DNA of 64,000 bases from Bdellovibrionota bacterium (GCA_044352465.1 JBILDU010000003.1:1752-65751); one strand, 5' to 3'; positions 1-64,000 are shown, counted from the stretch's first letter. Translations and numbers: made by a program. Notes: generated by a model from the sequence alone, not told the origin.

Positions 1-1
1 C

Positions 2-1030
2 GATCTGCTTCCCGCCGTGCCCCCCGTATACCGCTCCCGGAACTCCCGGGAACTCCTTGTCACGATCAGCCATATTTTCGCCCGGCTTGAATACCAAGAA
101 GCGATCCGCATCCTTGACATAAAGCTCGGCGTCGCCGTTCTTTCCATCGGTCATGAGGTACGCAAAGGAGTTCGTTCCGCGGGACTCGCCGATAATTTTT
201 CGCACATCGGCGAGGTTATTCGCCTTCAGGAGTACGTCCCGGAGCAGGAAGGGCATCGGAACACCTTCGAGACGCTCGTTCGGTGGATCCCCGTAGCCCA
301 TCTCACCAAGGGTGATCTTCTGAGCATTCATTCCCGATATCGCGCCCAAAAACCCTACCCAGCCGATGTTAACGTAAGGGTTCCCGTTATCGGGCCGATG
401 CACGGCGAGAAGTGGATACTGATGAAGCTTCGAGATCTTATGCAGGCCCCAGTCGAGAACCCGGACGGTGTACATCTCACCGTCTGCGGTCATATCCGGG
501 CTCGCGCCGATATTGCTACAGGAGGTCCCGAAATCTTCCCCCGCCATCATCTGCTTGATGATCCCGTGAACCCGCTTCTTTCCACCCCACTCCCCCATCT
601 CGGGAAGCGCGTGAATGTTATGAATCGTGCGCAGCGGCATGCGCGCCCCGTGAGAGAGGCCATGCATCTCATCGATGTAATCCTGCGGAATGTACGGGCG
701 CAGCCGCTCATACACTTCATCGAAGATCTCTTCGAAATAGAACTTATCGATCGCCCGATCGTAGAGATAGCTGAGATTGTCCTCGACCTCTTTTCTCAGG
801 AGAACACCTTGCTGATAGCCGCGCTCGTAGGCGTTACCCTTCAGATAGATAACCCGGATTCGTCCGTCCTCGGACCAGCCAAGTTTGGCGCGTGAGACGA
901 TCTCACGTTCCTGCTCTACCGAGCGAATTTTGTCGCTTCGAATGAGAACATTCCACGGATCGATGCGGGTAAAAGCACACCCTGAAGCGAACGCCACCGG
1001 AAGAAGTTTAAGAAGCTCACGTCGATTCAT
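2..1030 (-). CDS. C45-family (AAT/Ntn-hydrolase) peptidase, predicted Tat-exported lipoprotein; runs off the left edge
   Basis: Not in the ORF track because it has no stop in the window. Manual translation from ATG 1030: MNRRELLKLLPVAFASGC (twin-Arg plus lipobox), YLKGNAYERGYQQG, YIDEMHGL, GTS-CSN (Cys nucleophile), RVLDW, GFLGAISGMN, GVPMPFLLRDVL. Confidence 0.8.
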   Translation of the reverse strand, partial: MNRRELLKLLPVAFASGCAFTRIDPWNVLIRSDKIRSVEQEREIVSRAKLGWSEDGRIRVIYLKGNAYERGYQQGVLLRKEVEDNLSYLYDRAIDKFYFEEIFDEVYERLRPYIPQDYIDEMHGLSHGARMPLRTIHNIHALPEMGEWGGKKRVHGIIKQMMAGEDFGTSCSNIGASPDMTADGEMYTVRVLDWGLHKISKLHQYPLLAVHRPDNGNPYVNIGWVGFLGAISGMNAQKITLGEMGYGDPPNERLEGVPMPFLLRDVLLKANNLADVRKIIGESRGTNSFAYLMTDGKNGDAELYVKDADRFLVFKPGENMADRDKEFPGVPGAVYGGHGGKQI

Positions 1031-1168
1031 AAACTCTGCAACACCCCTCGTAGTCGGCCCAATCTTACCACGGAGGGGAACGATCGCACTACGCGAGTGT
1101 TCGAGCCCTCCCGCTCCATTTCATCGCAAGCGACTCCGGCGATCAAACGGCCCACCGGTGGGACACAT

Positions 1169-1954
1169 TTACCGCGGAATCAGCCGCAAAAGATCCTCGT
1201 GCAAGACGGTATTCGAGGCCACCAGGTACTTGTACGAGATCGACCCTTCACCGAATATCACCTCTTTTCCATCCTCGTCGGTGACTCGCCCCCCCGCCTC
1301 CTGAACCATAAGTGCCGGTGCGGCGAGATCCCACTCCCGATGCGATTTAATGTGCAAGATAAACCCATCGAAGTCACCGGTGCAGAGGGTCAGAAACGCA
1401 AGCCCTGAATCGAGCCACCGGTCATAGACCCATAAAGCCTCGGGTGGCTCCATATGGCGGAGGTAGACGGAGCGGGGACGAAAGGCGGTGCTCCGTGAGA
1501 CCAGTAGCGGGCGGCCGTTGAGGGTAGCTCCCCTACCCCGCATCGCCACCGCAGTCATCTCGCGCGCGGGAACGAACATCACCGAGAACTCGGGCACGCC
1601 GTTGACACACAACGCCAGGAGCACTGAAAAATCGTCGTTGCCGTCGATAAATGATTTTGTTCCGTCGAGGGGGTCAAGGATCCACACATGTGAACGACTC
1701 GACAACATCGGGTCGGCTGGCCCCTCTTCAGAGAGGACGGCGTGTTCGGGAAAGATTTTTTTCAAACCAGGCACGAGGATATCATTCGAGGCGAAGTCAG
1801 CCTCGGTAACAAATGAGCCGTCGGCTTTTTGCTGAATCAGAAGCTCTCGTCCCGCCTTGCCCGCCGCGCCTCCAGGCCAAAAATCCATAAGGGTCTTCCC
1901 TGCAAGCGTCACGAGCGCCAGGACCTCTTCGACCTCTTTATGAGTTAGCGGCAT
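1169..1954 (-). CDS. Inositol monophosphatase / CysQ-like 3'(2'),5'-bisphosphate nucleotidase
   Basis: VTEAD, LSEE, WILDPLDGTKSF and EWDLAAPALMVQEAGG motifs. Confidence 0.9.
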   Translation of the reverse strand: MPLTHKEVEEVLALVTLAGKTLMDFWPGGAAGKAGRELLIQQKADGSFVTEADFASNDILVPGLKKIFPEHAVLSEEGPADPMLSSRSHVWILDPLDGTKSFIDGNDDFSVLLALCVNGVPEFSVMFVPAREMTAVAMRGRGATLNGRPLLVSRSTAFRPRSVYLRHMEPPEALWVYDRWLDSGLAFLTLCTGDFDGFILHIKSHREWDLAAPALMVQEAGGRVTDEDGKEVIFGEGSISYKYLVASNTVLHEDLLRLIPR

Positions 1955-1996
1955 TGGTTCATTTTAACCTGAAGCAGCTCGGCGTGCCATGAAAAG

Positions 1997-2119
1997 GTGG
2001 TGCGAACCACTGGCTCTCCAGACTTCGCCCCCTTCGGGGAACTCCGTCTGGCAAGCCAGACTTTCAAGGGGCGAAGTCTGCCCGCCGGAGCCTCGACCGT
2101 AGGTTAACCGTAGGCGGGC
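1997..2119. repeat. REP-like multi-hairpin intergenic palindromic element
   Basis: CAGACTTCGCCCC (2019-2031) pairs with GGGGCGAAGTCTG (2068-2080). This encloses CCC-TTCG-GGG and GTCTGGC-AA-GCCAGAC hairpins, flanked by GTGGT-GCGA-ACCAC and GCCCGCC...GGCGGGC. Confidence 0.5.
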
Positions 2120-2190
2120 TAAAATCTTCTTCGCTGTTTTAAAGGGGAGCTCTAGAGCGGTTCGAATTGGCCTATACCATGTCCCTCACC

Positions 2191-3099
2191 CTACAACGGG
2201 ATGCAGGTATGCGCACTTCGCGCCTCCTCCATTGGAGCAAGAATCGCCTCAATAATCGCATCAAACCGTGGCGTCCCGTGCGACGATAATTCAGCGAGAG
2301 TATCTCTAATCGTCTTCTCCGCCTCAGCGAGCATTTTCCACGGCTCACGGGCGGCCCCCGTGAAGAGGTTCTCCTTCCCGTTCCTTTGGTCGCTACTTCC
2401 CGGTCTGCCACGCGCTGAGTCGGAGCCGTGGACATCGAGGAAATCATCGGCGATCTGAAAGACCAAACCAACCCCGTGACCGAGACTAGCGGCATTTTCT
2501 ATATCGCGGCCGCTACGCCCGGCGCCGATGACACCAAAGCAGGCGCACGCTCGAAAAAGCGCGCCGGTCTTAAGGCGGTGGATGGAAAGTAGATCCCCGC
2601 GCCGTTCCTCGGGAATAAGATCGAGCTCTTGGCCCGCACAAAGATCGATAAATGCACGTGCAATTACTTGACCAAGGAGCACTTGGGTATCAGCGGAAAG
2701 CGGCGCGGTGAGGACACGCTCGTGAGCCAACGCGATGAGGAGATCGCCCGCCAGGATAGCGCTCGACTCAGAAAATGCGCGGTGACAGGCTGGCTTACCC
2801 CTTCGATAGTCATCGTTATCGAGCGCAGGAAGATCGTCGTGAACGAGCGAGGCGCAATGAAGTAGCTCAAGCGCCACCGCCGCCGGTGCCAATTTGGTCG
2901 GATCACCACCCAGATCGGCGCAGAGTGCTAGCGCGAGCACCGGGCGAACCCGTTTCCCACCCGAGAAAACCCCGTAACGGCCCGCATCGATAAGGCTTGG
3001 GGCGAACAATAGGCTTTTGAAAGCCCCCTCAAGCTCTCCGTCAACAAGAGCTCGAAGCCCCTCAAGTGTGAAATCCCCTATCGCCCCACCGGTCGCCAT
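2191..3099 (-). CDS. ispA: Polyprenyl synthetase (farnesyl diphosphate synthase-like)
   Basis: GGKRVRP, SLVHDDLPALDNDDYRRGKPACH, GQELDL, KTGALF and FQIADD motifs. Confidence 0.9.
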   Translation of the reverse strand: MATGGAIGDFTLEGLRALVDGELEGAFKSLLFAPSLIDAGRYGVFSGGKRVRPVLALALCADLGGDPTKLAPAAVALELLHCASLVHDDLPALDNDDYRRGKPACHRAFSESSAILAGDLLIALAHERVLTAPLSADTQVLLGQVIARAFIDLCAGQELDLIPEERRGDLLSIHRLKTGALFRACACFGVIGAGRSGRDIENAASLGHGVGLVFQIADDFLDVHGSDSARGRPGSSDQRNGKENLFTGAAREPWKMLAEAEKTIRDTLAELSSHGTPRFDAIIEAILAPMEEARSAHTCIPL

Positions 3100-4394
3100 A
3101 GCGGCAAGCCCCCAGATAAGACTAAATCCCTAACGATTCCAATAAGATAGATAGACCCAGCTATCAACACAGGCCCATGGCCGTGCGATATAGCTTCGAT
3201 AAAAGCCCCGTATTCCCGACCAAAACACCGCGCATTTATACCAAATCTCGATAAAAAGGCGACGATATCCTCCTTTGGCACCGCCTTGGGAAAGTCTGGC
3301 TCTAAAACTATCCATTCCCCCACGAACGGAACAAGTGACTCGACCATTCCCCGCCAGTTCTTTGTATCGATAGCCCCGAAAGCGCAGGCTGGACGAATCC
3401 CTCGTGCTTTGAGGAAAGTAACCAGAGAGGCCACACCAGCGGGATTATGCGCCGCATCGATAATGACCTCCCGTCCCTTAAAATCCCCTATCTCCAATCG
3501 CCCAGGCCAATACACATTCCGCACACCCCGCTCGCACTCCGCTTCGGATGCCCCGACGAGACGTGCCGTGGCTATCGCTACGGCCATGTTGTGGGCCTGA
3601 TGTTCCCCGCGCAATGCTGGCTTAAAGTCGAATTCGGTTTCGCCTTCAAGGTAGCGACAGCCGCCCCCTACCCCAACTTGCACTTTAAAATCACCTCCGA
3701 ACAGCCAAAGTTCAGCATTTCGGGAAGCAGCCACCGCACTTACCTCGGAACACGCTTCAGCACTCAAATCCCCTACGACAACGGGTACGCCTGGTTTGAT
3801 GATGCCAGCCTTCTCTCTTGCAATAGCTCCCAGGGTGGAGCCAAGAATCGCCTCGTGATCAAAATCAACGGTCACGACGACACACGCCTTGGGCGACTTA
3901 ATGACATTCGTAGCGTCGAGCCTCCCCCCAAGACCGACCTCCACAACGGCGAGGTCGACCCCGAACTCCCTAAAAGCAACGAAGGACGCGGCTGTAATCC
4001 CCTCAAAGAACGTCGGCGGCTCTTTTAAACCCCGAGCGGCCTCACGAACTAACTCTCCACAACGATTTAAAAGCTCATCCTCTATGGGAGCACCATCAAG
4101 GACAATCCGCTCATTAATCCTTTTAAGGTGCGGTGACGTCGTCAGACCAATCCTCCGATCCCCTTCCGCCAAGATGCTAGCGACAGCTACCGATACCGAC
4201 CCCTTACCGTTCGTACCAGTCACGTGAATTGATGAAAATGAGTCCTGCGGGTCGCCCAACGCACTCATAAGCTCACGCATGAGCTGGAGCGACCAATCAC
4301 CTGAGAACGCCCCATTCCAAGGAGCGAGGCTCTCAAGATACGCGATTCCAGACGATACGGTCTTACCCATGGATGAACCGAATGAGTCGATCAT
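3078..4394 (-). CDS. folC: Bifunctional folylpolyglutamate synthase / dihydrofolate synthase
   Basis: IHVTGTNGKGS, TSPHL, EVGLGGRLDATN, EKAGIIK, WPGRLE, DAAHNP and GSIYLIG motifs. Confidence 0.95.
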   Translation of the reverse strand: MIDSFGSSMGKTVSSGIAYLESLAPWNGAFSGDWSLQLMRELMSALGDPQDSFSSIHVTGTNGKGSVSVAVASILAEGDRRIGLTTSPHLKRINERIVLDGAPIEDELLNRCGELVREAARGLKEPPTFFEGITAASFVAFREFGVDLAVVEVGLGGRLDATNVIKSPKACVVVTVDFDHEAILGSTLGAIAREKAGIIKPGVPVVVGDLSAEACSEVSAVAASRNAELWLFGGDFKVQVGVGGGCRYLEGETEFDFKPALRGEHQAHNMAVAIATARLVGASEAECERGVRNVYWPGRLEIGDFKGREVIIDAAHNPAGVASLVTFLKARGIRPACAFGAIDTKNWRGMVESLVPFVGEWIVLEPDFPKAVPKEDIVAFLSRFGINARCFGREYGAFIEAISHGHGPVLIAGSIYLIGIVRDLVLSGGLPLWRPVGR

Positions 4395-4410
4395 GTCCCA
4401 CGGTGGGACA
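4394..4410. promoter_or_regulatory. Candidate parS centromere site, copy 1 (TGTCCCACGGTGGGACA)
   Basis: Perfect 8-1-8 palindrome just downstream of parB, overlapping the folC start codon; a near-identical copy lies at 4455. Confidence 0.7.
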
Positions 4411-4454
4411 GTTATTAAGGCCTATATACCCCAACAAAATCGGCTCCGGAATAG

Positions 4455-4471
4455 CGTCCCACGGTGGGACA
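4455..4471. promoter_or_regulatory. Candidate parS centromere site, copy 2 (CGTCCCACGGTGGGACA)
   Basis: 16/17 identical to copy 1; about 12 bp from the parB stop. Confidence 0.7.
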
Positions 4472-4483
4472 CCCCCTCGGCTT

Positions 4484-5359
4484 CTAGTGTGGCGAGGATT
4501 CAGCCACGAGCTTTCGAAAAAGCTCTTGAAGGTCTGAGCTTGAGTAGAACTCGATCATGAGCTTGCCACTCTCCGAATCAGGAGAACGCTTCACCATCTT
4601 GACCTTGAGACCAAGCGCGCGCTGAATCTCATCGGCGATACGCTCATCTTCGGGGTTTAGCCGCGGAGTCTCAGCCCCCTCTTCAACTGAGTGCTTCTCT
4701 ATATCCTTCTGGAGCTGGCTACGGGTAAGCACCTCTAGCTCTTTCAAATAGCTAGCCCGAATCTCCTCATCTTCTATCTTGGCCAGGAGGAGTATCTTGG
4801 ACTCGGATGCACCTTCACGGAGGGCGTTCAAAAGGTCGTCTGGAAGATCGAGTATCTCCAGACTCCGCTGCACCATGCTTTTTGATGTGCCGAGACGATC
4901 GGCCACATCGCGAACGCTCAGGTTATAGCTCTCTTTAAGGGCACTAATCGCATGGGCTCGCTCTAACGGGCTCAGATCAGCTCTTTGGATATTTTCGACG
5001 AGCTGCATCGCTAAAGTTCGCTCGCCCGAACTATCGTCACCTTGGTCGACGAGGACCGGAATAGTGGCTTTGCCAGCAAGACCGGAAGCTCTAAAACGGC
5101 GCTCGCCTGAGATCAGGGTGTAGCGTCCTGGCGTCTTGCCAGGTCGAACAAGGATCGGACTCAATACTCCGTAAGTCTTTATCGATTCCGACAGCTCCTT
5201 AAGCTTCTCTTCGTCGAAATTAACCCGAGGCTGATTAGGATCCCGGTCGATCGCGGTAAGAGCAAGCTCACGGTAGGGGATGCCCATCTTATCGCGCTCA
5301 CCGAGACCGGGGCCGGAGAGAAGGGGATTGTTAGCGAGGGTAAGTTTACGATTTGCCAT
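4484..5359 (-). CDS. parB: ParB/Spo0J partition protein
   Basis: NQPRVNF, GVLSPILVR, ISGERRFRA (CTPase Arg patch), ENIQRADLSPLE, HTH, and a Spo0J-like C-terminal GKLMIEFYSSSDLQEL. Confidence 0.95.
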   Translation of the reverse strand: MANRKLTLANNPLLSGPGLGERDKMGIPYRELALTAIDRDPNQPRVNFDEEKLKELSESIKTYGVLSPILVRPGKTPGRYTLISGERRFRASGLAGKATIPVLVDQGDDSSGERTLAMQLVENIQRADLSPLERAHAISALKESYNLSVRDVADRLGTSKSMVQRSLEILDLPDDLLNALREGASESKILLLAKIEDEEIRASYLKELEVLTRSQLQKDIEKHSVEEGAETPRLNPEDERIADEIQRALGLKVKMVKRSPDSESGKLMIEFYSSSDLQELFRKLVAESSPH

Positions 5360-6134
5360 TTAAGACCTCCTCAGCGAGAGCGGCGTAGTCCTCAGCACCC
5401 GAAGATTTAGGTGCGTATTCAAATATAGTCTGTCCACTCGCCGGTGCTTCCGCCAGCGACACGTTTGAGCGCACGACCGAACTAAACACTAAGTCACCGA
5501 AATAATTACGGATCGTGTCAGCCACGGCGCGCGCAAGGCGCTTCCGGCTATCGTGTAAGCAGATAAGAACTCCACCAACAACAAGTGTCGGATTATAGAT
5601 ACTCCGCACTTGATCGATCGTATCGAGTAGCTGACGCACTCCGTGAAGCGCCAAATATTCGCTTTGAACCGGAATAATGACCTTCTCGACCGCGGCAAGG
5701 GCGTTCAAAGACAAAAGTCCGAGGGCAGGGGGGCAGTCGATAACCACAACGTCGTATTCGTTTCGAACCTTTTCAAGCGCCCGCTTGAGAATAAGCTCCC
5801 GACCAACGACACCGCCAAGCTCTAAATCCGCGGCGCTGAGAAGGAGACTTGAGGGAACGACATCCAGGTGCTCGGAGCGGTGCAGGGTGACCTCATGAAT
5901 AGACTTATTGCCTTTGAGGACATCGTAGATAGTAAACTCAGGCACTAAAGCGGCTGTCTCGATACCTTGCGAGTCCTCTTTAGGACCGAGCCCAAGATGG
6001 GTGGTCATATTGGCCTGCGCATCGATATCGATCAGCAGGACCTTCTTACCCTTCTCAGCGAGCGCAGCGCCGAGATTAACCGAGGTGGTAGTCTTACCAA
6101 CGCCCCCCTTTTGATTCACCACTCCGATGACCAT
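5346..6134 (-). CDS. parA: ParA/Soj ATPase (start probably ATG 6134, not 6221)
   Basis: NQKGGVGKTTT deviant Walker A, DIDAQAN, IDCPPALG, PVQSEYLALHG and LAEAP; no N-terminal HTH; overlaps the parB start. Confidence 0.95.
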   Translation of the reverse strand: MVIGVVNQKGGVGKTTTSVNLGAALAEKGKKVLLIDIDAQANMTTHLGLGPKEDSQGIETAALVPEFTIYDVLKGNKSIHEVTLHRSEHLDVVPSSLLLSAADLELGGVVGRELILKRALEKVRNEYDVVVIDCPPALGLLSLNALAAVEKVIIPVQSEYLALHGVRQLLDTIDQVRSIYNPTLVVGGVLICLHDSRKRLARAVADTIRNYFGDLVFSSVVRSNVSLAEAPASGQTIFEYAPKSSGAEDYAALAEEVLNGKS

Positions 6135-6515
6135 GCCCACGACTGATAATCTCCCGGGTAACGTGATTCGAGGTAATTTACGCACGGCGGGGAGGGGTGC
6201 TCCGCGTCGATTTTCCAGCAAAAATCGGGCTAAAAATACTTTAAATAAGTTTTAGTACCGACTTCACGATTGGTCTAATCTGTCAAAAAAGGGGGGTGAA
6301 ATCCAGAGCAAAGTGACCTTCTTTTACCCCCTTCATCGTGAAATGGTGAAAATTTATGGCCCGCGCCCTCGACCAATCTTACCCCGGCGCTCGATAGGTC
6401 CACCGCGGGACACCGCCGCCGCGCAACCAAATCGGTCTTGGTGGGGTGGGGGAGAGCGCACAGCCGACACCCTCGTGTGGCGGGATAAAAAAGATGCCCT
6501 TTCGTGATCCGACCG

Positions 6516-6660
6516 TAAGGACATTCGTGCAACGGCACTAACGAACCACGCGCTTCCGGATAAGAGCTCTCCGGTTCGAGATAAGAAAGCTCGCGTATGA
6601 GCCTAAGTACTATCGTGCTCAGGGATAAGAAAGCTCGTGCCTTCACATAAATTAATCGCC
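6516..6660 (+). repeat. Iteron array, consensus TAAG-N5-TCGYGC, about 22-bp period
   Basis: 6516 TAAGGACATTCGTGC; 6539 TAACGAACCACGCGC; 6561 TAAGAGCTCTC (degenerate); 6582 TAAGAAAGCTCGCGT; 6604 TAAGTACTATCGTGC; 6626 TAAGAAAGCTCGTGC; 6648 TAAATTAATCGCC (degenerate). Spacings are 23, 22, 21, 22, 22, 22. Confidence 0.8.
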
Positions 6661-6790
6661 ATAACCTATTGATATTTATGCTTTTATACTCCGCTTACTT
6701 TAAACTTAGTAAACTAATTACTCGTTGTTTAACTAACTAAAAGTAAGTAGGTTCTTTATTATTCTTTCTAGGAGTTGTTTCTCAAGTAGC
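6645..6790. other. AT-rich DNA-unwinding element of the putative replication origin
   Basis: Strongly AT-rich tract in a GC-rich background, with short AACT(A/T)A repeats (aaacttagtaaactaatt, taactaactaaaagtaagtag), adjacent to the iterons and upstream of rep. Confidence 0.7.
6662..6674 (-). promoter_or_regulatory. IHF-binding consensus site in the origin
   Basis: Reverse complement TATCAATAGGTTA matches WATCAANNNNTTR exactly and lies between the iterons and the AT-rich tract. Confidence 0.6.
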
Positions 6791-6874
6791 TACTGGGCGC
6801 ACGAGACACTTTGAGCAGATTGACTCTTTGTCGGACGGATTCTTTGGAGAGAAGCACCTTTGCGGAAAAAACAG

Positions 6875-6906
6875 GCGCAACAAAGACTGCGCAACAAAGA
6901 CTGCGC
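6875..6906. repeat. 14-bp tandem duplication GCGCAACAAAGACT x2
   Basis: Copies at 6875-6888 and 6889-6902, plus a partial GCGC. Confidence 0.9.
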
Positions 6907-6973
6907 GCACCAAGCCCGGCGAGCCACACCGCTCGACGCGTTTGAACAAAGGGTAGGACCCATTTTTGACACC

Positions 6974-7004
6974 GCCTCTATTTGAAGAGGCCTCTATTTG
7001 AAGA
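6974..7004. repeat. Tandem duplication GCCTCTATTTGAAGA x2 (16-bp period) immediately upstream of rep
   Basis: Copies at 6974-6988 and 6990-7004. Confidence 0.9.
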
Positions 7005-7019
7005 ACGAGCGTTGACGCG

Positions 7020-8534
7020 ATGACTCAGCAACATCTCATAGCCCCGCAGCGTATCGCCTCGCGGGATGAAATGAACCTGGCTGAGTTTCCACTCACGGTA
7101 CTTTCCACTCGCGCGAATCCAGGGCTTAAGACCCTTGAGTTTAGCGACCACATCCGTGGAAAAAACGGAGAGCTCCTTGAGCGTAAATGGATCATCACCG
7201 GCGCTGATAAATTTGGGCTCCCCACCTCGTCGGACGATGAGGTCCTCCTCGGCCTTCTCAAACTAACTGTTGATGACGGGTTTCGCGAGCGTAAAATCTA
7301 CTTCACCCGTTACGAGCTCTTAAAGATATTACGCTGGACTACTGAGGGACGCAGTTACTCGCGGCTTCAAAAAGCGCTCGATCGCTTGAGCGGTGTGCGT
7401 ATCAAAGCGACGAACGCTTTCTACGATAACGAATCAAAATCGCACAGCACCCGCAACTTCGGTATCGTTGATGCCTATGAGATCAACGACGGACGTGATA
7501 GCTCGCCGAAACCGAGCTTCTTTATCTGGAGCGAGGTTCTCTTTAAGTCCTTTCAGGCGGGCTTTATTAAAAAGATCGACCTCGACTTTTATCTCGATCT
7601 TCAGAGCGCGGTATCGAAGCGGCTCTATCGCTACCTCGACAAACACTTCTGGTATAAAGCCCGCGTACAGACCAACCTTTTCACCCTAGCGCATGAGAAG
7701 ATCGGGATTTCGCGGAACTATGCTTACGCGAGTTCCCTGAGACAGCAGCTTGATCCTGCGGTTGAGGAACTGGTTAACCGAGGATTTCTATCGGGCTGTG
7801 AGTATATCGGTAAGGGAAAAAACACCGAAGTTGTGTTCTTTGCGGCGAGCACGAAGCCTCGGGTTGTTGCTGCACAAGGGCCCAAAGCCCCGGAGGTCCT
7901 TCCTCCCGAGCCGAAGGTGGAGCCGAGCATTCGAGAGACGGCGGAGCCTGCACCGCTCGATTATCGTGTGGCGGCGGAACTCGTTGCGCGCGGGCTACGC
8001 CAACATCAAGTCGAGCGGCTGCTGCAAAATCGGAGTGAAGAGCAGCTTCTTAAAATCGCGAAGATCGTGGAGCACTACGACTTTCTCAGGGCCTCCAACA
8101 GTCCGCGGATTAGCAAGAGCCCGATCGGATTCCTGTACCGTGCGGTGGAAAATCCCGACGCCTTCGTCCTGCCTAATGATGGGGCGAAGCCGGAGCAGGT
8201 CAATCTGAACCTTGAGAGCAAGGCGGCTCTACCCAAAGCACGGAGCGGGGCAGGGGAACGCACCGCCCAGCCCTCCCATGAGACCGAATATCTCATCGCT
8301 CGGAAACGTGAGCTGGTGCGCCTCCGCGAGTCCGTTGAGCCCGAACTTCTCGGAAAAATTCGGAGCGACGTCGAGAAAGCGCTCATGAAGCTTAAGGGAA
8401 GTATCTCTCCAAACCGATTTGATCAGGCGGTAAGCCATGCGGTGGACGAAAAGCTCGCCAAACTCTTCGCTTTACCAAGCTTTGAGGAGTGGCTCGTTCG
8501 GCGCACCGACGAATCGGAAGATCATGAGGACTGA
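7020..8534 (+). CDS. repA: Plasmid-type replication initiator protein A (RPA / TrfA-like winged-helix family)
   Basis: N-terminal RDEMNLAEFPL, GLPTSSDDEVLLGLL, FTRYELLKILRW...GRSYSRLQKALDRL and KRLYRYLDKHF resemble RPA-family initiators; the gene sits next to iterons and divergent parAB. Confidence 0.8.
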   Translation: MTQQHLIAPQRIASRDEMNLAEFPLTVLSTRANPGLKTLEFSDHIRGKNGELLERKWIITGADKFGLPTSSDDEVLLGLLKLTVDDGFRERKIYFTRYELLKILRWTTEGRSYSRLQKALDRLSGVRIKATNAFYDNESKSHSTRNFGIVDAYEINDGRDSSPKPSFFIWSEVLFKSFQAGFIKKIDLDFYLDLQSAVSKRLYRYLDKHFWYKARVQTNLFTLAHEKIGISRNYAYASSLRQQLDPAVEELVNRGFLSGCEYIGKGKNTEVVFFAASTKPRVVAAQGPKAPEVLPPEPKVEPSIRETAEPAPLDYRVAAELVARGLRQHQVERLLQNRSEEQLLKIAKIVEHYDFLRASNSPRISKSPIGFLYRAVENPDAFVLPNDGAKPEQVNLNLESKAALPKARSGAGERTAQPSHETEYLIARKRELVRLRESVEPELLGKIRSDVEKALMKLKGSISPNRFDQAVSHAVDEKLAKLFALPSFEEWLVRRTDESEDHED

Positions 8535-9174
8535 TACCGCTACATTCGAGCCACGCCCGACCTGTTACACCTGTTTTCGGCCTGAGACCCACTGTGTCTG
8601 CGGACTCGTCGCCCCGTTTCGAGCCCATACGAATCTTCTCCTTCTTCAGCATCCCCATGAACGCAAGAAGTACTATTCGACCTCCAAGATCGTTAGTCAG
8701 GCCATCGTCAACTTGAAGCTTGTGCGTGGTCTTGAGTTTGCTCCGGGGGAGATCCACTCCCATCTTCAGGGCCAGACCCCGTATCTACTTTTTCCGAGTC
8801 GCTCAGCGATCGACTGTACCGAGGTGGTGCTCGATGATAACAGCGCCGTTATTGTGGTGGACGGCACATGGGATGAGGCGGGAAAGATTTTGTTTCGAAA
8901 TCCCGAACTACGGAATTTCCCGTGTCTCACTTTCAAAGCCCCCTTGCGTTCAAACTACAGAATCCGAAAGCAACCCAAAGAGAATTATTTGAGCACGCTT
9001 GAATCGATCGCCCACCTTCTAAAGCTCAACGCGACCGCCCACGGTCTCACCGCTGCGACCGAAAACTACGACCGTCTGCTCGAGGGGTTTGATCGAATGG
9101 TCACCCAACAGCTCCAGTATTTCCCCCGCATGGGCGAGAATCGAGCCCGTGGGCGAGGGCGCCGCGCTGCCTAG
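8524..9174 (+). CDS. DTW-domain protein (tRNA-uridine aminocarboxypropyltransferase, TapT/YfiP-like); start ATG 8524 overlaps the rep 3' end
   Basis: CxxC..CxC, QHPHE, YLLFP, VDGTW, YRIRKQP and LSTLE motifs. Confidence 0.9.
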   Translation: MRTDTATFEPRPTCYTCFRPETHCVCGLVAPFRAHTNLLLLQHPHERKKYYSTSKIVSQAIVNLKLVRGLEFAPGEIHSHLQGQTPYLLFPSRSAIDCTEVVLDDNSAVIVVDGTWDEAGKILFRNPELRNFPCLTFKAPLRSNYRIRKQPKENYLSTLESIAHLLKLNATAHGLTAATENYDRLLEGFDRMVTQQLQYFPRMGENRARGRGRRAA

Positions 9175-9197
9175 GAGATCAGCCCCCCAATTTCCCG

Positions 9198-9226
9198 TTG
9201 ACTCAGGGGGAAAAAATCTCTATCGT
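9198..9226 (+). promoter_or_regulatory. Sigma70-type promoter TTGACT-17-TATCGT; predicted +1 at the leader ATG (9233)
   Basis: -35 at 9198-9203, -10 at 9221-9226, 17-bp spacer. Confidence 0.65.
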
Positions 9227-9232
9227 CCCGTC

Positions 9233-9283
9233 ATGGTGTTTTTCCGGCAAATTTCGCAGATTCTCTCCCGCTGGTGGGCTTAA
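9233..9283 (+). CDS. Trp-Trp leader peptide MVFFRQISQILSRWWA (candidate attenuator uORF)
   Basis: 16 codons with tandem TGG TGG near the stop; hairpin TGGGC-TTAAC-GCCCA overlaps the second Trp codon and the stop; lies upstream of an IDO-like gene. Confidence 0.7.
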   Translation: MVFFRQISQILSRWWA

Positions 9284-9339
9284 CGCCCAAACACACTCCT
9301 TGCCTTCACGGCAGCATTCAAATTTCAGTTTCACTTATT

Positions 9340-9369
9340 AGCTTTTAAGAACCACAGCTTTTAAGAACC
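9340..9369. repeat. Direct repeat AGCTTTTAAGAACC x2 (16-bp period) in the operon leader
   Basis: Copies at 9340-9353 and 9356-9369. Confidence 0.9.
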
Positions 9370-9456
9370 GCTTCGCGCGCTCTGTTCGCACCTGATCTCC
9401 GCCCGCAGGGCGTCGGAATGTCCGTCTCGGTTCCCAAATGAAAAAGGTGTGCCTCC

Positions 9457-9798
9457 ATGAGCACAGACGATATCTTTACGCTCTTTGACCTTCGGATCGA
9501 GGTGACCGGACAGCAAGATGCGATGGTGTGTAGCCACTCCGTTGGTGATTACTTCTTGGTCCACGGTGAGAACCTCCTCTTTCCCGCCCAACAGTCGTTC
9601 TCGATGTATGCTCTCGCAGCGCTCCTGCCCCTCTTGCCAGCGAAGCAACGACCCACCTCCCCGAACGACTGGATGACTACCGACCATATGATCGCCTGCC
9701 CCGATCCTCACTGCGGCGGGCGTTTTAAAATTACGCGCACCGGTGTGCGCGAATTCCGTCATCACCAAGTAACGAAGGTCCCCCTTCCTAAAGAGTAG
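9457..9798 (+). CDS. TIGR04076-family small Cys/His protein
   Basis: FTLFDLRIEV, CSHSVGDYF, FSMYALAALLPLLPAKQR, NDWM and ACPDPHCGGRFKI motifs. Confidence 0.75.
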   Translation: MSTDDIFTLFDLRIEVTGQQDAMVCSHSVGDYFLVHGENLLFPAQQSFSMYALAALLPLLPAKQRPTSPNDWMTTDHMIACPDPHCGGRFKITRTGVREFRHHQVTKVPLPKE

Positions 9799-9803
9799 AG
9801 ATC

Positions 9804-10838
9804 ATGTACCAGCAAAATATACCTCAGGAGCGAAGCTCCACCTGCTTCTCCCCAGCGAAGAGCTGTCTCAATGCCCTCGAGCGGGCGGCGTGCTCACTTC
9901 CCACCCTTATCGAGCGGGGAGAGGTAAGCACTACCATCAACGGCCTCCTCGAGCGCCATGAAAATGGTCTCGCCGATCTCCTTGAATGTGGCTCCACCGC
10001 GCTTAAGAAAACGGCCCTGTTAGACTTAGTGATGTTTCAGCGGGCGCTCGAAATGGGGGCGGGGGCGACCCCTCCCCAGCTCGCCCAGTGGATCGCCCAG
10101 TTTGCACGTGATCTCGATACGCTCCCGACCCTTACGTATGAGCTTGTGATCCTTTCAAATCCTGAACGGGCTGTTCGCACCTTCACGGGTGGACAAGTCG
10201 GCGAGATAGAACGTGCTTTTTATATCGGGCACCAGGTGATTGAACATCGCTTTGAGGAGCTCAGCACCACACTCATGAGGGCGCGCGACCTCCTCGAAAG
10301 CGGGAATCGCCGCGCCGGGCTTCTACTGGTCGAGCACGGGCGCGATGTATTACGGGGGGCTACGGAGTCCTTTCACCACGGGTTCGCCGTGATGGATCCC
10401 GCCGCCTTCAACGCCTTTAGGGTGTACCTTCACGGTACCAGCGGCTACGAAGGCCCAAGCGGACTTCATTCCGCCACCATCCATGCGGCACGCTTTCTTA
10501 TCTTCGGCGATTCCCTCGGGTTCCGGGCGGATTTTATCGAGCGGCATCGGCCGTATTACCCAACGTGCCACAAAGAGATTCTTGAGACCGGGCTTGAAGC
10601 GGTCAGAGATAAGCGCTCGCTGGTGGATATTGCTCGCGGGACTACCGAACCCGACGTTCGACGCACCGTGGGGGAGCTCAGCGAAGAGATGCGGCTGCAT
10701 ACCGCTAAGCATTTCGGTGTGGTGCGACGAATGCTCACCGATCTATCGGGGCCGGGCACCGGTGGACAGCCGATGGGGACTTTTTTAAGACAAGCGGTCG
10801 ATGTCATGAAGGAGGTAAGCGATGAGCTTTTACGATAA
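9804..10838 (+). CDS. Indoleamine 2,3-dioxygenase / PrnB-like heme protein
   Basis: Ordered IDO-type motifs: PTLTY..VILSN, TFTG..E.AF..GH..IE, MDP..F..FR.YL.G, GPSGLHS, RPYYP, proximal-His-like KHFGVV and C-terminal GTGGQPMGTFL. Confidence 0.7.
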   Translation: MYQQNIPQERSSTCFSPAKSCLNALERAACSLPTLIERGEVSTTINGLLERHENGLADLLECGSTALKKTALLDLVMFQRALEMGAGATPPQLAQWIAQFARDLDTLPTLTYELVILSNPERAVRTFTGGQVGEIERAFYIGHQVIEHRFEELSTTLMRARDLLESGNRRAGLLLVEHGRDVLRGATESFHHGFAVMDPAAFNAFRVYLHGTSGYEGPSGLHSATIHAARFLIFGDSLGFRADFIERHRPYYPTCHKEILETGLEAVRDKRSLVDIARGTTEPDVRRTVGELSEEMRLHTAKHFGVVRRMLTDLSGPGTGGQPMGTFLRQAVDVMKEVSDELLR

Positions 10839-11895
10839 CGAAGCGAAGAGATACACCAGTGATGGTCCTTTCGAGCCACCCAAAGTGATTATCGGTTGCT
10901 GGCAGTTAGCGGGAGGCCACGGCGAACTGAGGGAGCGCGAGATACAAGTTCACCTAAGACGGGCAGTCGAACTGGGGCTCACCTCTTTTGATTGCGCCGA
11001 CATCTATACCGGTGTTGAGGAGCTTCTCGGTCGGTTTCTCGTGTCTCTTCGCCGGGATGCTCCTGACCTGGCCAGCCGGGTTCGTATCCATACAAAGTAC
11101 GTTCCGGATCTCGATAGCCTCAAGACGGTATCGAGGAAAGACGTTGTGCGGATAATCGATCGGTCGCTTCTACGGCTTCGGCTGGAGGAGCTTTACCTCG
11201 TGCAGTTTCATTGGTGGGATCTCACGATTCCCCGGTACGTTGAGGTGTTAAGTTATCTCGACGAGCTGAGGGCTATGGGAAAGATCCGGCACCTCGGACT
11301 CACGAACTTCGGGGTGCCCGAGGTCCAGGCGTTTCTCGACGCACGGATCCCGGTCGTCTCAAACCAGGTGCAGTATTCGGTCCTCGACCGACGCCCTGAG
11401 GCCGCGCTCAGCAACCTCTGCAAAGCGAAGGGAATTAAGCTTCTTTGCTACGGGACGACGGCGGGGGGATTTCTCACGGATCGGTACCTGGAAGCCGCTG
11501 AGCCTCCTCAGCCTTTTGATAACCGGTCGCTTATCAAGTATCGCCTCATCATTGAGGAGCTCGGTGGGTGGGGGAGGTATCAAGAGCTCCTGAGGGAACT
11601 AGGCGTGATAGCGGTAGAGGAAGGGGTCGATATAGCCTCGCTCTGTCAGCGCTTTATCCTTACCCGCCCGAGTGTTGGTGGGGTGATTGTGGGAGCGCGA
11701 AACTCCCACCATCTCGAGCGGAACCGACGACACCTCGAGGCCCCTCTTTCAAAGGAGGCAGCCGAGCGGATCGAATCGATTTTAAGGGATACTCATTCCG
11801 TTCCCGGGGAGGTGTACGCTCTTGAGCGGGACCGTAACGGAACCCACGGTCGAATCATGCGGTATAACCTAAATGACGGGTCAAAAGCTCAGTAA
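10822..11895 (+). CDS. Aldo/keto reductase
   Basis: GCWQLAGGHG, FDCADIYTGVEE, IHTK, LVQFHWWD, GKIRHLGLTNF and QVQYSVLDRRPE; overlaps the upstream gene. Confidence 0.92.
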   Translation: MSFYDNEAKRYTSDGPFEPPKVIIGCWQLAGGHGELREREIQVHLRRAVELGLTSFDCADIYTGVEELLGRFLVSLRRDAPDLASRVRIHTKYVPDLDSLKTVSRKDVVRIIDRSLLRLRLEELYLVQFHWWDLTIPRYVEVLSYLDELRAMGKIRHLGLTNFGVPEVQAFLDARIPVVSNQVQYSVLDRRPEAALSNLCKAKGIKLLCYGTTAGGFLTDRYLEAAEPPQPFDNRSLIKYRLIIEELGGWGRYQELLRELGVIAVEEGVDIASLCQRFILTRPSVGGVIVGARNSHHLERNRRHLEAPLSKEAAERIESILRDTHSVPGEVYALERDRNGTHGRIMRYNLNDGSKAQ

Positions 11896-12061
11896 TACGC
11901 CTTTTGAAGCTATCTCCGGTGTGTTATATCCGTCACCACCCCCGATACGGGGGCTCGAAGCCGGATCTAGTAAAGAGCTGGTACTATTTTTTGTGCCGCT
12001 CATCGCTGAATCGCTCCCGAGCCCCGCGAATCCGGCTTTTTTAAATTAAAGGAAGAAACGT

Positions 12062-12454
12062 ATGAAGCGTTACGCTTTAAGTCTCGCTCTCTCAATCGGC
12101 GCTTTCGCTGCTTCAGCTGTGGCGGCTGATAAGGTCAGCGTCACGATCGTCAACAACTCGTCGTTCGAGTTCCACAATATGTTCTTGAGCCCCACCAGCA
12201 CGAATCAATGGGGGCCTGATCAGTTGGAAGACAAAGTAATCGGTGCCGGCGAGTCGTTCACCTTGAACAATATTCCGAAAGGCGATTTTGACTTTAAGTT
12301 GATCGATGAAGACGGTGATGAATGCATCGCTGCAGGGGTGGAGCTCCGAGCGAGCGAGACCGTGGCTTTTAACGACGAGATGCTTGTCGGCTGCCAGGTC
12401 GCGACCAGCGAGGATGCGGGTGATGACGAAGGCGGTGAGGAGGACGAGGCCTAA
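12062..12454 (+). CDS. Small secreted protein with acidic tail
   Basis: Signal peptide (AVA-AD), FLSP...WGPDQL..VI..GESF beta-sandwich-like motif, D/E-rich C-terminus, and a purine-rich RBS (AAGGAAG). Confidence 0.75.
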   Translation: MKRYALSLALSIGAFAASAVAADKVSVTIVNNSSFEFHNMFLSPTSTNQWGPDQLEDKVIGAGESFTLNNIPKGDFDFKLIDEDGDECIAAGVELRASETVAFNDEMLVGCQVATSEDAGDDEGGEEDEA

Positions 12455-12472
12455 TCGCACCTTGGCTTAGAT

Positions 12473-12522
12473 GAAGCGGGGGAGCGGTTGAGAAATTCAC
12501 CCGCTCCCCCGCTTCTTTTTTT
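12473..12522 (+). terminator. Rho-independent terminator
   Basis: GAAGCGGGGGAGCGG ... CCGCTCCCCCGCTTC 15-bp stem followed by a T-run. Confidence 0.9.
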
Positions 12523-12657
12523 CGACTTTGTTCAAGAGGGGGAAAAACTGATCCCCTTCAAAGAGAGCGCCGGCTCGAACATCCACACCGAAGCTTAGGA
12601 GCGGTGCGCCAAAAAATCATCGCTGGATGAGTCCTCGGACCGAGCATACGGCTTAAC

Positions 12658-14865
12658 CTATTCCTCCGCGTCATCTCCCGGCGAGTCTTCGGTCGGCGCC
12701 TCGTCCTCTACCGAAGCCCCATCGTCTTCATCGCCGGTCTCGCCACTCTCGACGGCTTCTTCCGCCTCGTCGCTTGACTCCGTGCTCTCAGCTGCGTCGT
12801 CGCCTGAATCCGGCGAACTCTCCACGGTTGCGTCCTCCTCTCCACTCATATCTGGCTCATCCGCGACTTCGGCGTTGTCGTCGTCTGAGTCGGTGGCATC
12901 GGGGGGACTGTCGTTATCAGCTTCAGCGTCGGCGCTGTCGGCGGTGGCCTCGTCGTCTGAGTCGGCCGCGGCCTCTGCCTCGTCGGTCACATCATCGCCC
13001 GCAGCATCCTCGGCATCATCAGTGACGTCGGTATTCCCCTCGTCGGCTGCCACTTCATCGGCAACATCGGCGCTATCAGCGTCACCATCGTCTGCTTCAA
13101 CGCTCAACCCATCTTGATCAGCCGCATCGACCTCCCCGTCGTTGTCGTCGTCGGTGTCTGCTGCATCAGGAACAGAGTCGCCATCCGAGTCGAGCGACTC
13201 CTTGTCATCGCTGATCCCGTTGTTATCGTCGTCCGAGTCTTTAGCATCAACCGTGCCGTCGTTATCATCATCAGCATCGTCGTCGTTCGGTGTGCCGTCA
13301 CCATCGGAGTCGAGGTCGACGTCGAGTCGCCCCTCATCATCGATGTCGACGGTGACCTGGCCATCATCACCGAGGTCGATATCCGCCACCTCGAAGCTTT
13401 CAGACCCGTCCACATCGATCTCCTCGGCTGAGATATCACAGGTATCGAGGCTCGGATCGTCATCATGGAAGGTGACCTTTCCAGTATCGTCCTCTTGCGC
13501 CCCGAACGTCCGACCGTCGCTCAGCGTGAATCCCGTAACCTCGTAGATGGTGTTTCCACCCGCGTGGTCGCCCGCGATGCGGATCGTCGGCTTTTGCACA
13601 CCACCTGCTTGAAATTCGAAGCGGTCTTTGTCAAAGCTGACGCGCTGGGTGGTTGTGGGAGAGATTGCGATGTTTGAGACCGAGTAGACGTTGCCCGGTC
13701 CAAAGATCACGAGCCCTGTCTCCGGTTTCCGCGAGGGGCGACCGTCGTCCATAATCGCGAGATCGTACTGCTGATCCTTCGGGAGTCGCACGACACACCC
13801 GCGAGCTCCTCGAAGTGCGATCATTGACGCTTTGCCGAGCTCGTTCTTAGCCCCTTTCTTGCCTGCGGAGAGTTGTTTCTTGTCTGATTTCCGCGTGGCC
13901 TGGAGTTGCGAACACCGCGCCGGGGTGAAGACGATATAGTCGCCTGAAGTAACCGCGGGCTTTCGCGGCTTCTCCGGTGCGGCTGGAGCTTTGGGGCGCA
14001 CGGGGGCTACGTGGTCACCACAGAAGGGACACTCGAGCGTCTCGTAACGAATCGAGAGCGGGGTTAGATCCATCGTTCCCGCCCCGCCTTCCCATGGAGC
14101 CGGGTCCTCCTTTGGATTGAGCGCCGCTCCGGCGTAGACCCACCGGTCCCGGGGAACATCGATGTCGATATACTTCTCCGAACCCGGATAGTTATTGTCG
14201 TAGACAAAGACTCGATAGAGCCCCGCGCCCAGCTCTTCGACCTTGTACGGTGTGACCGCGTGTCCTCCATCTGAGCCGTAGATACCGAGGGTCATGTAAT
14301 CCCCACCCGGTTTGAGGCTCTTCATAAGCTGGTCAACGATCTGCTGGAGGGTCCACCCGCGAGTTGCCCCGGCGGTCGACTGAACCGGTTCAAGAGCCTG
14401 AGTGACGAAATAGGTCGATATTGTGCGCATCAAAGTCGCGTCGTTTGGCTTCAGCTCAAACGGTTGCTTGGCGCCGTAATCACCGACAGTCTCTTCTTGC
14501 ACATGAAAAGCTGCGCTCAAGGCAGCCATCCCCTCACATCGACCACCCTGCATCATCTGATTCATCTCGGTGAGCCACAGTTTCGCGGCTGCGGTCGGTA
14601 CACAGGAGTCTCCCTCGAAGCGCGCGCACACCCGGTCGCCGAAAAGATATGCGGCTTCATCGCCGGTGAGGTTTGAGACCGGATATTGGTCCCCCCCCCA
14701 GTTCTCAAATCCGAAGCCGTTCGGCCGGGGGCGAAAGCCGCTATCCGCGAGGATTTTACCCGAAGCCCCACTTTTCTCGCCGTCTTGAGCGATTGCGGGT
14801 ACAGCTCCGTTGAGAGCAGAGGTTAAGACAGCGATTGCATAAGCACGAATGAGCAGCTGAGACAT
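12658..14865 (-). CDS. Large secreted protein: papain-like Cys-His-Asp domain, thrombospondin type-3-like Ca-binding repeats and a very acidic tail (start about 14865)
   Basis: Signal peptide ending AIA-QD; GRCEGMA, GGHAVTPY, VYDNNYPG; DSDGDG / DDDNDG repeats; about 140-aa D/E/A/S low-complexity tail. Confidence 0.75.
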   Translation of the reverse strand: MSQLLIRAYAIAVLTSALNGAVPAIAQDGEKSGASGKILADSGFRPRPNGFGFENWGGDQYPVSNLTGDEAAYLFGDRVCARFEGDSCVPTAAAKLWLTEMNQMMQGGRCEGMAALSAAFHVQEETVGDYGAKQPFELKPNDATLMRTISTYFVTQALEPVQSTAGATRGWTLQQIVDQLMKSLKPGGDYMTLGIYGSDGGHAVTPYKVEELGAGLYRVFVYDNNYPGSEKYIDIDVPRDRWVYAGAALNPKEDPAPWEGGAGTMDLTPLSIRYETLECPFCGDHVAPVRPKAPAAPEKPRKPAVTSGDYIVFTPARCSQLQATRKSDKKQLSAGKKGAKNELGKASMIALRGARGCVVRLPKDQQYDLAIMDDGRPSRKPETGLVIFGPGNVYSVSNIAISPTTTQRVSFDKDRFEFQAGGVQKPTIRIAGDHAGGNTIYEVTGFTLSDGRTFGAQEDDTGKVTFHDDDPSLDTCDISAEEIDVDGSESFEVADIDLGDDGQVTVDIDDEGRLDVDLDSDGDGTPNDDDADDDNDGTVDAKDSDDDNNGISDDKESLDSDGDSVPDAADTDDDNDGEVDAADQDGLSVEADDGDADSADVADEVAADEGNTDVTDDAEDAAGDDVTDEAEAAADSDDEATADSADAEADNDSPPDATDSDDDNAEVADEPDMSGEEDATVESSPDSGDDAAESTESSDEAEEAVESGETGDEDDGASVEDEAPTEDSPGDDAEE

Positions 14866-15071
14866 ATGATCTAAATCCATGAAGAAAGACGGTGAGGGGA
14901 TGGTCGCCCGGAGCGGCGTGCGGGTCAATCCGGAACGGGGCCAGAAAAAATAAATTTAATGGGATAGCGCTCTGAGAACACCAATGGCAGGTGAAAAGGC
15001 CTATCGGAAGGGATACGAGGGCGGACGAGACATCATCCGGTGGCTAATTCATGGAGGGCAGAGCCGGGTGG

Positions 15072-15521
15072 CTAATGCTTCGGCACGACCAACACCGGAC
15101 ACGGAGCAAGCTTAAGCACCGCCTGCAGAACGCTACCGAGGAAAAGGTTCCCTAAAGCCCCGCGGCCGTGGCTCGACATGATGATAAGATTCATTCCGTT
15201 ATTGCGAGCATAATCGGAGATCTCTTGGGCCACCGGCTTAATCGAAGCGATTACTTTCGTTTCGATATCTTGGCCGTGAAACTTTTCTTTAAATTTTTTT
15301 AGCTGCCGCTCGGCTTCGCTTACAAGATACGTCCGGTACTCCTCGATTCGTTCAGGTGCGGCGAGGTACGGATAGAGATTATGGGGGACCTCCCAATCGG
15401 ATACGACCGTTAGCAGCGTTACTTTACTCCCATCCATCTTAGCGAGGTACGCCGCCTGCTCGAAGGCGCGCTCGGAGTCAGCTGAAAAATCGGTCGTGAC
15501 GAGAACTCTTTCGCTATACAT
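15072..15521 (-). CDS. Universal stress protein
   Basis: VLVTTDFS, IIMSSHGRG..LFLGSV and APCPVLVVP motifs. Confidence 0.93.
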   Translation of the reverse strand: MYSERVLVTTDFSADSERAFEQAAYLAKMDGSKVTLLTVVSDWEVPHNLYPYLAAPERIEEYRTYLVSEAERQLKKFKEKFHGQDIETKVIASIKPVAQEISDYARNNGMNLIIMSSHGRGALGNLFLGSVLQAVLKLAPCPVLVVPKH

Positions 15522-15644
15522 AGGTATCCTTACCTTAAATCGACCCCGGCTTTATGGTGATGAGGGTGATCATCTCCACCCCCAAAAGTTGCAGCCACAG
15601 CCATCACAGTATATCGTATCGAGGCTTAAACGGCTCAGATTTTT

Positions 15645-17432
15645 ATGCTGCATGTTACTGGATTAACGAAAGTTTACGGCGATAAGACTATCTTTGAGGA
15701 CGTCTCCTTTAGCCTTCGTCCGGGCGAGCGTCTCGGCATCGTTGGCCGGAATGGATGCGGAAAGTCCTCCCTCTTTCGTCTTATTCTTGGCGAGGAGCAC
15801 CCCGATGAGGGAGAGATCACCATGCCGAAGGGGTATAAAGTCGGCCACCTCGCCCAGCATCTGGAATTTACCGAGCCAACCATCATTCGTGAGGTGTGCC
15901 TCGGCCTCCCCGAAGACGAGCGTGACCAGGAATACCGTGGTGAGATAATCCTAAACGGTCTCGGCTTCTCCGATGATGACATGCAGAAAGCCCCGAGCGA
16001 GTTCTCAGGGGGATTTCAGATCCGTTTGAATCTGGCAAAGCTCCTTCTCTCTGAGCCTAACCTTCTTCTTCTTGACGAGCCCACCAATTACCTCGACATC
16101 GTCTCGGTGCGGTGGCTCACCGGATTTCTTCGCGCGTGGCGAAACGAGCTTATCATCATCACCCACGACCGCCTTTTCATGGACGCGGTGACGACCGACA
16201 CCATGGCGATCCACCGGAGCGCGATTAGAAAGATGCCGGGAGGTTCGCAGAAAGTTCTCGATCAGATTAAGCAAGATGAGATCTTGTACGAGAAAAGTCG
16301 GCTCAACGATGAAAAGCGTCGCAAAGAACTCGAGGAGTTCATCAACCGCTTTCGCGCCCAGGCAGCAAAAGCGGCGCTCGTTCAATCGAAGATCAAGATG
16401 CTCGAGCGGCTCGGCAAGAAGGATGAACTCATGGACGAGTCGAGCCTAGAGTTTCGCTTCTGTGAGGCGGCGTTTCCTGGCAAGTTGATGCTCGAGGCTA
16501 AAGACCTGACCTTCAGCTATCCCGGTGGTCCAACACTTATTCAAGATTTGAACCTCGCTATCGGTAAACGGGATCGAATTGCGATTATCGGCAAAAACGG
16601 TAAAGGTAAATCAACGCTCCTGAAGCTTCTCGCGGGAGAGCTCACCCCGAACGGTGGGACGGTTGAAATGAGCCAAAACGCGCGGCTCGGCTACTTCGGA
16701 CAGACCAATATCTCGCGCCTCGACCCAAAACTCACCGTTGAGCAGGAGATCGAGAACGCGAATCGCCAACACCACCGCACCATCGTGCGTGCTATCTGCG
16801 GTACGATGATGTTTAGCGGTGATGATGCTCTTAAAAAGATCGGGGTTCTGTCGGGGGGTGAAAAGAGCCGGGTGCTTTTAGGAAAGATCTTGGCGCAACC
16901 TGCGAACCTCCTTCTTCTTGACGAGCCAACGAATCATCTTGATGTCGAATCGATCGAAGCGCTTCTGCATAGCCTCCGCAACTACGAAGGGGCTGTTGTC
17001 GTCGTCACCCACTCAGAGCTTCTCTTAAAGGACCTCGCGACCCGGCTGGTGATCTTTCGGGGGGAGGTCCCCGAAGTCTTTGAGCACGATTATCAATACT
17101 TTCTCCAAAAGGTCGGCTGGGACGACGATGGCACCGAGGCCCCCTCGAAGGCTCGGGTTGAGGCGAAGAGAGAGGAACCTAAAAAAGAGCCGCCGAAAGA
17201 TCTCGCGAAGGTGTTGCGCCCGTTAGAGCGGAAAGTCACCGAGCTTGAAGAAAAGATCGTCAAACTCGAAAAAGAGTTGAAAACAACCCAGGACAAACTC
17301 GTATCGATCCAGGACCCCAAAGAGATTGCAGCGCTCAGCAACGCTTTTAAAAATACCCAAGACTCGATCGATCGGTATTTCAATGAGCTCGAAAAGGCCA
17401 GCGCTGAGCTTGAGGAAAAGCGCCGCGGTTAG
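15645..17432 (+). CDS. ABC-F family ATP-binding protein
   Basis: Two ABC domains (GRNGCGKS / FSGG / LLLDEPTN and GKNGKGKS / LSGGE / LLLDEPTN), no TM segments, coiled-coil tail. Confidence 0.95.
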   Translation: MLHVTGLTKVYGDKTIFEDVSFSLRPGERLGIVGRNGCGKSSLFRLILGEEHPDEGEITMPKGYKVGHLAQHLEFTEPTIIREVCLGLPEDERDQEYRGEIILNGLGFSDDDMQKAPSEFSGGFQIRLNLAKLLLSEPNLLLLDEPTNYLDIVSVRWLTGFLRAWRNELIIITHDRLFMDAVTTDTMAIHRSAIRKMPGGSQKVLDQIKQDEILYEKSRLNDEKRRKELEEFINRFRAQAAKAALVQSKIKMLERLGKKDELMDESSLEFRFCEAAFPGKLMLEAKDLTFSYPGGPTLIQDLNLAIGKRDRIAIIGKNGKGKSTLLKLLAGELTPNGGTVEMSQNARLGYFGQTNISRLDPKLTVEQEIENANRQHHRTIVRAICGTMMFSGDDALKKIGVLSGGEKSRVLLGKILAQPANLLLLDEPTNHLDVESIEALLHSLRNYEGAVVVVTHSELLLKDLATRLVIFRGEVPEVFEHDYQYFLQKVGWDDDGTEAPSKARVEAKREEPKKEPPKDLAKVLRPLERKVTELEEKIVKLEKELKTTQDKLVSIQDPKEIAALSNAFKNTQDSIDRYFNELEKASAELEEKRRG

Positions 17433-17602
17433 CGAAGCCGTGCACACCTGCATTGCCCATACTCACCTCAGCAATCCGGACCAGCTTCATCCCCAACCGC
17501 GGAGATTGCCGAGTTCCGGAAGTGGGGGAGTGCGCTGAGCCGTGCAGAGAACGGCGCGCCGCTGCTCAAGGCGCTCAGGTTTCACTAAGCGAATCGGGTG
17601 CG

Positions 17603-19453
17603 CTATCGAGATGAGGGACTTTTTGCGTCCGCTGATTCGTCGGTCGCTAGACTCTCGGGGCCTGAGCCGCCGGGAAGGGGATCGACATCGCTCCGAATGA
17701 GATTTAACTCTTCGGCGAAGGCATCCTCGGACCATCCGAACTGCCGTAACACCATCCGCCCCATCGCAATCGCTATCTCAGCCTCTTCAAAAGCGATCTC
17801 GCTCGCACCTGCTTGAACGAGTAGGTCGAGGTCCCCGACATAGCGGTCCCGCACGAAAATCCGGAGTCGCGGATTTAGCTCTCGGGCGTTCACGATAATC
17901 GGAGCGGGACTCGATGACTTGGCCACCGTGATAAGCAGGTGTGTGGCGTTTTCGACGCCTGCTTGCTCGAGGATCGCGGGACTCTTCGCATCTCCGAAGA
18001 TTGCGACGAGAGTCTCGTCCTCGAGGGCATTGATCTCAGCCACTGTATCCATGTTCAGATCGATAACGACGGTCCGCATCCCCCCCTTCTTTAGGAGACG
18101 ACACACACTTCTGCCAACGAACCCGTAACCGACCACGATGGCTGTCTTTCGAAGCGGGCCTTCGGCAGCGTGCTTGACGAGCGCCGCTGTCGCGCCGTTC
18201 TCGCGCTGCATGCGCCGCTCAGCACGCCCGTTCAAAAGCTTCCAAAGCCGCGGATACCGCTGAATCGCCGACTCAAGTGGCCCAACGAGCCGAATCAAAA
18301 ACGGACTGATCGAAATGGAAATTATCGCCGTCGCGACTAAGACACTGTGCCCCGCCTCCGGCATCAGCCCGACCCGACGAGCCAGCTCAGAGAGGATAAA
18401 TGAGAATTCACCGATCTGAGCTAAGGCGAGACTAATCACTAATCCGGTATGCACTGAGTGCCCGAGAAGTGCGACGATCAGGAGCGCCGCGAGCGGCTTC
18501 GCAATAAGGGTAATTCCGAGCGCCGCGAGAAGAACCAGCGGTTCCTCAACAACGACCGATGGCTCAAAGAGCATCCCCACCGAGACAAAGAAGAGCACCG
18601 CAAAAGCATCGCGGAGCGGTAAAGCATCCGATGCCGCTTGTTGGCTGACCGGCGACTGACCTACCACCATGCCCGCGAGGAATGCGCCGAGTGCCATAGA
18701 TGCTCCGAAGAACGCATACGCAGCGGCGGCAATTGTGATCGAGAAGACAAGCACGGTGAGGGTGAAGAGCTCACGCGATCGGAGCCGCGCGACCCATACA
18801 AGCACTGTGGGGATGAGGCGGGAGCCCGCAAAAAGGACGATACTAACGAGCGCGGCGAGCTTCGCAAGGGCTGTGAGAAGCGCTGACCAAAACCCGCTTG
18901 CCTGTTCGACAGAACTTGCGACGCCCTCCCCAAATTGGGCTCCGAGGACCGGAAGAATCACCAACGCAATCACGGTGAAAATATCCTCAACGATGAGCCA
19001 ACCCACCGCGGCGTGGCCGGCGGGGCTCTCAAGTTTGCCGCTGTCTTGTAACACCCGTATGAGAACGACGGTGCTTGCCACCGCGATAGCCATCCCCATA
19101 ACGAGCCCGGTCCCGATACTGAACCCGAGTGCTGAAAAAACAACCGCACCGAGAATCGTGGCGACAAAGCTTTGTCCCACCGCACCGGGGATGGCGATCC
19201 ACTTCACCGCCGCGAGATGCTTCACATGGAAATGAAGCCCTACCCCGAACATCAAGAGCATTACCCCCACTTCAGCGAGTTGATGGGCGAGTTTCACATC
19301 TCCCACAAATCCGGGGGTGTGGGGACCGATGAGGATGCCAGCGAGTAGATATCCAACGATTGGGGAGAGCCCCAATCGATGGGTCATGAGCCCCAGCACC
19401 CAAGCTGAGAAGAACGCTGCCGCGATAGTGGTGATCAGAGGTAGCTCGGCCAT
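17603..19453 (-). CDS. CPA2 cation:proton antiporter with TrkA-N domain (YbaL/RosB-like)
   Basis: GPHTPGFVGD, LMFGVGLHF, VASTVV, WLIVED, LAQIGEFSFIL and VVGYGFVG RCK motifs. Confidence 0.92.
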   Translation of the reverse strand: MAELPLITTIAAAFFSAWVLGLMTHRLGLSPIVGYLLAGILIGPHTPGFVGDVKLAHQLAEVGVMLLMFGVGLHFHVKHLAAVKWIAIPGAVGQSFVATILGAVVFSALGFSIGTGLVMGMAIAVASTVVLIRVLQDSGKLESPAGHAAVGWLIVEDIFTVIALVILPVLGAQFGEGVASSVEQASGFWSALLTALAKLAALVSIVLFAGSRLIPTVLVWVARLRSRELFTLTVLVFSITIAAAAYAFFGASMALGAFLAGMVVGQSPVSQQAASDALPLRDAFAVLFFVSVGMLFEPSVVVEEPLVLLAALGITLIAKPLAALLIVALLGHSVHTGLVISLALAQIGEFSFILSELARRVGLMPEAGHSVLVATAIISISISPFLIRLVGPLESAIQRYPRLWKLLNGRAERRMQRENGATAALVKHAAEGPLRKTAIVVGYGFVGRSVCRLLKKGGMRTVVIDLNMDTVAEINALEDETLVAIFGDAKSPAILEQAGVENATHLLITVAKSSSPAPIIVNARELNPRLRIFVRDRYVGDLDLLVQAGASEIAFEEAEIAIAMGRMVLRQFGWSEDAFAEELNLIRSDVDPLPGGSGPESLATDESADAKSPSSR

Positions 19454-19752
19454 ACAATAAAGATACTCGAGGGCGTTTGGAGGTGTCCAGTGCGTGGACC
19501 ATAAAGTCGAGTCGACCCATTCTCAGGTGAGAAAACGCTCTGGGCTGGCCCGCATCACCCCACGCATGTGGTCGAGCATCGTCATCGAGGCGTTCTCACG
19601 GGGTATGTGTCGAGGGGAGCTTCACTGGCCACCGCACTCGCTCTTTGCTGTTCCGCGAGGGTTGACTCATGGCTCGGTGGAATAATCCGCGGGTGAATAG
19701 ACAGCAAAATCGTCCCTCCCCCAAAGACTGCGCCTCACGTATCCTTATTGGC

Positions 19753-20448
19753 ATGGGAACGTGGTGCAGACGTATCGCTCAAAGCGATGGGTTCGAGGAT
19801 TTCATCCTCTGTCTTATCGTCATAAACGCCGCCCTCTTGGGGCTTGAGACAAGTAAGACACTCGAGCTTCGGTATGGGGAGATTTTCTATTACGCCTTTC
19901 TCTTCAGCCAACTCATCTTCGTGGCTGAGATCGTGATCAGGCTCCTCGCGTATGCGCCGAGGTTTCCCGATTTTTTCCGGAATGCATGGAATTTATTCGA
20001 TTTCGTTGTTGTCGCCGCTTCCCTCATTCCTGCCGTCGGTGGCTTCGCCCTTATCGCCCGAATAGCTCGGCTCTTTCGGATCGTGCGAATCCTCTCGGTG
20101 TCGGATGAGATGCGCAGCTTTATCGAGGGTATGAGCCGAACGTTCGGACTTCTCGCAAAGACAACGGTGCTGCTCGGTGTGCTCGGATACATGTTTGCTA
20201 TCTCAGGGTACTATCTCTTTAGTGAGGGAGCTCCACAGTCGTGGGGAACACTTGGAGACAGCTTCCGCTCTGTTTTCTTTTTAGCGCTTTTGCAGCGAGT
20301 TCCTGAATTCGTTGCTGAGGTTCCAACGGGTGATCTGCTAGGCAAATTATTCTTCCCGATCTTTTATCTGGTCTACGGAGCTATCGGGCTCAATCTGATC
20401 GGAGCGGTGGCGGCAAGGTACCAAACCCGCGGGGATTTTGAGCGATGA
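19753..20448 (+). CDS. 6TM voltage-gated ion channel (BacNav-like Ion_trans) with atypical filter
   Basis: FEDFILCLIVIN, IFVAEIVIRL, WNLFDFVVV and S4 ARIARLFRIVRIL; pore region WGTLGDSFRSVFFLALLQRV. Confidence 0.8.
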   Translation: MGTWCRRIAQSDGFEDFILCLIVINAALLGLETSKTLELRYGEIFYYAFLFSQLIFVAEIVIRLLAYAPRFPDFFRNAWNLFDFVVVAASLIPAVGGFALIARIARLFRIVRILSVSDEMRSFIEGMSRTFGLLAKTTVLLGVLGYMFAISGYYLFSEGAPQSWGTLGDSFRSVFFLALLQRVPEFVAEVPTGDLLGKLFFPIFYLVYGAIGLNLIGAVAARYQTRGDFER

Positions 20449-20927
20449 GCCGCCTCATCTTTCTCGGGTTAGCGCTGGTTGCTTTTCTTGTCTCCCTAAT
20501 TCTTGCCGTACGGACGCTCCTTTTCGTGGTAGCTGCGGAGCAGTCTATCGGGACGGTAACAGAGATTCAGAGCTCGAATTCCTCGTGTAAAAAGAGTCGC
20601 CGTGTACGTACAGGTCGACGGCACCGAGTCTCCCACGCCTATCACTGCACCAAGTTCAAAGCGGCGATCCAATACCGAAGTGCCCTGGGTGAATTGTATT
20701 CGATGGAACGGGGTGCGGGGAGCGCGCGTGGGCATAACCAACCCCTCAGTGGGGCAGACTTCTCAATCGGACAGACTGTCCCCGTACTCTATAGCCCCGC
20801 GAGTCCAACCGAGGCGCGACTCAATCAGTTCGACGATCTGTGGCTTGGCCCCAGTATTTCGGCTTTGTTCGGGGTGATCCTGGGAATCTTCAGCTTTTTG
20901 CCGCTGCGGCGTCGATTGCACCGCTAA
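20445..20927 (+). CDS. DUF3592-like membrane protein
   Basis: N- and C-terminal TM helices, GTVT, and IGQTVPVLYSPASPTEARL; ATGA overlap with the channel gene. Confidence 0.7.
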   Translation: MSRLIFLGLALVAFLVSLILAVRTLLFVVAAEQSIGTVTEIQSSNSSCKKSRRVRTGRRHRVSHAYHCTKFKAAIQYRSALGELYSMERGAGSARGHNQPLSGADFSIGQTVPVLYSPASPTEARLNQFDDLWLGPSISALFGVILGIFSFLPLRRRLHR

Positions 20928-20978
20928 GTGGAGTTTGCTGACGGAGTCTGTTTCGGACCCTTCGTGAAGAGGATCCGT

Positions 20979-21046
20979 AAGGGGTGTAGAGCAGAGTGAA
21001 CCGAACCGGTGGAAACGAGCGACCTCACCATGCAGCAAAAGGTTTA
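20979..21046. repeat. Bipartite direct repeat, copy A
   Basis: AAGGGGTGTAGAGCAGAGTGAACCGAACCGGTG (20979-21011), a 20-bp spacer, then GCAGCAAAAGGTTTA (21032-21046). Confidence 0.9.
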
Positions 21047-21114
21047 TAGGGGAGGGGGGAACTCGAAAGTGAAAGCCGTCCGCCCTTGGAACGTGCAGCG
21101 TGCGGGTGAGAGGT

Positions 21115-22281
21115 TTAAACCCCCCGCACCCACGACAGAAAATCGGGCCACGGCATGAAATCAACTCCACCATCCGAGGAGCATCGAACTCCGGTTGTGA
21201 CACAAATGCGTCGTGCGAGTGGACCGTGTTGAGCGAGGGACTCGAATCCACCGCCGAGGTCTTTACGATCAACCTCACCGGCGCTTTTAATCTCGACCGC
21301 GTACCGAGACCGATCCGGCGTCACGATAACCAGATCGACCTCCGCCCCCCCGTCCGTCCGGTAAAAGAACGTCTGGAGATTCTTTTTATAGTAACTGTTT
21401 ATCCGCCACACCTCATTAATGATCCACGATTCGAAAAGCGCCCCGTATTCATAGGTCCCGGGGATGATCTCACTGCGCTCCCGTCCTCCGATCGCTCGCA
21501 GCACCCCAGTATCGAAGAGATAGAATTTAGGGCGCTTGGAAAGCTGCTGTCGCGTCGAACCCGCTAGAGGTAGGAGAAACCGCCCAAGCAGCGTATCTTC
21601 TAATATCTGATAATAGCCCCGCACCGTATTGTGATTACTCAGACACACACGGGCGAGTTTTGAGAAGTTTATCTCCGCCCCGTTCGATTCGGCTGCCAGG
21701 GGGAGGAATCGGAGAAAGGTAGTGAGGTTTCGTGTTACTGCCTCAGCCTCGATCTCCTCCTTTATATAGGTATCAACGTACGCTCGAAGCGATTCCGCGC
21801 ATTCGGTGGTCTCGGTGGTGAGGTAGATTTTTGGAAGGGTCCCGTACGCCAACGCTCGGTCGAGCGAAAACCGCTCACCGAGCTCCTCGCACGTGAGCGG
21901 GAAAAGCTCCAGGGCACTCGCCCGGCCACCTAAAAGATTCGCCCTCGATCGCTTGAGCTTCCGCGCGCTCGAGCCCGTCATTACAAAGTTCGGCGCATCG
22001 GGCGACTCAAGGATTTGGTGTATCTCGTCTAAGAGCTCCGGTATTCTTTGCACCTCATCGATAACAATGAATCGAATCCCCGCCGCGCGGTTTTTCACAT
22101 CCGTGGCGAGGAGTCCTGGATCGACCTTCAGTCGGCGAAACTCTCGGCTTAAGAGAAGATTCACGTAGAGCGCCTCGCTTGGGGGAAACGCCGCCTGAAC
22201 GAGCGAGCTTTTTCCGGTTTGCCTCGGACCAAAAAGAAAAAAAGAGCGACCTTTCGGACAGTTAAGCTTCCTTGCAATCAT
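21115..22281 (-). CDS. AAA_14 + DUF4143 ATP-binding protein
   Basis: FGPRQTGKS, IDEVQR, TGSSARKL, LEDTLLG, PKFYLFDTGV, FESW, EVDLV and VEIK (PD-(D/E)xK-like tail). Confidence 0.9.
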   Translation of the reverse strand: MIARKLNCPKGRSFFLFGPRQTGKSSLVQAAFPPSEALYVNLLLSREFRRLKVDPGLLATDVKNRAAGIRFIVIDEVQRIPELLDEIHQILESPDAPNFVMTGSSARKLKRSRANLLGGRASALELFPLTCEELGERFSLDRALAYGTLPKIYLTTETTECAESLRAYVDTYIKEEIEAEAVTRNLTTFLRFLPLAAESNGAEINFSKLARVCLSNHNTVRGYYQILEDTLLGRFLLPLAGSTRQQLSKRPKFYLFDTGVLRAIGGRERSEIIPGTYEYGALFESWIINEVWRINSYYKKNLQTFFYRTDGGAEVDLVIVTPDRSRYAVEIKSAGEVDRKDLGGGFESLAQHGPLARRICVTTGVRCSSDGGVDFMPWPDFLSWVRGV

Positions 22282-22283
22282 AG

Positions 22284-22316
22284 TTACAGTTTACCACCTA
22301 AACTGTAATTAGACAA
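22284..22316 (-). promoter_or_regulatory. Sigma70 promoter TTGTCT-17-TAAACT with an overlapping 10-bp palindromic operator; leaderless start
   Basis: TTACAGTTTA-ccacc-TAAACTGTAA (22284-22308); -35 at 22316-22311, -10 at 22293-22288, ATG at 22281. Confidence 0.7.
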
Positions 22317-22390
22317 TCGGAACGCTAAGCTGGGGTCGCCCAAGCGCATGTACCCGCCCGACAGAGAAAGGAAAGAAGAGGGGGCGAACG

Positions 22391-22495
22391 AAGGGGTGTA
22401 GAGCAGAGTGAACCGAACCGGTGAGAATAACCTCCATCAATCGGTAGAGTTCGCGTTCGCTCAACTCGCCACCCCACAAAGCAGCAAAACGTTTA
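22391..22495. repeat. Bipartite direct repeat, copy B
   Basis: Identical 33-mer at 22391-22423, a 57-bp spacer, then GCAGCAAAACGTTTA (22481-22495), whose TTA is the stop codon of the upstream minus-strand gene. Confidence 0.9.
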
Positions 22496-23185
22496 CTGCT
22501 TCATGGTCCCGATCGGGTGATGATCGACAACCTGAACCGCGGAGATCCTGCACGTCACGCCGAGTGACGATTGGAACGCCGAGTTCACTGCATCTTCGAC
22601 TTCTGACCTGAAGTAGTCGGGCGATTCGATCATGAGTCCACGACCGAGACGCTTCGCCACTTGCATCGCCGCGGACCTGATCTCACGTGCCACGGCGTTC
22701 TCATCGAAGTCGAGCCACCGCCGCATCGTTTGGGGATTCGTTGGATCGACACTGAGACTCGCCGTGACGATCGCTCGAAGGGAGCCCGCCAGACACTCGA
22801 GCCGATAGTCGATCCAGGGCCGCGTGTTGACGACGATCGGGTTCTTGCAGCCACGCAGTGCACCGAGTCTCAGCTGAACCGTGTCAGGGACCACCACGAC
22901 CTCGCTCTTCCGCTCGGCGACGATGATTTCGTTCTGAAGAAGTTCGAACTCCTCATCTCTCCGCGCGATGTAGTAGGCCGCGATGAACAGCATCGACGAG
23001 ATCACAGCGATCCCAGCGGCCGCGGCGGGCGTGTACCTGTTGAGACCCCAGCGGTCTCCGATCTTCTCATCGAGAGCGTAGACGATCAAGAAGCCGAAGA
23101 GCGCCGTGACGACCACCGGGTGCTTACCCGGCAACACTCGATCGAGCAGCAACTGGACGTTCAGGGGCTTGTGGAAGTCTGTCAT
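22493..23185 (-). CDS. Hypothetical membrane protein (2 TM helices plus a soluble domain)
   Basis: Long GC-rich ORF with two hydrophobic segments; no family recognised; ATG 23185 is the likely start. Confidence 0.55.
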   Translation of the reverse strand: MTDFHKPLNVQLLLDRVLPGKHPVVVTALFGFLIVYALDEKIGDRWGLNRYTPAAAAGIAVISSMLFIAAYYIARRDEEFELLQNEIIVAERKSEVVVVPDTVQLRLGALRGCKNPIVVNTRPWIDYRLECLAGSLRAIVTASLSVDPTNPQTMRRWLDFDENAVAREIRSAAMQVAKRLGRGLMIESPDYFRSEVEDAVNSAFQSSLGVTCRISAVQVVDHHPIGTMKQ

Positions 23186-23664
23186 GACTTTGAAAGGGGA
23201 AAGCAAACCAATCGAGAGAAAAAGGGGAAGAAAAACCTTACGGATTCACTCCGCCCTACGGTGCTTTCGGGGTAGTACGCCGAGAGCCCCGTGGGGTGGA
23301 TCTACTCCAACTACCCGGAACAAGTTTTAAAAAACGTCGTTGGGTCGTTTTGGAATGGCACCACGGCGTTAAAACGCTCAGGTCTACGTCAGGGCCACGA
23401 GCGGCGATGGCGAGGCCGGATGTGCGACTACTCTGTGGGGCGCCGCACTCTTTAACGGTACTCCCCTCATGCTGGGTAGACAAGGAGGCGGGGTTCTTAG
23501 GGCAGTCCATGGAAGAGCTGAAAAGCTCGACCTAACAGATATTTAGAGTGATTCGCGGTGACCTTGCCTCAGATAATCTTATGATGATTGAGCCCACCTC
23601 GTATGACGGGAGCTGCGCCGAAGCGCCGCTCAGCCCGGCACCCCCGCTTCGGTGTGTGACCGAG

Positions 23665-23760
23665 GATCCTCCCCGCGAGTGCCCCCATTACACCGTTGTC
23701 GAAGATATAAAATTTCGGCACCGTTCGAGCTCGTCGGTGCCATTCCATAGCGCTGGAAGC
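23665..23760 (-). pseudogene. Decayed fragment of a second AAA-DUF4143 gene
   Basis: The minus strand reads RRARTVPKFYIFDNGVMGALAG, matching QLSKRPKFYLFDTGVLRAIGG of the intact gene; the flanking frame is broken. Confidence 0.45.
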
Positions 23761-23982
23761 GTTCCAAACGAGAGCGCTGTGGTTAGCTCGAACCGCTACG
23801 CAAGCTCAGCCGAGATGCGCGGTTAGAGATGAAATACGAACGCACGTCCCACAAGAAGATTAGCCCCGCCCCGTTCTAGCTTTCGAGGGCTCAGGCCGGT
23901 GAGGATACCTATTAATTCCGACTCCTCGTTTTTTCAGTAAAAAGTAGCCCCCGGTAATTTGAGTTTCACTTGGGGCGAGACA

Positions 23983-25230
23983 CTAGCGAAATCCTCCAAG
24001 GAGACTCTTCTGCCTCCTGCGTGCCAAGTCCTTGGCAATTGAAAAATCTCGGCCTAATAAAAATACGACAAGTAAGCAGATCGGAAAGAAAAACATTTGA
24101 TGGTGAAATTGTGCAACGTAGGCAAGGTACCCTCCCGTGAGCGCGTAGTAACTGAACAGGCAAGCAAAAAATAACGGTGCTCGGTTCCGGCAAATACTCA
24201 CTCCGTACGCAACCACGCTCAGGGCGATCGCTGTATCAAAGAACCAGCCATACGGTGCGGTTGTTAGGGAAAGCAGGATGAGCAAGGGGAGCTCATTGCT
24301 CCACGAGATATCGGGCCGATAACGGGTAAGCCTGAAAAGCATCAACGCAGTTGCGCCAAGTACCACAAAAACTTCAATCCTAAGGGCGCCAAGCCAAGAG
24401 CCACCATAGGCGCGCAAAAACCCCCCGAGTGTCGCGGCTAACCACTCATTTGTTCTGACAGCACCAGAAATAATTTCTGGGTGAAGCTGCGCATCAATCC
24501 ACTGCGAAAGTATTGGTCCCTGGAAGATTAGGCTTCCCCCAACGAGGACCCCTAATCCGACAACCCCACCCCAAAGAACGAAAAATCGTCTCTCTTTAAA
24601 GATCCACCAGATGAGTACTAATGCGAGGAGATAAACGAGGTGAGGTTTAACTGAGGTGAGAGAGAGCAAAAATCCTGCTGCAAAATCCCATCGCTTCTTA
24701 AGACACACGCTAAACCCCAGCACAGAAACGGTGAGGAGCAGGCTTATCTGGCCGAGGCGAAGAACCTCGTAGAATGGTGGGAATAAAACTAGGGCGAACA
24801 AAGCGAAAATTTTGAATCCTTGCTGTCTTGGATAAAGCAAAGCACAGAGATACACGGCTATTAAAAGGAATAGAATATTCAAAGCAAACCACCCCACCGC
24901 CGCCTTCTTGAGATCCAACTCCAAAATCGGCTTCATAATGAGAAGTAACCACGGTGGGTTCCACATCATCGTCACATCACCTACGGTGCCGATGGTGCTT
25001 TGAACCTCGCGCATATTTGCAGGTAAATAGGGGTTTCGCCCGCATTCAACGACTCTGTAGGCAGACCAATACTGGATAAAATCAATTACTCCATAACCAT
25101 GGAGGTCGACGGTCTCAGACTGAAGCATCTGAACGCGAGAGGTGTTGGGCCGAATCAGGGAAAAATACACACAAGCGGCAACAGCAACGACAGTCCATAG
25201 AAGCAATAATGTGCGCACAACCACCTTCAT
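23983..25230 (-). CDS. GT87 / DUF2029-like integral membrane glycosyltransferase
   Basis: DFIQYW, NPY, WNPPW, LGQISLL and SVKPHL motifs; multiple TM helices. Confidence 0.8.
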   Translation of the reverse strand: MKVVVRTLLLLWTVVAVAACVYFSLIRPNTSRVQMLQSETVDLHGYGVIDFIQYWSAYRVVECGRNPYLPANMREVQSTIGTVGDVTMMWNPPWLLLIMKPILELDLKKAAVGWFALNILFLLIAVYLCALLYPRQQGFKIFALFALVLFPPFYEVLRLGQISLLLTVSVLGFSVCLKKRWDFAAGFLLSLTSVKPHLVYLLALVLIWWIFKERRFFVLWGGVVGLGVLVGGSLIFQGPILSQWIDAQLHPEIISGAVRTNEWLAATLGGFLRAYGGSWLGALRIEVFVVLGATALMLFRLTRYRPDISWSNELPLLILLSLTTAPYGWFFDTAIALSVVAYGVSICRNRAPLFFACLFSYYALTGGYLAYVAQFHHQMFFFPICLLVVFLLGRDFSIAKDLARRRQKSLLGGFR

Positions 25231-25258
25231 ACGAGGCCACTACCACCAAAATCCCGAC

Positions 25259-25447
25259 TTGAACGTGTTTCACGACCTCGCTCATGCACAGACGGTCGTT
25301 GATGCCTTTCGCAGCGAATACAACCACGAAAAACCACACGAGTCGCTTAAGAGTACCTCCAAGCGGTGTTTGCTTCACAGCCCAGAAAGGAGTTAAAAGA
25401 CAACAAACGGACTACGCCTCAAACCGTAGGGGAGAGGAGGGCTGATC
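25259..25447 (+). pseudogene. IS3-family transposase C-terminal remnant
   Basis: LNVFHDLAHAQTVVDAFRSEYNHEKPHESL resembles the IS3-family integrase tail (F..L..A...I..W...YN..RPH.SL); no intact gene; right boundary approximate. Confidence 0.65.
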
Positions 25448-25550
25448 CTGCGGTTGAGGATGCTCAGAATTTCAAACTGATATTCCGAGTGATGTCAGCC
25501 GGGGCGAATGAAGCGGTCGCGATGGTAGGGGCGGCGCGACACCCCTACGC

Positions 25551-26807
25551 CTAAGGCGCAACGTCCTGGGGAGAGGGAAGGGGAGTGGGCCGCGCCGCGA
25601 TCATCAAAAGCTCACGTAACATCTCCTCCCCAATTGCGTCACGGGAGTAGCTCCGAGCTAAGTCACCGGCGCCTCGGACACACTCTAAATACCTATTCGA
25701 ATCCCCCTGAAGTGTGGCCACACCCTCGATAAAAGCGCACTCATCCTCTGGCGTAAAGTAAATCCCCGCCTTAAACCGCTCAACCAGGGCGCGCGCCTCC
25801 CCATCAACCCCGAGGAGGATAGGCTTACCCATCGCAGCGCTCTCAAAAATCTTTGAAGGTAGGACTGTTTTAAAAGTCTCTGCCCGCCTTAAATTAACGA
25901 GCGCCACATCGAACGATGAAAGGATAGGCTTAAGCTCCTCCTTTGAGACCGAATCCATCAGCGTCACGTTCGTGGGCTTAAGCTCATTCACTAATTCCTG
26001 AAGCCTCCCCCGTTCAGCGCCGTCTCCGATTAAGACTATATGGGCATCCGGCACCACCTCTTTAAGTTTAGAAGCGCTTCGCACTATAAAATCAAGCGCG
26101 TGCGCCATCCCCATAGTCCCAGCGTATCCAACGATGAATTTATCATGTAACCCAAGCCGCTCACGCTCCGCTGCTCTATCCCCGCTCCAGGTCCAATCAC
26201 TGGGATTAACTCCGTTCGTTATCACGGAGATCTTTCCCGGCGGGATTCCGCGCCCCGTGATGTTCGCTTCAAAACTCTCGGTCACCACAACAACCCGCGC
26301 AGCACTTCGGTAAAGTGCGAGCTCAACTTTTTCAATCATCCTAAGAGCCAGCGACCGCTTCATCGCCCCTACCGCCGCGATCGATTCGGGCCACAGGTCG
26401 CGCACCTCAAAGACCCACGGCGTTCGCTTTAAAAGACCAAGAAGCCCCCCAGATACCGCGGTAAAGAACTGAGGTGATGTGGCGACGATGACATCGGCTT
26501 TGATACATAGCCCCGCGATAAAGCTACTCACCATAAACGAGAGATAATCCAGGATCCGTAGCACCCGCCCCTTATTAGGCCAGATAAACGACCACACCCG
26601 GTGGACCGTGATTCCCTCCAGCACCTCCCGCTGATAGAGTTTATTTCGGTACCCGGGAAAGACCTCCCCTTTTGGGAAATTCGGTGCGCACGTGATCACA
26701 TCGACGGTGTGCCCGAGCTTTACCCAGAGCCGACAGTGCTCAAAGGTACGGGTAGCCGGAGCGTTCACCTCCGGTGGAAAGTTATCGGTGAGAAATAGAA
26801 TTTTCAC
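25551..26807 (-). CDS. GT4 glycosyltransferase (WbuB-like)
   Basis: FPPEVNAPA, PNFPKG, ATSPQFF, EVRDLWPES and PSKIFE motifs. Confidence 0.9.
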   Translation of the reverse strand: MKILFLTDNFPPEVNAPATRTFEHCRLWVKLGHTVDVITCAPNFPKGEVFPGYRNKLYQREVLEGITVHRVWSFIWPNKGRVLRILDYLSFMVSSFIAGLCIKADVIVATSPQFFTAVSGGLLGLLKRTPWVFEVRDLWPESIAAVGAMKRSLALRMIEKVELALYRSAARVVVVTESFEANITGRGIPPGKISVITNGVNPSDWTWSGDRAAERERLGLHDKFIVGYAGTMGMAHALDFIVRSASKLKEVVPDAHIVLIGDGAERGRLQELVNELKPTNVTLMDSVSKEELKPILSSFDVALVNLRRAETFKTVLPSKIFESAAMGKPILLGVDGEARALVERFKAGIYFTPEDECAFIEGVATLQGDSNRYLECVRGAGDLARSYSRDAIGEEMLRELLMIAARPTPLPSPQDVAP

Positions 26808-27571
26808 GGTTTTCTTAAGACCGGGAGAAGCACCACCCGAAGATGTCTTAAAAGATGGGTGCTGTTCACGATACGCTCGTAAACCATCCCAGTGAAGTAG
26901 GTGAGTGGATTGAACCGCAGATACTCAGGCCGGCCCTCAACAAGCCTTACATCCTCAACCCGAAATCCGACCGACTGAGCGAGCCCTCGCACCGCCTTTT
27001 CTGAGTTCGCCCGGTACTCCGTTGGGAAGGTATCCTCACTCTCCCGGCCCCTTAGTTTGTTAAAAAACTTGTGAAACCAGAGTGGGGTGAGTTGAGCGAG
27101 CAGGGGAACGTAGTGAAACCGGTTCGGCGTCTTTGCGATGAACAACCCGCCCGATTTTAGTACCCGAAACACCTCCTTAAAGACCGCCTCCGGCTCAGTT
27201 AAGTGCTCAAGCAGGTTATCAGCGAACACCAGATCAAAGTGGCTATCAGGGTAGGGGATCTCTGCCCCATTCGCTACTCGCCCCTCATCAAGAAACGGGT
27301 TCGATGCGACCCGCGGGTCGAGGTCTACTCCGCACACCCGGGCTCCAAGCCCCTTAAAATTCATCTGTGGCACGACCCCAGCGCCCGCCCCAAGGTCCAA
27401 GATAACTGACGTTGGAGAGATGTGGCTCAGGACCACAGAGCGTAATAGACTGTCATCCCAGTTAGAGGTGAGGTGCGGGTACCACCGCTTATCGAGTCGC
27501 TCGCGGAGAGTGGGAAGACCGCTATCGATCGTGGTATCAGGTGTGGTCATATGCGCGATTAAACTTACCAA
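26804..27571 (-). CDS. Class I SAM-dependent methyltransferase
   Basis: LDLGAGAG, FDLVF, LEHL and RVLKSGG..KTPN motifs; start may be 27550. Confidence 0.9.
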   Translation of the reverse strand: MVSLIAHMTTPDTTIDSGLPTLRERLDKRWYPHLTSNWDDSLLRSVVLSHISPTSVILDLGAGAGVVPQMNFKGLGARVCGVDLDPRVASNPFLDEGRVANGAEIPYPDSHFDLVFADNLLEHLTEPEAVFKEVFRVLKSGGLFIAKTPNRFHYVPLLAQLTPLWFHKFFNKLRGRESEDTFPTEYRANSEKAVRGLAQSVGFRVEDVRLVEGRPEYLRFNPLTYFTGMVYERIVNSTHLLRHLRVVLLPVLRKP

Positions 27572-27599
27572 CGACCGTTAGTGTAGAGCAACGTTTTAG

Positions 27600-29261
27600 A
27601 TGTTCGAATTTCCCCCCCCAAAAAAACTCGGGGTGCTTAGTTATCTCGCCCGCTTCTACCGCACCATCAGCTACCTGCGCTGGTCGCAGATCCGTACCCG
27701 TATATTTCGGAAAGTTTTGACAGAGCTCGAGCGCCTCCCGTTTATCGCCGCCTGCTATCGTAAGCCCTTTCCGGGCTCGACCGTGAGCCCATTAAGGCTC
27801 CCCCGCTTACCCCTGCCAGATAAGCATCTACTTGATTCGGGTGAGTTTACCTATATCGGGAAGACCTTTAACTGCCGTGATACTTGGTTCCCCGACGGAG
27901 CCTCGCTCCTTTGGATCTTTAACCTGCACTACTTCGATTTTCTTACCGAGCTTTCCCATCCCGAGGATAAAAAACGGTATATCCTGGGTTGGATAGCCAA
28001 AGTGCCGGTCCTTCACCGTTCAGCCTGGCACCCCTTTCCATCCTCGCTACGGGTCTGTAACTGGATAGCCGTCCTCCCTGAGATAGAGCCGTGCCTTTTA
28101 GAACCTGAGCGCCAAGCGATCTACTCAAGTATCTATAACCAACTCCGCCATCTCGAGTGGCAGCTTGAGGAGGACCTCCTTGCAAACCACCTTATCGAGA
28201 ACTGCCGGGCGCTTATCGTGGGAGGCACGTTTTTAAATAAAAGTAGCTTTGTCGAACGGGGGCTCAAAGTACTTCTGCGTGAGCTTCCAGAGCAGATACT
28301 TAAAGATGGTGGACACTATGAGCGCTCACCGCAGTACCATACCGCGGTACTGCTAGCCCTCCTTGATATCTATCTCGCCCTTAAACAATCTGGGCACGAG
28401 CTACCCCCGATAATCCCTGAAAGCCTCACCAAAATGGTCGAGTTCTTAGCCAAGATCCTCGATAACGGAGCACTTCCCCTTCTAAACGATACATCCCCTG
28501 AGTTCGTCCCGGATCCAATCGCGGTAATCGAACTAGCTGCCCGCGAACTAGGGATCCCCGTCCCAACGCACCCCGAGCTCTATGAGCACCTAGAAGACAC
28601 CGGACTCTTCATCGTTCGAACCTCCCGAATGGCGCTCACCTTCGATGTGGGCCCTATCGGACCCGACGTCCAGCCCGGACACGCCCACAGCGATACACTT
28701 TCGGTGCTCCTTACCATCGATGGGGTCCCGATCCTCACGGACCCAGGGGTATATACCTATGAACCCGGCCCCGAGCGGGACTACTTCCGCTCTGCATTCG
28801 CCCATAACGGACCCATCATAAACGGAGAGGACCCGAACGAGATGTGGGGGGCGTTTCGGGTGGGGCGAAGGGTCGGCCGCCCGTCGTTTCGGGTGATAAA
28901 AGATGGGCGCGCGGATGGAAGTGGGGAGTGGGTGGTGGAGGGTGTTGCAGGACAAAGCCGTCGCGAATTGAAATTATCAAATATTTGGGAGAAGATCAGC
29001 GTCGCTATTCTAGATCGAACAGAGGGTCAAGGGCGAGTGACAGTCCAGATGATGGTCTCGGCGCAAGCCCAAAGTCGATTAGCATCACTCAGGCAACATA
29101 TCAGAGGGAGCTTGGCCTCTCTTCAAAAAGTTTCGAGGCATCCAGTGGTCACTGGCACTGCTTTACAGTCCGAGCGATTCGGCAAGGGTGCTCAATATGA
29201 CTCATTCTCAGTCGAAGTGGAGTCCCCCAGTGATGTGGAAACTCTTATTTTATCGCTTTAG
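27600..29261 (+). CDS. Heparinase II/III-family protein
   Basis: WIFNLHYF, LLANHL, DGGHYERSPQYH, PGHAHSD, DPGVYTY, RSAFAHN and WGAFRVGRR motifs. Confidence 0.88.
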   Translation: MFEFPPPKKLGVLSYLARFYRTISYLRWSQIRTRIFRKVLTELERLPFIAACYRKPFPGSTVSPLRLPRLPLPDKHLLDSGEFTYIGKTFNCRDTWFPDGASLLWIFNLHYFDFLTELSHPEDKKRYILGWIAKVPVLHRSAWHPFPSSLRVCNWIAVLPEIEPCLLEPERQAIYSSIYNQLRHLEWQLEEDLLANHLIENCRALIVGGTFLNKSSFVERGLKVLLRELPEQILKDGGHYERSPQYHTAVLLALLDIYLALKQSGHELPPIIPESLTKMVEFLAKILDNGALPLLNDTSPEFVPDPIAVIELAARELGIPVPTHPELYEHLEDTGLFIVRTSRMALTFDVGPIGPDVQPGHAHSDTLSVLLTIDGVPILTDPGVYTYEPGPERDYFRSAFAHNGPIINGEDPNEMWGAFRVGRRVGRPSFRVIKDGRADGSGEWVVEGVAGQSRRELKLSNIWEKISVAILDRTEGQGRVTVQMMVSAQAQSRLASLRQHIRGSLASLQKVSRHPVVTGTALQSERFGKGAQYDSFSVEVESPSDVETLILSL

Positions 29262-29305
29262 TCAGTGCGGCAAGGGGAATCATTTATCGAAAAGTAGAGG
29301 ACACG

Positions 29306-30043
29306 ATGGGTGCAGAGGCAAAAGGTTTTGATAAATTCGCGCGATCGGGTCCATATCACTGGGCTGCGATCAGCCGAAGTATTCGCGATCGGCACTTATT
29401 CACGATGGCACGATATGAGGGACTTCTTCGAGTAATCAGAGGGGAACCTGCTCTGCGTATTTGTGATTATGGTTGCGGAGACGGAGCCCTGACATTTTTG
29501 TTGAGCCAGGATTTCCCGAATGCTGAGTTGATTGGTATCGAACCCGATCCGGTGGGTCGTGAATTGGCAAAAGATATCCTAAAAGCAAGGGGGGTCAGCT
29601 GCCAGGTTCTGGAAAGTGCGGACCAGCTTCCTGCCAGTCATTTTGATGTTATAATATGTGCTGATGTTATTGAGCATGTTTCAGAGGCGGAGACTTTTCT
29701 TTGTGAGCTGAAACGCTTACTGAAGCCAGGGGGTAAGTTAGCTCTCTCAACTCCGGTGAGAGTAACGGAGGCAGTCTGGGACAGCGAACACAAGAAAGAG
29801 TTTTTCCCGGGAGAGCTTGCAGCACTGGTCGGTCAATTCTTTGATGTTAAAAAGCATGACTTCGTGTCGTCCGCGTTCACAACAGGTTTATATTCAATAA
29901 AGCCCAGGATGTTTGGCTCCCGCCCGGTGTTACGGTATATGATGAACGTCTTCAATATTCTCACAGGTATCAATCTCCTCTTAGATTACAATCCCGAGGA
30001 GCGGCTATGGTTAACGCAGGTTATTCGCGCCGAGAAAAGATGA
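29306..30043 (+). CDS. Class I SAM-dependent methyltransferase
   Basis: DYGCGDG, FDVII..DVIEH and LKPGG..STP motifs. Confidence 0.88.
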   Translation: MGAEAKGFDKFARSGPYHWAAISRSIRDRHLFTMARYEGLLRVIRGEPALRICDYGCGDGALTFLLSQDFPNAELIGIEPDPVGRELAKDILKARGVSCQVLESADQLPASHFDVIICADVIEHVSEAETFLCELKRLLKPGGKLALSTPVRVTEAVWDSEHKKEFFPGELAALVGQFFDVKKHDFVSSAFTTGLYSIKPRMFGSRPVLRYMMNVFNILTGINLLLDYNPEERLWLTQVIRAEKR

Positions 30044-30888
30044 TAATGAGGGTAACACTTACAGAGTCGATAGAGCTCGTCAGAAGATCAGTACGTCGCG
30101 CTCTGGGGGCTCATTCAAATGTCTATAGATGTGGCGCAAAGACTTTTGAGTTTTTCGCTGTCGTTTGGAAGGAGGGAGTACTGACCTGGCTCCAGCTTAA
30201 GAAACTTGGCAGTAGTGCTCGAGTTGAGCCGAATGGAGCAGTTGAACCTATCAAGCTGAAATCGCTTCAGTTTCCGATATTCGTCAGACCACGTGCTGAG
30301 GATGTTCTTACAATTACGGACAACGTAGTCCGCGCCGAGTATGGAAATTTCTCGCCGGCAAGTGAGCCAAAGTGGATGCTCGATGCAGGGGCATTCATTG
30401 GAGATACGGCAGCATACTTTCTATCAAGGTTCCCAGGACTTCGGGTCATAGCGTTGGAGCCAGACCCAGCAAATTTTGCTGTTGCGCAAATAAACCTAAG
30501 GCCCTACGGCGAGAGAGTGTTCCTCATAAACCAAGGACTTTTCGGTATTGAGGAATCGTTTTCTCTTCGTGGCAGTGGTACTGGGGGTGCATTGGACATG
30601 ATCGGCGGTCCGATCAAGTGCACGACAATACGCAAGATTCTGGATGATTACGGGATTCCGAATATTGATATTCTTAAAATGGATATTGAAGGGGCCGAAT
30701 CGTCCGTTTTCGCGGAGAGTCCGGAGTCCTGGCTCGGTAATGTGAGCAATCTGATTATTGAATTACATGGTCCGGAAAGAACAAGGTTTGTCCACAAGGT
30801 ACTCGCTGACCACGGCTTTTCTGTCAGGCAGTATCGCTCATTGTGGTACTGCTCACGGAGTTCGAACTGCTACTCTCTCCGGCGGTAA
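30040..30888 (+). CDS. FkbM-family methyltransferase
   Basis: LDAGAFIG, ALEPD, IDILKMDIEGAE and IELH motifs. Confidence 0.88.
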   Translation: MIMRVTLTESIELVRRSVRRALGAHSNVYRCGAKTFEFFAVVWKEGVLTWLQLKKLGSSARVEPNGAVEPIKLKSLQFPIFVRPRAEDVLTITDNVVRAEYGNFSPASEPKWMLDAGAFIGDTAAYFLSRFPGLRVIALEPDPANFAVAQINLRPYGERVFLINQGLFGIEESFSLRGSGTGGALDMIGGPIKCTTIRKILDDYGIPNIDILKMDIEGAESSVFAESPESWLGNVSNLIIELHGPERTRFVHKVLADHGFSVRQYRSLWYCSRSSNCYSLRR

Positions 30889-32048
30889 TTTAGGATAAGC
30901 CTGGAATGCTGATCGCCGGCTGAGCCATATGAGCTGAAGGTTTCAATCCGTCGTGCAGCTGATTCGGGAAGGGGAGTGGATTCGGTCCTTTTAGGGATGT
31001 GGCGCATAATAGCGTGACATAGAGCATCGCTATTGCCCGGAGGGACTAGCTCGATCTCATCATGGAACTCGACTGAGATACTTGGTAGCGCGGTGGCAAT
31101 TACGGGGATACCAAAATACAGTGCCTCATCTATTACACGGGGTATTCCCTCTGAACTAGCCGAGGGGTGGACAAAGAGATCTGCGGTCTGCCAAACGTTA
31201 AGCATTGCATGAGTACCATCCAGCCAACCATGGAATGTAACGTTTTCGACCCCGCACGAGCGAAACCGATTGCGGATCTCCAAACCCTGCGGACCATCCC
31301 CGGCGATGTGAAAGTGGAAAAACTCAGATTTCACCGTCCGCGAGAGAAGGACCGCTGCCTCTACGAGGTGCGAGAAGCCTTTGCTCCACTGTAGCTTGGC
31401 AACCACTAAAATGTTTAAGCAATCCGACTTACGAAGATGTGCTGGCTGGTTCGGTGGTGGCACCGAATAATCTATGTCACTAATTGGAACCGTATCATGA
31501 ACAGTCTTGTTACTTTGCGAGGCTAGATCACAAAGATATTTCCCACGGGCAATTATAAAGTCAGCTTGCCCAAGAAATGATGCATTTAACCACTGAAAGA
31601 TCGCGGAGCCAAGTGGAAGCCGACCAAAACGCGAGTGAGCTGCCCAATAAGCATAATCATAAGACAGATAAGATGCGAGTAATCGTGCACGTCGTTTGAG
31701 CAGGGGGAGAATTATGGCGAGAAAAATGGAATTAGGAAGGAATAGGAGTAGATAAGAGCCTCTAGCAATTTCGAATACCTTAGCCGAGATGGCAATCAGC
31801 GAACTCCACGCTGTTGAATAGGGAAAAACCTCGACCGAAGATGGCACCTCTGCCAGGTAGATTGTGGAGCTTTTACTGACTGGGGCGAAGAAGATCACTC
31901 GATCAAACTGGCGGGCATGGTCGGATAGATAGCGAGCAACGGCGCTCTTCGTGTACCACTTTCCATCCGCATGCTGTTCGATATTGGCACCGCCGACAAT
32001 CACCAGTTGTGGCGGGTTCGTAATTAGTTTGTTATCTATAAAGTTCAT
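30870..32048 (-). CDS. GT4 glycosyltransferase
   Basis: KG, IAGDGP, FHGW and FVHPS..EGIPRVIDEA..G.PVIAT motifs. Confidence 0.85.
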   Translation of the reverse strand: MNFIDNKLITNPPQLVIVGGANIEQHADGKWYTKSAVARYLSDHARQFDRVIFFAPVSKSSTIYLAEVPSSVEVFPYSTAWSSLIAISAKVFEIARGSYLLLFLPNSIFLAIILPLLKRRARLLASYLSYDYAYWAAHSRFGRLPLGSAIFQWLNASFLGQADFIIARGKYLCDLASQSNKTVHDTVPISDIDYSVPPPNQPAHLRKSDCLNILVVAKLQWSKGFSHLVEAAVLLSRTVKSEFFHFHIAGDGPQGLEIRNRFRSCGVENVTFHGWLDGTHAMLNVWQTADLFVHPSASSEGIPRVIDEALYFGIPVIATALPSISVEFHDEIELVPPGNSDALCHAIMRHIPKRTESTPLPESAARRIETFSSYGSAGDQHSRLILNYRRRE

Positions 32049-32115
32049 CTTGATGGTTTTGAGATACCGAGTTTGCTCTTTTTGCCTTAGTTCGATTTGC
32101 TAATGAACTTATCCT

Positions 32116-33264
32116 ATGACTGCGCAGCGCACAAAAGTGGGATTTTTGACGAATATTTATGCGCCCTACAAAGAGCCGCTTTTAGCTGAGCTTGCAACGC
32201 ACGTCGACTTAAAGGTTTTTTATTGCGCCGAGAGTGAGCCGAACCGAAGCTGGGCGGTCAACTTCTCCGGTGCCTATGAGTATGAGTTGCTACCGGGGCG
32301 AACGGTTCGGATTGGAAATAGCTTTTTCCACTTTAATTGGGGGCTGTTGAGTGCGCTGCGAACCCTTCAACCCGCCGTTCTGATTGTGGGTGGTTACTCA
32401 TTTCCTACAGTCCAGTACGCGCCCTTTCTGTGCTCTTATCTTGGGATAAAATCGATCTTATGGTCCGGTAGTACTGCACTAGAGGAGCGATACGGCGAGC
32501 GGCTCAGTCGCATGATAAAGAGGGCGTTAGTGTCAAAGTATGATGGCTTTGTGGCCTATACTAGGCGGGCAGCGCAGTATCTTATCAGCCTTGGCGCTGA
32601 GCCGACGCGAGTTTCGATTGCGCCCGTCACCGTCGAGACCGGGTTTTTTAGGCGAGGTTTAGCTGTCCGTCGCGACATTGCCACCCGCACGCTGATTCGC
32701 GCACGATATCAACTTAACGAAGGTGATTTTGTCTGGCTATTTGTGGGGCAGTTGATTCATCGGAAGGGGGGAGATGTCTTGATCGACTCACTGGCTCGAC
32801 TATCTGAAAAGCATAAACTCCTGATGGTCGGCTCGGGACCGAAGAGGGATCAGTGGATGCAAAAAGCTGACGGGCTAGGTTGTGGAGATCGCGTTCAGTG
32901 GCTCGGTAATCTCTCGCAAGAAGATCTTACAGAGATCTACGCTGCCGCTGATGCTCTAGTGCTCCCGTCGCGGTCAGATCCATCGGGAAATGTGATAAAT
33001 GAGGCGATGGCTACGGGACTTCCGGTGATTGCCTCTGACAGGGTGGGCACGGATTTAATTGAACAAGGTAAGCAGGGATTCATATTCGAGTCTGGCAGTC
33101 CATCTCATCTTAATGAGATGATGACCAGAATGAGCTCGAAAGCCTCCGCTTTGGATTCGATGAGTATCGCAGCTAGCGAACGTATAAGCCTCTTCTCAAT
33201 TGAGGAGGAAGCCCGGCAATTTCGGAATGCGATAGCGCAGGTCCTCGATGCGAATTCTTATTAA
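32116..33264 (+). CDS. GT4 glycosyltransferase
   Basis: FVGQLIHRKG and ADALVLPS..DPSGNVINEAMATGLPVI motifs. Confidence 0.88.
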   Translation: MTAQRTKVGFLTNIYAPYKEPLLAELATHVDLKVFYCAESEPNRSWAVNFSGAYEYELLPGRTVRIGNSFFHFNWGLLSALRTLQPAVLIVGGYSFPTVQYAPFLCSYLGIKSILWSGSTALEERYGERLSRMIKRALVSKYDGFVAYTRRAAQYLISLGAEPTRVSIAPVTVETGFFRRGLAVRRDIATRTLIRARYQLNEGDFVWLFVGQLIHRKGGDVLIDSLARLSEKHKLLMVGSGPKRDQWMQKADGLGCGDRVQWLGNLSQEDLTEIYAAADALVLPSRSDPSGNVINEAMATGLPVIASDRVGTDLIEQGKQGFIFESGSPSHLNEMMTRMSSKASALDSMSIAASERISLFSIEEEARQFRNAIAQVLDANSY

Positions 33265-34399
33265 TGCTGTTTCGTGCTCTATTGGGGGAGGGGTTCAGTC
33301 AGCAACTGCTCTGTTCCGATTCCTGGAGAAAGCCAATATCTCCCATGATATTTTGTTCCTCTGCTCACCGGAGGTTTGGCAGGCTGTCGGTGACTTCAAT
33401 GGCAAAACAAACCTTCGAGCAGCGCTCATTACCTCCCGGCCAGGTCGTATACTCGCTGGTTCAAGGGGGCGCTCCCAAATAAGAGCGCACCAAGATCATT
33501 TTCTTCCTCACGTTGTTTATTCAGTCTTTGGTCCAGCTTATGTAAGATTTAAATGCCCTCATTTAGTCGGGTTCGCGGAACCATATGCTCTGGGACTAGG
33601 TCGACACGTTCTGGGCCTCTTCCCCTTCTGGGAGCGATTGCTGGTTCGTATCAAATCAGCGCTTAAGATTGAATGCTTAGCTCGAGAGGCCGATTTCGTT
33701 GTTGTAGAGACTCAAGTCGCTCGCCAGCAGCTAGTTGCTTCGGGTCGATTCGATCCAACCAGAATTGTCGTGATCCCTAATTCTTGTGCGGATGTTTTCG
33801 GGCTGAATACTAGCTCGCCTACCGCCTCGAGCCCGAAGCGAATCCTGGTGATGGCAGCCCCGTATCGACACAAGAATCTTGAGCTGGTGCCCGATATTGC
33901 GCTTGCCCTAAAACGTCGCTTGCCAAGCATTCATTTCGTCTTTGAGATTACTATTCCGGCCCAACACAAGCTCTATACTCGTATAAAGCGGCGTGCCATG
34001 CAGATTGGTGTTGCTGAATCTTTGGTATCACTAGGTGTGCTCGGGCCGAGGGAATGTGTCGATGCCTACCGTGCTTGTAATGTTGTATTGCATCCGTCGC
34101 TTCTCGAAGTATTCTCCGTTACCTATTTAGAGGCAATGAAGATGCAAAGGCCGCTGGTCGTCTCGGACTTGCCATTTGCGCGGGAGATCTGCGGGGAGGC
34201 TGCCTTATACTTTGATCCGCTAAGTGCTGATAGTGCCGCCGCTCAGATTGCGATGCTATTAGAGAGTCCGGATAGGGTCGGGTCGCTTACAGCTGCTGGC
34301 GAGCGGCGTCAATCGGAGTTCCCCACTGGGGAAAGCAAATGGAGGATGGTACTCAGCACGCTTGATTCGATTAATGCCGAAGCGCAGTCTAGGAGATAG
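33248..34399 (+). CDS. GT4 glycosyltransferase
   Basis: HKNL and PSLLEVFSVTYLEAM...PLVVSDL motifs. Confidence 0.85.
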   Translation: MRILINAVSCSIGGGVQSATALFRFLEKANISHDILFLCSPEVWQAVGDFNGKTNLRAALITSRPGRILAGSRGRSQIRAHQDHFLPHVVYSVFGPAYVRFKCPHLVGFAEPYALGLGRHVLGLFPFWERLLVRIKSALKIECLAREADFVVVETQVARQQLVASGRFDPTRIVVIPNSCADVFGLNTSSPTASSPKRILVMAAPYRHKNLELVPDIALALKRRLPSIHFVFEITIPAQHKLYTRIKRRAMQIGVAESLVSLGVLGPRECVDAYRACNVVLHPSLLEVFSVTYLEAMKMQRPLVVSDLPFAREICGEAALYFDPLSADSAAAQIAMLLESPDRVGSLTAAGERRQSEFPTGESKWRMVLSTLDSINAEAQSRR

Positions 34400-35522
34400 A
34401 GGTAAAAAGACGGGCAATCGCACGTGCGTTAAATGTAGAGATACTTCGGTCGAAGGCAGCGATGCCCATCCGTTGCACGGTTTCCGGTTCGGTGGCCAGC
34501 TTCATGATCGCTGCCGCTAGTGCAGGGGGTTCCGGTGAAACTAGTAGTCCACTGTGGCAATCCTGTACCAGCTCGGGTAGTGCCCCATGATTAGTTGCAA
34601 TTGTGAGAACCCCCCGTCGTGCGGCCTCAATAACAACAATTCCAAATCCCTCTATCTTCCCTTGATGTTCGATGCTGGGCATCACGAGGGCATCGGCTGC
34701 ATCATAAAGATTAAGCAGTTGCGAATTCGATACTTCCCCAGTGAATTCTACATAATCGGTGAGGTTGTGTCGCTCGACTAAAGTACGGAGGGCGGTCTCA
34801 TGGTAGCCTGTGCCCACAATCATATACCGCAATCGAGCTAGGGCGCTTCGGGGGAGCATCGCCAACGCCTCTAGAATCAAAGCATGACCTTTTCGCTCCG
34901 TAAGCCGAGATACTTGTACTAAAACGAAGAGGTCAGTCTTTAGACCTGCTACATTTCGAGCTTCAGCCCGAGAATCCTCCGACCGGACCAGCGGTGGAGT
35001 CCTGACCGGCACGTACGATGTGACGATGTCGCGTTTTGCTGCTCGCGGGAAACGAGCAAGTAACAATCTTCGTGTATAATCACTGATACAGAGAATGCGA
35101 TCCGAGCCGCCGATAACAGTAGATTCAACGAAACGGAGAAAGCGACTTCGATGCAAGTAATTTATCTCGGAGCCATTAAAAACCAAGCGGTAGGGGATGC
35201 GCAACAAACGCAGCGCTAGCCCACAAAATAGGTGTGCAATCGGATCGAATAGAATGACGAGCGAATTCCTGCGTGAGGCTGCGATAAAAAGCCTTGCAAC
35301 TCTCATGCTCAATCTTAAACAAGTATATCGCGATGGCGGGAAATCGCCTTCCACTCTCGTAACGGGATATGGGTGCGGCAGGTCACTTTTCCCCACTGTT
35401 ATGACTCGAATAGTTTGTCCTGCCAGGGTTAGCTCGTCGGCAAGGCTTGCCGCAAAAGTGGCGATTCCACCCACTGTGGGTGGAAACTCAGTCGCAATAA
35501 TTGTACATTTCGCCTCGCTCAC
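34389..35522 (-). CDS. GT4 glycosyltransferase (PimB-like)
   Basis: EFPPTVGGI, SRLTERKG and MPS....EGFGIVVIEA motifs. Confidence 0.88.
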   Translation of the reverse strand: MSEAKCTIIATEFPPTVGGIATFAASLADELTLAGQTIRVITVGKSDLPHPYPVTRVEGDFPPSRYTCLRLSMRVARLFIAASRRNSLVILFDPIAHLFCGLALRLLRIPYRLVFNGSEINYLHRSRFLRFVESTVIGGSDRILCISDYTRRLLLARFPRAAKRDIVTSYVPVRTPPLVRSEDSRAEARNVAGLKTDLFVLVQVSRLTERKGHALILEALAMLPRSALARLRYMIVGTGYHETALRTLVERHNLTDYVEFTGEVSNSQLLNLYDAADALVMPSIEHQGKIEGFGIVVIEAARRGVLTIATNHGALPELVQDCHSGLLVSPEPPALAAAIMKLATEPETVQRMGIAAFDRSISTFNARAIARLFTSIS

Positions 35523-35544
35523 TTTTGGACCGTTTTAATTTTCT

Positions 35545-36804
35545 CTAAACATTTCCACCTGTGACTCGCGGGGACAGGAGTGGCAGAGCCAGGATGAAGC
35601 CAATTAATGGGGTATGATGTAAAATCGTGAAGCGATTCTGAAACGCCGACATAAAAACAAGACCAAGAAGGAAGCTGACAGCTATTGAGCGAAGTATAAT
35701 TGAATTTTTGGATAGCTCACTACGTCGAGCGATTTTTCGGAAATTACTAACATAAATGGTCGTAAACGAGAGCAAGACTGCCGAGCCTACTAGTCCAGTT
35801 TGCCAAAATACTTGAATAAAAAAATTATGACAGGAAAAAAATTCACGTTGTAGCGAGCGGGAGAACCAGCTCGCCCCAAAGCCGTGGCCAAACAAAAGAG
35901 ACCAGATGTTTTCAGACGTAAGAAGCTCAAATTCATCGCGCCGACCTTCGTCCACAATCCAATCGATTTCCCTAATGCTGCCCAAAGCTCCCTGGCCAAA
36001 AAAATCACTGTTCACGGAGAGCAGCGTCAGTCCAACTACAAGAAAAAATACGACTCCTTTAATTAGCCCTGAAATCGCTAGTTCCGTAGAGAGTAGGAAA
36101 ACAAGAGTGACGACAGCTAATGGAGTTACGATCATTATGGTCTTATTGAGGGTGACCAACCATGTGCCTAGGAATAAAAAGCTTAAGAGTACTAGAAGGA
36201 GCCGCGAGAACGGAAGTCTATGCCGGAATGCCAGTACGCTGGCAACCCAGGCAATGATACCGAGAAGAGCCCCGATCTGTCCGACGGAGCTGCGAACTTG
36301 AATGTACCCGCGGTACGCTACTCCGATACCTAGCAGGTATTCGACCAGAGCACCGAAGCAACCGAGGCAGCAGCCGAATAGAACTGTCTTTAAAATGAGG
36401 TGTAGACGCCGGTGACTATTGATCAAAGCTAAAGTTGCCGGGAAGGTTCCGTACCCTGCATACGGTAGTAGGGCCATTACGATGTCCTTGGCTTCGATGT
36501 CATTGAAAATAGCCGACCAGAAGCCGATAAAAAAATACAGGGATATCGGAATTGCCAACAATAGAGTTTCGCGCCCCCATGCTAGAAGCGTGCGGAGAAA
36601 AAGCGCTCCCCCTAGCAGAACGAGACAATAAGAGGTCATGGCCGCGAGCTGGCTGGGCTCATTGCCGAACTCCTCTTGGTTGAAGAGATACTGTGGCATT
36701 CCCATGGCAAGTAACAGGATGGCCATTAATCCGAGTAACGGGCGCAGAAGTGGAGCTAACCCGGATAGAATTAGATGCCAATATGATAGGAGGGTAGCGA
36801 GCAC
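35545..36804 (-). CDS. O-antigen polymerase/ligase (Wzy/WaaL-like) membrane protein
   Basis: About 11 TM helices; GR...LFGHGFG..HN.F.....TGLVG motif. Confidence 0.7.
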   Translation of the reverse strand: MLATLLSYWHLILSGLAPLLRPLLGLMAILLLAMGMPQYLFNQEEFGNEPSQLAAMTSYCLVLLGGALFLRTLLAWGRETLLLAIPISLYFFIGFWSAIFNDIEAKDIVMALLPYAGYGTFPATLALINSHRRLHLILKTVLFGCCLGCFGALVEYLLGIGVAYRGYIQVRSSVGQIGALLGIIAWVASVLAFRHRLPFSRLLLVLLSFLFLGTWLVTLNKTIMIVTPLAVVTLVFLLSTELAISGLIKGVVFFLVVGLTLLSVNSDFFGQGALGSIREIDWIVDEGRRDEFELLTSENIWSLLFGHGFGASWFSRSLQREFFSCHNFFIQVFWQTGLVGSAVLLSFTTIYVSNFRKIARRSELSKNSIILRSIAVSFLLGLVFMSAFQNRFTILHHTPLIGFILALPLLSPRVTGGNV

Positions 36805-36806
36805 GA

Positions 36807-38045
36807 CTACTCCTGTATGAGTGAATTGTAGAGGATTTCGCGCTGCGTGGCTGCTTGCCCGACCGTGTATTGATTCAGAATAAGCTCTTGAAGCTTGGCA
36901 GCCTGCACGTCAGCACGCCCTAAATCGGAAGCCATCTCGACCACTTTATTCGCTAATTCCGATGAATCATGGGGATTAAATAACCAGTTATGATTGGCCC
37001 CGGTAAGGATCTCTCTCGCTCCACCGAGTGCTGTAACGAGCACGGGGAGTCCGGCTGCCCCGTACTCAAAAAGAGTCCGAGGAAGAGGATCTGGATATTG
37101 AGAGGGTATAATTCCAAGAGTGCTTTCCGCAAGAAGCGCGGGCAGCGCCGTTGGTTCAACCCACCCCGTAAACTCAACATAGTTAGTAAGCCCATCGCGA
37201 TGGACCTGCCGCTCTAGTTCCTGGGCGTAGCTGTTTTTCCGACCGTAAATGCGAATTCGCACATGCGGACCAATACGCTGAATAAGTTCAGGTAGAATGT
37301 TGATGATTTGATGATATCCCTTACGTGGAGTCATACGACCACCGCAGATGATTCGGAAAAATTCACTTCCCTCTCTTGGAAATGGGCCAGGCGGTGGAAC
37401 CTCTACTCCGCTATAGATCACATAACTCGGAACAGTTAACCCATTCTGACGATAAAACTGACGGAGGTAGTCGCTAACGAATACTACGGAATCGCAGTAT
37501 CGATTAATTAATTCGAGAGCGGCATGCCTTTTGAGCGGATTGAACGTATGCTTCTGGCACAGGAAGCAGGTTGCGAGCGATGGGAGTCGGCGAGACTGGG
37601 CGTGCAAAAAGTCAGCTGAGTGTAGTTTGCATCGCAGAGCCCCCTTGCAAAGTATGTCATAGTCATGAACCGTGAGAACGATCGGTGTTTTCGGGAGCCG
37701 TAACTTAAGGGCCTTCAGGAGCGATACTGACGAGAAGTGCTGAATGATGTGTAATTGGATTATGTCTGGGTTTTGTTTGCTAATTTCCCCGGCTATTCCG
37801 CGGCTAGCAAGCGGACGCCACACCAGTGAATAATCGTGGAGGATTCCTGTCTTGAGTATTGGGCCGAAGGGACGGATCTCCACCGCGTCACCACAGCTCG
37901 TGGGCGTTGGGGCGTAGTCCCCCGGCGAAGTGACTTGAATCTGATGCCCCCTTTTTTGCAGCGCACTACATAGTGAGAGGACGTTGCTTTCGGCCCCGCC
38001 GCGCCCACTACTGACGATTTTATCGGATACTACACAGATTTTCAT
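36807..38045 (-). CDS. GT4 glycosyltransferase (start probably ATG 38045)
   Basis: GGAE, TVHDY..C, GRMTPRKG and PS..PDPLP..LFE..A.G.PV motifs. Confidence 0.85.
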   Translation of the reverse strand: MKICVVSDKIVSSGRGGAESNVLSLCSALQKRGHQIQVTSPGDYAPTPTSCGDAVEIRPFGPILKTGILHDYSLVWRPLASRGIAGEISKQNPDIIQLHIIQHFSSVSLLKALKLRLPKTPIVLTVHDYDILCKGALRCKLHSADFLHAQSRRLPSLATCFLCQKHTFNPLKRHAALELINRYCDSVVFVSDYLRQFYRQNGLTVPSYVIYSGVEVPPPGPFPREGSEFFRIICGGRMTPRKGYHQIINILPELIQRIGPHVRIRIYGRKNSYAQELERQVHRDGLTNYVEFTGWVEPTALPALLAESTLGIIPSQYPDPLPRTLFEYGAAGLPVLVTALGGAREILTGANHNWLFNPHDSSELANKVVEMASDLGRADVQAAKLQELILNQYTVGQAATQREILYNSLIQE

Positions 38046-38179
38046 TCCGGATTTGTAAGAAGCGAGTCCAATTACGAAGAAGATAATAGTTGCTCGGACT
38101 AGGGTGGGCAATGGACAAGAGCCCTAAGCCTACATAAGCTATTCTCATCTGGACTAGAAAATCTCTTGGTTTTGCGATA

Positions 38180-39478
38180 ATGGACCGATTCATCGGTGAT
38201 ATTGCCTCGATGGTAGCGCAAAAATGGCGTAGACACTCCGCTGGAATTGCTGACAGTGCTTGGATTTTCGGTCCCGGCTTAATTGGTGGACCGGTTGGAC
38301 TAATATCTACCATAATTCTGTTGCGATCGTTTGACCTCGATTCGGTAGGTCAATACTTCTTCTCTCTTGCCCTTCTTGGTGCTCTGAATGGATTTGGGCT
38401 TCCGGGTCTAAGCACTGCCTTAATTTCGTCACTCGCTCGGGGTGATTTTTATGATTTTGTTCGGGCCGCTAGAGTCAAGTTTCTTGCAAGCCTGATTGTC
38501 TCTATTGGAATATCTGTATTCCTTCTAATAGGGGGCGAGTCGGCCCTAATTTCATCTCGGGTACTAATCGCGCTTGCGGCCCTCTTCCCGCTCTTGTCGG
38601 CTGATTGCGGATTCCAGGCAATGAATGGGCTTAGGATGTTCCGCACGCACGCGGCTCTATCGCTTCTAACCCGCCTCCTCAACCTACTATTCTTGGGCAT
38701 TGCGGTGGAATTTGAAGCCCGAATCCAGTCGTACCTCGTTGTAGTGTGGGGTTGGCAGGCAGCTCTAAATTTAGTTACGACTGGTTTTTTTTATTACCGA
38801 TTTAAAGAGGCGAAATCGTCCAACTTGCAAAGCTTTCATTATGGGCTGAATCTTACGGCGAGTAATATTTTGCTCCAACCGATTAGCCAACTTGATAAAA
38901 TTTTAGTCGGAACACTGGTGGGTACGGAGAGTTTAGCCGTGTTTAGCGTTGGTGAAAAAATACTCGCCTACCTTAAGTCGTTGGGGTCGCAATTGCACCG
39001 CATTTACTACCCCCGCGTTGCCCGGCGTTCTATCGCCGAAACCGGGCAGTTTCTCGTTCGCCATTGTATTGGATGGGCCCTTGTATTCCTGGCCCTGAGC
39101 GGACTCCTGGCTCTAATCTTACCCCCGGTCTTTTTGATTGCGCTTGGCTCTAGTTATTTGCCGTCAGCTTGGTACGCAGTGTTATTTAGTATCGCTTTTG
39201 TGCTTGGGGTTCCTGGGTACTTTTTAAGTATTTTTTTTCGAGAGGCCCATGCTGTTAAAGAGACATACCTATACTCATTAGCGAAAATTCCATTACACCT
39301 ACTTGGAATTTTTGTGGGAGGCTCTCTCGGTGGAGTCGGTGGCCTGCCATATGGTCGAATCGCTAGTGTTTTTTGCCACTCCCTTGTGGGTCTGCAGTTG
39401 GGAATGAAGGTTTATGGCACGGTCGCCCACCAGCTAGAGCCCCCGCCCGTTTCTGTTCCACCGTCCCGTCTAGTTTAG
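38180..39478 (+). CDS. Wzx-like oligosaccharide flippase
   Basis: About 12 TM helices, QLDKILVG..G...A.F; located within the GT cluster. Confidence 0.75.
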   Translation: MDRFIGDIASMVAQKWRRHSAGIADSAWIFGPGLIGGPVGLISTIILLRSFDLDSVGQYFFSLALLGALNGFGLPGLSTALISSLARGDFYDFVRAARVKFLASLIVSIGISVFLLIGGESALISSRVLIALAALFPLLSADCGFQAMNGLRMFRTHAALSLLTRLLNLLFLGIAVEFEARIQSYLVVVWGWQAALNLVTTGFFYYRFKEAKSSNLQSFHYGLNLTASNILLQPISQLDKILVGTLVGTESLAVFSVGEKILAYLKSLGSQLHRIYYPRVARRSIAETGQFLVRHCIGWALVFLALSGLLALILPPVFLIALGSSYLPSAWYAVLFSIAFVLGVPGYFLSIFFREAHAVKETYLYSLAKIPLHLLGIFVGGSLGGVGGLPYGRIASVFCHSLVGLQLGMKVYGTVAHQLEPPPVSVPPSRLV

Positions 39479-39498
39479 TCGTTTTAGGGGCAAGATCT

Positions 39499-41394
39499 AT
39501 GTGCGGAATAATCGGTGGTCTCGGCGACTTCACCTCGCGGAGGCGCGGTGGACTGCGTAGCCTTCAGCATCGTGGGCCTGATGATTCCGGTTTATATGAG
39601 GAACCTGGGCTCTTTTTAGGTCATACACGACTCGCTATTTTGGACTTATCCGCCCTCGGTCACCAGCCGATGCGCTCGCCAGATGGCCGCTACACGCTCA
39701 TCTTTAACGGGGAAATTTACAATCACAGAGAGCTTCGGCAAGAACTGGCGGAATTGTTCGTGTTTCGTTCGGAGTCCGATTCGGAAACCCTCCTATACGC
39801 CCTTGCTCATTGGGGAGCTGAGGCGCTCAAGCGTTTAAATGGGATCTTCGCCTTTGCCTTTTATGATTCGTTAACTCGCTCGGTTCTGATCGCGCGCGAT
39901 CATTTGGGAGTAAAGCCTCTATACTACGTGGCTGATTCGAAGTTTTTTGTTTTTGCCTCTGAACTAAAGGCGCTACGCGCGGTCGCTGACTTTTCGACGG
40001 AGCTTGATTATGGGGCGATATTCTCGGCTGTTTCTCTATTATGGGTACCGGGTCCACAGACCCCCTTCGCTGCGGTCAAGAAACTCAGCCCAGGCACTGC
40101 TCTCTCAATTTCGCTCGACGACATTGGTCGCGTCGATTATCAGCGCTTTTATGAGATTCCATTCCGCGGGGAGTACGACCGGCGGTCTCGTACTGAAATC
40201 ATCGCTGAGTTTCGTGATCGACTATCATTAGCAGTGAAGCGGCAGCTTCTCTCGGATGTTCCAGTTGGATTCTTTTTGTCCGGGGGGATGGATTCAAGCT
40301 CCCTTGTGGCATTGGCGGCTGCCGGTGGAGAGTCACTTACTGCGTTCACTATTCAGGGAGATGAAACATTCGATCGAGAGGGTTTTGCTGCTGATTCAAG
40401 ATATGCCCGTCTCGTTGCCGAGCAGATGGGTGTTAAACTTATTGGGGTACCGGCGAGCTCGGATATCGTAAACGAGTTCGATAAGATGATTTTTCATCTA
40501 GATGAGCCGCAAGCCGATCTGGCACCGCTTCACGTTCTAAATATTTCGCGCGCTGCAAAAGCCTCGGGAATTAAAGTTCTCATCAGTGGTGCCGGTGGCG
40601 ACGACTTACTTTCCGGCTACCGCCGGCATCAGTTTGCCTTATTGCAGTCGGTAGTGGATCTGATCCCGGGCGGAGTGAGGAATTTCGTCGCCGAGCTGGC
40701 GCAGCGGTCCGGACAACCGGGCGGCTTTCGGCGGATAATTAAAATGCTTGAGTGCCTGAAGGGAGATCGTCGCGAGCGATTATGCCGGACTATGCTCTGG
40801 GGGGTCCCCTCGCACTTGCACGGACTCCTAGCACCCGAGATTCGCGAAGTAATTGAGCCTGACGAGCCGTTAGAGCATCTTCGTGGTGTGATGGAGGTGC
40901 TTGGTGCGGAGCAAAATGATTTGAATCGATTGCTCTTTCTTGATTTGAAAACCTTTCTTCCTGATCACAATTTGAATTACACCGACAAGATGGGAATGGC
41001 TTGCGGTGTAGAAATTCGAGTGCCTTTTCTCGATATTGATCTTGTGAATTTCTGTGCCCGGATTCCGCCCTCATTTAAGCATAATTTATTCCAGATGAAA
41101 TCGATTTTACGCGATGCTATGCGCGGGGTAGTGCCGGAGCCAGTTTTGAGAAGAGCGAAAACCGGATTCGGGGTACCGATTCGAGACTGGGTTAGGAATG
41201 AATTTAGGGAGATCATCTCCGAGAGGCTGGCACCGGCACGGCTACGTCAGCAGGGTCTATTCGACCCGGCAGCGGTCACCGAGCTTATTCGGGCGACTCT
41301 TTATTCTCGGTACGATGGTGCCTACACCATCATCGCACTTTTGGCAGTTGAATCCTGGGTCCGCCAATTCAGGGACACCCCGCCCAAGCCTTAG
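39499..41394 (+). CDS. asnB: Asparagine synthase (glutamine-hydrolysing)-like amidotransferase of the polysaccharide cluster
   Basis: MCGI, HRGPD, HTRLAILD, FNGEIYN, RDHLGVKPLYY, LSGGMDSS and EIRVPFLD motifs. Confidence 0.93.
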   Translation: MCGIIGGLGDFTSRRRGGLRSLQHRGPDDSGLYEEPGLFLGHTRLAILDLSALGHQPMRSPDGRYTLIFNGEIYNHRELRQELAELFVFRSESDSETLLYALAHWGAEALKRLNGIFAFAFYDSLTRSVLIARDHLGVKPLYYVADSKFFVFASELKALRAVADFSTELDYGAIFSAVSLLWVPGPQTPFAAVKKLSPGTALSISLDDIGRVDYQRFYEIPFRGEYDRRSRTEIIAEFRDRLSLAVKRQLLSDVPVGFFLSGGMDSSSLVALAAAGGESLTAFTIQGDETFDREGFAADSRYARLVAEQMGVKLIGVPASSDIVNEFDKMIFHLDEPQADLAPLHVLNISRAAKASGIKVLISGAGGDDLLSGYRRHQFALLQSVVDLIPGGVRNFVAELAQRSGQPGGFRRIIKMLECLKGDRRERLCRTMLWGVPSHLHGLLAPEIREVIEPDEPLEHLRGVMEVLGAEQNDLNRLLFLDLKTFLPDHNLNYTDKMGMACGVEIRVPFLDIDLVNFCARIPPSFKHNLFQMKSILRDAMRGVVPEPVLRRAKTGFGVPIRDWVRNEFREIISERLAPARLRQQGLFDPAAVTELIRATLYSRYDGAYTIIALLAVESWVRQFRDTPPKP

Positions 41395-42491
41395 CTGTGG
41401 TCGCTGGAGAATATGTGAGCGGTTGCTCGTTGTGCTGCTTGGCCGTCCCACAGCGCCGGAGTCACTGCGGGTTTATTTGTCGCTTCATGAATCTTCTGAA
41501 TTACTGAGAAAAGGTCTATGCCCCCCACCAACCTATTCGTCCCCTCCGTCACCGTGATCGGACGCTCCGTGTTCTTCCGTAGGGTTAAACAAGTAATTCC
41601 AAGATACGTCGTCTCCTCCTGAATTCCCCCCGAATCGGTTATCGCTACCTTCGATTTCGAGAGTAACGCCATGAAGGATAGATACGAAAGGGGTTCAAGA
41701 AGCTTTATCGTCGGCCGCTGCTCGAGCTCGCTAAGGAGCCTGCACTGCTCGAGCGCTTTACGGGTTCGTGGATGTAACGGAAAGACTAGCGGCACGATCT
41801 CCGATGCGTCGATGAGGTGGCGCATGAGGGTGCTTAGGACCTCGGGGTTATCGGTGTTCGAGGGGCGGTGGATCGTGACGACTCCATAGGTCCCGGGCTT
41901 TACACCAAACGTCACTTCGACGTCGATAGCGTCGAACTTGGGCTTAAGCATCACGAGGGAATCGATCATGATGTTCCCTACCCGGTGGATCTTTTTCGGA
42001 TCGATCCCTTCCCGAATCAGGTTCTCATCCGCATCGGGCGAGGGGGTCCAAAGGATATCTGAGATAGAATCGGTGACGATTCGGTTAATCTCCTCCGGCA
42101 TCGTTCGGTCAAAGGAGCGTAGCCCCGCTTCGAGGTGCGCGAGGGTTCTCCCACACTTCGTTGCAACAAGCGCGCACGCAACGGTCGCATTTACATCCCC
42201 CACAACGACCACGAGATCGGGGTTATCAGCGAGGCATATCTTCTCGTACTCGATCATCGTCCGCCCGGTCTGCTCCGCGTGGGAGCCGGAGCCAACACCT
42301 AGGTGGTGATGGGGGGGGGGAAGCTCAAGGTCAAGGAGGATCGAGTCCGACATATTGGCGTCGTAGTGCTGCCCGGTGTGGACTAAGATGGGCTCCGCCC
42401 ACGGCTCCTTTTTAAGAGCATGATAGAGGGGCGCAACCTTCATAAAGTTAGGGCGCGCCGCCATGATGAGGTGAATCTTCTTTTGTGCCAT
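41391..42491 (-). CDS. wecB: UDP-N-acetylglucosamine 2-epimerase (non-hydrolysing)
   Basis: ARPNFMK, HTGQHYD, HLEAGLRS, PEEINR, TDSGGIQEE and TERP motifs. Confidence 0.95.
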   Translation of the reverse strand: MAQKKIHLIMAARPNFMKVAPLYHALKKEPWAEPILVHTGQHYDANMSDSILLDLELPPPHHHLGVGSGSHAEQTGRTMIEYEKICLADNPDLVVVVGDVNATVACALVATKCGRTLAHLEAGLRSFDRTMPEEINRIVTDSISDILWTPSPDADENLIREGIDPKKIHRVGNIMIDSLVMLKPKFDAIDVEVTFGVKPGTYGVVTIHRPSNTDNPEVLSTLMRHLIDASEIVPLVFPLHPRTRKALEQCRLLSELEQRPTIKLLEPLSYLSFMALLSKSKVAITDSGGIQEETTYLGITCLTLRKNTERPITVTEGTNRLVGGIDLFSVIQKIHEATNKPAVTPALWDGQAAQRATAHIFSSDHS

Positions 42492-42602
42492 CGGGATGAG
42501 AGGGAGCCTAGCAAATCCTTTCGCCTTGAGAAACCTTAGTGAGTGGGGCATCATACCGCAAAGTTTCCACCGGAAATTAGGGGGATCTTAGGAGCTTTTG
42601 CG

Positions 42603-44726
42603 GTGCGCCAACTCTTCCAAAATCTAAAAAACGGGCAGGTAACGGCACCTGCGGTGCCTGCTCCCTCAGCGCAGCGGGGCGCTATCGTGGTTCGTACTGC
42701 GTGTTCGCTCGTCTCTCCCGGAACGGAGCGGATGATCGCTCAGTTTGGAAAAGCGGGGTTTATCGAGAAAGCACGTAGTCAGCCTGATAAGGTGCGCCAG
42801 GTAATCGATAAGATTCAGACCGATGGGATTATCCCAACCGCGAAGGCGGTGCTTCATAAGCTGGACCAACCGCTCCCGCTCGGTTACAGCGCGGTCGGTA
42901 CGGTCACCGCGGTGGGTGAAGGGGTAGCGCGCTTTAGGGTAGGCGATAGGGTCGTCTGCAACGGGAACCACGCGGAGGCGGTAGCCGTTGGGGAGAATCT
43001 TGCGGCACGCATTCCTGAGGGGGTAACCGACGAGACCGCGGCTTTTACCGTACTCGGCGCTATCGGAATGCAGGGGGTCCGGTTACTAGCCCCTGAGGTC
43101 GGTGAGCGGTATGTGGTCATGGGCCTCGGGGTTATCGGGCTTCTTTCGGTGCAGATATTAAAAGCGGCTGGGTGCCAGGTGCTCGCGACCGATTTTAATC
43201 GGGAGCGGGTAGCGCTCGCTGAGCGGTATGGGGCGCGGGGGCTCGTTCCTGGGGACGACGTTGACCCGGTTGAGTTCGCGCTTTCGTGGTCGGGGGGCGA
43301 TGGAGTTGATGGGGTGCTTATCTGTGCGTCGACCGAGAGCATGGAGCCTATCCGCCAGTCCCCAAAGATGTGTCGAAAGCGGGGCAAGGTAGTTCTTGTA
43401 GGAGTCGTGGGACTCGAGCTCGATAGGACCGAGTTTTTTAAGCGTGAGGTTACCTTTCAGGTGTCGTGCTCCTATGGGCCTGGAAGGTACGAGGCGGCGT
43501 ACGAAAAGAAAGGGCTCGATTACCCGATAGGATTCGTGCGGTGGACCGAGCAGCGGAACTTTGAAGCGGTGCTAGGGCTTATGGCTGAGGGGAAGATCGT
43601 CACTGGGGATCTCCTTTCCGCCGTAGTGCCTTTCAAGGAAGCGACAGCGCGGTACGATGAGTTGCTAGCGGATCCAGATGCGTTAGGTATTTTGTTTCGG
43701 TACGAGGAGCGGGAGCTTAAGCGGACGATCGCAGTTATCTCGAAACCAAAAGAGATAGACGGCGTTAGAATCGGTGTGGTGGGAGCAGGAAATTTCGCCT
43801 CTGGGGTGTTGCTTCCACTCTTTAAGGAGCTTGGTGGAACCCTTCGTGAGGTCGCGGCACCTTCGGGAAAGAGTGCGGGGCTCGCCGCAATAAAATTCGG
43901 GGCACTTGAGGCGACCTCGGATGTGGAGGGGGTGATCCTAGGGGATAAATCAAATGCGGTCGTTATCGCCAGTCGGCACGACTCCCATGCGGAGCTTGTG
44001 GTAAAGGCGCTCGGTGCCGGTAAGCACGTCTTTGTGGAAAAGCCGCTCGCTACGACTTTAGAGGAGCTTCAGGCTGTTGAAAGGGCCGTTATCAAATCGA
44101 GTGGACAGGTTCTCGTTGTCGATTTTAATCGGCGATTTTCCCCCCTTGTTACGGAGCTTAAGCGCGCTCTCAAAGGACGCGCGGAGCCCCTTACCCTCTC
44201 GATGACGGTGAATGCGGGGCGGCTTCCAAGCGATAGTTGGGTGATGGATGAGTCGGAGGGGGGCGGACGAGTAACAAGTGAGGTGTGTCACTTTATTGAT
44301 CTGTTCGTTGCCATCGCGGGTGCTCCGGTAACCGCAGTGGTGTCGACCCCGCTAAGGGAATCGAAGGCTGAAGCGCAGACCGCGATTTTTTCGCTAACTC
44401 TTGCTGATGGTTCGATCGGAACGATTCAGTATCTTTCGAATAGTAGCCGCAAACTTCCTAAGGAGCGGCTTGAGGTTCACTCAGGGGGCCGAACCGCTGT
44501 GATCGATAACTTCCGGTCGATAAAGAGTTTCGGGTTTAAGAACCTCCGTTCACGGAAGCTCTGGAGCCAAGCAAAGGGGCATCGGGAGTGTATAAGCGCT
44601 TTTCTGGCGGCGGTCTCGGGGCGAGAGATCGAGCTTCCCGCATGGGACGAGCTACGGAATGTGACCGTAGCGACGATCGCTGCGAAGGAATCTGCCCGAG
44701 ACGGGGTTCTGTTTCGGGTTAGTTAG
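42603..44726 (+). CDS. Bi-domain oxidoreductase (Zn-ADH-like + Gfo/Idh/MocA)
   Basis: SLVSPGTE, PLGYS, SCSYGPGRY, VRWTEQRN, GAGNFA, HVFVEKP and FNRRFSP motifs; GTG 42603 is the likely start. Confidence 0.92.
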   Translation: MRQLFQNLKNGQVTAPAVPAPSAQRGAIVVRTACSLVSPGTERMIAQFGKAGFIEKARSQPDKVRQVIDKIQTDGIIPTAKAVLHKLDQPLPLGYSAVGTVTAVGEGVARFRVGDRVVCNGNHAEAVAVGENLAARIPEGVTDETAAFTVLGAIGMQGVRLLAPEVGERYVVMGLGVIGLLSVQILKAAGCQVLATDFNRERVALAERYGARGLVPGDDVDPVEFALSWSGGDGVDGVLICASTESMEPIRQSPKMCRKRGKVVLVGVVGLELDRTEFFKREVTFQVSCSYGPGRYEAAYEKKGLDYPIGFVRWTEQRNFEAVLGLMAEGKIVTGDLLSAVVPFKEATARYDELLADPDALGILFRYEERELKRTIAVISKPKEIDGVRIGVVGAGNFASGVLLPLFKELGGTLREVAAPSGKSAGLAAIKFGALEATSDVEGVILGDKSNAVVIASRHDSHAELVVKALGAGKHVFVEKPLATTLEELQAVERAVIKSSGQVLVVDFNRRFSPLVTELKRALKGRAEPLTLSMTVNAGRLPSDSWVMDESEGGGRVTSEVCHFIDLFVAIAGAPVTAVVSTPLRESKAEAQTAIFSLTLADGSIGTIQYLSNSSRKLPKERLEVHSGGRTAVIDNFRSIKSFGFKNLRSRKLWSQAKGHRECISAFLAAVSGREIELPAWDELRNVTVATIAAKESARDGVLFRVS

Positions 44727-44877
44727 GTCCGCGCCCCCTCCTCGGTAGCCTTCTGGGGAGTGAGTCAATGGTCTCATAGCCCCGATGCGATGAAATTCCG
44801 CGAAAATAGGTGAAGATTCGGGTTTACATCGATTATCTCTTTGGCTAATCTCCCTTCGAGTCTATGATTTAGGCCAT

Positions 44878-45489
44878 ATGAGAAAGCACCTTATACTTGC
44901 ATCTGCGCTTTTCGGAGTAGTGCCGACTGCGTCCTTTGCGGCTGACGCCGGAACGGTAACGGTCGTTGACTGTCAAGCGATGCCCCGAGCAGCTAGCCCT
45001 GCGGCTGAAGTGAAGGGGGTAGAGCTGAAATTCGAGGGTAGTCTCCAGCAGGCGACCCTCACGGAGACGAGCTCCAAAGAGAAGCTCGAGGTCGCGCTGT
45101 CGAAGGGCACGGCTCTTTTCGAGGGCGTGAAGTCCGGTACGTGGAGCGCGTGTCAGCCGGGTGAGATTCAAGCGGTCGCGATTAGTCTTAAGACCGGGGA
45201 TAACTCAACGGTGGTAGGTGCGCTCTCAGCTGCGGGCCTAGCCGGCGGGGCTTTGGCCATCGCTGGAAGCGGCGGTAGCTCTGGTGGCGTGGACGGGGCT
45301 GCTTCGGTGCCGAGCGTCAATCGGGAGACGGTCGCCTTCATCGATGATGAAATGGCTGCTCCGCGGGTAGAGGAGGTCGCTTTCGGTGGCACCCCGGGGA
45401 AGAATCAGGGTGATTGCACGGTGAGCATGGCAACCGTTGGTGGTTGCCGTGACCAAGAGTCGCCAGCGCCGCTGTCACCATTTAGCTAA
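44878..45489 (+). CDS. Hypothetical exported protein
   Basis: Signal peptide (SFA-AD) and a Gly/Ala-rich hydrophobic segment. Confidence 0.65.
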   Translation: MRKHLILASALFGVVPTASFAADAGTVTVVDCQAMPRAASPAAEVKGVELKFEGSLQQATLTETSSKEKLEVALSKGTALFEGVKSGTWSACQPGEIQAVAISLKTGDNSTVVGALSAAGLAGGALAIAGSGGSSGGVDGAASVPSVNRETVAFIDDEMAAPRVEEVAFGGTPGKNQGDCTVSMATVGGCRDQESPAPLSPFS

Positions 45490-45520
45490 GGTTTAAAGAT
45501 CACCCAAGGGGAGACTCATT

Positions 45521-45997
45521 ATGAGATTAGCTCTACTTATCGTTGGCCTACTTGTTGCGTTCAGTGGTAATTCGGCCGCTGCGTTGCCGACTAAGGCGAC
45601 CTTAGAGTTCACTTGGTCGCCGGACGGAACGATGGATGTCAAGCACACGCTCGATCGTCGGCCCACCCTTACAGATCGTTGCGTGGTCCGGCTGCGAGCT
45701 GCGATTGGCGGCGAAACGCAGCGGCGCCGCAACTTGACCGGGTCAGTTCGGTCTAGCTTGGTAGGTTCCCCATTCACCTCGCGGATTCTGAAGGTTCAGG
45801 CACGGGGGCTCCCCAGCGTCGGTTCCTTTACGACGGGCGATGCGGTGTTAACCGTGCAGGCCGAGACGAGGTGCCGTGGTGGTAGGAGGATTCGTTCGAA
45901 CGCCGTGGCGCGCTTCGTTAAGTGTGGCTCTGACGTCCCAAAGGTATCGGGACTCCGGTTTCTGGAGGTTCTGAGACGTCGTGCTCGAGTTATCTGA
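45521..45997 (+). CDS. Hypothetical basic exported protein
   Basis: RBS GGGGAG, signal peptide, Arg-rich; followed by a terminator. Confidence 0.6.
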   Translation: MRLALLIVGLLVAFSGNSAAALPTKATLEFTWSPDGTMDVKHTLDRRPTLTDRCVVRLRAAIGGETQRRRNLTGSVRSSLVGSPFTSRILKVQARGLPSVGSFTTGDAVLTVQAETRCRGGRRIRSNAVARFVKCGSDVPKVSGLRFLEVLRRRARVI

Positions 45998-46038
45998 CCC
46001 CGTCGTCGTGGAATACCGGCCTTAAAGGTCGGCTGAGG

Positions 46039-46065
46039 AAAGGGCTCCAAAGGGAGCCCTTTTTT
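46039..46065 (+). terminator. Rho-independent terminator
   Basis: AAAGGGCTCC-AAAG-GGAGCCCTTT followed by a T-run. Confidence 0.85.
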
Positions 46066-46169
46066 ATTTCGCTTATGACTGTATCCGATTAAAATCTCGC
46101 TCCCGTGACCCCTCTGCCAAAACAGCAAGGGGGCTCCGCTCTGAAGTAGACCTCGAGGGTACCTGTTTT

Positions 46170-46505
46170 ATGAAGAAGATACTTATATCGATCCTCCTCC
46201 TCGTAGCGGTTGCGCTCTTCCTCCGCCACAATATTTTGTCACACACCGAGGAGTGCGTCGCCCTTGAGGGGGTGACGAAGGAACAGCTCGCTCAGTACGG
46301 TGTATGCTCGAGCGATGCTGAATGCACGATCGTTGGTCTCTCCTGTCCGTTCGACTGTCGTACGCCGGTAGCCCAAACAAATGTGGATGAGACGTTTGCG
46401 GCGGTCTCTGTATATCAGAAAAGCTGCATGATGGTGTGTCCCGATTGCCCGAAGGGAGACAACGCTCGGGCGACGTGTCGTGAGGGCCGGTGTGTGGTGG
46501 AGTAG
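46170..46505 (+). CDS. Small Cys-rich exported or membrane-anchored protein
   Basis: Hydrophobic N-terminus; CSSDAEC, CPFDC, CMMVCPDC and CREGRC motifs. Confidence 0.7.
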   Translation: MKKILISILLLVAVALFLRHNILSHTEECVALEGVTKEQLAQYGVCSSDAECTIVGLSCPFDCRTPVAQTNVDETFAAVSVYQKSCMMVCPDCPKGDNARATCREGRCVVE

Positions 46506-46506
46506 G

Positions 46507-47283
46507 CTACCGCCGGAAAAACTCTCCTTTCAAAAACTCCCCAAATTCACCTAGCACCGAGCGTCGAACGAGGACGATATAATCCAGCGGGGAGTGGCCG
46601 GGAGCCCCCGCAGAGAGGATGGCCGGCTCACCGTCTTGTTTTTGAACTCGAAGCGCTACCGGTGCAAGATCGTTTCGCCGGTTGTTAAACTGATTGACGT
46701 ACTCGGAGACTCGCTCAGCCGCAGCCATATTTCGGTCGGTACGAAGCTGCTCAGAAGAAGTAAGGGCTTGCTGAGACCCAGCCAGGCTCTCCACATAAGC
46801 CCGTTCGACCGCTTGAAAAAAGGCAGGATAGCGTAACCTCGTATCGTTGAAATGAAGATCCTGGAGTCTTTCTGGGCTAAGGTGTTTCACCCCTATACTG
46901 CGATTATGACTCGCCCGGATCGCGAACGGCGCTTCGATATCGCTCAGGTGTTTGGAGAATCTCTCGTACTGCCCCTGGTAGCGTATCGCAAAGGGAGGTG
47001 CTGGAGTACCGATCTGTATCGCGGTCGTTGTCGGAGTAGCTAGCTCGGCAGCGCTGATATGAAACGGGACATCGAGCGCTCGTAGCCCATGGACCAGTGA
47101 GACAAGGCTTCGGTCCGGCCCCGGATCGAGACCTCTAAGGATAGCCTGTACCTCCTCTCGAGCCTTCTCCCAACCCTGCATCTTCCCAAGGGTCAGCTGA
47201 TGAGAGAGCTCCTCCTGGGGGGTGAGTGATAAATCGCGGAGGCTCTGACGGGGGGCGTCCACCACTTTTTGATCGAATGGCAT
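46507..47283 (-). CDS. Hypothetical protein
   Basis: 258-aa ORF filling the gap; no family recognised. Confidence 0.6.
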   Translation of the reverse strand: MPFDQKVVDAPRQSLRDLSLTPQEELSHQLTLGKMQGWEKAREEVQAILRGLDPGPDRSLVSLVHGLRALDVPFHISAAELATPTTTAIQIGTPAPPFAIRYQGQYERFSKHLSDIEAPFAIRASHNRSIGVKHLSPERLQDLHFNDTRLRYPAFFQAVERAYVESLAGSQQALTSSEQLRTDRNMAAAERVSEYVNQFNNRRNDLAPVALRVQKQDGEPAILSAGAPGHSPLDYIVLVRRSVLGEFGEFLKGEFFRR

Positions 47284-47462
47284 CGGAGTCTCGTAAAACT
47301 AAGCCATAAAACAAAAAAGTTATGGGGGGTGCTTGAGCTCACATGCCCTTTTCGGCGCATTTTAAGGCAAGATGATCGATCAGAGTGTTCGCATGATGGG
47401 GCTTCGTTCGTCCGGCCCCCCGGCATGGTACCGTTCCCTTCAAATCAACAAGGGAGGTAGCT

Positions 47463-47867
47463 ATGGTGGTACACGAGATTATGACGCGAGACCCGGAGTT
47501 CCTCGAGACGAAGCAAACCCTACGGGACGCGGTGAATAAGTTCCGGGAGCTCAACATTCGGCACCTTCCCGTGGTGCATGAGGGAGATCTGATCGGTATG
47601 GTGAGCGACCGCGACATCGCCTCGTTCGCCCGAGGACTCGATGTTTTCGCCCCGAGCGCGCTCGATGCAGCGCTCGACCGTCCGATGGAGGATTTCATGC
47701 AAGGCGATGTGTTGTCGGTCGATGAGGATACCGATGTCGCCGAGGTAATCGATACCATGATCGATCAGCGGATCGGGGCACTGCCGGTGGTTGATGCTCA
47801 TTCGGGCCGGCTGTGCGGTATCGTTAGCTACGTTGATGTTCTAAAGGTAGCGCGGGGGGTGCTGTAG
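47463..47867 (+). CDS. CBS-domain protein
   Basis: RBS GGGAGG; IMTR, IRHLPVV..LIGMVSDRD and IGALPVVD..GIVSYVD motifs. Confidence 0.92.
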   Translation: MVVHEIMTRDPEFLETKQTLRDAVNKFRELNIRHLPVVHEGDLIGMVSDRDIASFARGLDVFAPSALDAALDRPMEDFMQGDVLSVDEDTDVAEVIDTMIDQRIGALPVVDAHSGRLCGIVSYVDVLKVARGVL

Positions 47868-47982
47868 CTCCCTCCGTCGCTGGGGCACGTGGGGCCGGGG
47901 GCTTATTGAGGCCCCCATGTCGCCAATTAAATTCCCCCTTTTCTTGAGCGGCGTTGTTTTTTAAGGCAACGCCGCAGAGGTC

Positions 47983-47999
47983 TCGGCAAAAGATCTGCT
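47983..47999 (+). promoter_or_regulatory. Possible sigma54 (-24/-12) promoter upstream of the T3SS operon
   Basis: TCGGCAAAAGATCTGCT has GG-N10-GC spacing; inverted repeat GCGGCGTTG...CAACGCCGC at 47948-47975 just upstream. Confidence 0.3.
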
Positions 48000-48182
48000 C
48001 CTGATGGCCCTGCTGGTCCGCTCAAATTGCCGATGGATCGGCAACGCTTTTCTTTTTTTCACGATACCTAAATTCGGGCATCGAATATCGACTTCAGTGG
48101 TGTAGGTTGCGGCTCGTCGCACCAAGACACCGCTTGTTCGGTAGATGGTGTTTTTCGCCTTGCCTCAAAAAGCAAGGTGCTC

Positions 48183-48995
48183 ATGGAGACGACTATCTTT
48201 GTTGGGAGCCCGATGGAGCCAGCGATCGATCTTTCAGCTCGTCACGAGCTTGTTGATGAATATCGTGAATACGCGAAACGAATCACCGCCCATTTGGTTC
48301 GCTTCCTCCATCTTCCGCAAGACCGGTACGATGACTTTGTGTCTGCGGCGTATCTAGGGCTCGTCGAGGCGGCGTCCCGGTTCGATTTCTCCTCGAAAGC
48401 GTCGTTTCGATCGTATGCGTATCTCCGCATCAGAGGGGCGATCATCGATTGTATCCGCGACACCGCTGAAGTAAGTGGCAAAGCCTATCACCGTCTCCGC
48501 GCGCTCGAAGCGGCCCAAGATTTACGGGAGCAGATCGCCTCCGAACCGGAGTCGCCGAAGCGGGCGCTGGTCGCGGAGAAGCTGGGGCGAATCTTAGACT
48601 TTGCTGCGACAGCGAGTCTGAGCTACCGCTTGAGCCTGATTGATGCCGAAAACGAGCTCTCCACTCGGGGTGACACCCCCGGTGATCCAGGGCAGATCTT
48701 CGAGTCCCGTGAGCTCACCCGAAAAATTCGGCAATTTGTGGAAACGCTCCCCGAAAATGAGCGAAACGTTATCCGTGAATACTATTACAACGGATTACCT
48801 TTCTCGCAGATAGCGGAGGCGTATGGCAGGAGGTCGAAATCGTGGGTTTCACGCTTACATCGGAAAGCGTTGCACCACCTCCATGAACAGGTGGTGGCGT
48901 ATCACGCCGGGGTTCCCCCGCCGGTTTGGGGTGAGGGTGAGTCGCCTCCTCGGAATGAGCCTGTGTGTGGTGAGCTTGCTGGGGTGTCGGCGTGA
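48183..48995 (+). CDS. Sigma-28 (FliA/WhiG-type) RNA polymerase sigma factor
   Basis: DDFVSAAYLGLVEAASRFD, FRSYAYLRIRGAIID and LPENER.VI..YY....F..IA....SKSWVSRLH motifs. Confidence 0.88.
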   Translation: METTIFVGSPMEPAIDLSARHELVDEYREYAKRITAHLVRFLHLPQDRYDDFVSAAYLGLVEAASRFDFSSKASFRSYAYLRIRGAIIDCIRDTAEVSGKAYHRLRALEAAQDLREQIASEPESPKRALVAEKLGRILDFAATASLSYRLSLIDAENELSTRGDTPGDPGQIFESRELTRKIRQFVETLPENERNVIREYYYNGLPFSQIAEAYGRRSKSWVSRLHRKALHHLHEQVVAYHAGVPPPVWGEGESPPRNEPVCGELAGVSA

Positions 48996-49680
48996 GGCGC
49001 TGGTTCACGATCTGAGCGAGCGCGAGGCCAATAAGATTTTAACTGAGCTCCATGGTGAGCGTATCGAAGCGACCAAGCGAGTAGAGCCGAATGGGCTCTA
49101 CGCTTTAGAGGTTGAGCCCGCCGCGATGGTCGAAGCGCTCAGGTACCTTGAGAACAATCGACTCCTCCGGGAGCGCGCAATGGTGAAAGCTGAGGGGAGT
49201 CCGTTCGGTGGGACGCGTGAGGAGCGCCGCTTTCGGTTTGAACGCTCGATGAGCCGAGAGATCGAGGTGACCCTTGAGCGGGTTCCAGGGGTGCGTGAGG
49301 CACGAGTACATCTAAACCTACCGCCGACGGAGTCGATTTTCGGTGGCAACGAGAGTAAACCGCCGGCGTCGGGGAGCGTTCTCATCGTCGCGTCTGGGAA
49401 AGCTATGCTCGAGCGTGAAGCGGTAGCGGCGATCGTGGGTGGCGCGGCGGGGCTTAGTCCAGCAGCGGTTACCGTGGTGATTCATGTGGCCAAAGGGATC
49501 GCCGAGCTTCCTGTGGTCGCACCATCAGCCACGCTCCCGGTGCGGGCGGAGTCGCTTGTTTGGGGGCTGACCCGCTCGGTGCGGTGGCCGGTTGCGGGCG
49601 CACTCCTCGTGATCGGTGGTGCGCTCCTCTTCGTCGGGCTCCGCCCGGTAAGGAGGCGTGGGCGGGTGGCAACGGCATGA
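48931..49680 (+). CDS. sctJ: T3SS inner-membrane ring lipoprotein SctJ (PrgK/YscJ family)
   Basis: Lipobox SLLG-C, LVHDLSEREANKI, EIEVTLERVPGVREARVHL, ASGSV and a C-terminal TM; too short for FliF; start uncertain (48883-48937). Confidence 0.8.
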   Translation: MRVSRLLGMSLCVVSLLGCRREALVHDLSEREANKILTELHGERIEATKRVEPNGLYALEVEPAAMVEALRYLENNRLLRERAMVKAEGSPFGGTREERRFRFERSMSREIEVTLERVPGVREARVHLNLPPTESIFGGNESKPPASGSVLIVASGKAMLEREAVAAIVGGAAGLSPAAVTVVIHVAKGIAELPVVAPSATLPVRAESLVWGLTRSVRWPVAGALLVIGGALLFVGLRPVRRRGRVATA

Positions 49681-49916
49681 AGGAGCCGGGGGGCGATATG
49701 CGAATGCGAGACATACTGAATATGGTTCTCTCCGATTGGGAGGAGGGGATAGCGGCGAGTGCGTTTGTGCAGGGGGCAAACGCTGCGGAGCTAGCCCTTC
49801 ACCCGCTCCACCAAGAGCGGGTAGCACGAGCGGTCGAAGGGCTTAAAAATCTGCCGAAGCGGGTCGCGACCGAGTTGGCGCTTGAGGCTCTCACGGTGGG
49901 AGCTCGGCGTTCATGA
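49677..49916 (+). CDS. Small T3SS-cluster protein (SctK-position hypothetical)
   Basis: ATGA overlaps with both neighbouring genes. Confidence 0.5.
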   Translation: MKEPGGDMRMRDILNMVLSDWEEGIAASAFVQGANAAELALHPLHQERVARAVEGLKNLPKRVATELALEALTVGARRS

Positions 49917-50860
49917 CACTGTGGTCTGAACCTGATGTAATCGAACGGATCGTTGGCGAGCTATGGGCTGCTCTCTACGGTGGGGCCCCGCTGGTAATGG
50001 TGACTGAGCGATCGATGCCTTTTGAGCAAGACCTGCCGTGGATAGCGCTGGCAAATGCGGCTGGAGACACCCTCTGGGTTGCGTGGGGCGATCCGCTCAG
50101 TCACCCGAGTATTATAAGTCGTACGGCTCACATCGCCCGGCGAATCTTTGGGTTGGAGCTTGGTCGGTGTTTCCAGGTAAGCGACGGCTCAGGGATAGTC
50201 TCCCCGCTTCATCAGCGGGAGATAGTTTTGAATACCTCGGGGGCGTCGCTGCGTGGGTGGGTAGCGCACTCGAACGGGGTGCGGTACGGAGCTGAGATTT
50301 CACCGATAACCGAACGGATACTCACGGCGAGCGTTGTTGCAATCGCTGTCGCCGTTGTCGGAGTTACCGTTGAGCTTGTCAGGGGTGCGGTGATCTTTTT
50401 CGAGGGTATTGCTCTCCGTTCACCGGGGCGGGGGGTGTATTCGCGACTGTGGGAGAGAAGAGCAGGGGTGATCGTTGTGGAGGTGGGTGAGTCGATGAAG
50501 CGAGGAGCGGTTGAAATCCCTCAGTTATCTGATGAGGGAGTTGCAGTGGAAATCGATATCGGTGCTTTTGAGATGAAGCTCGGAGAGCTCGTGGCGCTCC
50601 GTCCAGGGGCGACCGTAACACTTCCGTGTGGTCGTGAAGTGCGCGGAATTTTGAAGCTTGAAGGCGCTGAGCTCGGTTTTGTCACCTTGGAATTTAGAGA
50701 GGATTCCCTTGTGGCTACGGTCGAGGAGCTTACCCTTTTTCCGGGTATTAAAGTCGGCGCAAAAAAAGAAGGCAACAGTCTTCGAAAATCTCCGAGTATA
50801 CCTGTGGGGCCAGGGAGCTCGGAGTCTCTCGGCCCAGCATATGAGTTGGAGGAGCTATGA
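49913..50860 (+). CDS. sctQ: SctQ / FliM-FliN family (SpoA domain) sorting-platform protein
   Basis: C-terminal VEIDIGAFEMKLGELVALRPGATVTL SpoA signature. Confidence 0.7.
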   Translation: MTLWSEPDVIERIVGELWAALYGGAPLVMVTERSMPFEQDLPWIALANAAGDTLWVAWGDPLSHPSIISRTAHIARRIFGLELGRCFQVSDGSGIVSPLHQREIVLNTSGASLRGWVAHSNGVRYGAEISPITERILTASVVAIAVAVVGVTVELVRGAVIFFEGIALRSPGRGVYSRLWERRAGVIVVEVGESMKRGAVEIPQLSDEGVAVEIDIGAFEMKLGELVALRPGATVTLPCGREVRGILKLEGAELGFVTLEFREDSLVATVEELTLFPGIKVGAKKEGNSLRKSPSIPVGPGSSESLGPAYELEEL

Positions 50861-51177
50861 GTAGTGAGATGTTAAAGGTGCAGGGCGCGAACTCCGCTAT
50901 CGGGGGCACTTTTGTTGAAACGAGTGGGTTGGGCCGTTTTATTCCCGAGCCCCGCAGCAGTACGGCGGTTAATTTTAGGGGTGTCCTCGCGGGGGCTGCA
51001 TCGCTTCTTCGAAGTGGGGTAGGGGCCGTGACCGGTGTCGAACCGATCTACCAAGACCTACTCGATAAGCAGATCGAGATGCAGTTACAGATGCAACTCG
51101 TGACGCTCGAGTCGAATATCGAAAAGTCGCGCCATGAGACACAGATGGCGGCTATCCGTAACGTTCGCTCGGCCTAA
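50857..51177 (+). CDS. T3SS needle / inner-rod-like subunit
   Basis: C-terminal QMQLVTLESNIEKSRHETQMAAIRNVR resembles SctF/SctI C-terminal helices (SN..K......I..N.R). Confidence 0.55.
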   Translation: MSSEMLKVQGANSAIGGTFVETSGLGRFIPEPRSSTAVNFRGVLAGAASLLRSGVGAVTGVEPIYQDLLDKQIEMQLQMQLVTLESNIEKSRHETQMAAIRNVRSA

Positions 51178-51308
51178 CGGATGGAGTGGCTCTGGGGCTA
51201 TGCCGCAAGGCCGAGCCTCAGCGCCTCAAGACAGAGCCGCAAGAGAGGGCCGCAAGATAGAGGGCCCCAGGGCATATTACTGAGTGTTTTAGAGGATGAG
51301 GTGACGGA

Positions 51309-53126
51309 GTGAGTGAGCTCTTCGTTCCTATCGGCATCATCGGGATACTTATCAGTATGGTGGTGCCCCTCTCCCCGGGGGTGCTCGATATCTTGCTCGT
51401 CACGAACCTTATAGGGGCGCTTTTTCTCCTCCTCCTCACCGTATCGGTTTCGGAGCCATTAAAGCTTTCAGCGCTACCCACGATCCTTCTTCTCACCACG
51501 CTTTTTAGGCTCGCCCTTAATATATCAACGACGCGCCTTATTTTGGGCTTCGGCGATGCTGGCGATGCGGTCGCGGCATTCGGCGAGATCGTGATCCAGG
51601 GTAATCTGGTTGTCGGAGCGGTAATATTTCTCGTTCTCACCCTCATTCAATTCATCGTTATCGCCAAGGGGTCGGAGCGGGTCGCCGAGGTCTCAGCCCG
51701 CTTTACGCTCGACGCTTTACCGGGCAAACAGATGTCCATCGACGCCGATGTGCGGGCGGGTCTTCTGGATATCGAGGGAGCGAGGTTAAAGCGTCAGGAG
51801 CTCCAGATCGAATCGCGCTTCTACGGCGCGCTCGATGGGGCGATGAAGTTCATCAAAGGTGACGCGATAGCGGGCATTATCATCACCGTCGTCAATATCA
51901 TCGGAGGCTTCGTGATTGGGGCGACGATGCGAGGGCTTTCGGTGAGCGAAGCACTTTCAACGTATACGCTCCTTACCGTTGGAGATGGTCTGCTTTCGCA
52001 GATCCCCGCCCTTCTCAATGCGCTCTCAGCAGGGATGATCGTGACCCGGGTGACGCGCGGGGATGGGGTGCCACTGGCTCGAGAGCTGGTGCATCAGCTG
52101 GGTCAGCTGCGGGGGGTCAAACTTCTCATTGGAAGCATGGCTATCATTTTCAGTGTGGTGCCAGGCATGCCCACGACACCGTTTCTGCTTCTCGGGGGAG
52201 CGTTATTCGTGAGCGCTGCGCTCAGGCGGGACGAGGGAAGTGAGGCTGTGCTCCCGGCTTTGCCCGTATTTGAGCCGAGGATCCCCCCCCTTTTCGAGGT
52301 CAGGGTGAAAGAGCTTTTGCGGCACCGGGAGGGTGTTCGGTCGGCGTACGATGGGGCTCGGCAGCAAGCTTACGAGGCGATGGGTCTTTTGATGCCCCCT
52401 CTCGCGTTCGGAGAGCTTCCTGGCGAGGGAGAGGGCTGGGAGATACATCTGCGGGGGATCCCTGTGGGCGCGGGGGCGGCCTTGCCGGGAATGGCGGAGC
52501 AACTGAGGGAGATCATGCTCACCCACGGGGTCGAGTGTATCGACGACATTTTCACCCGCAGGCTGCTCGATCTTTTCGATCGAGAGGCGCCTGAGCTAGT
52601 GTCGAACGTGGTGCCGGGAGTGGCAACGGTCACCCAACTGACAGAGGTGCTTCGGGAGCTCGTTCGAGAAGGAGTATCGATTCGCAGCTTCGACACGATT
52701 TTACAAGCAGTAGCGGAGTCGAGCGGTCGGTCGCTCTCGGAGCGGGCGCTGCTTCAAGAGGTGCGGGTGGCGCTTCGGCGGGTAATCTCGCAGGGACATA
52801 TCAACGATGAGGGAACGGTGCATGCGCTCACCCTCGATCCCGTCATCGACCTCACCTTTACGCGGGTTGAGCGGGAGCATCGGCCCCTCGACCTTGATCT
52901 CGTCGGGGAGCTCTGCCGTGTGGCGGCGACCCATCCAAAGGTGCCTGTGATCACCTCGAAAGGGGCGCGGGGAACGGTGCGGGATTGCCTGCGAGCGAAG
53001 GGCCTACGGAACTCAGCGCTCGCGTTTGAAGAGCTGGTTGAGGGTATCGGTGTGGTGAGCGTCGGCCATGTTCACTTCAAAGACGAGTCTACCGCAGGGA
53101 GGGTCCTCGATGCGCTGGCGGCTTAA
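51309..53126 (+). CDS. sctV: T3SS export gate SctV (FlhA/YscV/HrcV family)
   Basis: LLLTTLFRLALNISTTRLIL, KGSERVAEVSARFTLDALPGKQMSIDAD, FYGALDGAMKFIKGDAIAG and TVGDGLLSQIPALL motifs. Confidence 0.93.
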   Translation: MSELFVPIGIIGILISMVVPLSPGVLDILLVTNLIGALFLLLLTVSVSEPLKLSALPTILLLTTLFRLALNISTTRLILGFGDAGDAVAAFGEIVIQGNLVVGAVIFLVLTLIQFIVIAKGSERVAEVSARFTLDALPGKQMSIDADVRAGLLDIEGARLKRQELQIESRFYGALDGAMKFIKGDAIAGIIITVVNIIGGFVIGATMRGLSVSEALSTYTLLTVGDGLLSQIPALLNALSAGMIVTRVTRGDGVPLARELVHQLGQLRGVKLLIGSMAIIFSVVPGMPTTPFLLLGGALFVSAALRRDEGSEAVLPALPVFEPRIPPLFEVRVKELLRHREGVRSAYDGARQQAYEAMGLLMPPLAFGELPGEGEGWEIHLRGIPVGAGAALPGMAEQLREIMLTHGVECIDDIFTRRLLDLFDREAPELVSNVVPGVATVTQLTEVLRELVREGVSIRSFDTILQAVAESSGRSLSERALLQEVRVALRRVISQGHINDEGTVHALTLDPVIDLTFTRVEREHRPLDLDLVGELCRVAATHPKVPVITSKGARGTVRDCLRAKGLRNSALAFEELVEGIGVVSVGHVHFKDESTAGRVLDALAA

Positions 53127-53673
53127 AAGTGTTTTTCCACTTCTCGCTCTGTGCGGGTGTGCGCTGTCACCTCCGCACCCCGACTCGGGACGAATTCACG
53201 ATGCGCGGGTGCTTATCGACCGGGGCACGGTAGCTCTGCGCGGGGGGCAACTCAATGAGGCGGGGGCAAGCTACCGACTAGCACTTGAGCTTACACCGCT
53301 GCCTGAGGCGTTTGATGGGCTTGGGTGTGTTGCGTTTCTGAGGGGAGACCTCGGGGCGGCTGAGGATTTGTTTCGAACCGCGCTACGGGTCGCCCCGGAT
53401 TATCCTCAGGCGCTCGGGAACTTAGCCCTTCTCCATGAGGTACGTGGGGAGCGGGTGGCCGCACACTCCCTTTATGAGCGGGCGCTTGCCAGTGAACCCC
53501 GCAATTTCCGGGCGCGGCTCAACTACGCCGCCTTCCTTGAAGGGGAGAATGATCGTACCCTGACACGCAGAGCCTATATCGAGCTCTTAAAAGCTCGAGC
53601 GATCGCGGAGCATCCCCTGATTCAGCTGAATATCGCCCGTGTAACCGATTTCGAAAGGAGCTCAGATGAATAA
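53110..53673 (+). CDS. TPR-repeat lipoprotein (pilotin-like)
   Basis: MRWRLKSVFPLLALCG-C lipobox and three or four TPR motifs. Confidence 0.75.
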   Translation: MRWRLKSVFPLLALCGCALSPPHPDSGRIHDARVLIDRGTVALRGGQLNEAGASYRLALELTPLPEAFDGLGCVAFLRGDLGAAEDLFRTALRVAPDYPQALGNLALLHEVRGERVAAHSLYERALASEPRNFRARLNYAAFLEGENDRTLTRRAYIELLKARAIAEHPLIQLNIARVTDFERSSDE

Positions 53674-53989
53674 ACCAAAACGTGTCACCGCTGCAAGAAA
53701 GCCGGTCGTCAAGAAAAGTACACCGAAGTCGAAGCCGCGAGGGCTCGATCCGAAGGTCTTAGCCGAGCGGGAGTTTTGGCAGAAACAGATCGATAATTTA
53801 GTAGGCCGTGAGTTTGTGTCGCTCGACGCCGCGATTGAGGCGATCGTGGACGAGGTCTTGAACGTTATCGCCCCAGGAGAAAAGCACGACCCAGAGGAGC
53901 GCGCGATGCTACAGACCCTGTTAGTGACCGATCCCGATTTTTCGGAGGATCTAAGGAACGTCCTAAAAATCAAAGCCCCAAAGCGGTAA
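53666..53989 (+). CDS. Hypothetical protein
   Basis: RBS AAGGAG; overlaps the TPR gene; basic N-terminus and acidic helical core. Confidence 0.6.
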   Translation: MNKPKRVTAARKPVVKKSTPKSKPRGLDPKVLAEREFWQKQIDNLVGREFVSLDAAIEAIVDEVLNVIAPGEKHDPEERAMLQTLLVTDPDFSEDLRNVLKIKAPKR

Positions 53990-54047
53990 CGGCGCTTTGA
54001 GTAAAGACGATTCGAGGTGTCAGCGGAAAGTTTACAGCCGTTACCGG

Positions 54048-54437
54048 TTACTCAGCTTCCGCGACGATGCTGGCGAGCACCCGACACGCATCGGTCGTTG
54101 TAAATATTCCAACGAGTTTATCTTTGTCCATGACGAGAGCGCAGCCGAAGCGCTCTTCGGCCATCTGTGCCGCGACCTTATCGAGCGGCTCCTTCGGTGA
54201 AACAACGAACGGCTCAGGAGTATAGACCTCTGAGATAGTGAGCTTCTTGCTCAACGCGAGTCCGAAAGTGATGTCGCGTTCGGAGACTATCCCGATGAGC
54301 TTCTCCCCTTTAAGCACGGGCAGGTGGCGCACCCGGTGCTTTCGCATCATATCGACGGCATGGGCGATCGAGTCATCGATCAAAACCCGATGCGGGCACG
54401 GGCTCATCACCGTCGAGATAGGGGGCGTGGATTTCAT
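54048..54437 (-). CDS. CBS-domain protein
   Basis: VRHLPVL..LIGIVSERD and FGCALV..LVGIFTTTD motifs. Confidence 0.9.
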   Translation of the reverse strand: MKSTPPISTVMSPCPHRVLIDDSIAHAVDMMRKHRVRHLPVLKGEKLIGIVSERDITFGLALSKKLTISEVYTPEPFVVSPKEPLDKVAAQMAEERFGCALVMDKDKLVGIFTTTDACRVLASIVAEAE

Positions 54438-54818
54438 AACAGCCTCTTCAGAGGAGGAAAAATGTTTTTACGGGGACAACTCAACAAATATACTCACCGC
54501 ACGACGAGTTATCAACGATTCTTGGCTGGTTAGCGATGATTTAAAGTGCTCCCACGCCATCCTCTGAAACCGTGGTGAGGCGGTGACGGAGGCTACAAAG
54601 TCGAGCCACGCTCATTTGTTGTGTTCGGGTACTTCGATGGGACGAGCCTCTACACTGACCTCATCGAGGTTGCTCCAAGCTTTGTTCCGTCAGCGGTGCC
54701 TTGAAATTCGTAAATGCATCCATGGACTTACTGGTGCGGGTTTGGCGGGCTCTCCACCCCATTAAAATGGGCACTACTATCGGCGCTCCATGTTCCGCGC
54801 ATCTTGCGGGCAATTCCC

Positions 54819-55763
54819 TCACGCCGCCTCATCTCGGTGCAACATTTCTGCTATCGCGGTGATCGTTCCCGGTGAATTACCCTCGGCGCGGTTGTTGATA
54901 ATAATGAATGCGTCGATATCACGCTCGATCGCCCGTTTTATGAGTCTTACCACATCGCGGCGCATCGCCTCGTTCGGTCTTTTGACCGCATCGTAGGGTT
55001 CAAAAAGCTTTACTGCTCCTTCGTAGCTCACCCCAAGGGGCGTCAAGATTCGGGCAACGTAGAAGTCTGCTCTAAGCCCTCCGGCAAGCGCTGCGCGCCT
55101 CATCTGGTCAACCAGGGGGGGCATGAGGTACCAGTGATTAAAACAGTGCGTCGCACCGCAGTCGTTGAGGATGTGGAAGTAGTCGGGCACTAAAAACTCA
55201 GGGTTACGGAGCTCGGTGGCGTATCGAAAGTCGACGGGGAGCGCTGTGAGAAAGCTGTGTAGCCGGGCTACAAACTCGCGTGCTTCCAGTACCTCCGGCC
55301 GGATCGTGGGAAACTGGAACACGAATGGACCGACATGGGGCCGCACCGCCGGTGAAAGATGGGGTTTCAGGACCGCGTCGATAAAGAGCTGGGGATTCAG
55401 AAAATCGGGGTTCACCTTGCCCCGTTCGGTGCCGTATCGGGGGTGGGTCGGGTAGCGCGGAATCGTTATTCGCTCCCACACCTTCTCCACCCATTGAAAA
55501 GAGGGGGGCACCTGACTGGCATACCTTTCGAGGAGCTCCTCCGAGGGAGGCTTGTAGAACGCCGAATCGATGCCGACCGAGCGGAAGAGGGGGCACTGGG
55601 CATACTCTTCGAGCGAGCTTCCCCGGAACTCCCGCTCGCTTTTGTATCGGCGGTGATAGATCAGCCCCTTCCACCCCGGATAGGTCCAAGAGCTGCCCCC
55701 GAAACGGATCTTCGCCGGGAGTGCCTCCACCGGTGCTGGATTGAGCGGTTGAGGCACACTCAT
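54819..55763 (-). CDS. DUF72-domain protein
   Basis: FGGSSWTYPGW, IDSAFY..P, VFQFP, ELRN and INNRAEG motifs. Confidence 0.88.
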   Translation of the reverse strand: MSVPQPLNPAPVEALPAKIRFGGSSWTYPGWKGLIYHRRYKSEREFRGSSLEEYAQCPLFRSVGIDSAFYKPPSEELLERYASQVPPSFQWVEKVWERITIPRYPTHPRYGTERGKVNPDFLNPQLFIDAVLKPHLSPAVRPHVGPFVFQFPTIRPEVLEAREFVARLHSFLTALPVDFRYATELRNPEFLVPDYFHILNDCGATHCFNHWYLMPPLVDQMRRAALAGGLRADFYVARILTPLGVSYEGAVKLFEPYDAVKRPNEAMRRDVVRLIKRAIERDIDAFIIINNRAEGNSPGTITAIAEMLHRDEAA

Positions 55764-56326
55764 CGGCTTCCTTCGCTCCCCAACTGAAGGACTTCAAGGG
55801 GGACATGGCGGGTTCCCTGGGGTCCCCGCTCGGAGCGGAAAAGGGTGATCGTCTCCACCCGAAGGGGAAGGGGAGCGATCCGCAGTTCGGTAAGTACCTC
55901 TCGAGCCTTGGGGCTCCCGTCTTTGCATCGCCCTAAGGTGAGGTGGGGGACGAACGGGCGATCCTCGATCGGGAAGCCGCGGTGCCGTAGGGCCGCTGCG
56001 AGAGACCCAGCGAGGCTCATCAGCCCCCCGGTCGGGTCTGAGATTCCGACCCACAGCACCGTTGCTGGGCCTGACTCGGGAAACGCGCCGGGGGCACCGA
56101 GGGTCACGCCAAAGGGGGAGGCTCGCGTCGCACTCAACGCGGCATCGCGCACATCTGCAATCAGTGCGAGGTCGATTTCACCCAGGAAAATAAGGGTTAA
56201 ATGAAGCTGCTCAGAGTTTGTAAGCCGCACCCCATCACCGAGTCGACGCGCCAAAACTGCGTGCGCTCGCTCAAGCTCCGCTCGAACCGCTGTGCTCACC
56301 TCGATCGCCCAAAAAAGTCGCGCCAT
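55760..56326 (-). CDS. thpR: RNA 2',3'-cyclic phosphodiesterase (2H phosphoesterase)
   Basis: RLFWAI, HLTLIFLG and PHLTLGR (two HxT motifs). Confidence 0.9.
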   Translation of the reverse strand: MARLFWAIEVSTAVRAELERAHAVLARRLGDGVRLTNSEQLHLTLIFLGEIDLALIADVRDAALSATRASPFGVTLGAPGAFPESGPATVLWVGISDPTGGLMSLAGSLAAALRHRGFPIEDRPFVPHLTLGRCKDGSPKAREVLTELRIAPLPLRVETITLFRSERGPQGTRHVPLEVLQLGSEGSR

Positions 56327-56442
56327 TTCGATTGCACCTTTTCTCAACTTATTTATACTGCGACCAAAGATGAGACCCGATCAAGAGCATCGAAGGAGCT
56401 CGACGCACCCCTTCCCGCACAGGTCTCCTGGAGAGCTTATTG

Positions 56443-58341
56443 ATGGATAGTTGGGACGTTTCAAAAAGCACGGCGCTCTACGGAATCTCAAACTGGGGCG
56501 AGGGCTACTTCGATGTGAATGCCCACGGCGATGTCGTCGTACGACCGGAGCGAAACGGCCAAGAGGTGAACCTTCCCGACATCGTTCGCTCCCTCACCCA
56601 ACGAGGTATCAATGTCCCGATTCTGGTCCGCTTCGATGGTATTATCCGCGATCGAGTGCGTCGGCTGAGCCAAGCTTTTTCGAGTGCCATCACGGAGAGC
56701 AATTACCAGGGTACCTACCACGAGGTGTATCCGATCAAGGTCAATCAACAGCGCCACGTCGTCGATACGATCCGTCACGCCGGGCGGAATTTCTCGCTGG
56801 GGCTCGAAGTGGGTTCGAAGCCGGAGCTCATCGCCGTGCTGGCGATCCACGACACTCCGGGAGCGCTCCTGTTGTGCAACGGCTACAAGGACCGTGAGTA
56901 CATCGAACTTGCTCTTATGGCGCGTAAGCTTGGACGCCGCTCGATCATTATCGTCGAGCAGCTCTATGAGCTCGAGCAGACGATGGAGACCGCAGCTCAG
57001 CTCGGTATCGAGCCGGAGATCGGTATTCGGATGAAGCCGCTCTCGAAGGGGAGTGGTCGGTGGGAATCCTCTGGAGGTGAAAAAGCCAAGTTTGGCCTCA
57101 CCACCCCTGAGATAATGACCGCGATCGATAAGCTTAAAGACGCGGGTAAGGATCACTGGCTTAAACTGGTGCACTTTCACGTCGGGAGCCAGATTACCTC
57201 CATCGCTTCGGTCAAAAAGGTGCTGAAAGAAGCGACCCGGATGTACACCGAAATCAAGCGCCTCTGCCCCTCGCTCTGCTTTTTCGATTGTGGTGGTGGG
57301 CTTGCGGTGGATTACGATGGCTCCAAGACCAACTTCGCCTCCTCGATGGACTATACCGTTGAGGAGTATGCGCGCGACGTGGTGTATTCGATCGGGCAAG
57401 CGTGTGAGGCTGCGGAGCTCCCCGTTCCAGATATCATTACGGAGTCAGGGCGAGCGATGGTGGCGCACCACGCCGTGCTGGTTATTCAGGTGATCGATGT
57501 GGCGCCCACGGCCGATGTCGTCCCTGAGCTCTCAGCGCCCCCAACCGAGCACGAGAAGCTCGTCGAATTCCAAGAGCTTTACCGCAACGCCTCGATTAAG
57601 AACTGCACCGAGACGTTGCACGATGCCGTGAGTCTTCGGGACGAAATCGTACAGGAATTCATCTTGGGGAACGTTTCGCTCCGCGAGAAGGCTTATGCTG
57701 ATCAATCGTTTTGGCATCTCATGGCGAAGCTGAAACGGGTCTCCGCGGGGCTTAAATACATGCCCGAGGATCTGGAGAAGCTCAACGAGGAGCTCAAAGA
57801 TACCTATTTCTGTAATTTCTCGGTGTTCCAGTCGCTGCCCGATTCGTGGGCGATCGACCAGCTTTTCCCGATTATGCCGCTCAGCCGTTTGAAGGAGGAG
57901 CCGGTGCGCCGGGGTATCGTCGCTGATATGAGCTGCGATAGCGACGGTAAGATCGATCGCTTTATCGATCTCAAAGATGTGAGCCCATTTCTACAGCTTC
58001 ATCCGATGAAACCAGGGGAGCCCTATTATCTGGGGATCTTTCTTGTGGGCGCGTATCAAGAGATCTTAGGTGACTTGCACAATCTCTTTGGCGATACGAA
58101 CGCGGTGCACGTCGATTTTGTCGATGGCGAGATGGAGCTCACCCAGGTTGTGGAGGGTGATACCGTTCGCGAGGCGTTAAGCTACGTGCAGTACGACACC
58201 CAGGATCTGCTCGAGCGACTCCGCCTCTCGATTGAGAAATCACTTCGCGAGGGACGGCTCACCCCCGAGGAATCAGCCAAACTTCAGAAGCGTTACCGTG
58301 AAGGGCTGGAGGGGTATACCTATCTTTACGTTGACCCGTAA
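56443..58341 (+). CDS. speA: Biosynthetic arginine decarboxylase
   Basis: YPIKVNQ, LEVGSKPEL, CNGYKD, KFGL, HFHVGSQI, ESGRA, FQSLPDSW, CDSDG and GAYQEILGDLHNLFGD motifs. Confidence 0.96.
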   Translation: MDSWDVSKSTALYGISNWGEGYFDVNAHGDVVVRPERNGQEVNLPDIVRSLTQRGINVPILVRFDGIIRDRVRRLSQAFSSAITESNYQGTYHEVYPIKVNQQRHVVDTIRHAGRNFSLGLEVGSKPELIAVLAIHDTPGALLLCNGYKDREYIELALMARKLGRRSIIIVEQLYELEQTMETAAQLGIEPEIGIRMKPLSKGSGRWESSGGEKAKFGLTTPEIMTAIDKLKDAGKDHWLKLVHFHVGSQITSIASVKKVLKEATRMYTEIKRLCPSLCFFDCGGGLAVDYDGSKTNFASSMDYTVEEYARDVVYSIGQACEAAELPVPDIITESGRAMVAHHAVLVIQVIDVAPTADVVPELSAPPTEHEKLVEFQELYRNASIKNCTETLHDAVSLRDEIVQEFILGNVSLREKAYADQSFWHLMAKLKRVSAGLKYMPEDLEKLNEELKDTYFCNFSVFQSLPDSWAIDQLFPIMPLSRLKEEPVRRGIVADMSCDSDGKIDRFIDLKDVSPFLQLHPMKPGEPYYLGIFLVGAYQEILGDLHNLFGDTNAVHVDFVDGEMELTQVVEGDTVREALSYVQYDTQDLLERLRLSIEKSLREGRLTPEESAKLQKRYREGLEGYTYLYVDP

Positions 58342-58539
58342 GGTGGAGGCTTTGGCGCGGGCGCCGTATCGTTCGCGGGCGCAGGTGTGAAAATCGAAGT
58401 GCTCAAGTCCAGCAAAGTCCTCGGACTCAAGCGCCGGTATTTTTTTGAAGGCCTGGCCTGCCCTCGGGAAAGATCCTCCACGGTGAGGTGCCGCGCACCC
58501 ACCGGTTCCTCACCTGGTTCACCTGCAAAGCTTCTGCCA

Positions 58540-58604
58540 AAAAACGAGCCCGCTCCAAGCTCAAAGCCGGGCTGATGGTGCAACCCTTTTTGAGCTTGGA
58601 GCGG
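58540..58604 (-). terminator. Long hairpin, probable terminator for the minus-strand gene
   Basis: CCGCTCCAAGCTCAAA (58550-58565) and TTTGAGCTTGGAGCGG (58589-58604) form a 16-bp stem; T-run on the minus strand at about 58539-58544. Confidence 0.6.
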
Positions 58605-58646
58605 ACGGGCAGGACCCCTCCGTGGGCCCTGCTGGTGGTCTTGGAG

Positions 58647-59384
58647 TTAGTCCGCCAACATGATCCGAGGTGCTTGCGCTATCGCGAGGCCCAACCGATT
58701 TTGAACAATGGCGACGGCGCCTGGGGTCAGCGGAGCATGGTAGCCTCCCTGACTCTGGTGGAAGTAGACGAACTTATTCGCGACGCGGTCGAGGATGATG
58801 AAGTAGACCTTGCCCACACCGTCCGTACCGAAGTGCACGTCGTAGTCGTTCGAGATGAAGCGTGCCCCGTTAACAACTACCTTTCGGCCGATCAGCGCGG
58901 TGGCGAGCTTGTTGGGCCCGCTCCAAGCGGTAGAGATAATTGAGCTTCCGTTCACCCGTGGTCGCCGTGAAAAGAGCTTTTTGACCCCCGCTGCATTTGC
59001 AAGAACGACCTCGGTCTCGCTTGCTCCGTTCTGGCACATAAGGAGGGTCTTCGAATTGGCGAGGGGACCGAAGTTCCGTCGGGACGATTGCCCGAAGAAG
59101 AGCGTCCGCACTTCAGCGCCGGTTAGGTTCGCCGCTCCGCCGAGCACGAGTACGAGACACTTTCCGTCAGAGTCGTAGGTAATTGAGCCGATCTTCCCCG
59201 GTAAGCTTTGAACCGGCTGGAGGTCGATGGCGTTTAAGATGTCTGCCGGTGTGACGTTCACGACGACATCGGACTCGATACTTGCCCCACCCGGCATCGG
59301 GGGAGCCGCGACCGCCGTAGATGCTAAAATTCCGGTCGATAGAATGGTGGCGGTAAAGCCCCGTAGAACGTGTGATAACCTCAT
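58647..59384 (-). CDS. Hypothetical exported protein
   Basis: RBS AGGAGG, signal peptide (AVA-AP), beta-rich. Confidence 0.7.
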   Translation of the reverse strand: MRLSHVLRGFTATILSTGILASTAVAAPPMPGGASIESDVVVNVTPADILNAIDLQPVQSLPGKIGSITYDSDGKCLVLVLGGAANLTGAEVRTLFFGQSSRRNFGPLANSKTLLMCQNGASETEVVLANAAGVKKLFSRRPRVNGSSIISTAWSGPNKLATALIGRKVVVNGARFISNDYDVHFGTDGVGKVYFIILDRVANKFVYFHQSQGGYHAPLTPGAVAIVQNRLGLAIAQAPRIMLAD

Positions 59385-59602
59385 CGCTTTTAATCCTCCT
59401 AAACGTCTTTCACCGTCGAGATAACCTCTGCGGTGCTCAGGAGCCTTGTTTCGGCCCTGAAATCTCCGCCGTCCTCCATAAGAAATTATGGGAGAACGAT
59501 CGAAGTGCGTTCAGAGGATGATGCCTCAAAGATCGGAGGTTTCTTCGAGGCAGGTTAAGTCGCCGGGAGGAAGCTTGCGACAGAGTCGATTCCGACTGTG
59601 GC

Positions 59603-60463
59603 CTATCGCCCCAATATCTCTTTGACTGCGGTGGATGTTCGCCAGAGATAAGTCATGCGTGAGATAGCCTCACCCACCCGAACCTGCGCTTGCATCTCAA
59701 GAGGGGCCGTTCCTACGACGAGGTAGGGCCGTGCGGCTTGAACCTCAGCCCGCGCCCATGCGAGCGCCTCAGGTGTGGTTTTGAGTGGCACCTCCGGTGT
59801 CTTCTGCCACTCCTCGCTGAGATAGGTGTTCCAAGCGGCGAGGCGCTCTGCGAAACTTCGCCGTAGCTCCGCGCAGAGCGCTGAGGAATGACCCTCTTTT
59901 TTAAGAGTTTCGGCCATCTGGTCGGCAAGACGCTCTCTACCTGCCGGGTTGAGCTGCTCGAGCACCTTTGCACGCACAAGAAGATCGGCACCGGGCGTCA
60001 GCTCAGCGTTAAGCACATATTCAAGCGCCACATACTGCGCGGGGGTGAGTCCGTGCTTTTGGCGGAGAAATGCCCGGACCGGGTCGGTGTGGCGTAGGGC
60101 CTCCTTTTCCTGCTCAAGCTCAGCTTTTCGTGTCTCAAGTAGATTTTGATACTTCGCCGCGAGCTCTTGATAGGCGCGGGTAAGCTCAGCCACCGCCGCA
60201 GCCGGATCGTTTGTTTGCTGTGACGGAGTTGTCGGCGTTACCTTCGCCGGGTCTTGCGAGAGCGAGTTTTTGGCACTCGGATCAAACGAAGCTGCGACCG
60301 CAGCCGTCTCCGGCGCTCTCTCGGGGGTTTTATCTCCGCCGCTGGGAGTCGCCACGGCAACACCAGCTAGGAAAAGAGACCGGAGAAGGTTGCCCGACGA
60401 GGGAGCGGTAGCACCCACCATCGTATCGACAGCTGCAGCTGGTATTTGAGCAGTTACCGTCAT
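59603..60463 (-). CDS. Hypothetical protein (Ala/Thr/Pro-rich N-terminus, coiled coil)
   Basis: RBS GAGGTG; 286-aa ORF; no family recognised. Confidence 0.65.
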   Translation of the reverse strand: MTVTAQIPAAAVDTMVGATAPSSGNLLRSLFLAGVAVATPSGGDKTPERAPETAAVAASFDPSAKNSLSQDPAKVTPTTPSQQTNDPAAAVAELTRAYQELAAKYQNLLETRKAELEQEKEALRHTDPVRAFLRQKHGLTPAQYVALEYVLNAELTPGADLLVRAKVLEQLNPAGRERLADQMAETLKKEGHSSALCAELRRSFAERLAAWNTYLSEEWQKTPEVPLKTTPEALAWARAEVQAARPYLVVGTAPLEMQAQVRVGEAISRMTYLWRTSTAVKEILGR

Positions 60464-60482
60464 AGAGATTTCACCTCAGTTT

Positions 60483-61106
60483 TTAACCCGCTTTACACTT
60501 CGTGCATCCCAACTTCAGAGTGCCTGAGGCTTGAGCTATACAGGTGCAAAAGCACTGAATGAACCATTGATTTCCCGATTGAATCGGTATCCCGGTGTAG
60601 CTCAAGTTGCCCTGAAGATAGCGATAGTTTCGGTCCGGAGCACAATTGCCACCGAGCCGTTTTTTCTCACAGCCACTGAAGGGTGGTTGATGACACGCTG
60701 GATCGCCGGTCTGCTCCGGATCGCAGACATACTGCGTATCATCAGCGAATATATCCTCAAGCTCTTTTTCACACTGCGTCACCGCTCCCGCCTCTGCCTG
60801 AGGGCAGACGTGGTTTCCACATGCTCCGCCATCGCTATTGAGACACGCGAGGCCACCCCCCAGTCCCAACAGCGCCGTTGCTCGCGAGGGGTAAGGTCCC
60901 AACACGACCCCGGTCGAGCCGTGCGACACCCCGACGCCGGAGTTTGACCGTTCAATATGGTCCCCACACCCGATCTTGATGGTCATGTCGGTTGGACTCT
61001 CCTCAGCTCGAGCAACCAGAGCGTGGGTAGCAAGCACAGTCACCCCCCCTAATAGAGCTACCGTCGCTCGAACTGTCCGTTTGATAACTCCGATGAACAT
61101 GTTCAT
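60483..61106 (-). CDS. Cys-rich exported protein (paralogue A)
   Basis: Signal peptide (ARA-EE), many Cys, C-terminal CFCTC...CTKC. Confidence 0.65.
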   Translation of the reverse strand: MNMFIGVIKRTVRATVALLGGVTVLATHALVARAEESPTDMTIKIGCGDHIERSNSGVGVSHGSTGVVLGPYPSRATALLGLGGGLACLNSDGGACGNHVCPQAEAGAVTQCEKELEDIFADDTQYVCDPEQTGDPACHQPPFSGCEKKRLGGNCAPDRNYRYLQGNLSYTGIPIQSGNQWFIQCFCTCIAQASGTLKLGCTKCKAG

Positions 61107-61174
61107 TTTCCCCCTCAAAGACGCAGACTTTCAATTTTTACTTGGGATTGATGCCGAACGTTCTGGCGGCCCTG

Positions 61175-61915
61175 TCACCCTGGCAGTGGAAGGAAATCAC
61201 GTATACCAGAGATTACATCCCAGATCATTTTGACCCACTCGTATGTCTTCTTAAGATCAGCGGGGAGCCGAGGTCTTTGCAACTCCTTCGCGATCTCCTC
61301 GATCGACCGCCAATGGCTACAGGCGGAGCACTTCACTTTAAAGTCCGGAGACGGCTCCGCTGAAGCGGTGGCACAACAAGAGCAGAAGACGGCGAATATC
61401 TCCACCGACTGTGAGATCACCTTGGCCTCGGCGACGACCGGCCCGAGTGTCACCGTGCACTCGCCGTATTTATCCTGACTACATCCAACGACACAGCCTC
61501 GCGCGACTCCGTCGCTCCCCTTCTCCGCGGCTTTGCATACGAATTCATCGCCGGCGGTGTCGTAGCAGGTGTTTTTAGCTTTGGTGATCGCGGCGTCTTT
61601 TGCCCCTGTGCATGGGTTATTCGCACAGGTTCCCGCTCTATTCGCTGCCTCTGCAGCTCCTTTTGCGGCGGCTTCGGTGGTATGAATGCTCAACACCTGG
61701 CCGAGTGTACAGACGCTCTCTGATTGAGGTGGCAGCGAGATTCCGACACTCGAGCCGCACAGGACGAAATTCGGCCCGTTATTGGCGGACTGTCCGGTGG
61801 TCCCCGAGCTCTGCGCCGTTGCTGAGTTCCATATGACGAACGCGGCGAGTACCGTAGCTGCTGAGCCGCGGACCATCTTCACCCAGTAGCTGTTCGACGA
61901 TTGAGAGGTACTCAT
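61175..61915 (-). CDS. Cys-rich exported protein (paralogue B)
   Basis: RBS GGAG, signal peptide (ATA-QS), many Cys, C-terminal CSCC...CSAC. Confidence 0.65.
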   Translation of the reverse strand: MSTSQSSNSYWVKMVRGSAATVLAAFVIWNSATAQSSGTTGQSANNGPNFVLCGSSVGISLPPQSESVCTLGQVLSIHTTEAAAKGAAEAANRAGTCANNPCTGAKDAAITKAKNTCYDTAGDEFVCKAAEKGSDGVARGCVVGCSQDKYGECTVTLGPVVAEAKVISQSVEIFAVFCSCCATASAEPSPDFKVKCSACSHWRSIEEIAKELQRPRLPADLKKTYEWVKMIWDVISGIRDFLPLPG

Positions 61916-62194
61916 GAAATCTCCGGTTGAACTTCTTCGTGCATGGGATTGGGAGCAGGTGCCGCCGGTGTCACTTGATCGCGCGCACCAATGCGGAGAA
62001 CGGTATAGATCTGCCAGCGGAGCGGAATCAAAGAAAATCGGCTTATCGGTCGGGGTAAGTTGCCTCAGATCCGTAGCCGAATACCCTCGTGAACACGGGA
62101 TCTCCGTTGAGCAAGGGGGCCATGTGGTGAGTTTCTTTAAGCTATTTGGTGTAGTTGTTTTTCAACGGTGCGCCGTTCGATAGCTTGAGGGGGG

Positions 62195-64000
62195 CTATTC
62201 CCGCAGCACGACCTCCATTCCGAAGCTCCGGGGTGCACGATCGAGGCATGCCGCAAGCTGTTCGCTCCGTATACCGGCGATGGTTGATACCGTTTGAGGT
62301 TGGTTTGTCGAGCGATACTGGGGATCGAGTACCTCAGGAGTGAGAGGATCTCCGTCGTCGTCGATGTATCTGGACGGAGTCGGATCTGTGGGCTGAATGA
62401 GGCATAGCCGCCCAAGCTCTGCCCGACTCATTTGGAGAGCGATGTGTCCAAGCACCGCCATCGGACGACGGAAAAACACCCCGGGTTTGCCGAGGTTTTG
62501 ATACGCGTATCGATCGGCGCACGCTTGATTACATCCTCCGGTGCAGCCGTTTGCGGGGTCGATGCACCAACTCTGAAAAGTGGTATCGGTGATGGCGGAA
62601 CCGGTGAAGAGAAGGTTGCCACCGCCGATGCCGTTGTATCCCAGGTCCGCGGCTACCTCGGGAGACAGATAGTTTATTGCTCCCGTGGGAGTATTTTGAT
62701 TGATTGGGTTTTGAATATTGAGGAGGTGTGGTTGGATTGCGCCGCCGATCGGAACCACCGTGAGGTCGATCCCCGCAGCAACAAGACTTGGAACGAGTGC
62801 GAGAAGAGCCCCCTCAGCGGCTTCGTAGCCAGCAAACGAATCGTTGCATCCTCCTCCGCCGGTGCACGTTCCGATTCCGTCAGTAATAAGGATCAGATTT
62901 TTCTTCGGTGCTGCTTGTATCCCGTTAAACTCAACAAGTGCCTGCTGAATCGCGTCGACAAGAGGGGTGTTATCTTGGAGAACGGTTGGATCGGGTAAGA
63001 GGTCCTTGTCGAGTGCGTTAGGGTGAACCGGATGGGGGTAGGGGGTGAGGAGTGTCCCGTCGGCGTTATAGAGTCCGCGATTATCGAAGTGGGTGAGTTG
63101 GAGGAGGTAATCGGGGGTTGCAACGCCCGGTTGTCCCGCCGCGGGAATGAGGAGGGGAGTTTGGCCCCGCGCCACGATCAGTCTCCAGGTGTCCCCCGGA
63201 AAAGCGGTCGAGCCGGTTTTACGAACCGCCACGTTCGCGAGCGCAAGCGCGGTCGACAGCGGCTCGGGACCGACGTAGCGCGTGCTGCCGAACTGACCAA
63301 ACGTGTCGATGAGAATATTCCCGACCTGACGGTAGTCGTCTTTAAAATGCTGCCCCGGAGTAAAACTCGTCGCCTGGGAGCGATCAGCGGGCAGCGCGCA
63401 GTAAGATTGCTCGAGGAGATTCGCCGGTGCGCCACATGCGTTGAGAACGGAGGCCGGATAAATTGCTCGCGCCGGCGGATGAGTCGTGGATGCACCCAGA
63501 TGGCTATCCGCTGTCATCGAGGGAGAGGTGTCGACGATCACGATGGTAGCGCTCCCTGAGGTCGTGGCGACGAGTCGAGCGCGCACCTTCACCAGTCGGT
63601 TAAGAAACGGGATCCGCACCCGACTTCCCTTCGCCGCTTCGAGTGCGATCCGCGCACCGTTCACCTCTCTGGGGTTTACAGGATCGTGCGGCTCAAAGCA
63701 GGGATAGGAGCCGCCGCAAAGAGCTGGCGGGTTACCACCCGGCGGTGGACCACGGTACACATATCCGAACTCCAGACCCTGGCCGTTGGCCGCGCCAAGT
63801 GCGATCTCCTCGAGAGTTCCCGATTCGGTGTTCAGCGGATTCTTTTTGAGCACCGCGTTCGCCGCATCGAGCGCTTCGAGCGCCCGTTGGTCGTGACCCG
63901 GCCATGCGCTGATCTGATAGGTCTTCAGCGCGCTAAACGCCGCCATCTCAGCGATATCGGTGAGCCTCGATTTATTCACTAATAAAAAACCGGTCCCCAC
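62195..64000 (-). CDS. TadG-like / vWA-domain pilus-associated protein (5' end outside the window)
   Basis: Tad-like RLTDIAEMAAFSA, MIDAS IVIVDTSPSM, NTPL and LILITDG motifs. Confidence 0.65.
   Translation of the reverse strand: MGTGFLLVNKSRLTDIAEMAAFSALKTYQISAWPGHDQRALEALDAANAVLKKNPLNTESGTLEEIALGAANGQGLEFGYVYRGPPPGGNPPALCGGSYPCFEPHDPVNPREVNGARIALEAAKGSRVRIPFLNRLVKVRARLVATTSGSATIVIVDTSPSMTADSHLGASTTHPPARAIYPASVLNACGAPANLLEQSYCALPADRSQATSFTPGQHFKDDYRQVGNILIDTFGQFGSTRYVGPEPLSTALALANVAVRKTGSTAFPGDTWRLIVARGQTPLLIPAAGQPGVATPDYLLQLTHFDNRGLYNADGTLLTPYPHPVHPNALDKDLLPDPTVLQDNTPLVDAIQQALVEFNGIQAAPKKNLILITDGIGTCTGGGGCNDSFAGYEAAEGALLALVPSLVAAGIDLTVVPIGGAIQPHLLNIQNPINQNTPTGAINYLSPEVAADLGYNGIGGGNLLFTGSAITDTTFQSWCIDPANGCTGGCNQACADRYAYQNLGKPGVFFRRPMAVLGHIALQMSRAELGRLCLIQPTDPTPSRYIDDDGDPLTPEVLDPQYRSTNQPQTVSTIAGIRSEQLAACLDRAPRSFGMEVVLRE

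Follow-up and report, generated by a model that had tools for sequence, protein, structure and literature searches.

The window analysed here is a stretch of 64,000 nucleotides from a Bdellovibrionota bacterium (GCA_044352465.1 JBILDU010000003.1:1752-65751), and the locus under study extends from position 9198 to position 11895. It consists of a leader region with a short upstream ORF (uORF), followed by the genes for a TIGR04076-family protein, an IDO-like haem protein and an aldo-keto reductase (AKR):

9198..9226, + strand: sigma-70-like promoter, TTGACT (9198-9203), a 17-nt spacer and TATCGT (9221-9226); read directly, 9 of 12 matches
9233..9283, + strand: leader uORF of 16 codons, MVFFRQISQILSRWWA-stop, ending ...SRWWA-stop; read directly
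9272..9277, + strand: two adjacent Trp codons (14 and 15 of the uORF), at which Trp would be sensed; read directly
9275..9289, + strand: hairpin 1, TGGGC-TTAAC-GCCCA; read directly and by folding
9284..9343, + strand: C-rich, G-poor tract directly after the stop, a candidate Rho loading site; from base composition
9300..9314, + strand: hairpin 2, TTGCC-TTCAC-GGCAG; read directly and by folding
9340..9371, strand not assigned: a 16-nt unit (AGCTTTTAAGAACCAC / ...CGC) present twice in tandem; read directly
9457..9798, + strand: TIGR04076-family protein, 113 aa; NCBIfam 66.1 bits, cut-off 33
9804..10838, + strand: IDO-like haem protein, 344 aa; Pfam IDO 22.8 bits (below the cut-off), fold match
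10822..11895, + strand: AKR, 357 aa; Pfam PF00248, 224.5 bits

Direct reading of the sequence confirmed the promoter, the 16-codon uORF and both hairpins of the preliminary description, and also its three tightly spaced or overlapping genes, since the TIGR04076 and IDO-like genes are 5 nt apart and the IDO-like and AKR genes overlap by 17 nt. The ATG of the uORF, at 9233, lies 6 nt past the -10 hexamer TATCGT, and the mRNA is probably leaderless, with its start at or beside this ATG. Hairpin 1 is built from the end of the uORF, so that its 5′ arm consists of the second Trp codon and the Ala codon and its loop contains the stop codon. A classical stem with a poly-U tract had been reported missing, and indeed a terminator scan of the + strand detected no intrinsic terminator in the window leader. 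Constrained folds gave no alternative pairing, no mutually exclusive antiterminator and terminator could be recognised in the leader, its RNA folded no better than shuffled sequences (z = +0.59), and no Rfam family matched it. The leader contained one promoter-like site, where 2.1 +/- 1.7 were expected from shuffles. The promoter and fold signals of this single sequence are therefore at chance level, and it is conservation in other genomes that lifts the finding above chance. The 16-nt repeat is absent from a relative of the same phylum (G001), and it is probably dispensable because its copy number differs between strains (three copies in run X10, against one in the contigs of X8 and X17).

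The middle gene had been read as an IDO/PrnB-type haem protein. Its product scored below the Pfam gathering cut-offs (PF01231, 22.8 against 26; PF03301, TDO, 16.9 against 34.9), and PF01231 was matched at E <= 0.01 by 27 of the 65 members of the IDO-like family; nevertheless, profile, fold and residue comparisons all bore out the assignment. The family profile matched IDO1 (1e-13), TDO (1e-10) and PrnB (0.015), and a Foldseek comparison of the AF2 model (pLDDT 94.9) with human IDO1 gave a full-length two-domain fold (E 2.3e-9, TM 0.72-0.77). His303 is invariant among the 65 sequences, and conservation is 90% or higher at Arg206, His143 and Gly318-Thr319 (GTGG). In the alignment with IDO1, His303 corresponds to the proximal haem His, Arg206 to the carboxylate-binding Arg and GPSG to the GGSA loop, and the distal position is occupied by His, where IDO1 has Ser. 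We take the aligned IDO1 positions to be the proximal haem His and the residues that bind the carboxylate and amino groups of the substrate. Judged by predicted structure and profile, the middle gene product is a true IDO-fold protein, from an uncharacterised subfamily of the IDO/TDO/PrnB superfamily, that keeps the residues predicted to bind haem and the carboxylate and amino groups of an amino-acid substrate. Since these residues are kept, the operon products would act on a Trp-like alpha-amino acid.

The TIGR04076 protein has invariant Cys25, His27, Cys81 and Cys86, and its AF2 model (pLDDT 87.2) had no significant fold match in the PDB (best E 0.2). The AKR covers profile positions 1-290 of the 291 of PF00248, among PDB proteins it is most similar to the ketoreductase MtmW (1.5e-28), and its subfamily is often fused to TIGR04076. 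Such TIGR04076-AKR fusions made up 21 of 46 longer homologues, and in another relative of the phylum (G010) the IDO-like protein itself is fused to the AKR, which upholds the earlier view of the TIGR04076-AKR pair as a functional unit. A Pfam profile search of the window operon revealed no peptidase, transporter or recognition domain. The operon contains no tryptophanase, and no trp biosynthesis gene is controlled by the window leader, downstream of which only the TIGR04076, IDO-like and AKR genes lie.

Eleven genomes from two phyla carried an IDO-like gene adjoining TIGR04076, and the upstream DNA was readable in ten of them, that of G661 being cut off by the contig end. In the window's phylum TIGR04076 was over the cut-off in only 4 of 124 genomes (G000, which is that of the window, G001, G010 and G028), the same four in which a strong member of the IDO-like subfamily adjoins it. 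Each of the four operons is preceded by a uORF that ends in W-x(0-2)-W-A-stop and whose stop is covered by a hairpin, even at 67% (G001), 31% (G010) and 32-40% (two pieces in G028) identity to the window's IDO-like protein. The uORF reads MVFFSSSIRSLSRWWA in G001, where the Arg and Ala codons have changed synonymously, and MKLTCFKFSVSIWQVWA in G010, and it ends in ...ALSFWRWA in G028; its length is 31 codons in G028 and 16-17 codons in the other three genomes. Hairpin 1 is kept as TGGGCC-TAA-GGCCCA in G001 and as TGGGC-TTAGT-GCCCA in G010, and in G028 GGGC-CTA-GCCC lies inside a longer stem that is followed by seven U. Hairpin 2 recurs with changed letters in G001 (TTGCCC-TTC-GGGCAA) and G028 (TGCCC-TGCAA-GGGCA) and was not seen in G010. 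The promoter geometry of the window recurs in G001 and in a genome of the other phylum (G124), and TTGACT-17-TATCAC could be read by eye in G010, where the promoter scan did not flag it. The conserved W-A-stop at the stop codon could also suit a termination-arrest peptide.

The end motif, which is post hoc in that it was widened from WWA-stop once the relatives were known, occurs 13 times in the 6,258,414 six-frame codon positions of the window genome (about 6e-4 expected per 300 nt), and only the window's copy has the hairpin. A strain variant about 95% identical to the window has a single change in the 51-nt uORF, from TAA to TAG (stop to stop); the preceding 58 nt differ by six substitutions and two insertions, and the following 173 nt by eight substitutions and a 16-nt deletion. 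Among the runs on record, none filed as RNA contained this stretch. These results support the view that the uORF is a conserved Trp-codon leader of this operon that would be read by ribosomes. Conservation of a WW uORF upstream of homologous operons had been set as a check, and the check turned out positive in all four genomes of the phylum and in 8 of the 10 readable regions overall, which have a short ORF with at least two (two or three) Trp codons; of the other two, G124 has FYFFWF and in G674 no Trp-codon ORF was seen. The genomes are related (G000 and G001 belong to one genus, G010 and G028 to one family, and three Saccharibacteria leaders of the trpR type are 81% alike), so these counts overstate independence and amount to about four independent leader designs.

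These four designs are unrelated to one another and are distributed over two phyla, and three of them have textbook terminators. The leader of G420 (MLNWWWTLNFFSQSPLLSIR) can form the pairings 1:2, 2:3 and 3:4, its 10-pair terminator runs into a U-tract, and none of 200 shuffles was as stable (z = -5.5). In G665, G639 and G546 the leader peptide ...GAW(R/W)(S/N)S...WE(S/Y)I-stop precedes CTCCC-loop-GGGAG and six U, in an antiterminator/terminator arrangement, and in G124 the FYFFWF leader is also combined with a terminator. Judged by their sequences, these three further designs belong to the classical type of attenuator, which combines a terminator with an antiterminator. Every design found contains Trp codons, and a comparison of the leaders shows that a Trp- or aromatic-codon leader arose repeatedly ahead of this operon. 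The enzymes of G019 and G674 are not accompanied by such a Trp-codon ORF, and in G019 methyltransferase and ATP-grasp fusions give a secondary-metabolism look.

Further signs of Trp-dependent control were found at the same operon. A TrpR-family gene (Pfam Trp_repressor) heads it in four genomes, namely G028 (72.5 bits; best PDB match the E. coli Trp repressor, 4e-8) and G665, G639 and G546 (57-60 bits), and all four operons lie behind a trpO-like GTACTAGT site. The sequence GTACTAGTAC occurs once in the 4.7-Mb genome of G028, at the operon promoter, CGTACTAGTATGCTAGTA is present at the operon promoter in G639 and G546, and the promoter of G665 has ACTAG/CTAG repeats; trpO of E. coli is given as GAACTAGTTAACTAGTAC (PMC13762905). 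Neither G000 nor G001 yielded a TrpR gene, and direct reading of the window promoter revealed no ACTAGT. The operon of G124 also holds an aroFGH-type DAHP synthase gene (393 bits) and the genome's only trpS, the start of which overlaps the TIGR04076 stop. In the four Saccharibacteria G124, G665, G639 and G546 the three enzymes are free of Trp (0 Trp in 679-735 residues per genome), which at the 1.17% Trp of flanking ORFs has a P of about 2-3e-4 per genome; the three proteins of the window have 0.74% Trp, compared with 1.09% genome-wide. A profile search found trpB over the cut-off in none of the 11 genomes with the IDO-like and TIGR04076 genes, whereas 85 of the 124 genomes of the window's phylum have it, and IGPS (trpC) was found in none of five genomes tested. 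The lack of trpB in the second phylum adds little, because all of its members lack trp genes anyway. The absence of kynB and kynU claimed earlier held in part: no kynureninase was found in G000 or G010, whereas in G001 and G028 one was over the cut-off elsewhere in the genome.

Taken together, we think it probable, if well short of certain, that the uORF is a Trp-codon leader peptide that attenuates the TIGR04076/IDO-like/AKR operon and allows its expression once charged tRNA-Trp runs low. The direction of this response is suggested by the classical attenuators, by TrpR with its trpO-like sites and by the Trp-free enzymes; on these grounds the window operon, too, would be on at low charged tRNA-Trp. 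The UGG-UGG stall site and the site of termination at the stop codon are only 3-6 nt apart in the window and in G001, which, with no terminator or recognisable antiterminator, rules out a classical switch based on ribosome position. For the window, attenuation by Rho is the most likely mechanism, given the lack of an intrinsic terminator, the C-rich tract after the stop and the presence of a rho gene; the preliminary description had named Rho as a possibility, and these features make it plausible. The first 60 nt after the uORF stop have a C fraction of 0.33 and a G fraction of 0.12, and a C-G difference of 0.20 or more is reached in 4% of the 60-nt windows of the genome. The same trend is seen after the stop in G001 and G028, and more weakly in G010. 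The rho gene scored 708 bits in the window genome (cut-off 509) and was over the cut-off in G000, G001, G010 and G028, but not in G420, whose leader has an intrinsic terminator. In the model that can be built on this base composition and the presence of rho, transcription would start at or beside the uORF ATG and the uORF would be translated immediately. With ample Trp the ribosome would pass UGG-UGG, terminate one codon further on and leave, the stop-codon hairpin would form, and the C-rich, G-poor RNA behind it would be left bare, so that Rho could stop transcription before TIGR04076. At low Trp-tRNA the ribosome would be held on the two UGG codons, hairpin 1 would stay melted, the start of the C-rich tract would be covered, and the polymerase could proceed into the operon. 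We know of no Trp-codon, Rho-dependent leader attenuator for such an operon, and a literature search found none controlling an operon of the TIGR04076/IDO-like/AKR type.

A Trp-starvation leader could also work without Rho, which we regard as unlikely. Hairpin 1 would then be a weak intrinsic terminator or pause that is blocked by the ribosome on UGG, or control would be translational, the leader structure hiding the TIGR04076 ribosome-binding site until a ribosome stalls. The first version would fit the seven U behind the stop-codon stem of G028 and hairpin 1 of G010, which the scan flagged as terminator-like, but no U-tract follows hairpin 1 in the window or G001. The second would fit the CUCCUU between the hairpins of the window and G001, which by eye is complementary to AAGG-type ribosome-binding sites, and the folding of both ribosome-binding sites within small hairpins; however, constrained folds of the stalled and unstalled states gave no consistent change at the ribosome-binding site.

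Inverted logic had also been suggested, i.e., a TnaC-like sensor of free Trp in which the nascent ...SRWWA peptide and Trp block release, the stalled ribosome hides the Rho site and an excess of Trp induces catabolism. We consider this improbable. The Trp residues do adjoin the stop, the final W-A-stop is conserved in four of four genomes of the phylum, the stop is followed, as in tna, by a C-rich tract, and IDO enzymes normally degrade Trp. However, W-A-stop is also accounted for by the sequence of the hairpin, and the hallmarks of TnaC, a Trp about 12 residues before a C-terminal Pro and a conserved Asp, are missing from ...SRWWA. Furthermore, the four leader designs have only Trp codons in common, three of them are classical attenuators of the starvation type, and TrpR genes with trpO-like sites, Trp-free enzymes (in four genomes) and an association with trpS and DAHP synthase characterise the same operon, all of which speaks against induction by Trp. 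It is highly improbable that the uORF encodes a functional small peptide, e.g., a precursor whose C-terminal Trp is the substrate of the haem enzyme. Such a peptide would agree with a conserved C-terminus and a variable N-terminal half in the four related genomes, with tailoring-type enzymes beside the uORF and with the secondary-metabolism look of the G019 fusions, but the leaders of the other phylum share only Trp codons, embedded in terminator/antiterminator RNA, G019 and G674 have the enzymes without such an ORF, the operon is without peptidase, transporter or recognition domain, and the IDO-like protein keeps the Arg and GTGG loop predicted to hold the carboxylate and amino groups of a free amino acid. 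Finally, a chance ORF in DNA conserved merely for its promoter and intergenic structural elements would explain why single-sequence statistics stay at chance level, but is hardly credible at all, given the preserved frame, length and stop, the synonymous changes, the great rarity of the end motif in the genome and the recurrence of Trp-codon ORFs before the operon in another phylum.

The operon had been proposed to carry out a catabolic oxidation or rearrangement of Trp followed by a reduction. This appears unlikely, because the evidence suggests expression when Trp is scarce. The suggested mode of regulation would rather suit the salvage of Trp or the disposal of an analogue of Trp, and most likely the operon would restore Trp-tRNA charging, either by salvage of a Trp-related compound from prey or host or by destruction of a competing Trp analogue; this is the weakest step of our interpretation. 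It is odd for Trp starvation to induce an oxygenase that uses up a Trp-like substrate, and we can name no reaction of such an oxygenase that would yield Trp. As a tentative proposal, and one that we would not yet bet on, the IDO-fold haem protein, the TIGR04076 Cys/His protein and the AKR, or a luciferase-like reductase, may constitute a new haem-dependent pathway by which predatory and epibiotic bacteria without trp genes produce or regenerate L-tryptophan from a Trp-related compound that they scavenge. If true, this would explain the repeated trp-operon-style control (TrpR and Trp-codon attenuators), the linkage of the operon, in one genome, with a DAHP synthase and the sole trpS, and the purging of Trp from its proteins.

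Among known systems, IDO1, IDO2, TDO and PrnB have in common with the IDO-like protein of the window the two-domain fold (TM 0.72-0.77 against human IDO1, E 2e-9), at about 18% identity and with the window protein below the Pfam cut-off. Unlike theirs, the IDO-like genes always adjoin TIGR04076 and a reductase, are sometimes fused to the latter, and seem to be regulated like a Trp-supply gene. Rho-dependent leader-ORF attenuators, of which the mgtA/mgtL type is an example, are the nearest mechanistic parallel to the leader proposed for the window. In such attenuators (PMC12360218), translation of or stalling on a short ORF decides the access of Rho to the nascent RNA, and occupancy of the leader ORF could likewise decide Rho access in the window. 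TnaC is described (PMC8429421, PMC3902921) as a specific nascent peptide by which free Trp is sensed and catabolism induced. The window resembles tnaCAB in that a ribosome near the leader stop could hide a Rho site, in the Trp-related signal and in the lack of an intrinsic terminator, but differs in the suggested codon-level sensing of low Trp-tRNA and in having no peptide motif in common with it.

The closest likeness is to control of trp genes. As in E. coli, a short ORF with tandem Trp codons lies between promoter and operon in the window, the full 1:2, 2:3 and 3:4 pairings with a U-tract terminator are present in G420 and the Saccharibacteria loci, and four genomes have TrpR genes and GTACTAGT operator-like sites at the promoter, as compared with trpO (PMC13762905). 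Unlike in E. coli, the genes controlled are not those of trp biosynthesis and the hosts are without trpB and trpC; the window leader also differs from TrpL in that it has no intrinsic terminator or antiterminator, its Trp codons stand directly before the stop, its uORF is probably leaderless and a search of the genome gave no TrpR gene. Chlamydia trachomatis, a host-dependent Trp auxotroph, has the order trpR, Trp-codon attenuation region and trpBA salvage genes, as described in PMC7755916. This order is matched in G028, G665, G639 and G546, where, unlike in the Chlamydia trachomatis described there, the genes downstream are not those of tryptophan synthase, and trpBA is replaced by the TIGR04076, IDO-like and reductase genes.

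The elements of the preliminary description, namely a promoter, a 16-codon leader ORF (uORF), two hairpins and a three-gene operon, could all be re-read in the window, so that this description is accurate. They are listed here together with the neighboring genes.

7020-8534: replication initiator protein A gene (Pfam RPA, 69.8 bits), upstream of the leader
8437-9174: DTW-domain gene (148 bits), directly upstream of the leader
9198-9203 and 9221-9226: promoter-like site by sequence reading, TTGACT, 17 nt, TATCGT, then 6 nt to the ORF
9233-9283: uORF, 16 codons, product MVFFRQISQILSRWWA
9275-9289: hairpin 1, TGGGC-TTAAC-GCCCA, containing the second Trp codon, the Ala codon and the stop
9300-9314: hairpin 2, followed by a C-rich tract
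9340-9371: two tandem copies of the 16-nt unit AGCTTTTAAGAACCAC, within the leader
9457-9798: TIGR04076 gene, the first of three tightly packed genes (66.1 bits; cut-off 33)
9804-10838: IDO-like gene, 344 aa, with sub-threshold Pfam matches (IDO 22.8 bits, cut-off 26; TDO 16.9 bits)
10822-11895: aldo-keto reductase (AKR) gene (224.5 bits)
12062-12454: 130-aa protein with a signal peptide by reading and no Pfam match, adjoining the operon in the relative G001 too
12658-14928, minus strand: 756-aa protein with a long Asp/Glu-rich C-terminal half and no Pfam match

Taken alone, the window sequence carries no leader signal that is statistically above chance. One promoter-like site was found in the leader (2.1 expected), the leader RNA was as stable as its shuffles (z = +0.59), and no relevant Rfam family was detected at E values up to 10; a search of five related loci at the gathering threshold also gave nothing relevant. 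The gene order RPA, DTW, leader, operon is common to the window and G001, and the RPA gene may indicate that the contig is a plasmid, a chromid or an integrated element.

The distribution of the operon was then analyzed in the window's phylum. With the IDO-like protein of the window as query, matches were observed in 5 of 61 relatives, and the IDO-family profile at E <= 1e-8 matched 32 of 124 genomes. The strong profile matches (E <= 1e-37) were limited to the window's genome (G000) and the relatives G001, G010, G019 and G028; the remaining 27 genomes scored 1.8e-17 or weaker, with genes of ~400 aa that resemble ordinary IDO/TDO genes. TIGR04076 was above its cut-off in four of the 124 genomes (G000, G001, G010 and G028), adjoins the IDO-like gene in each, and is preceded by a uORF of the same kind in all four. 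Since the MAFFT alignment misplaced the distant leaders, the four were compared by anchoring on the uORF stop. The G001 uORF, MVFFSSSIRSLSRWWA, has synonymous changes in its Arg and Ala codons and follows a TTGACT-17-TATTGT promoter, the G010 uORF is MKLTCFKFSVSIWQVWA, and that of G028 has 31 codons and ends in ...ALSFWRWA. In all four, the last Trp and Ala codons pair with GCCC(A) just past the stop, and the letters of this stop-codon hairpin vary (TGGGCC-TAA-GGCCCA in G001, TGGGC-TTAGT-GCCCA in G010 and GGGC-CTA-GCCC in G028). Across the 6.26 million six-frame codon positions of G000, 13 copies of the end motif W-x(0-2)-W-A-stop were counted, i.e., ~6e-4 expected per 300 nt, a figure that needs caution because the motif was widened post hoc, after the relatives had been seen; among these 13 copies, only that of the window has the hairpin. 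In a strain variant that is ~95% identical (a lake-water metagenome contig), the 51-nt uORF differs by a single change, TAA to TAG, the 58 nt ahead of it by 6 substitutions and 2 insertions, and the 173 nt past it by 8 substitutions and a 16-nt deletion. The copy number of the 16-nt unit is one (sequencing runs X8 and X17) or three (run X10) in metagenome contigs of close strains, so that the unit is a small variable-number repeat within the regulatory leader. Among the sequencing runs listed as containing this stretch, none is recorded as RNA.

Two of these relatives have altered genes. The IDO-like gene of G028 (L005/L053 366-1497, minus strand) is read as two overlapping ORFs of 185 and 225 aa, which could reflect a frameshift, an assembly error or a decaying gene. 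G019 (L008 3917-8349) has trpB and is devoid of TIGR04076 and of a Trp leader. Its IDO-like domain forms one 682-aa protein with a SAM methyltransferase, its AKR a 779-aa protein with an ATP-grasp ligase domain, and the locus has the look of a secondary-metabolite offshoot of these enzymes.

The same genes were found in Saccharibacteria, where the IDO-like gene is present in 2 of 401 sampled genomes of the phylum (G124 and G420) and in 6 of 201 sampled genomes of the order of G124. The leader of G124 is the following.

L010 1833-1982: G124 leader with the aromatic run FYFFWF, TTGACT-17-TATTCT, 7 nt, uORF MSRSVNQFYFFWFTNPQDVAVTS

A terminator (CCGCC-ACAA-GGCGG plus seven U) lies past this uORF, and the genes are, in order, a 107-aa ORF, an aroFGH-type DAHP synthase, the IDO-like gene, a luciferase-like reductase in place of the AKR, TIGR04076, and trpS, which overlaps the TIGR04076 stop and is the sole copy in the genome. 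The DAHP synthase is unexpected in this 0.9-Mb genome, where chorismate synthase was not found. In G420 (IDO-like, AKR, TIGR04076), TTGACA-17-TAAAGT and then the ORF MLNWWWTLNFFSQSPLLSIR stand ahead of the genes, and the leader RNA is far more stable than its shuffles (z = -5.5; 0 of 200 as stable). The three Trp codons lie in segment 1, which pairs with segment 2; an alternative partner of segment 2 is segment 3, and segments 3 and 4 form a 10-pair stem followed by UUUUUGUUUGU, which is the pattern of a classical attenuator. The operons of G665, G639 and G546 are headed by a Pfam Trp_repressor gene (57-60 bits) and have a leader ORF of 25-27 codons with two or three Trp codons (...GAWRSSRDKWESI, ...GAWRSSYYSWEYI, ...GAWWNSRYIWESI). 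The region of the second Trp codon (UGGGAGU) is paired in a hairpin to an upstream CUCUCG/CUCC and could also pair with the 5' arm of a terminator (CUCCC-loop-GGGAG plus six U), past which lie the IDO-like, luciferase-like reductase and TIGR04076 genes.

The IDO-like gene thus stands beside TIGR04076 in 11 genomes, of which G661 is cut by a contig end upstream. The preliminary description had read the window leader as Trp-sensing, and Trp-codon uORFs indeed recur before the homologous operons: a short ORF with at least two Trp codons was found in 8 of the 10 genomes with readable upstream DNA (4 of 4 in the window's phylum), an aromatic run with one Trp in another, and no Trp leader was seen by eye in the upstream DNA of the last (G674). 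As the genomes are related, the independent leader designs number about 4 rather than 10. The tally leaves out most of the 375 representatives of the IDO-like family and the ~70% identical TIGR04076 proteins labelled Woeseiaceae or Xanthomonadales; a scan of genomic contigs gave four loci, three of them known before, and a metagenome scan one 1.3-kb locus (L041), which was left out.

A putative second Trp-type control was seen in some of these operons. The G028 operon starts with a Trp_repressor gene (72.5 bits); among solved structures, the E. coli Trp repressor matched its product best (4e-8), and YerC-like structures ranked behind it. Downstream of TTGACT and before the -10 region, the promoter of this operon contains GTACTAGTAC, the sole copy in the 4.7-Mb genome. 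The same promoter position is occupied by CGTACTAGTATGCTAGTA in G639 and G546, and by ACTAG/CTAG repeats in G665. The trpO-like sites beside the TrpR-like genes of G028 and the Saccharibacteria (GTACTAGT) are candidate operators; the E. coli trp operator is GAACTAGTTAACTAGTAC (PMC13762905). No TrpR gene was found in G000 or G001. The TrpR-family genes of G010 and G019 were rejected as operon links, being elsewhere in the genome and YerC/YecD-like by reading; that of G010 (L044 364-1767) is divergent from hisG, and a similar one stands alone in G019.

Classical trp attenuators are read through when ribosomes stall on the Trp codons. Five lines of evidence say that the operon would be made when Trp is short: the leaders of other lineages are classical attenuators, TrpR occurs with trpO-like sites, the genes are linked to trpS and DAHP synthase, the enzymes are unusual in composition, and the hosts are without standard Trp genes. 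As to composition, the three operon proteins of G124, G665, G639 and G546 contain no Trp in 679-735 residues, and the otherwise nearly invariant Trp of TIGR04076 is replaced in all four; Trp makes up 1.17% of the flanking ORFs (P ~2-3e-4 per genome, the genomes being related). The three proteins of the window have 0.74% Trp vs 1.09% genome-wide. As to the hosts, trpB was above cut-off in none of the 11 genomes with both IDO-like and TIGR04076 genes vs 85 of 124 in the window's phylum, IGPS (trpC) was found in none of five genomes tested, and chorismate synthase was found in G000 and G010 only. A kynurenine-pathway link was dropped because the distribution of kynureninase among four genomes is inconsistent (present in G001 and G028, not in G000 and G010). 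Ordinary catabolism induced by Trp, toward which the preliminary description leaned, fits poorly with the attenuators, TrpR, the Trp-free enzymes, the linkage to trpS and DAHP synthase, and the missing Trp genes.

The suggested kinship of the middle protein with IDO/PrnB was borne out by profile and by structure prediction: a profile of 65 family members matched IDO1 (1e-13), IDO2, TDO (1e-10) and PrnB (0.015) in the PDB, and an AF2 model (pLDDT 94.9) superposes on both domains of human IDO1 (TM 0.72-0.77). Pfam IDO was touched by 27 of the 65 members, and the nearest clusters in an Atlas search, a lead, were PrnB/IDO-family proteins. An exhaustive profile search gave the 375 representatives (at 50% identity), and a word-indexed search gave 4; for 10 representatives a cluster look-up yielded neither names nor taxa. 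In this family His303 is invariant, and Arg206, His143 and a GTGG loop are at least 90% conserved; in the alignment these fall on the IDO1 proximal His, carboxylate-binding Arg, distal position and amino-binding loop, respectively. Because the substrate-binding residues of IDO1 are kept, Trp or an alpha-amino acid closely resembling it is the most likely substrate. TIGR04076 has invariant Cys25, His27, Cys81 and Cys86 (AF2 model pLDDT 87.2), and a fold search gave nothing significant for it, the top hits by TM-score being XdhC-type N-terminal domains (TM 0.45, E 1.2). It is strongly conserved (5418 matches, many ~70% identical), in agreement with a peak at window 9620-9720, where many unrelated metagenome contigs align at >= 80% DNA identity. 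Among 46 longer homologues, 21 are TIGR04076-AKR fusions, one with an AKR part 48% identical to the window AKR over 335 residues; a few homologues are fused to or called with transporters (NhaC-type, PF03553, 3 of 46; MFS, 2 of 46). The closest solved relatives of the window AKR are ketoreductases such as MtmW. The only papers found to name TIGR04076 assign it no function.

How the window leader might act was then considered. A stem plus U-tract past the uORF is absent in the window and in G001, and constrained folds revealed no alternative structure dependent on ribosome position. The 60 nt past the window uORF stop have 0.33 C and 0.12 G, a skew seen in ~4% of genome windows; G001 and G028 have such a C-rich, G-poor tract too, and in G010 the skew is weaker. 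All four genomes of the window's phylum with the operon carry rho; in G420, where the terminator is intrinsic, the gene was not detected. The stop-codon hairpin of G028 forms part of a longer stem with seven U behind it, and that of G010 was flagged as terminator-like by the tool used. From the missing terminator and alternative folds, the C-rich tract, rho, and the hairpin features of G028 and G010, a minimal attenuator is favored. A ribosome held on the UGG codons would keep the stop-codon hairpin open and cover the start of the downstream RNA, and a ribosome that terminates and leaves would expose both. In the window, Rho would then decide between termination and read-through; in G028 and G010 this role may fall to intrinsic termination. 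Since the ATG lies only 6-7 nt past the -10 hexamer in G001, G124 and the window, the uORF mRNA is probably leaderless.

The operon would hence appear to be regulated as a Trp-supply function, whereas the IDO fold is that of a Trp-consuming oxygenase. We rank first, with low confidence, the salvage or regeneration of Trp from a scavenged relative, or the removal of an analogue that blocks the charging of tRNA-Trp. That the operon makes a starvation signal from Trp also fits the regulation. Reductive reversal of the dioxygenase reaction, D-Trp stereoinversion and haem reduction by TIGR04076 were considered and are not claimed. The findings point to an unrecognised response to Trp starvation in host-dependent bacteria, be it salvage, analogue removal or signalling. 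Our literature search found no paper describing such a leader or such control of these genes, and the pathway behind the leader is possibly new. Trp control would be the first physiological handle on the widespread TIGR04076-AKR pair (thousands of metagenome proteins, for which the literature search gave no function). The window also offers a compact attenuator, with a read-out that is probably Rho.

It is textbook knowledge that tryptophan synthesis is controlled by Trp-codon leaders and TrpR. In the two phyla studied here, at least four separate forms of such control have arisen ahead of an operon with an IDO-like haem protein. The element would work like a trp-type leader, and in some lineages it has all the structural features of one. 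The controlled genes are not known to have been linked to such control before. The window's lineage differs further in that there is no terminator, the mRNA is probably leaderless, and the Trp codons stand directly before the stop, within the stop-codon hairpin.
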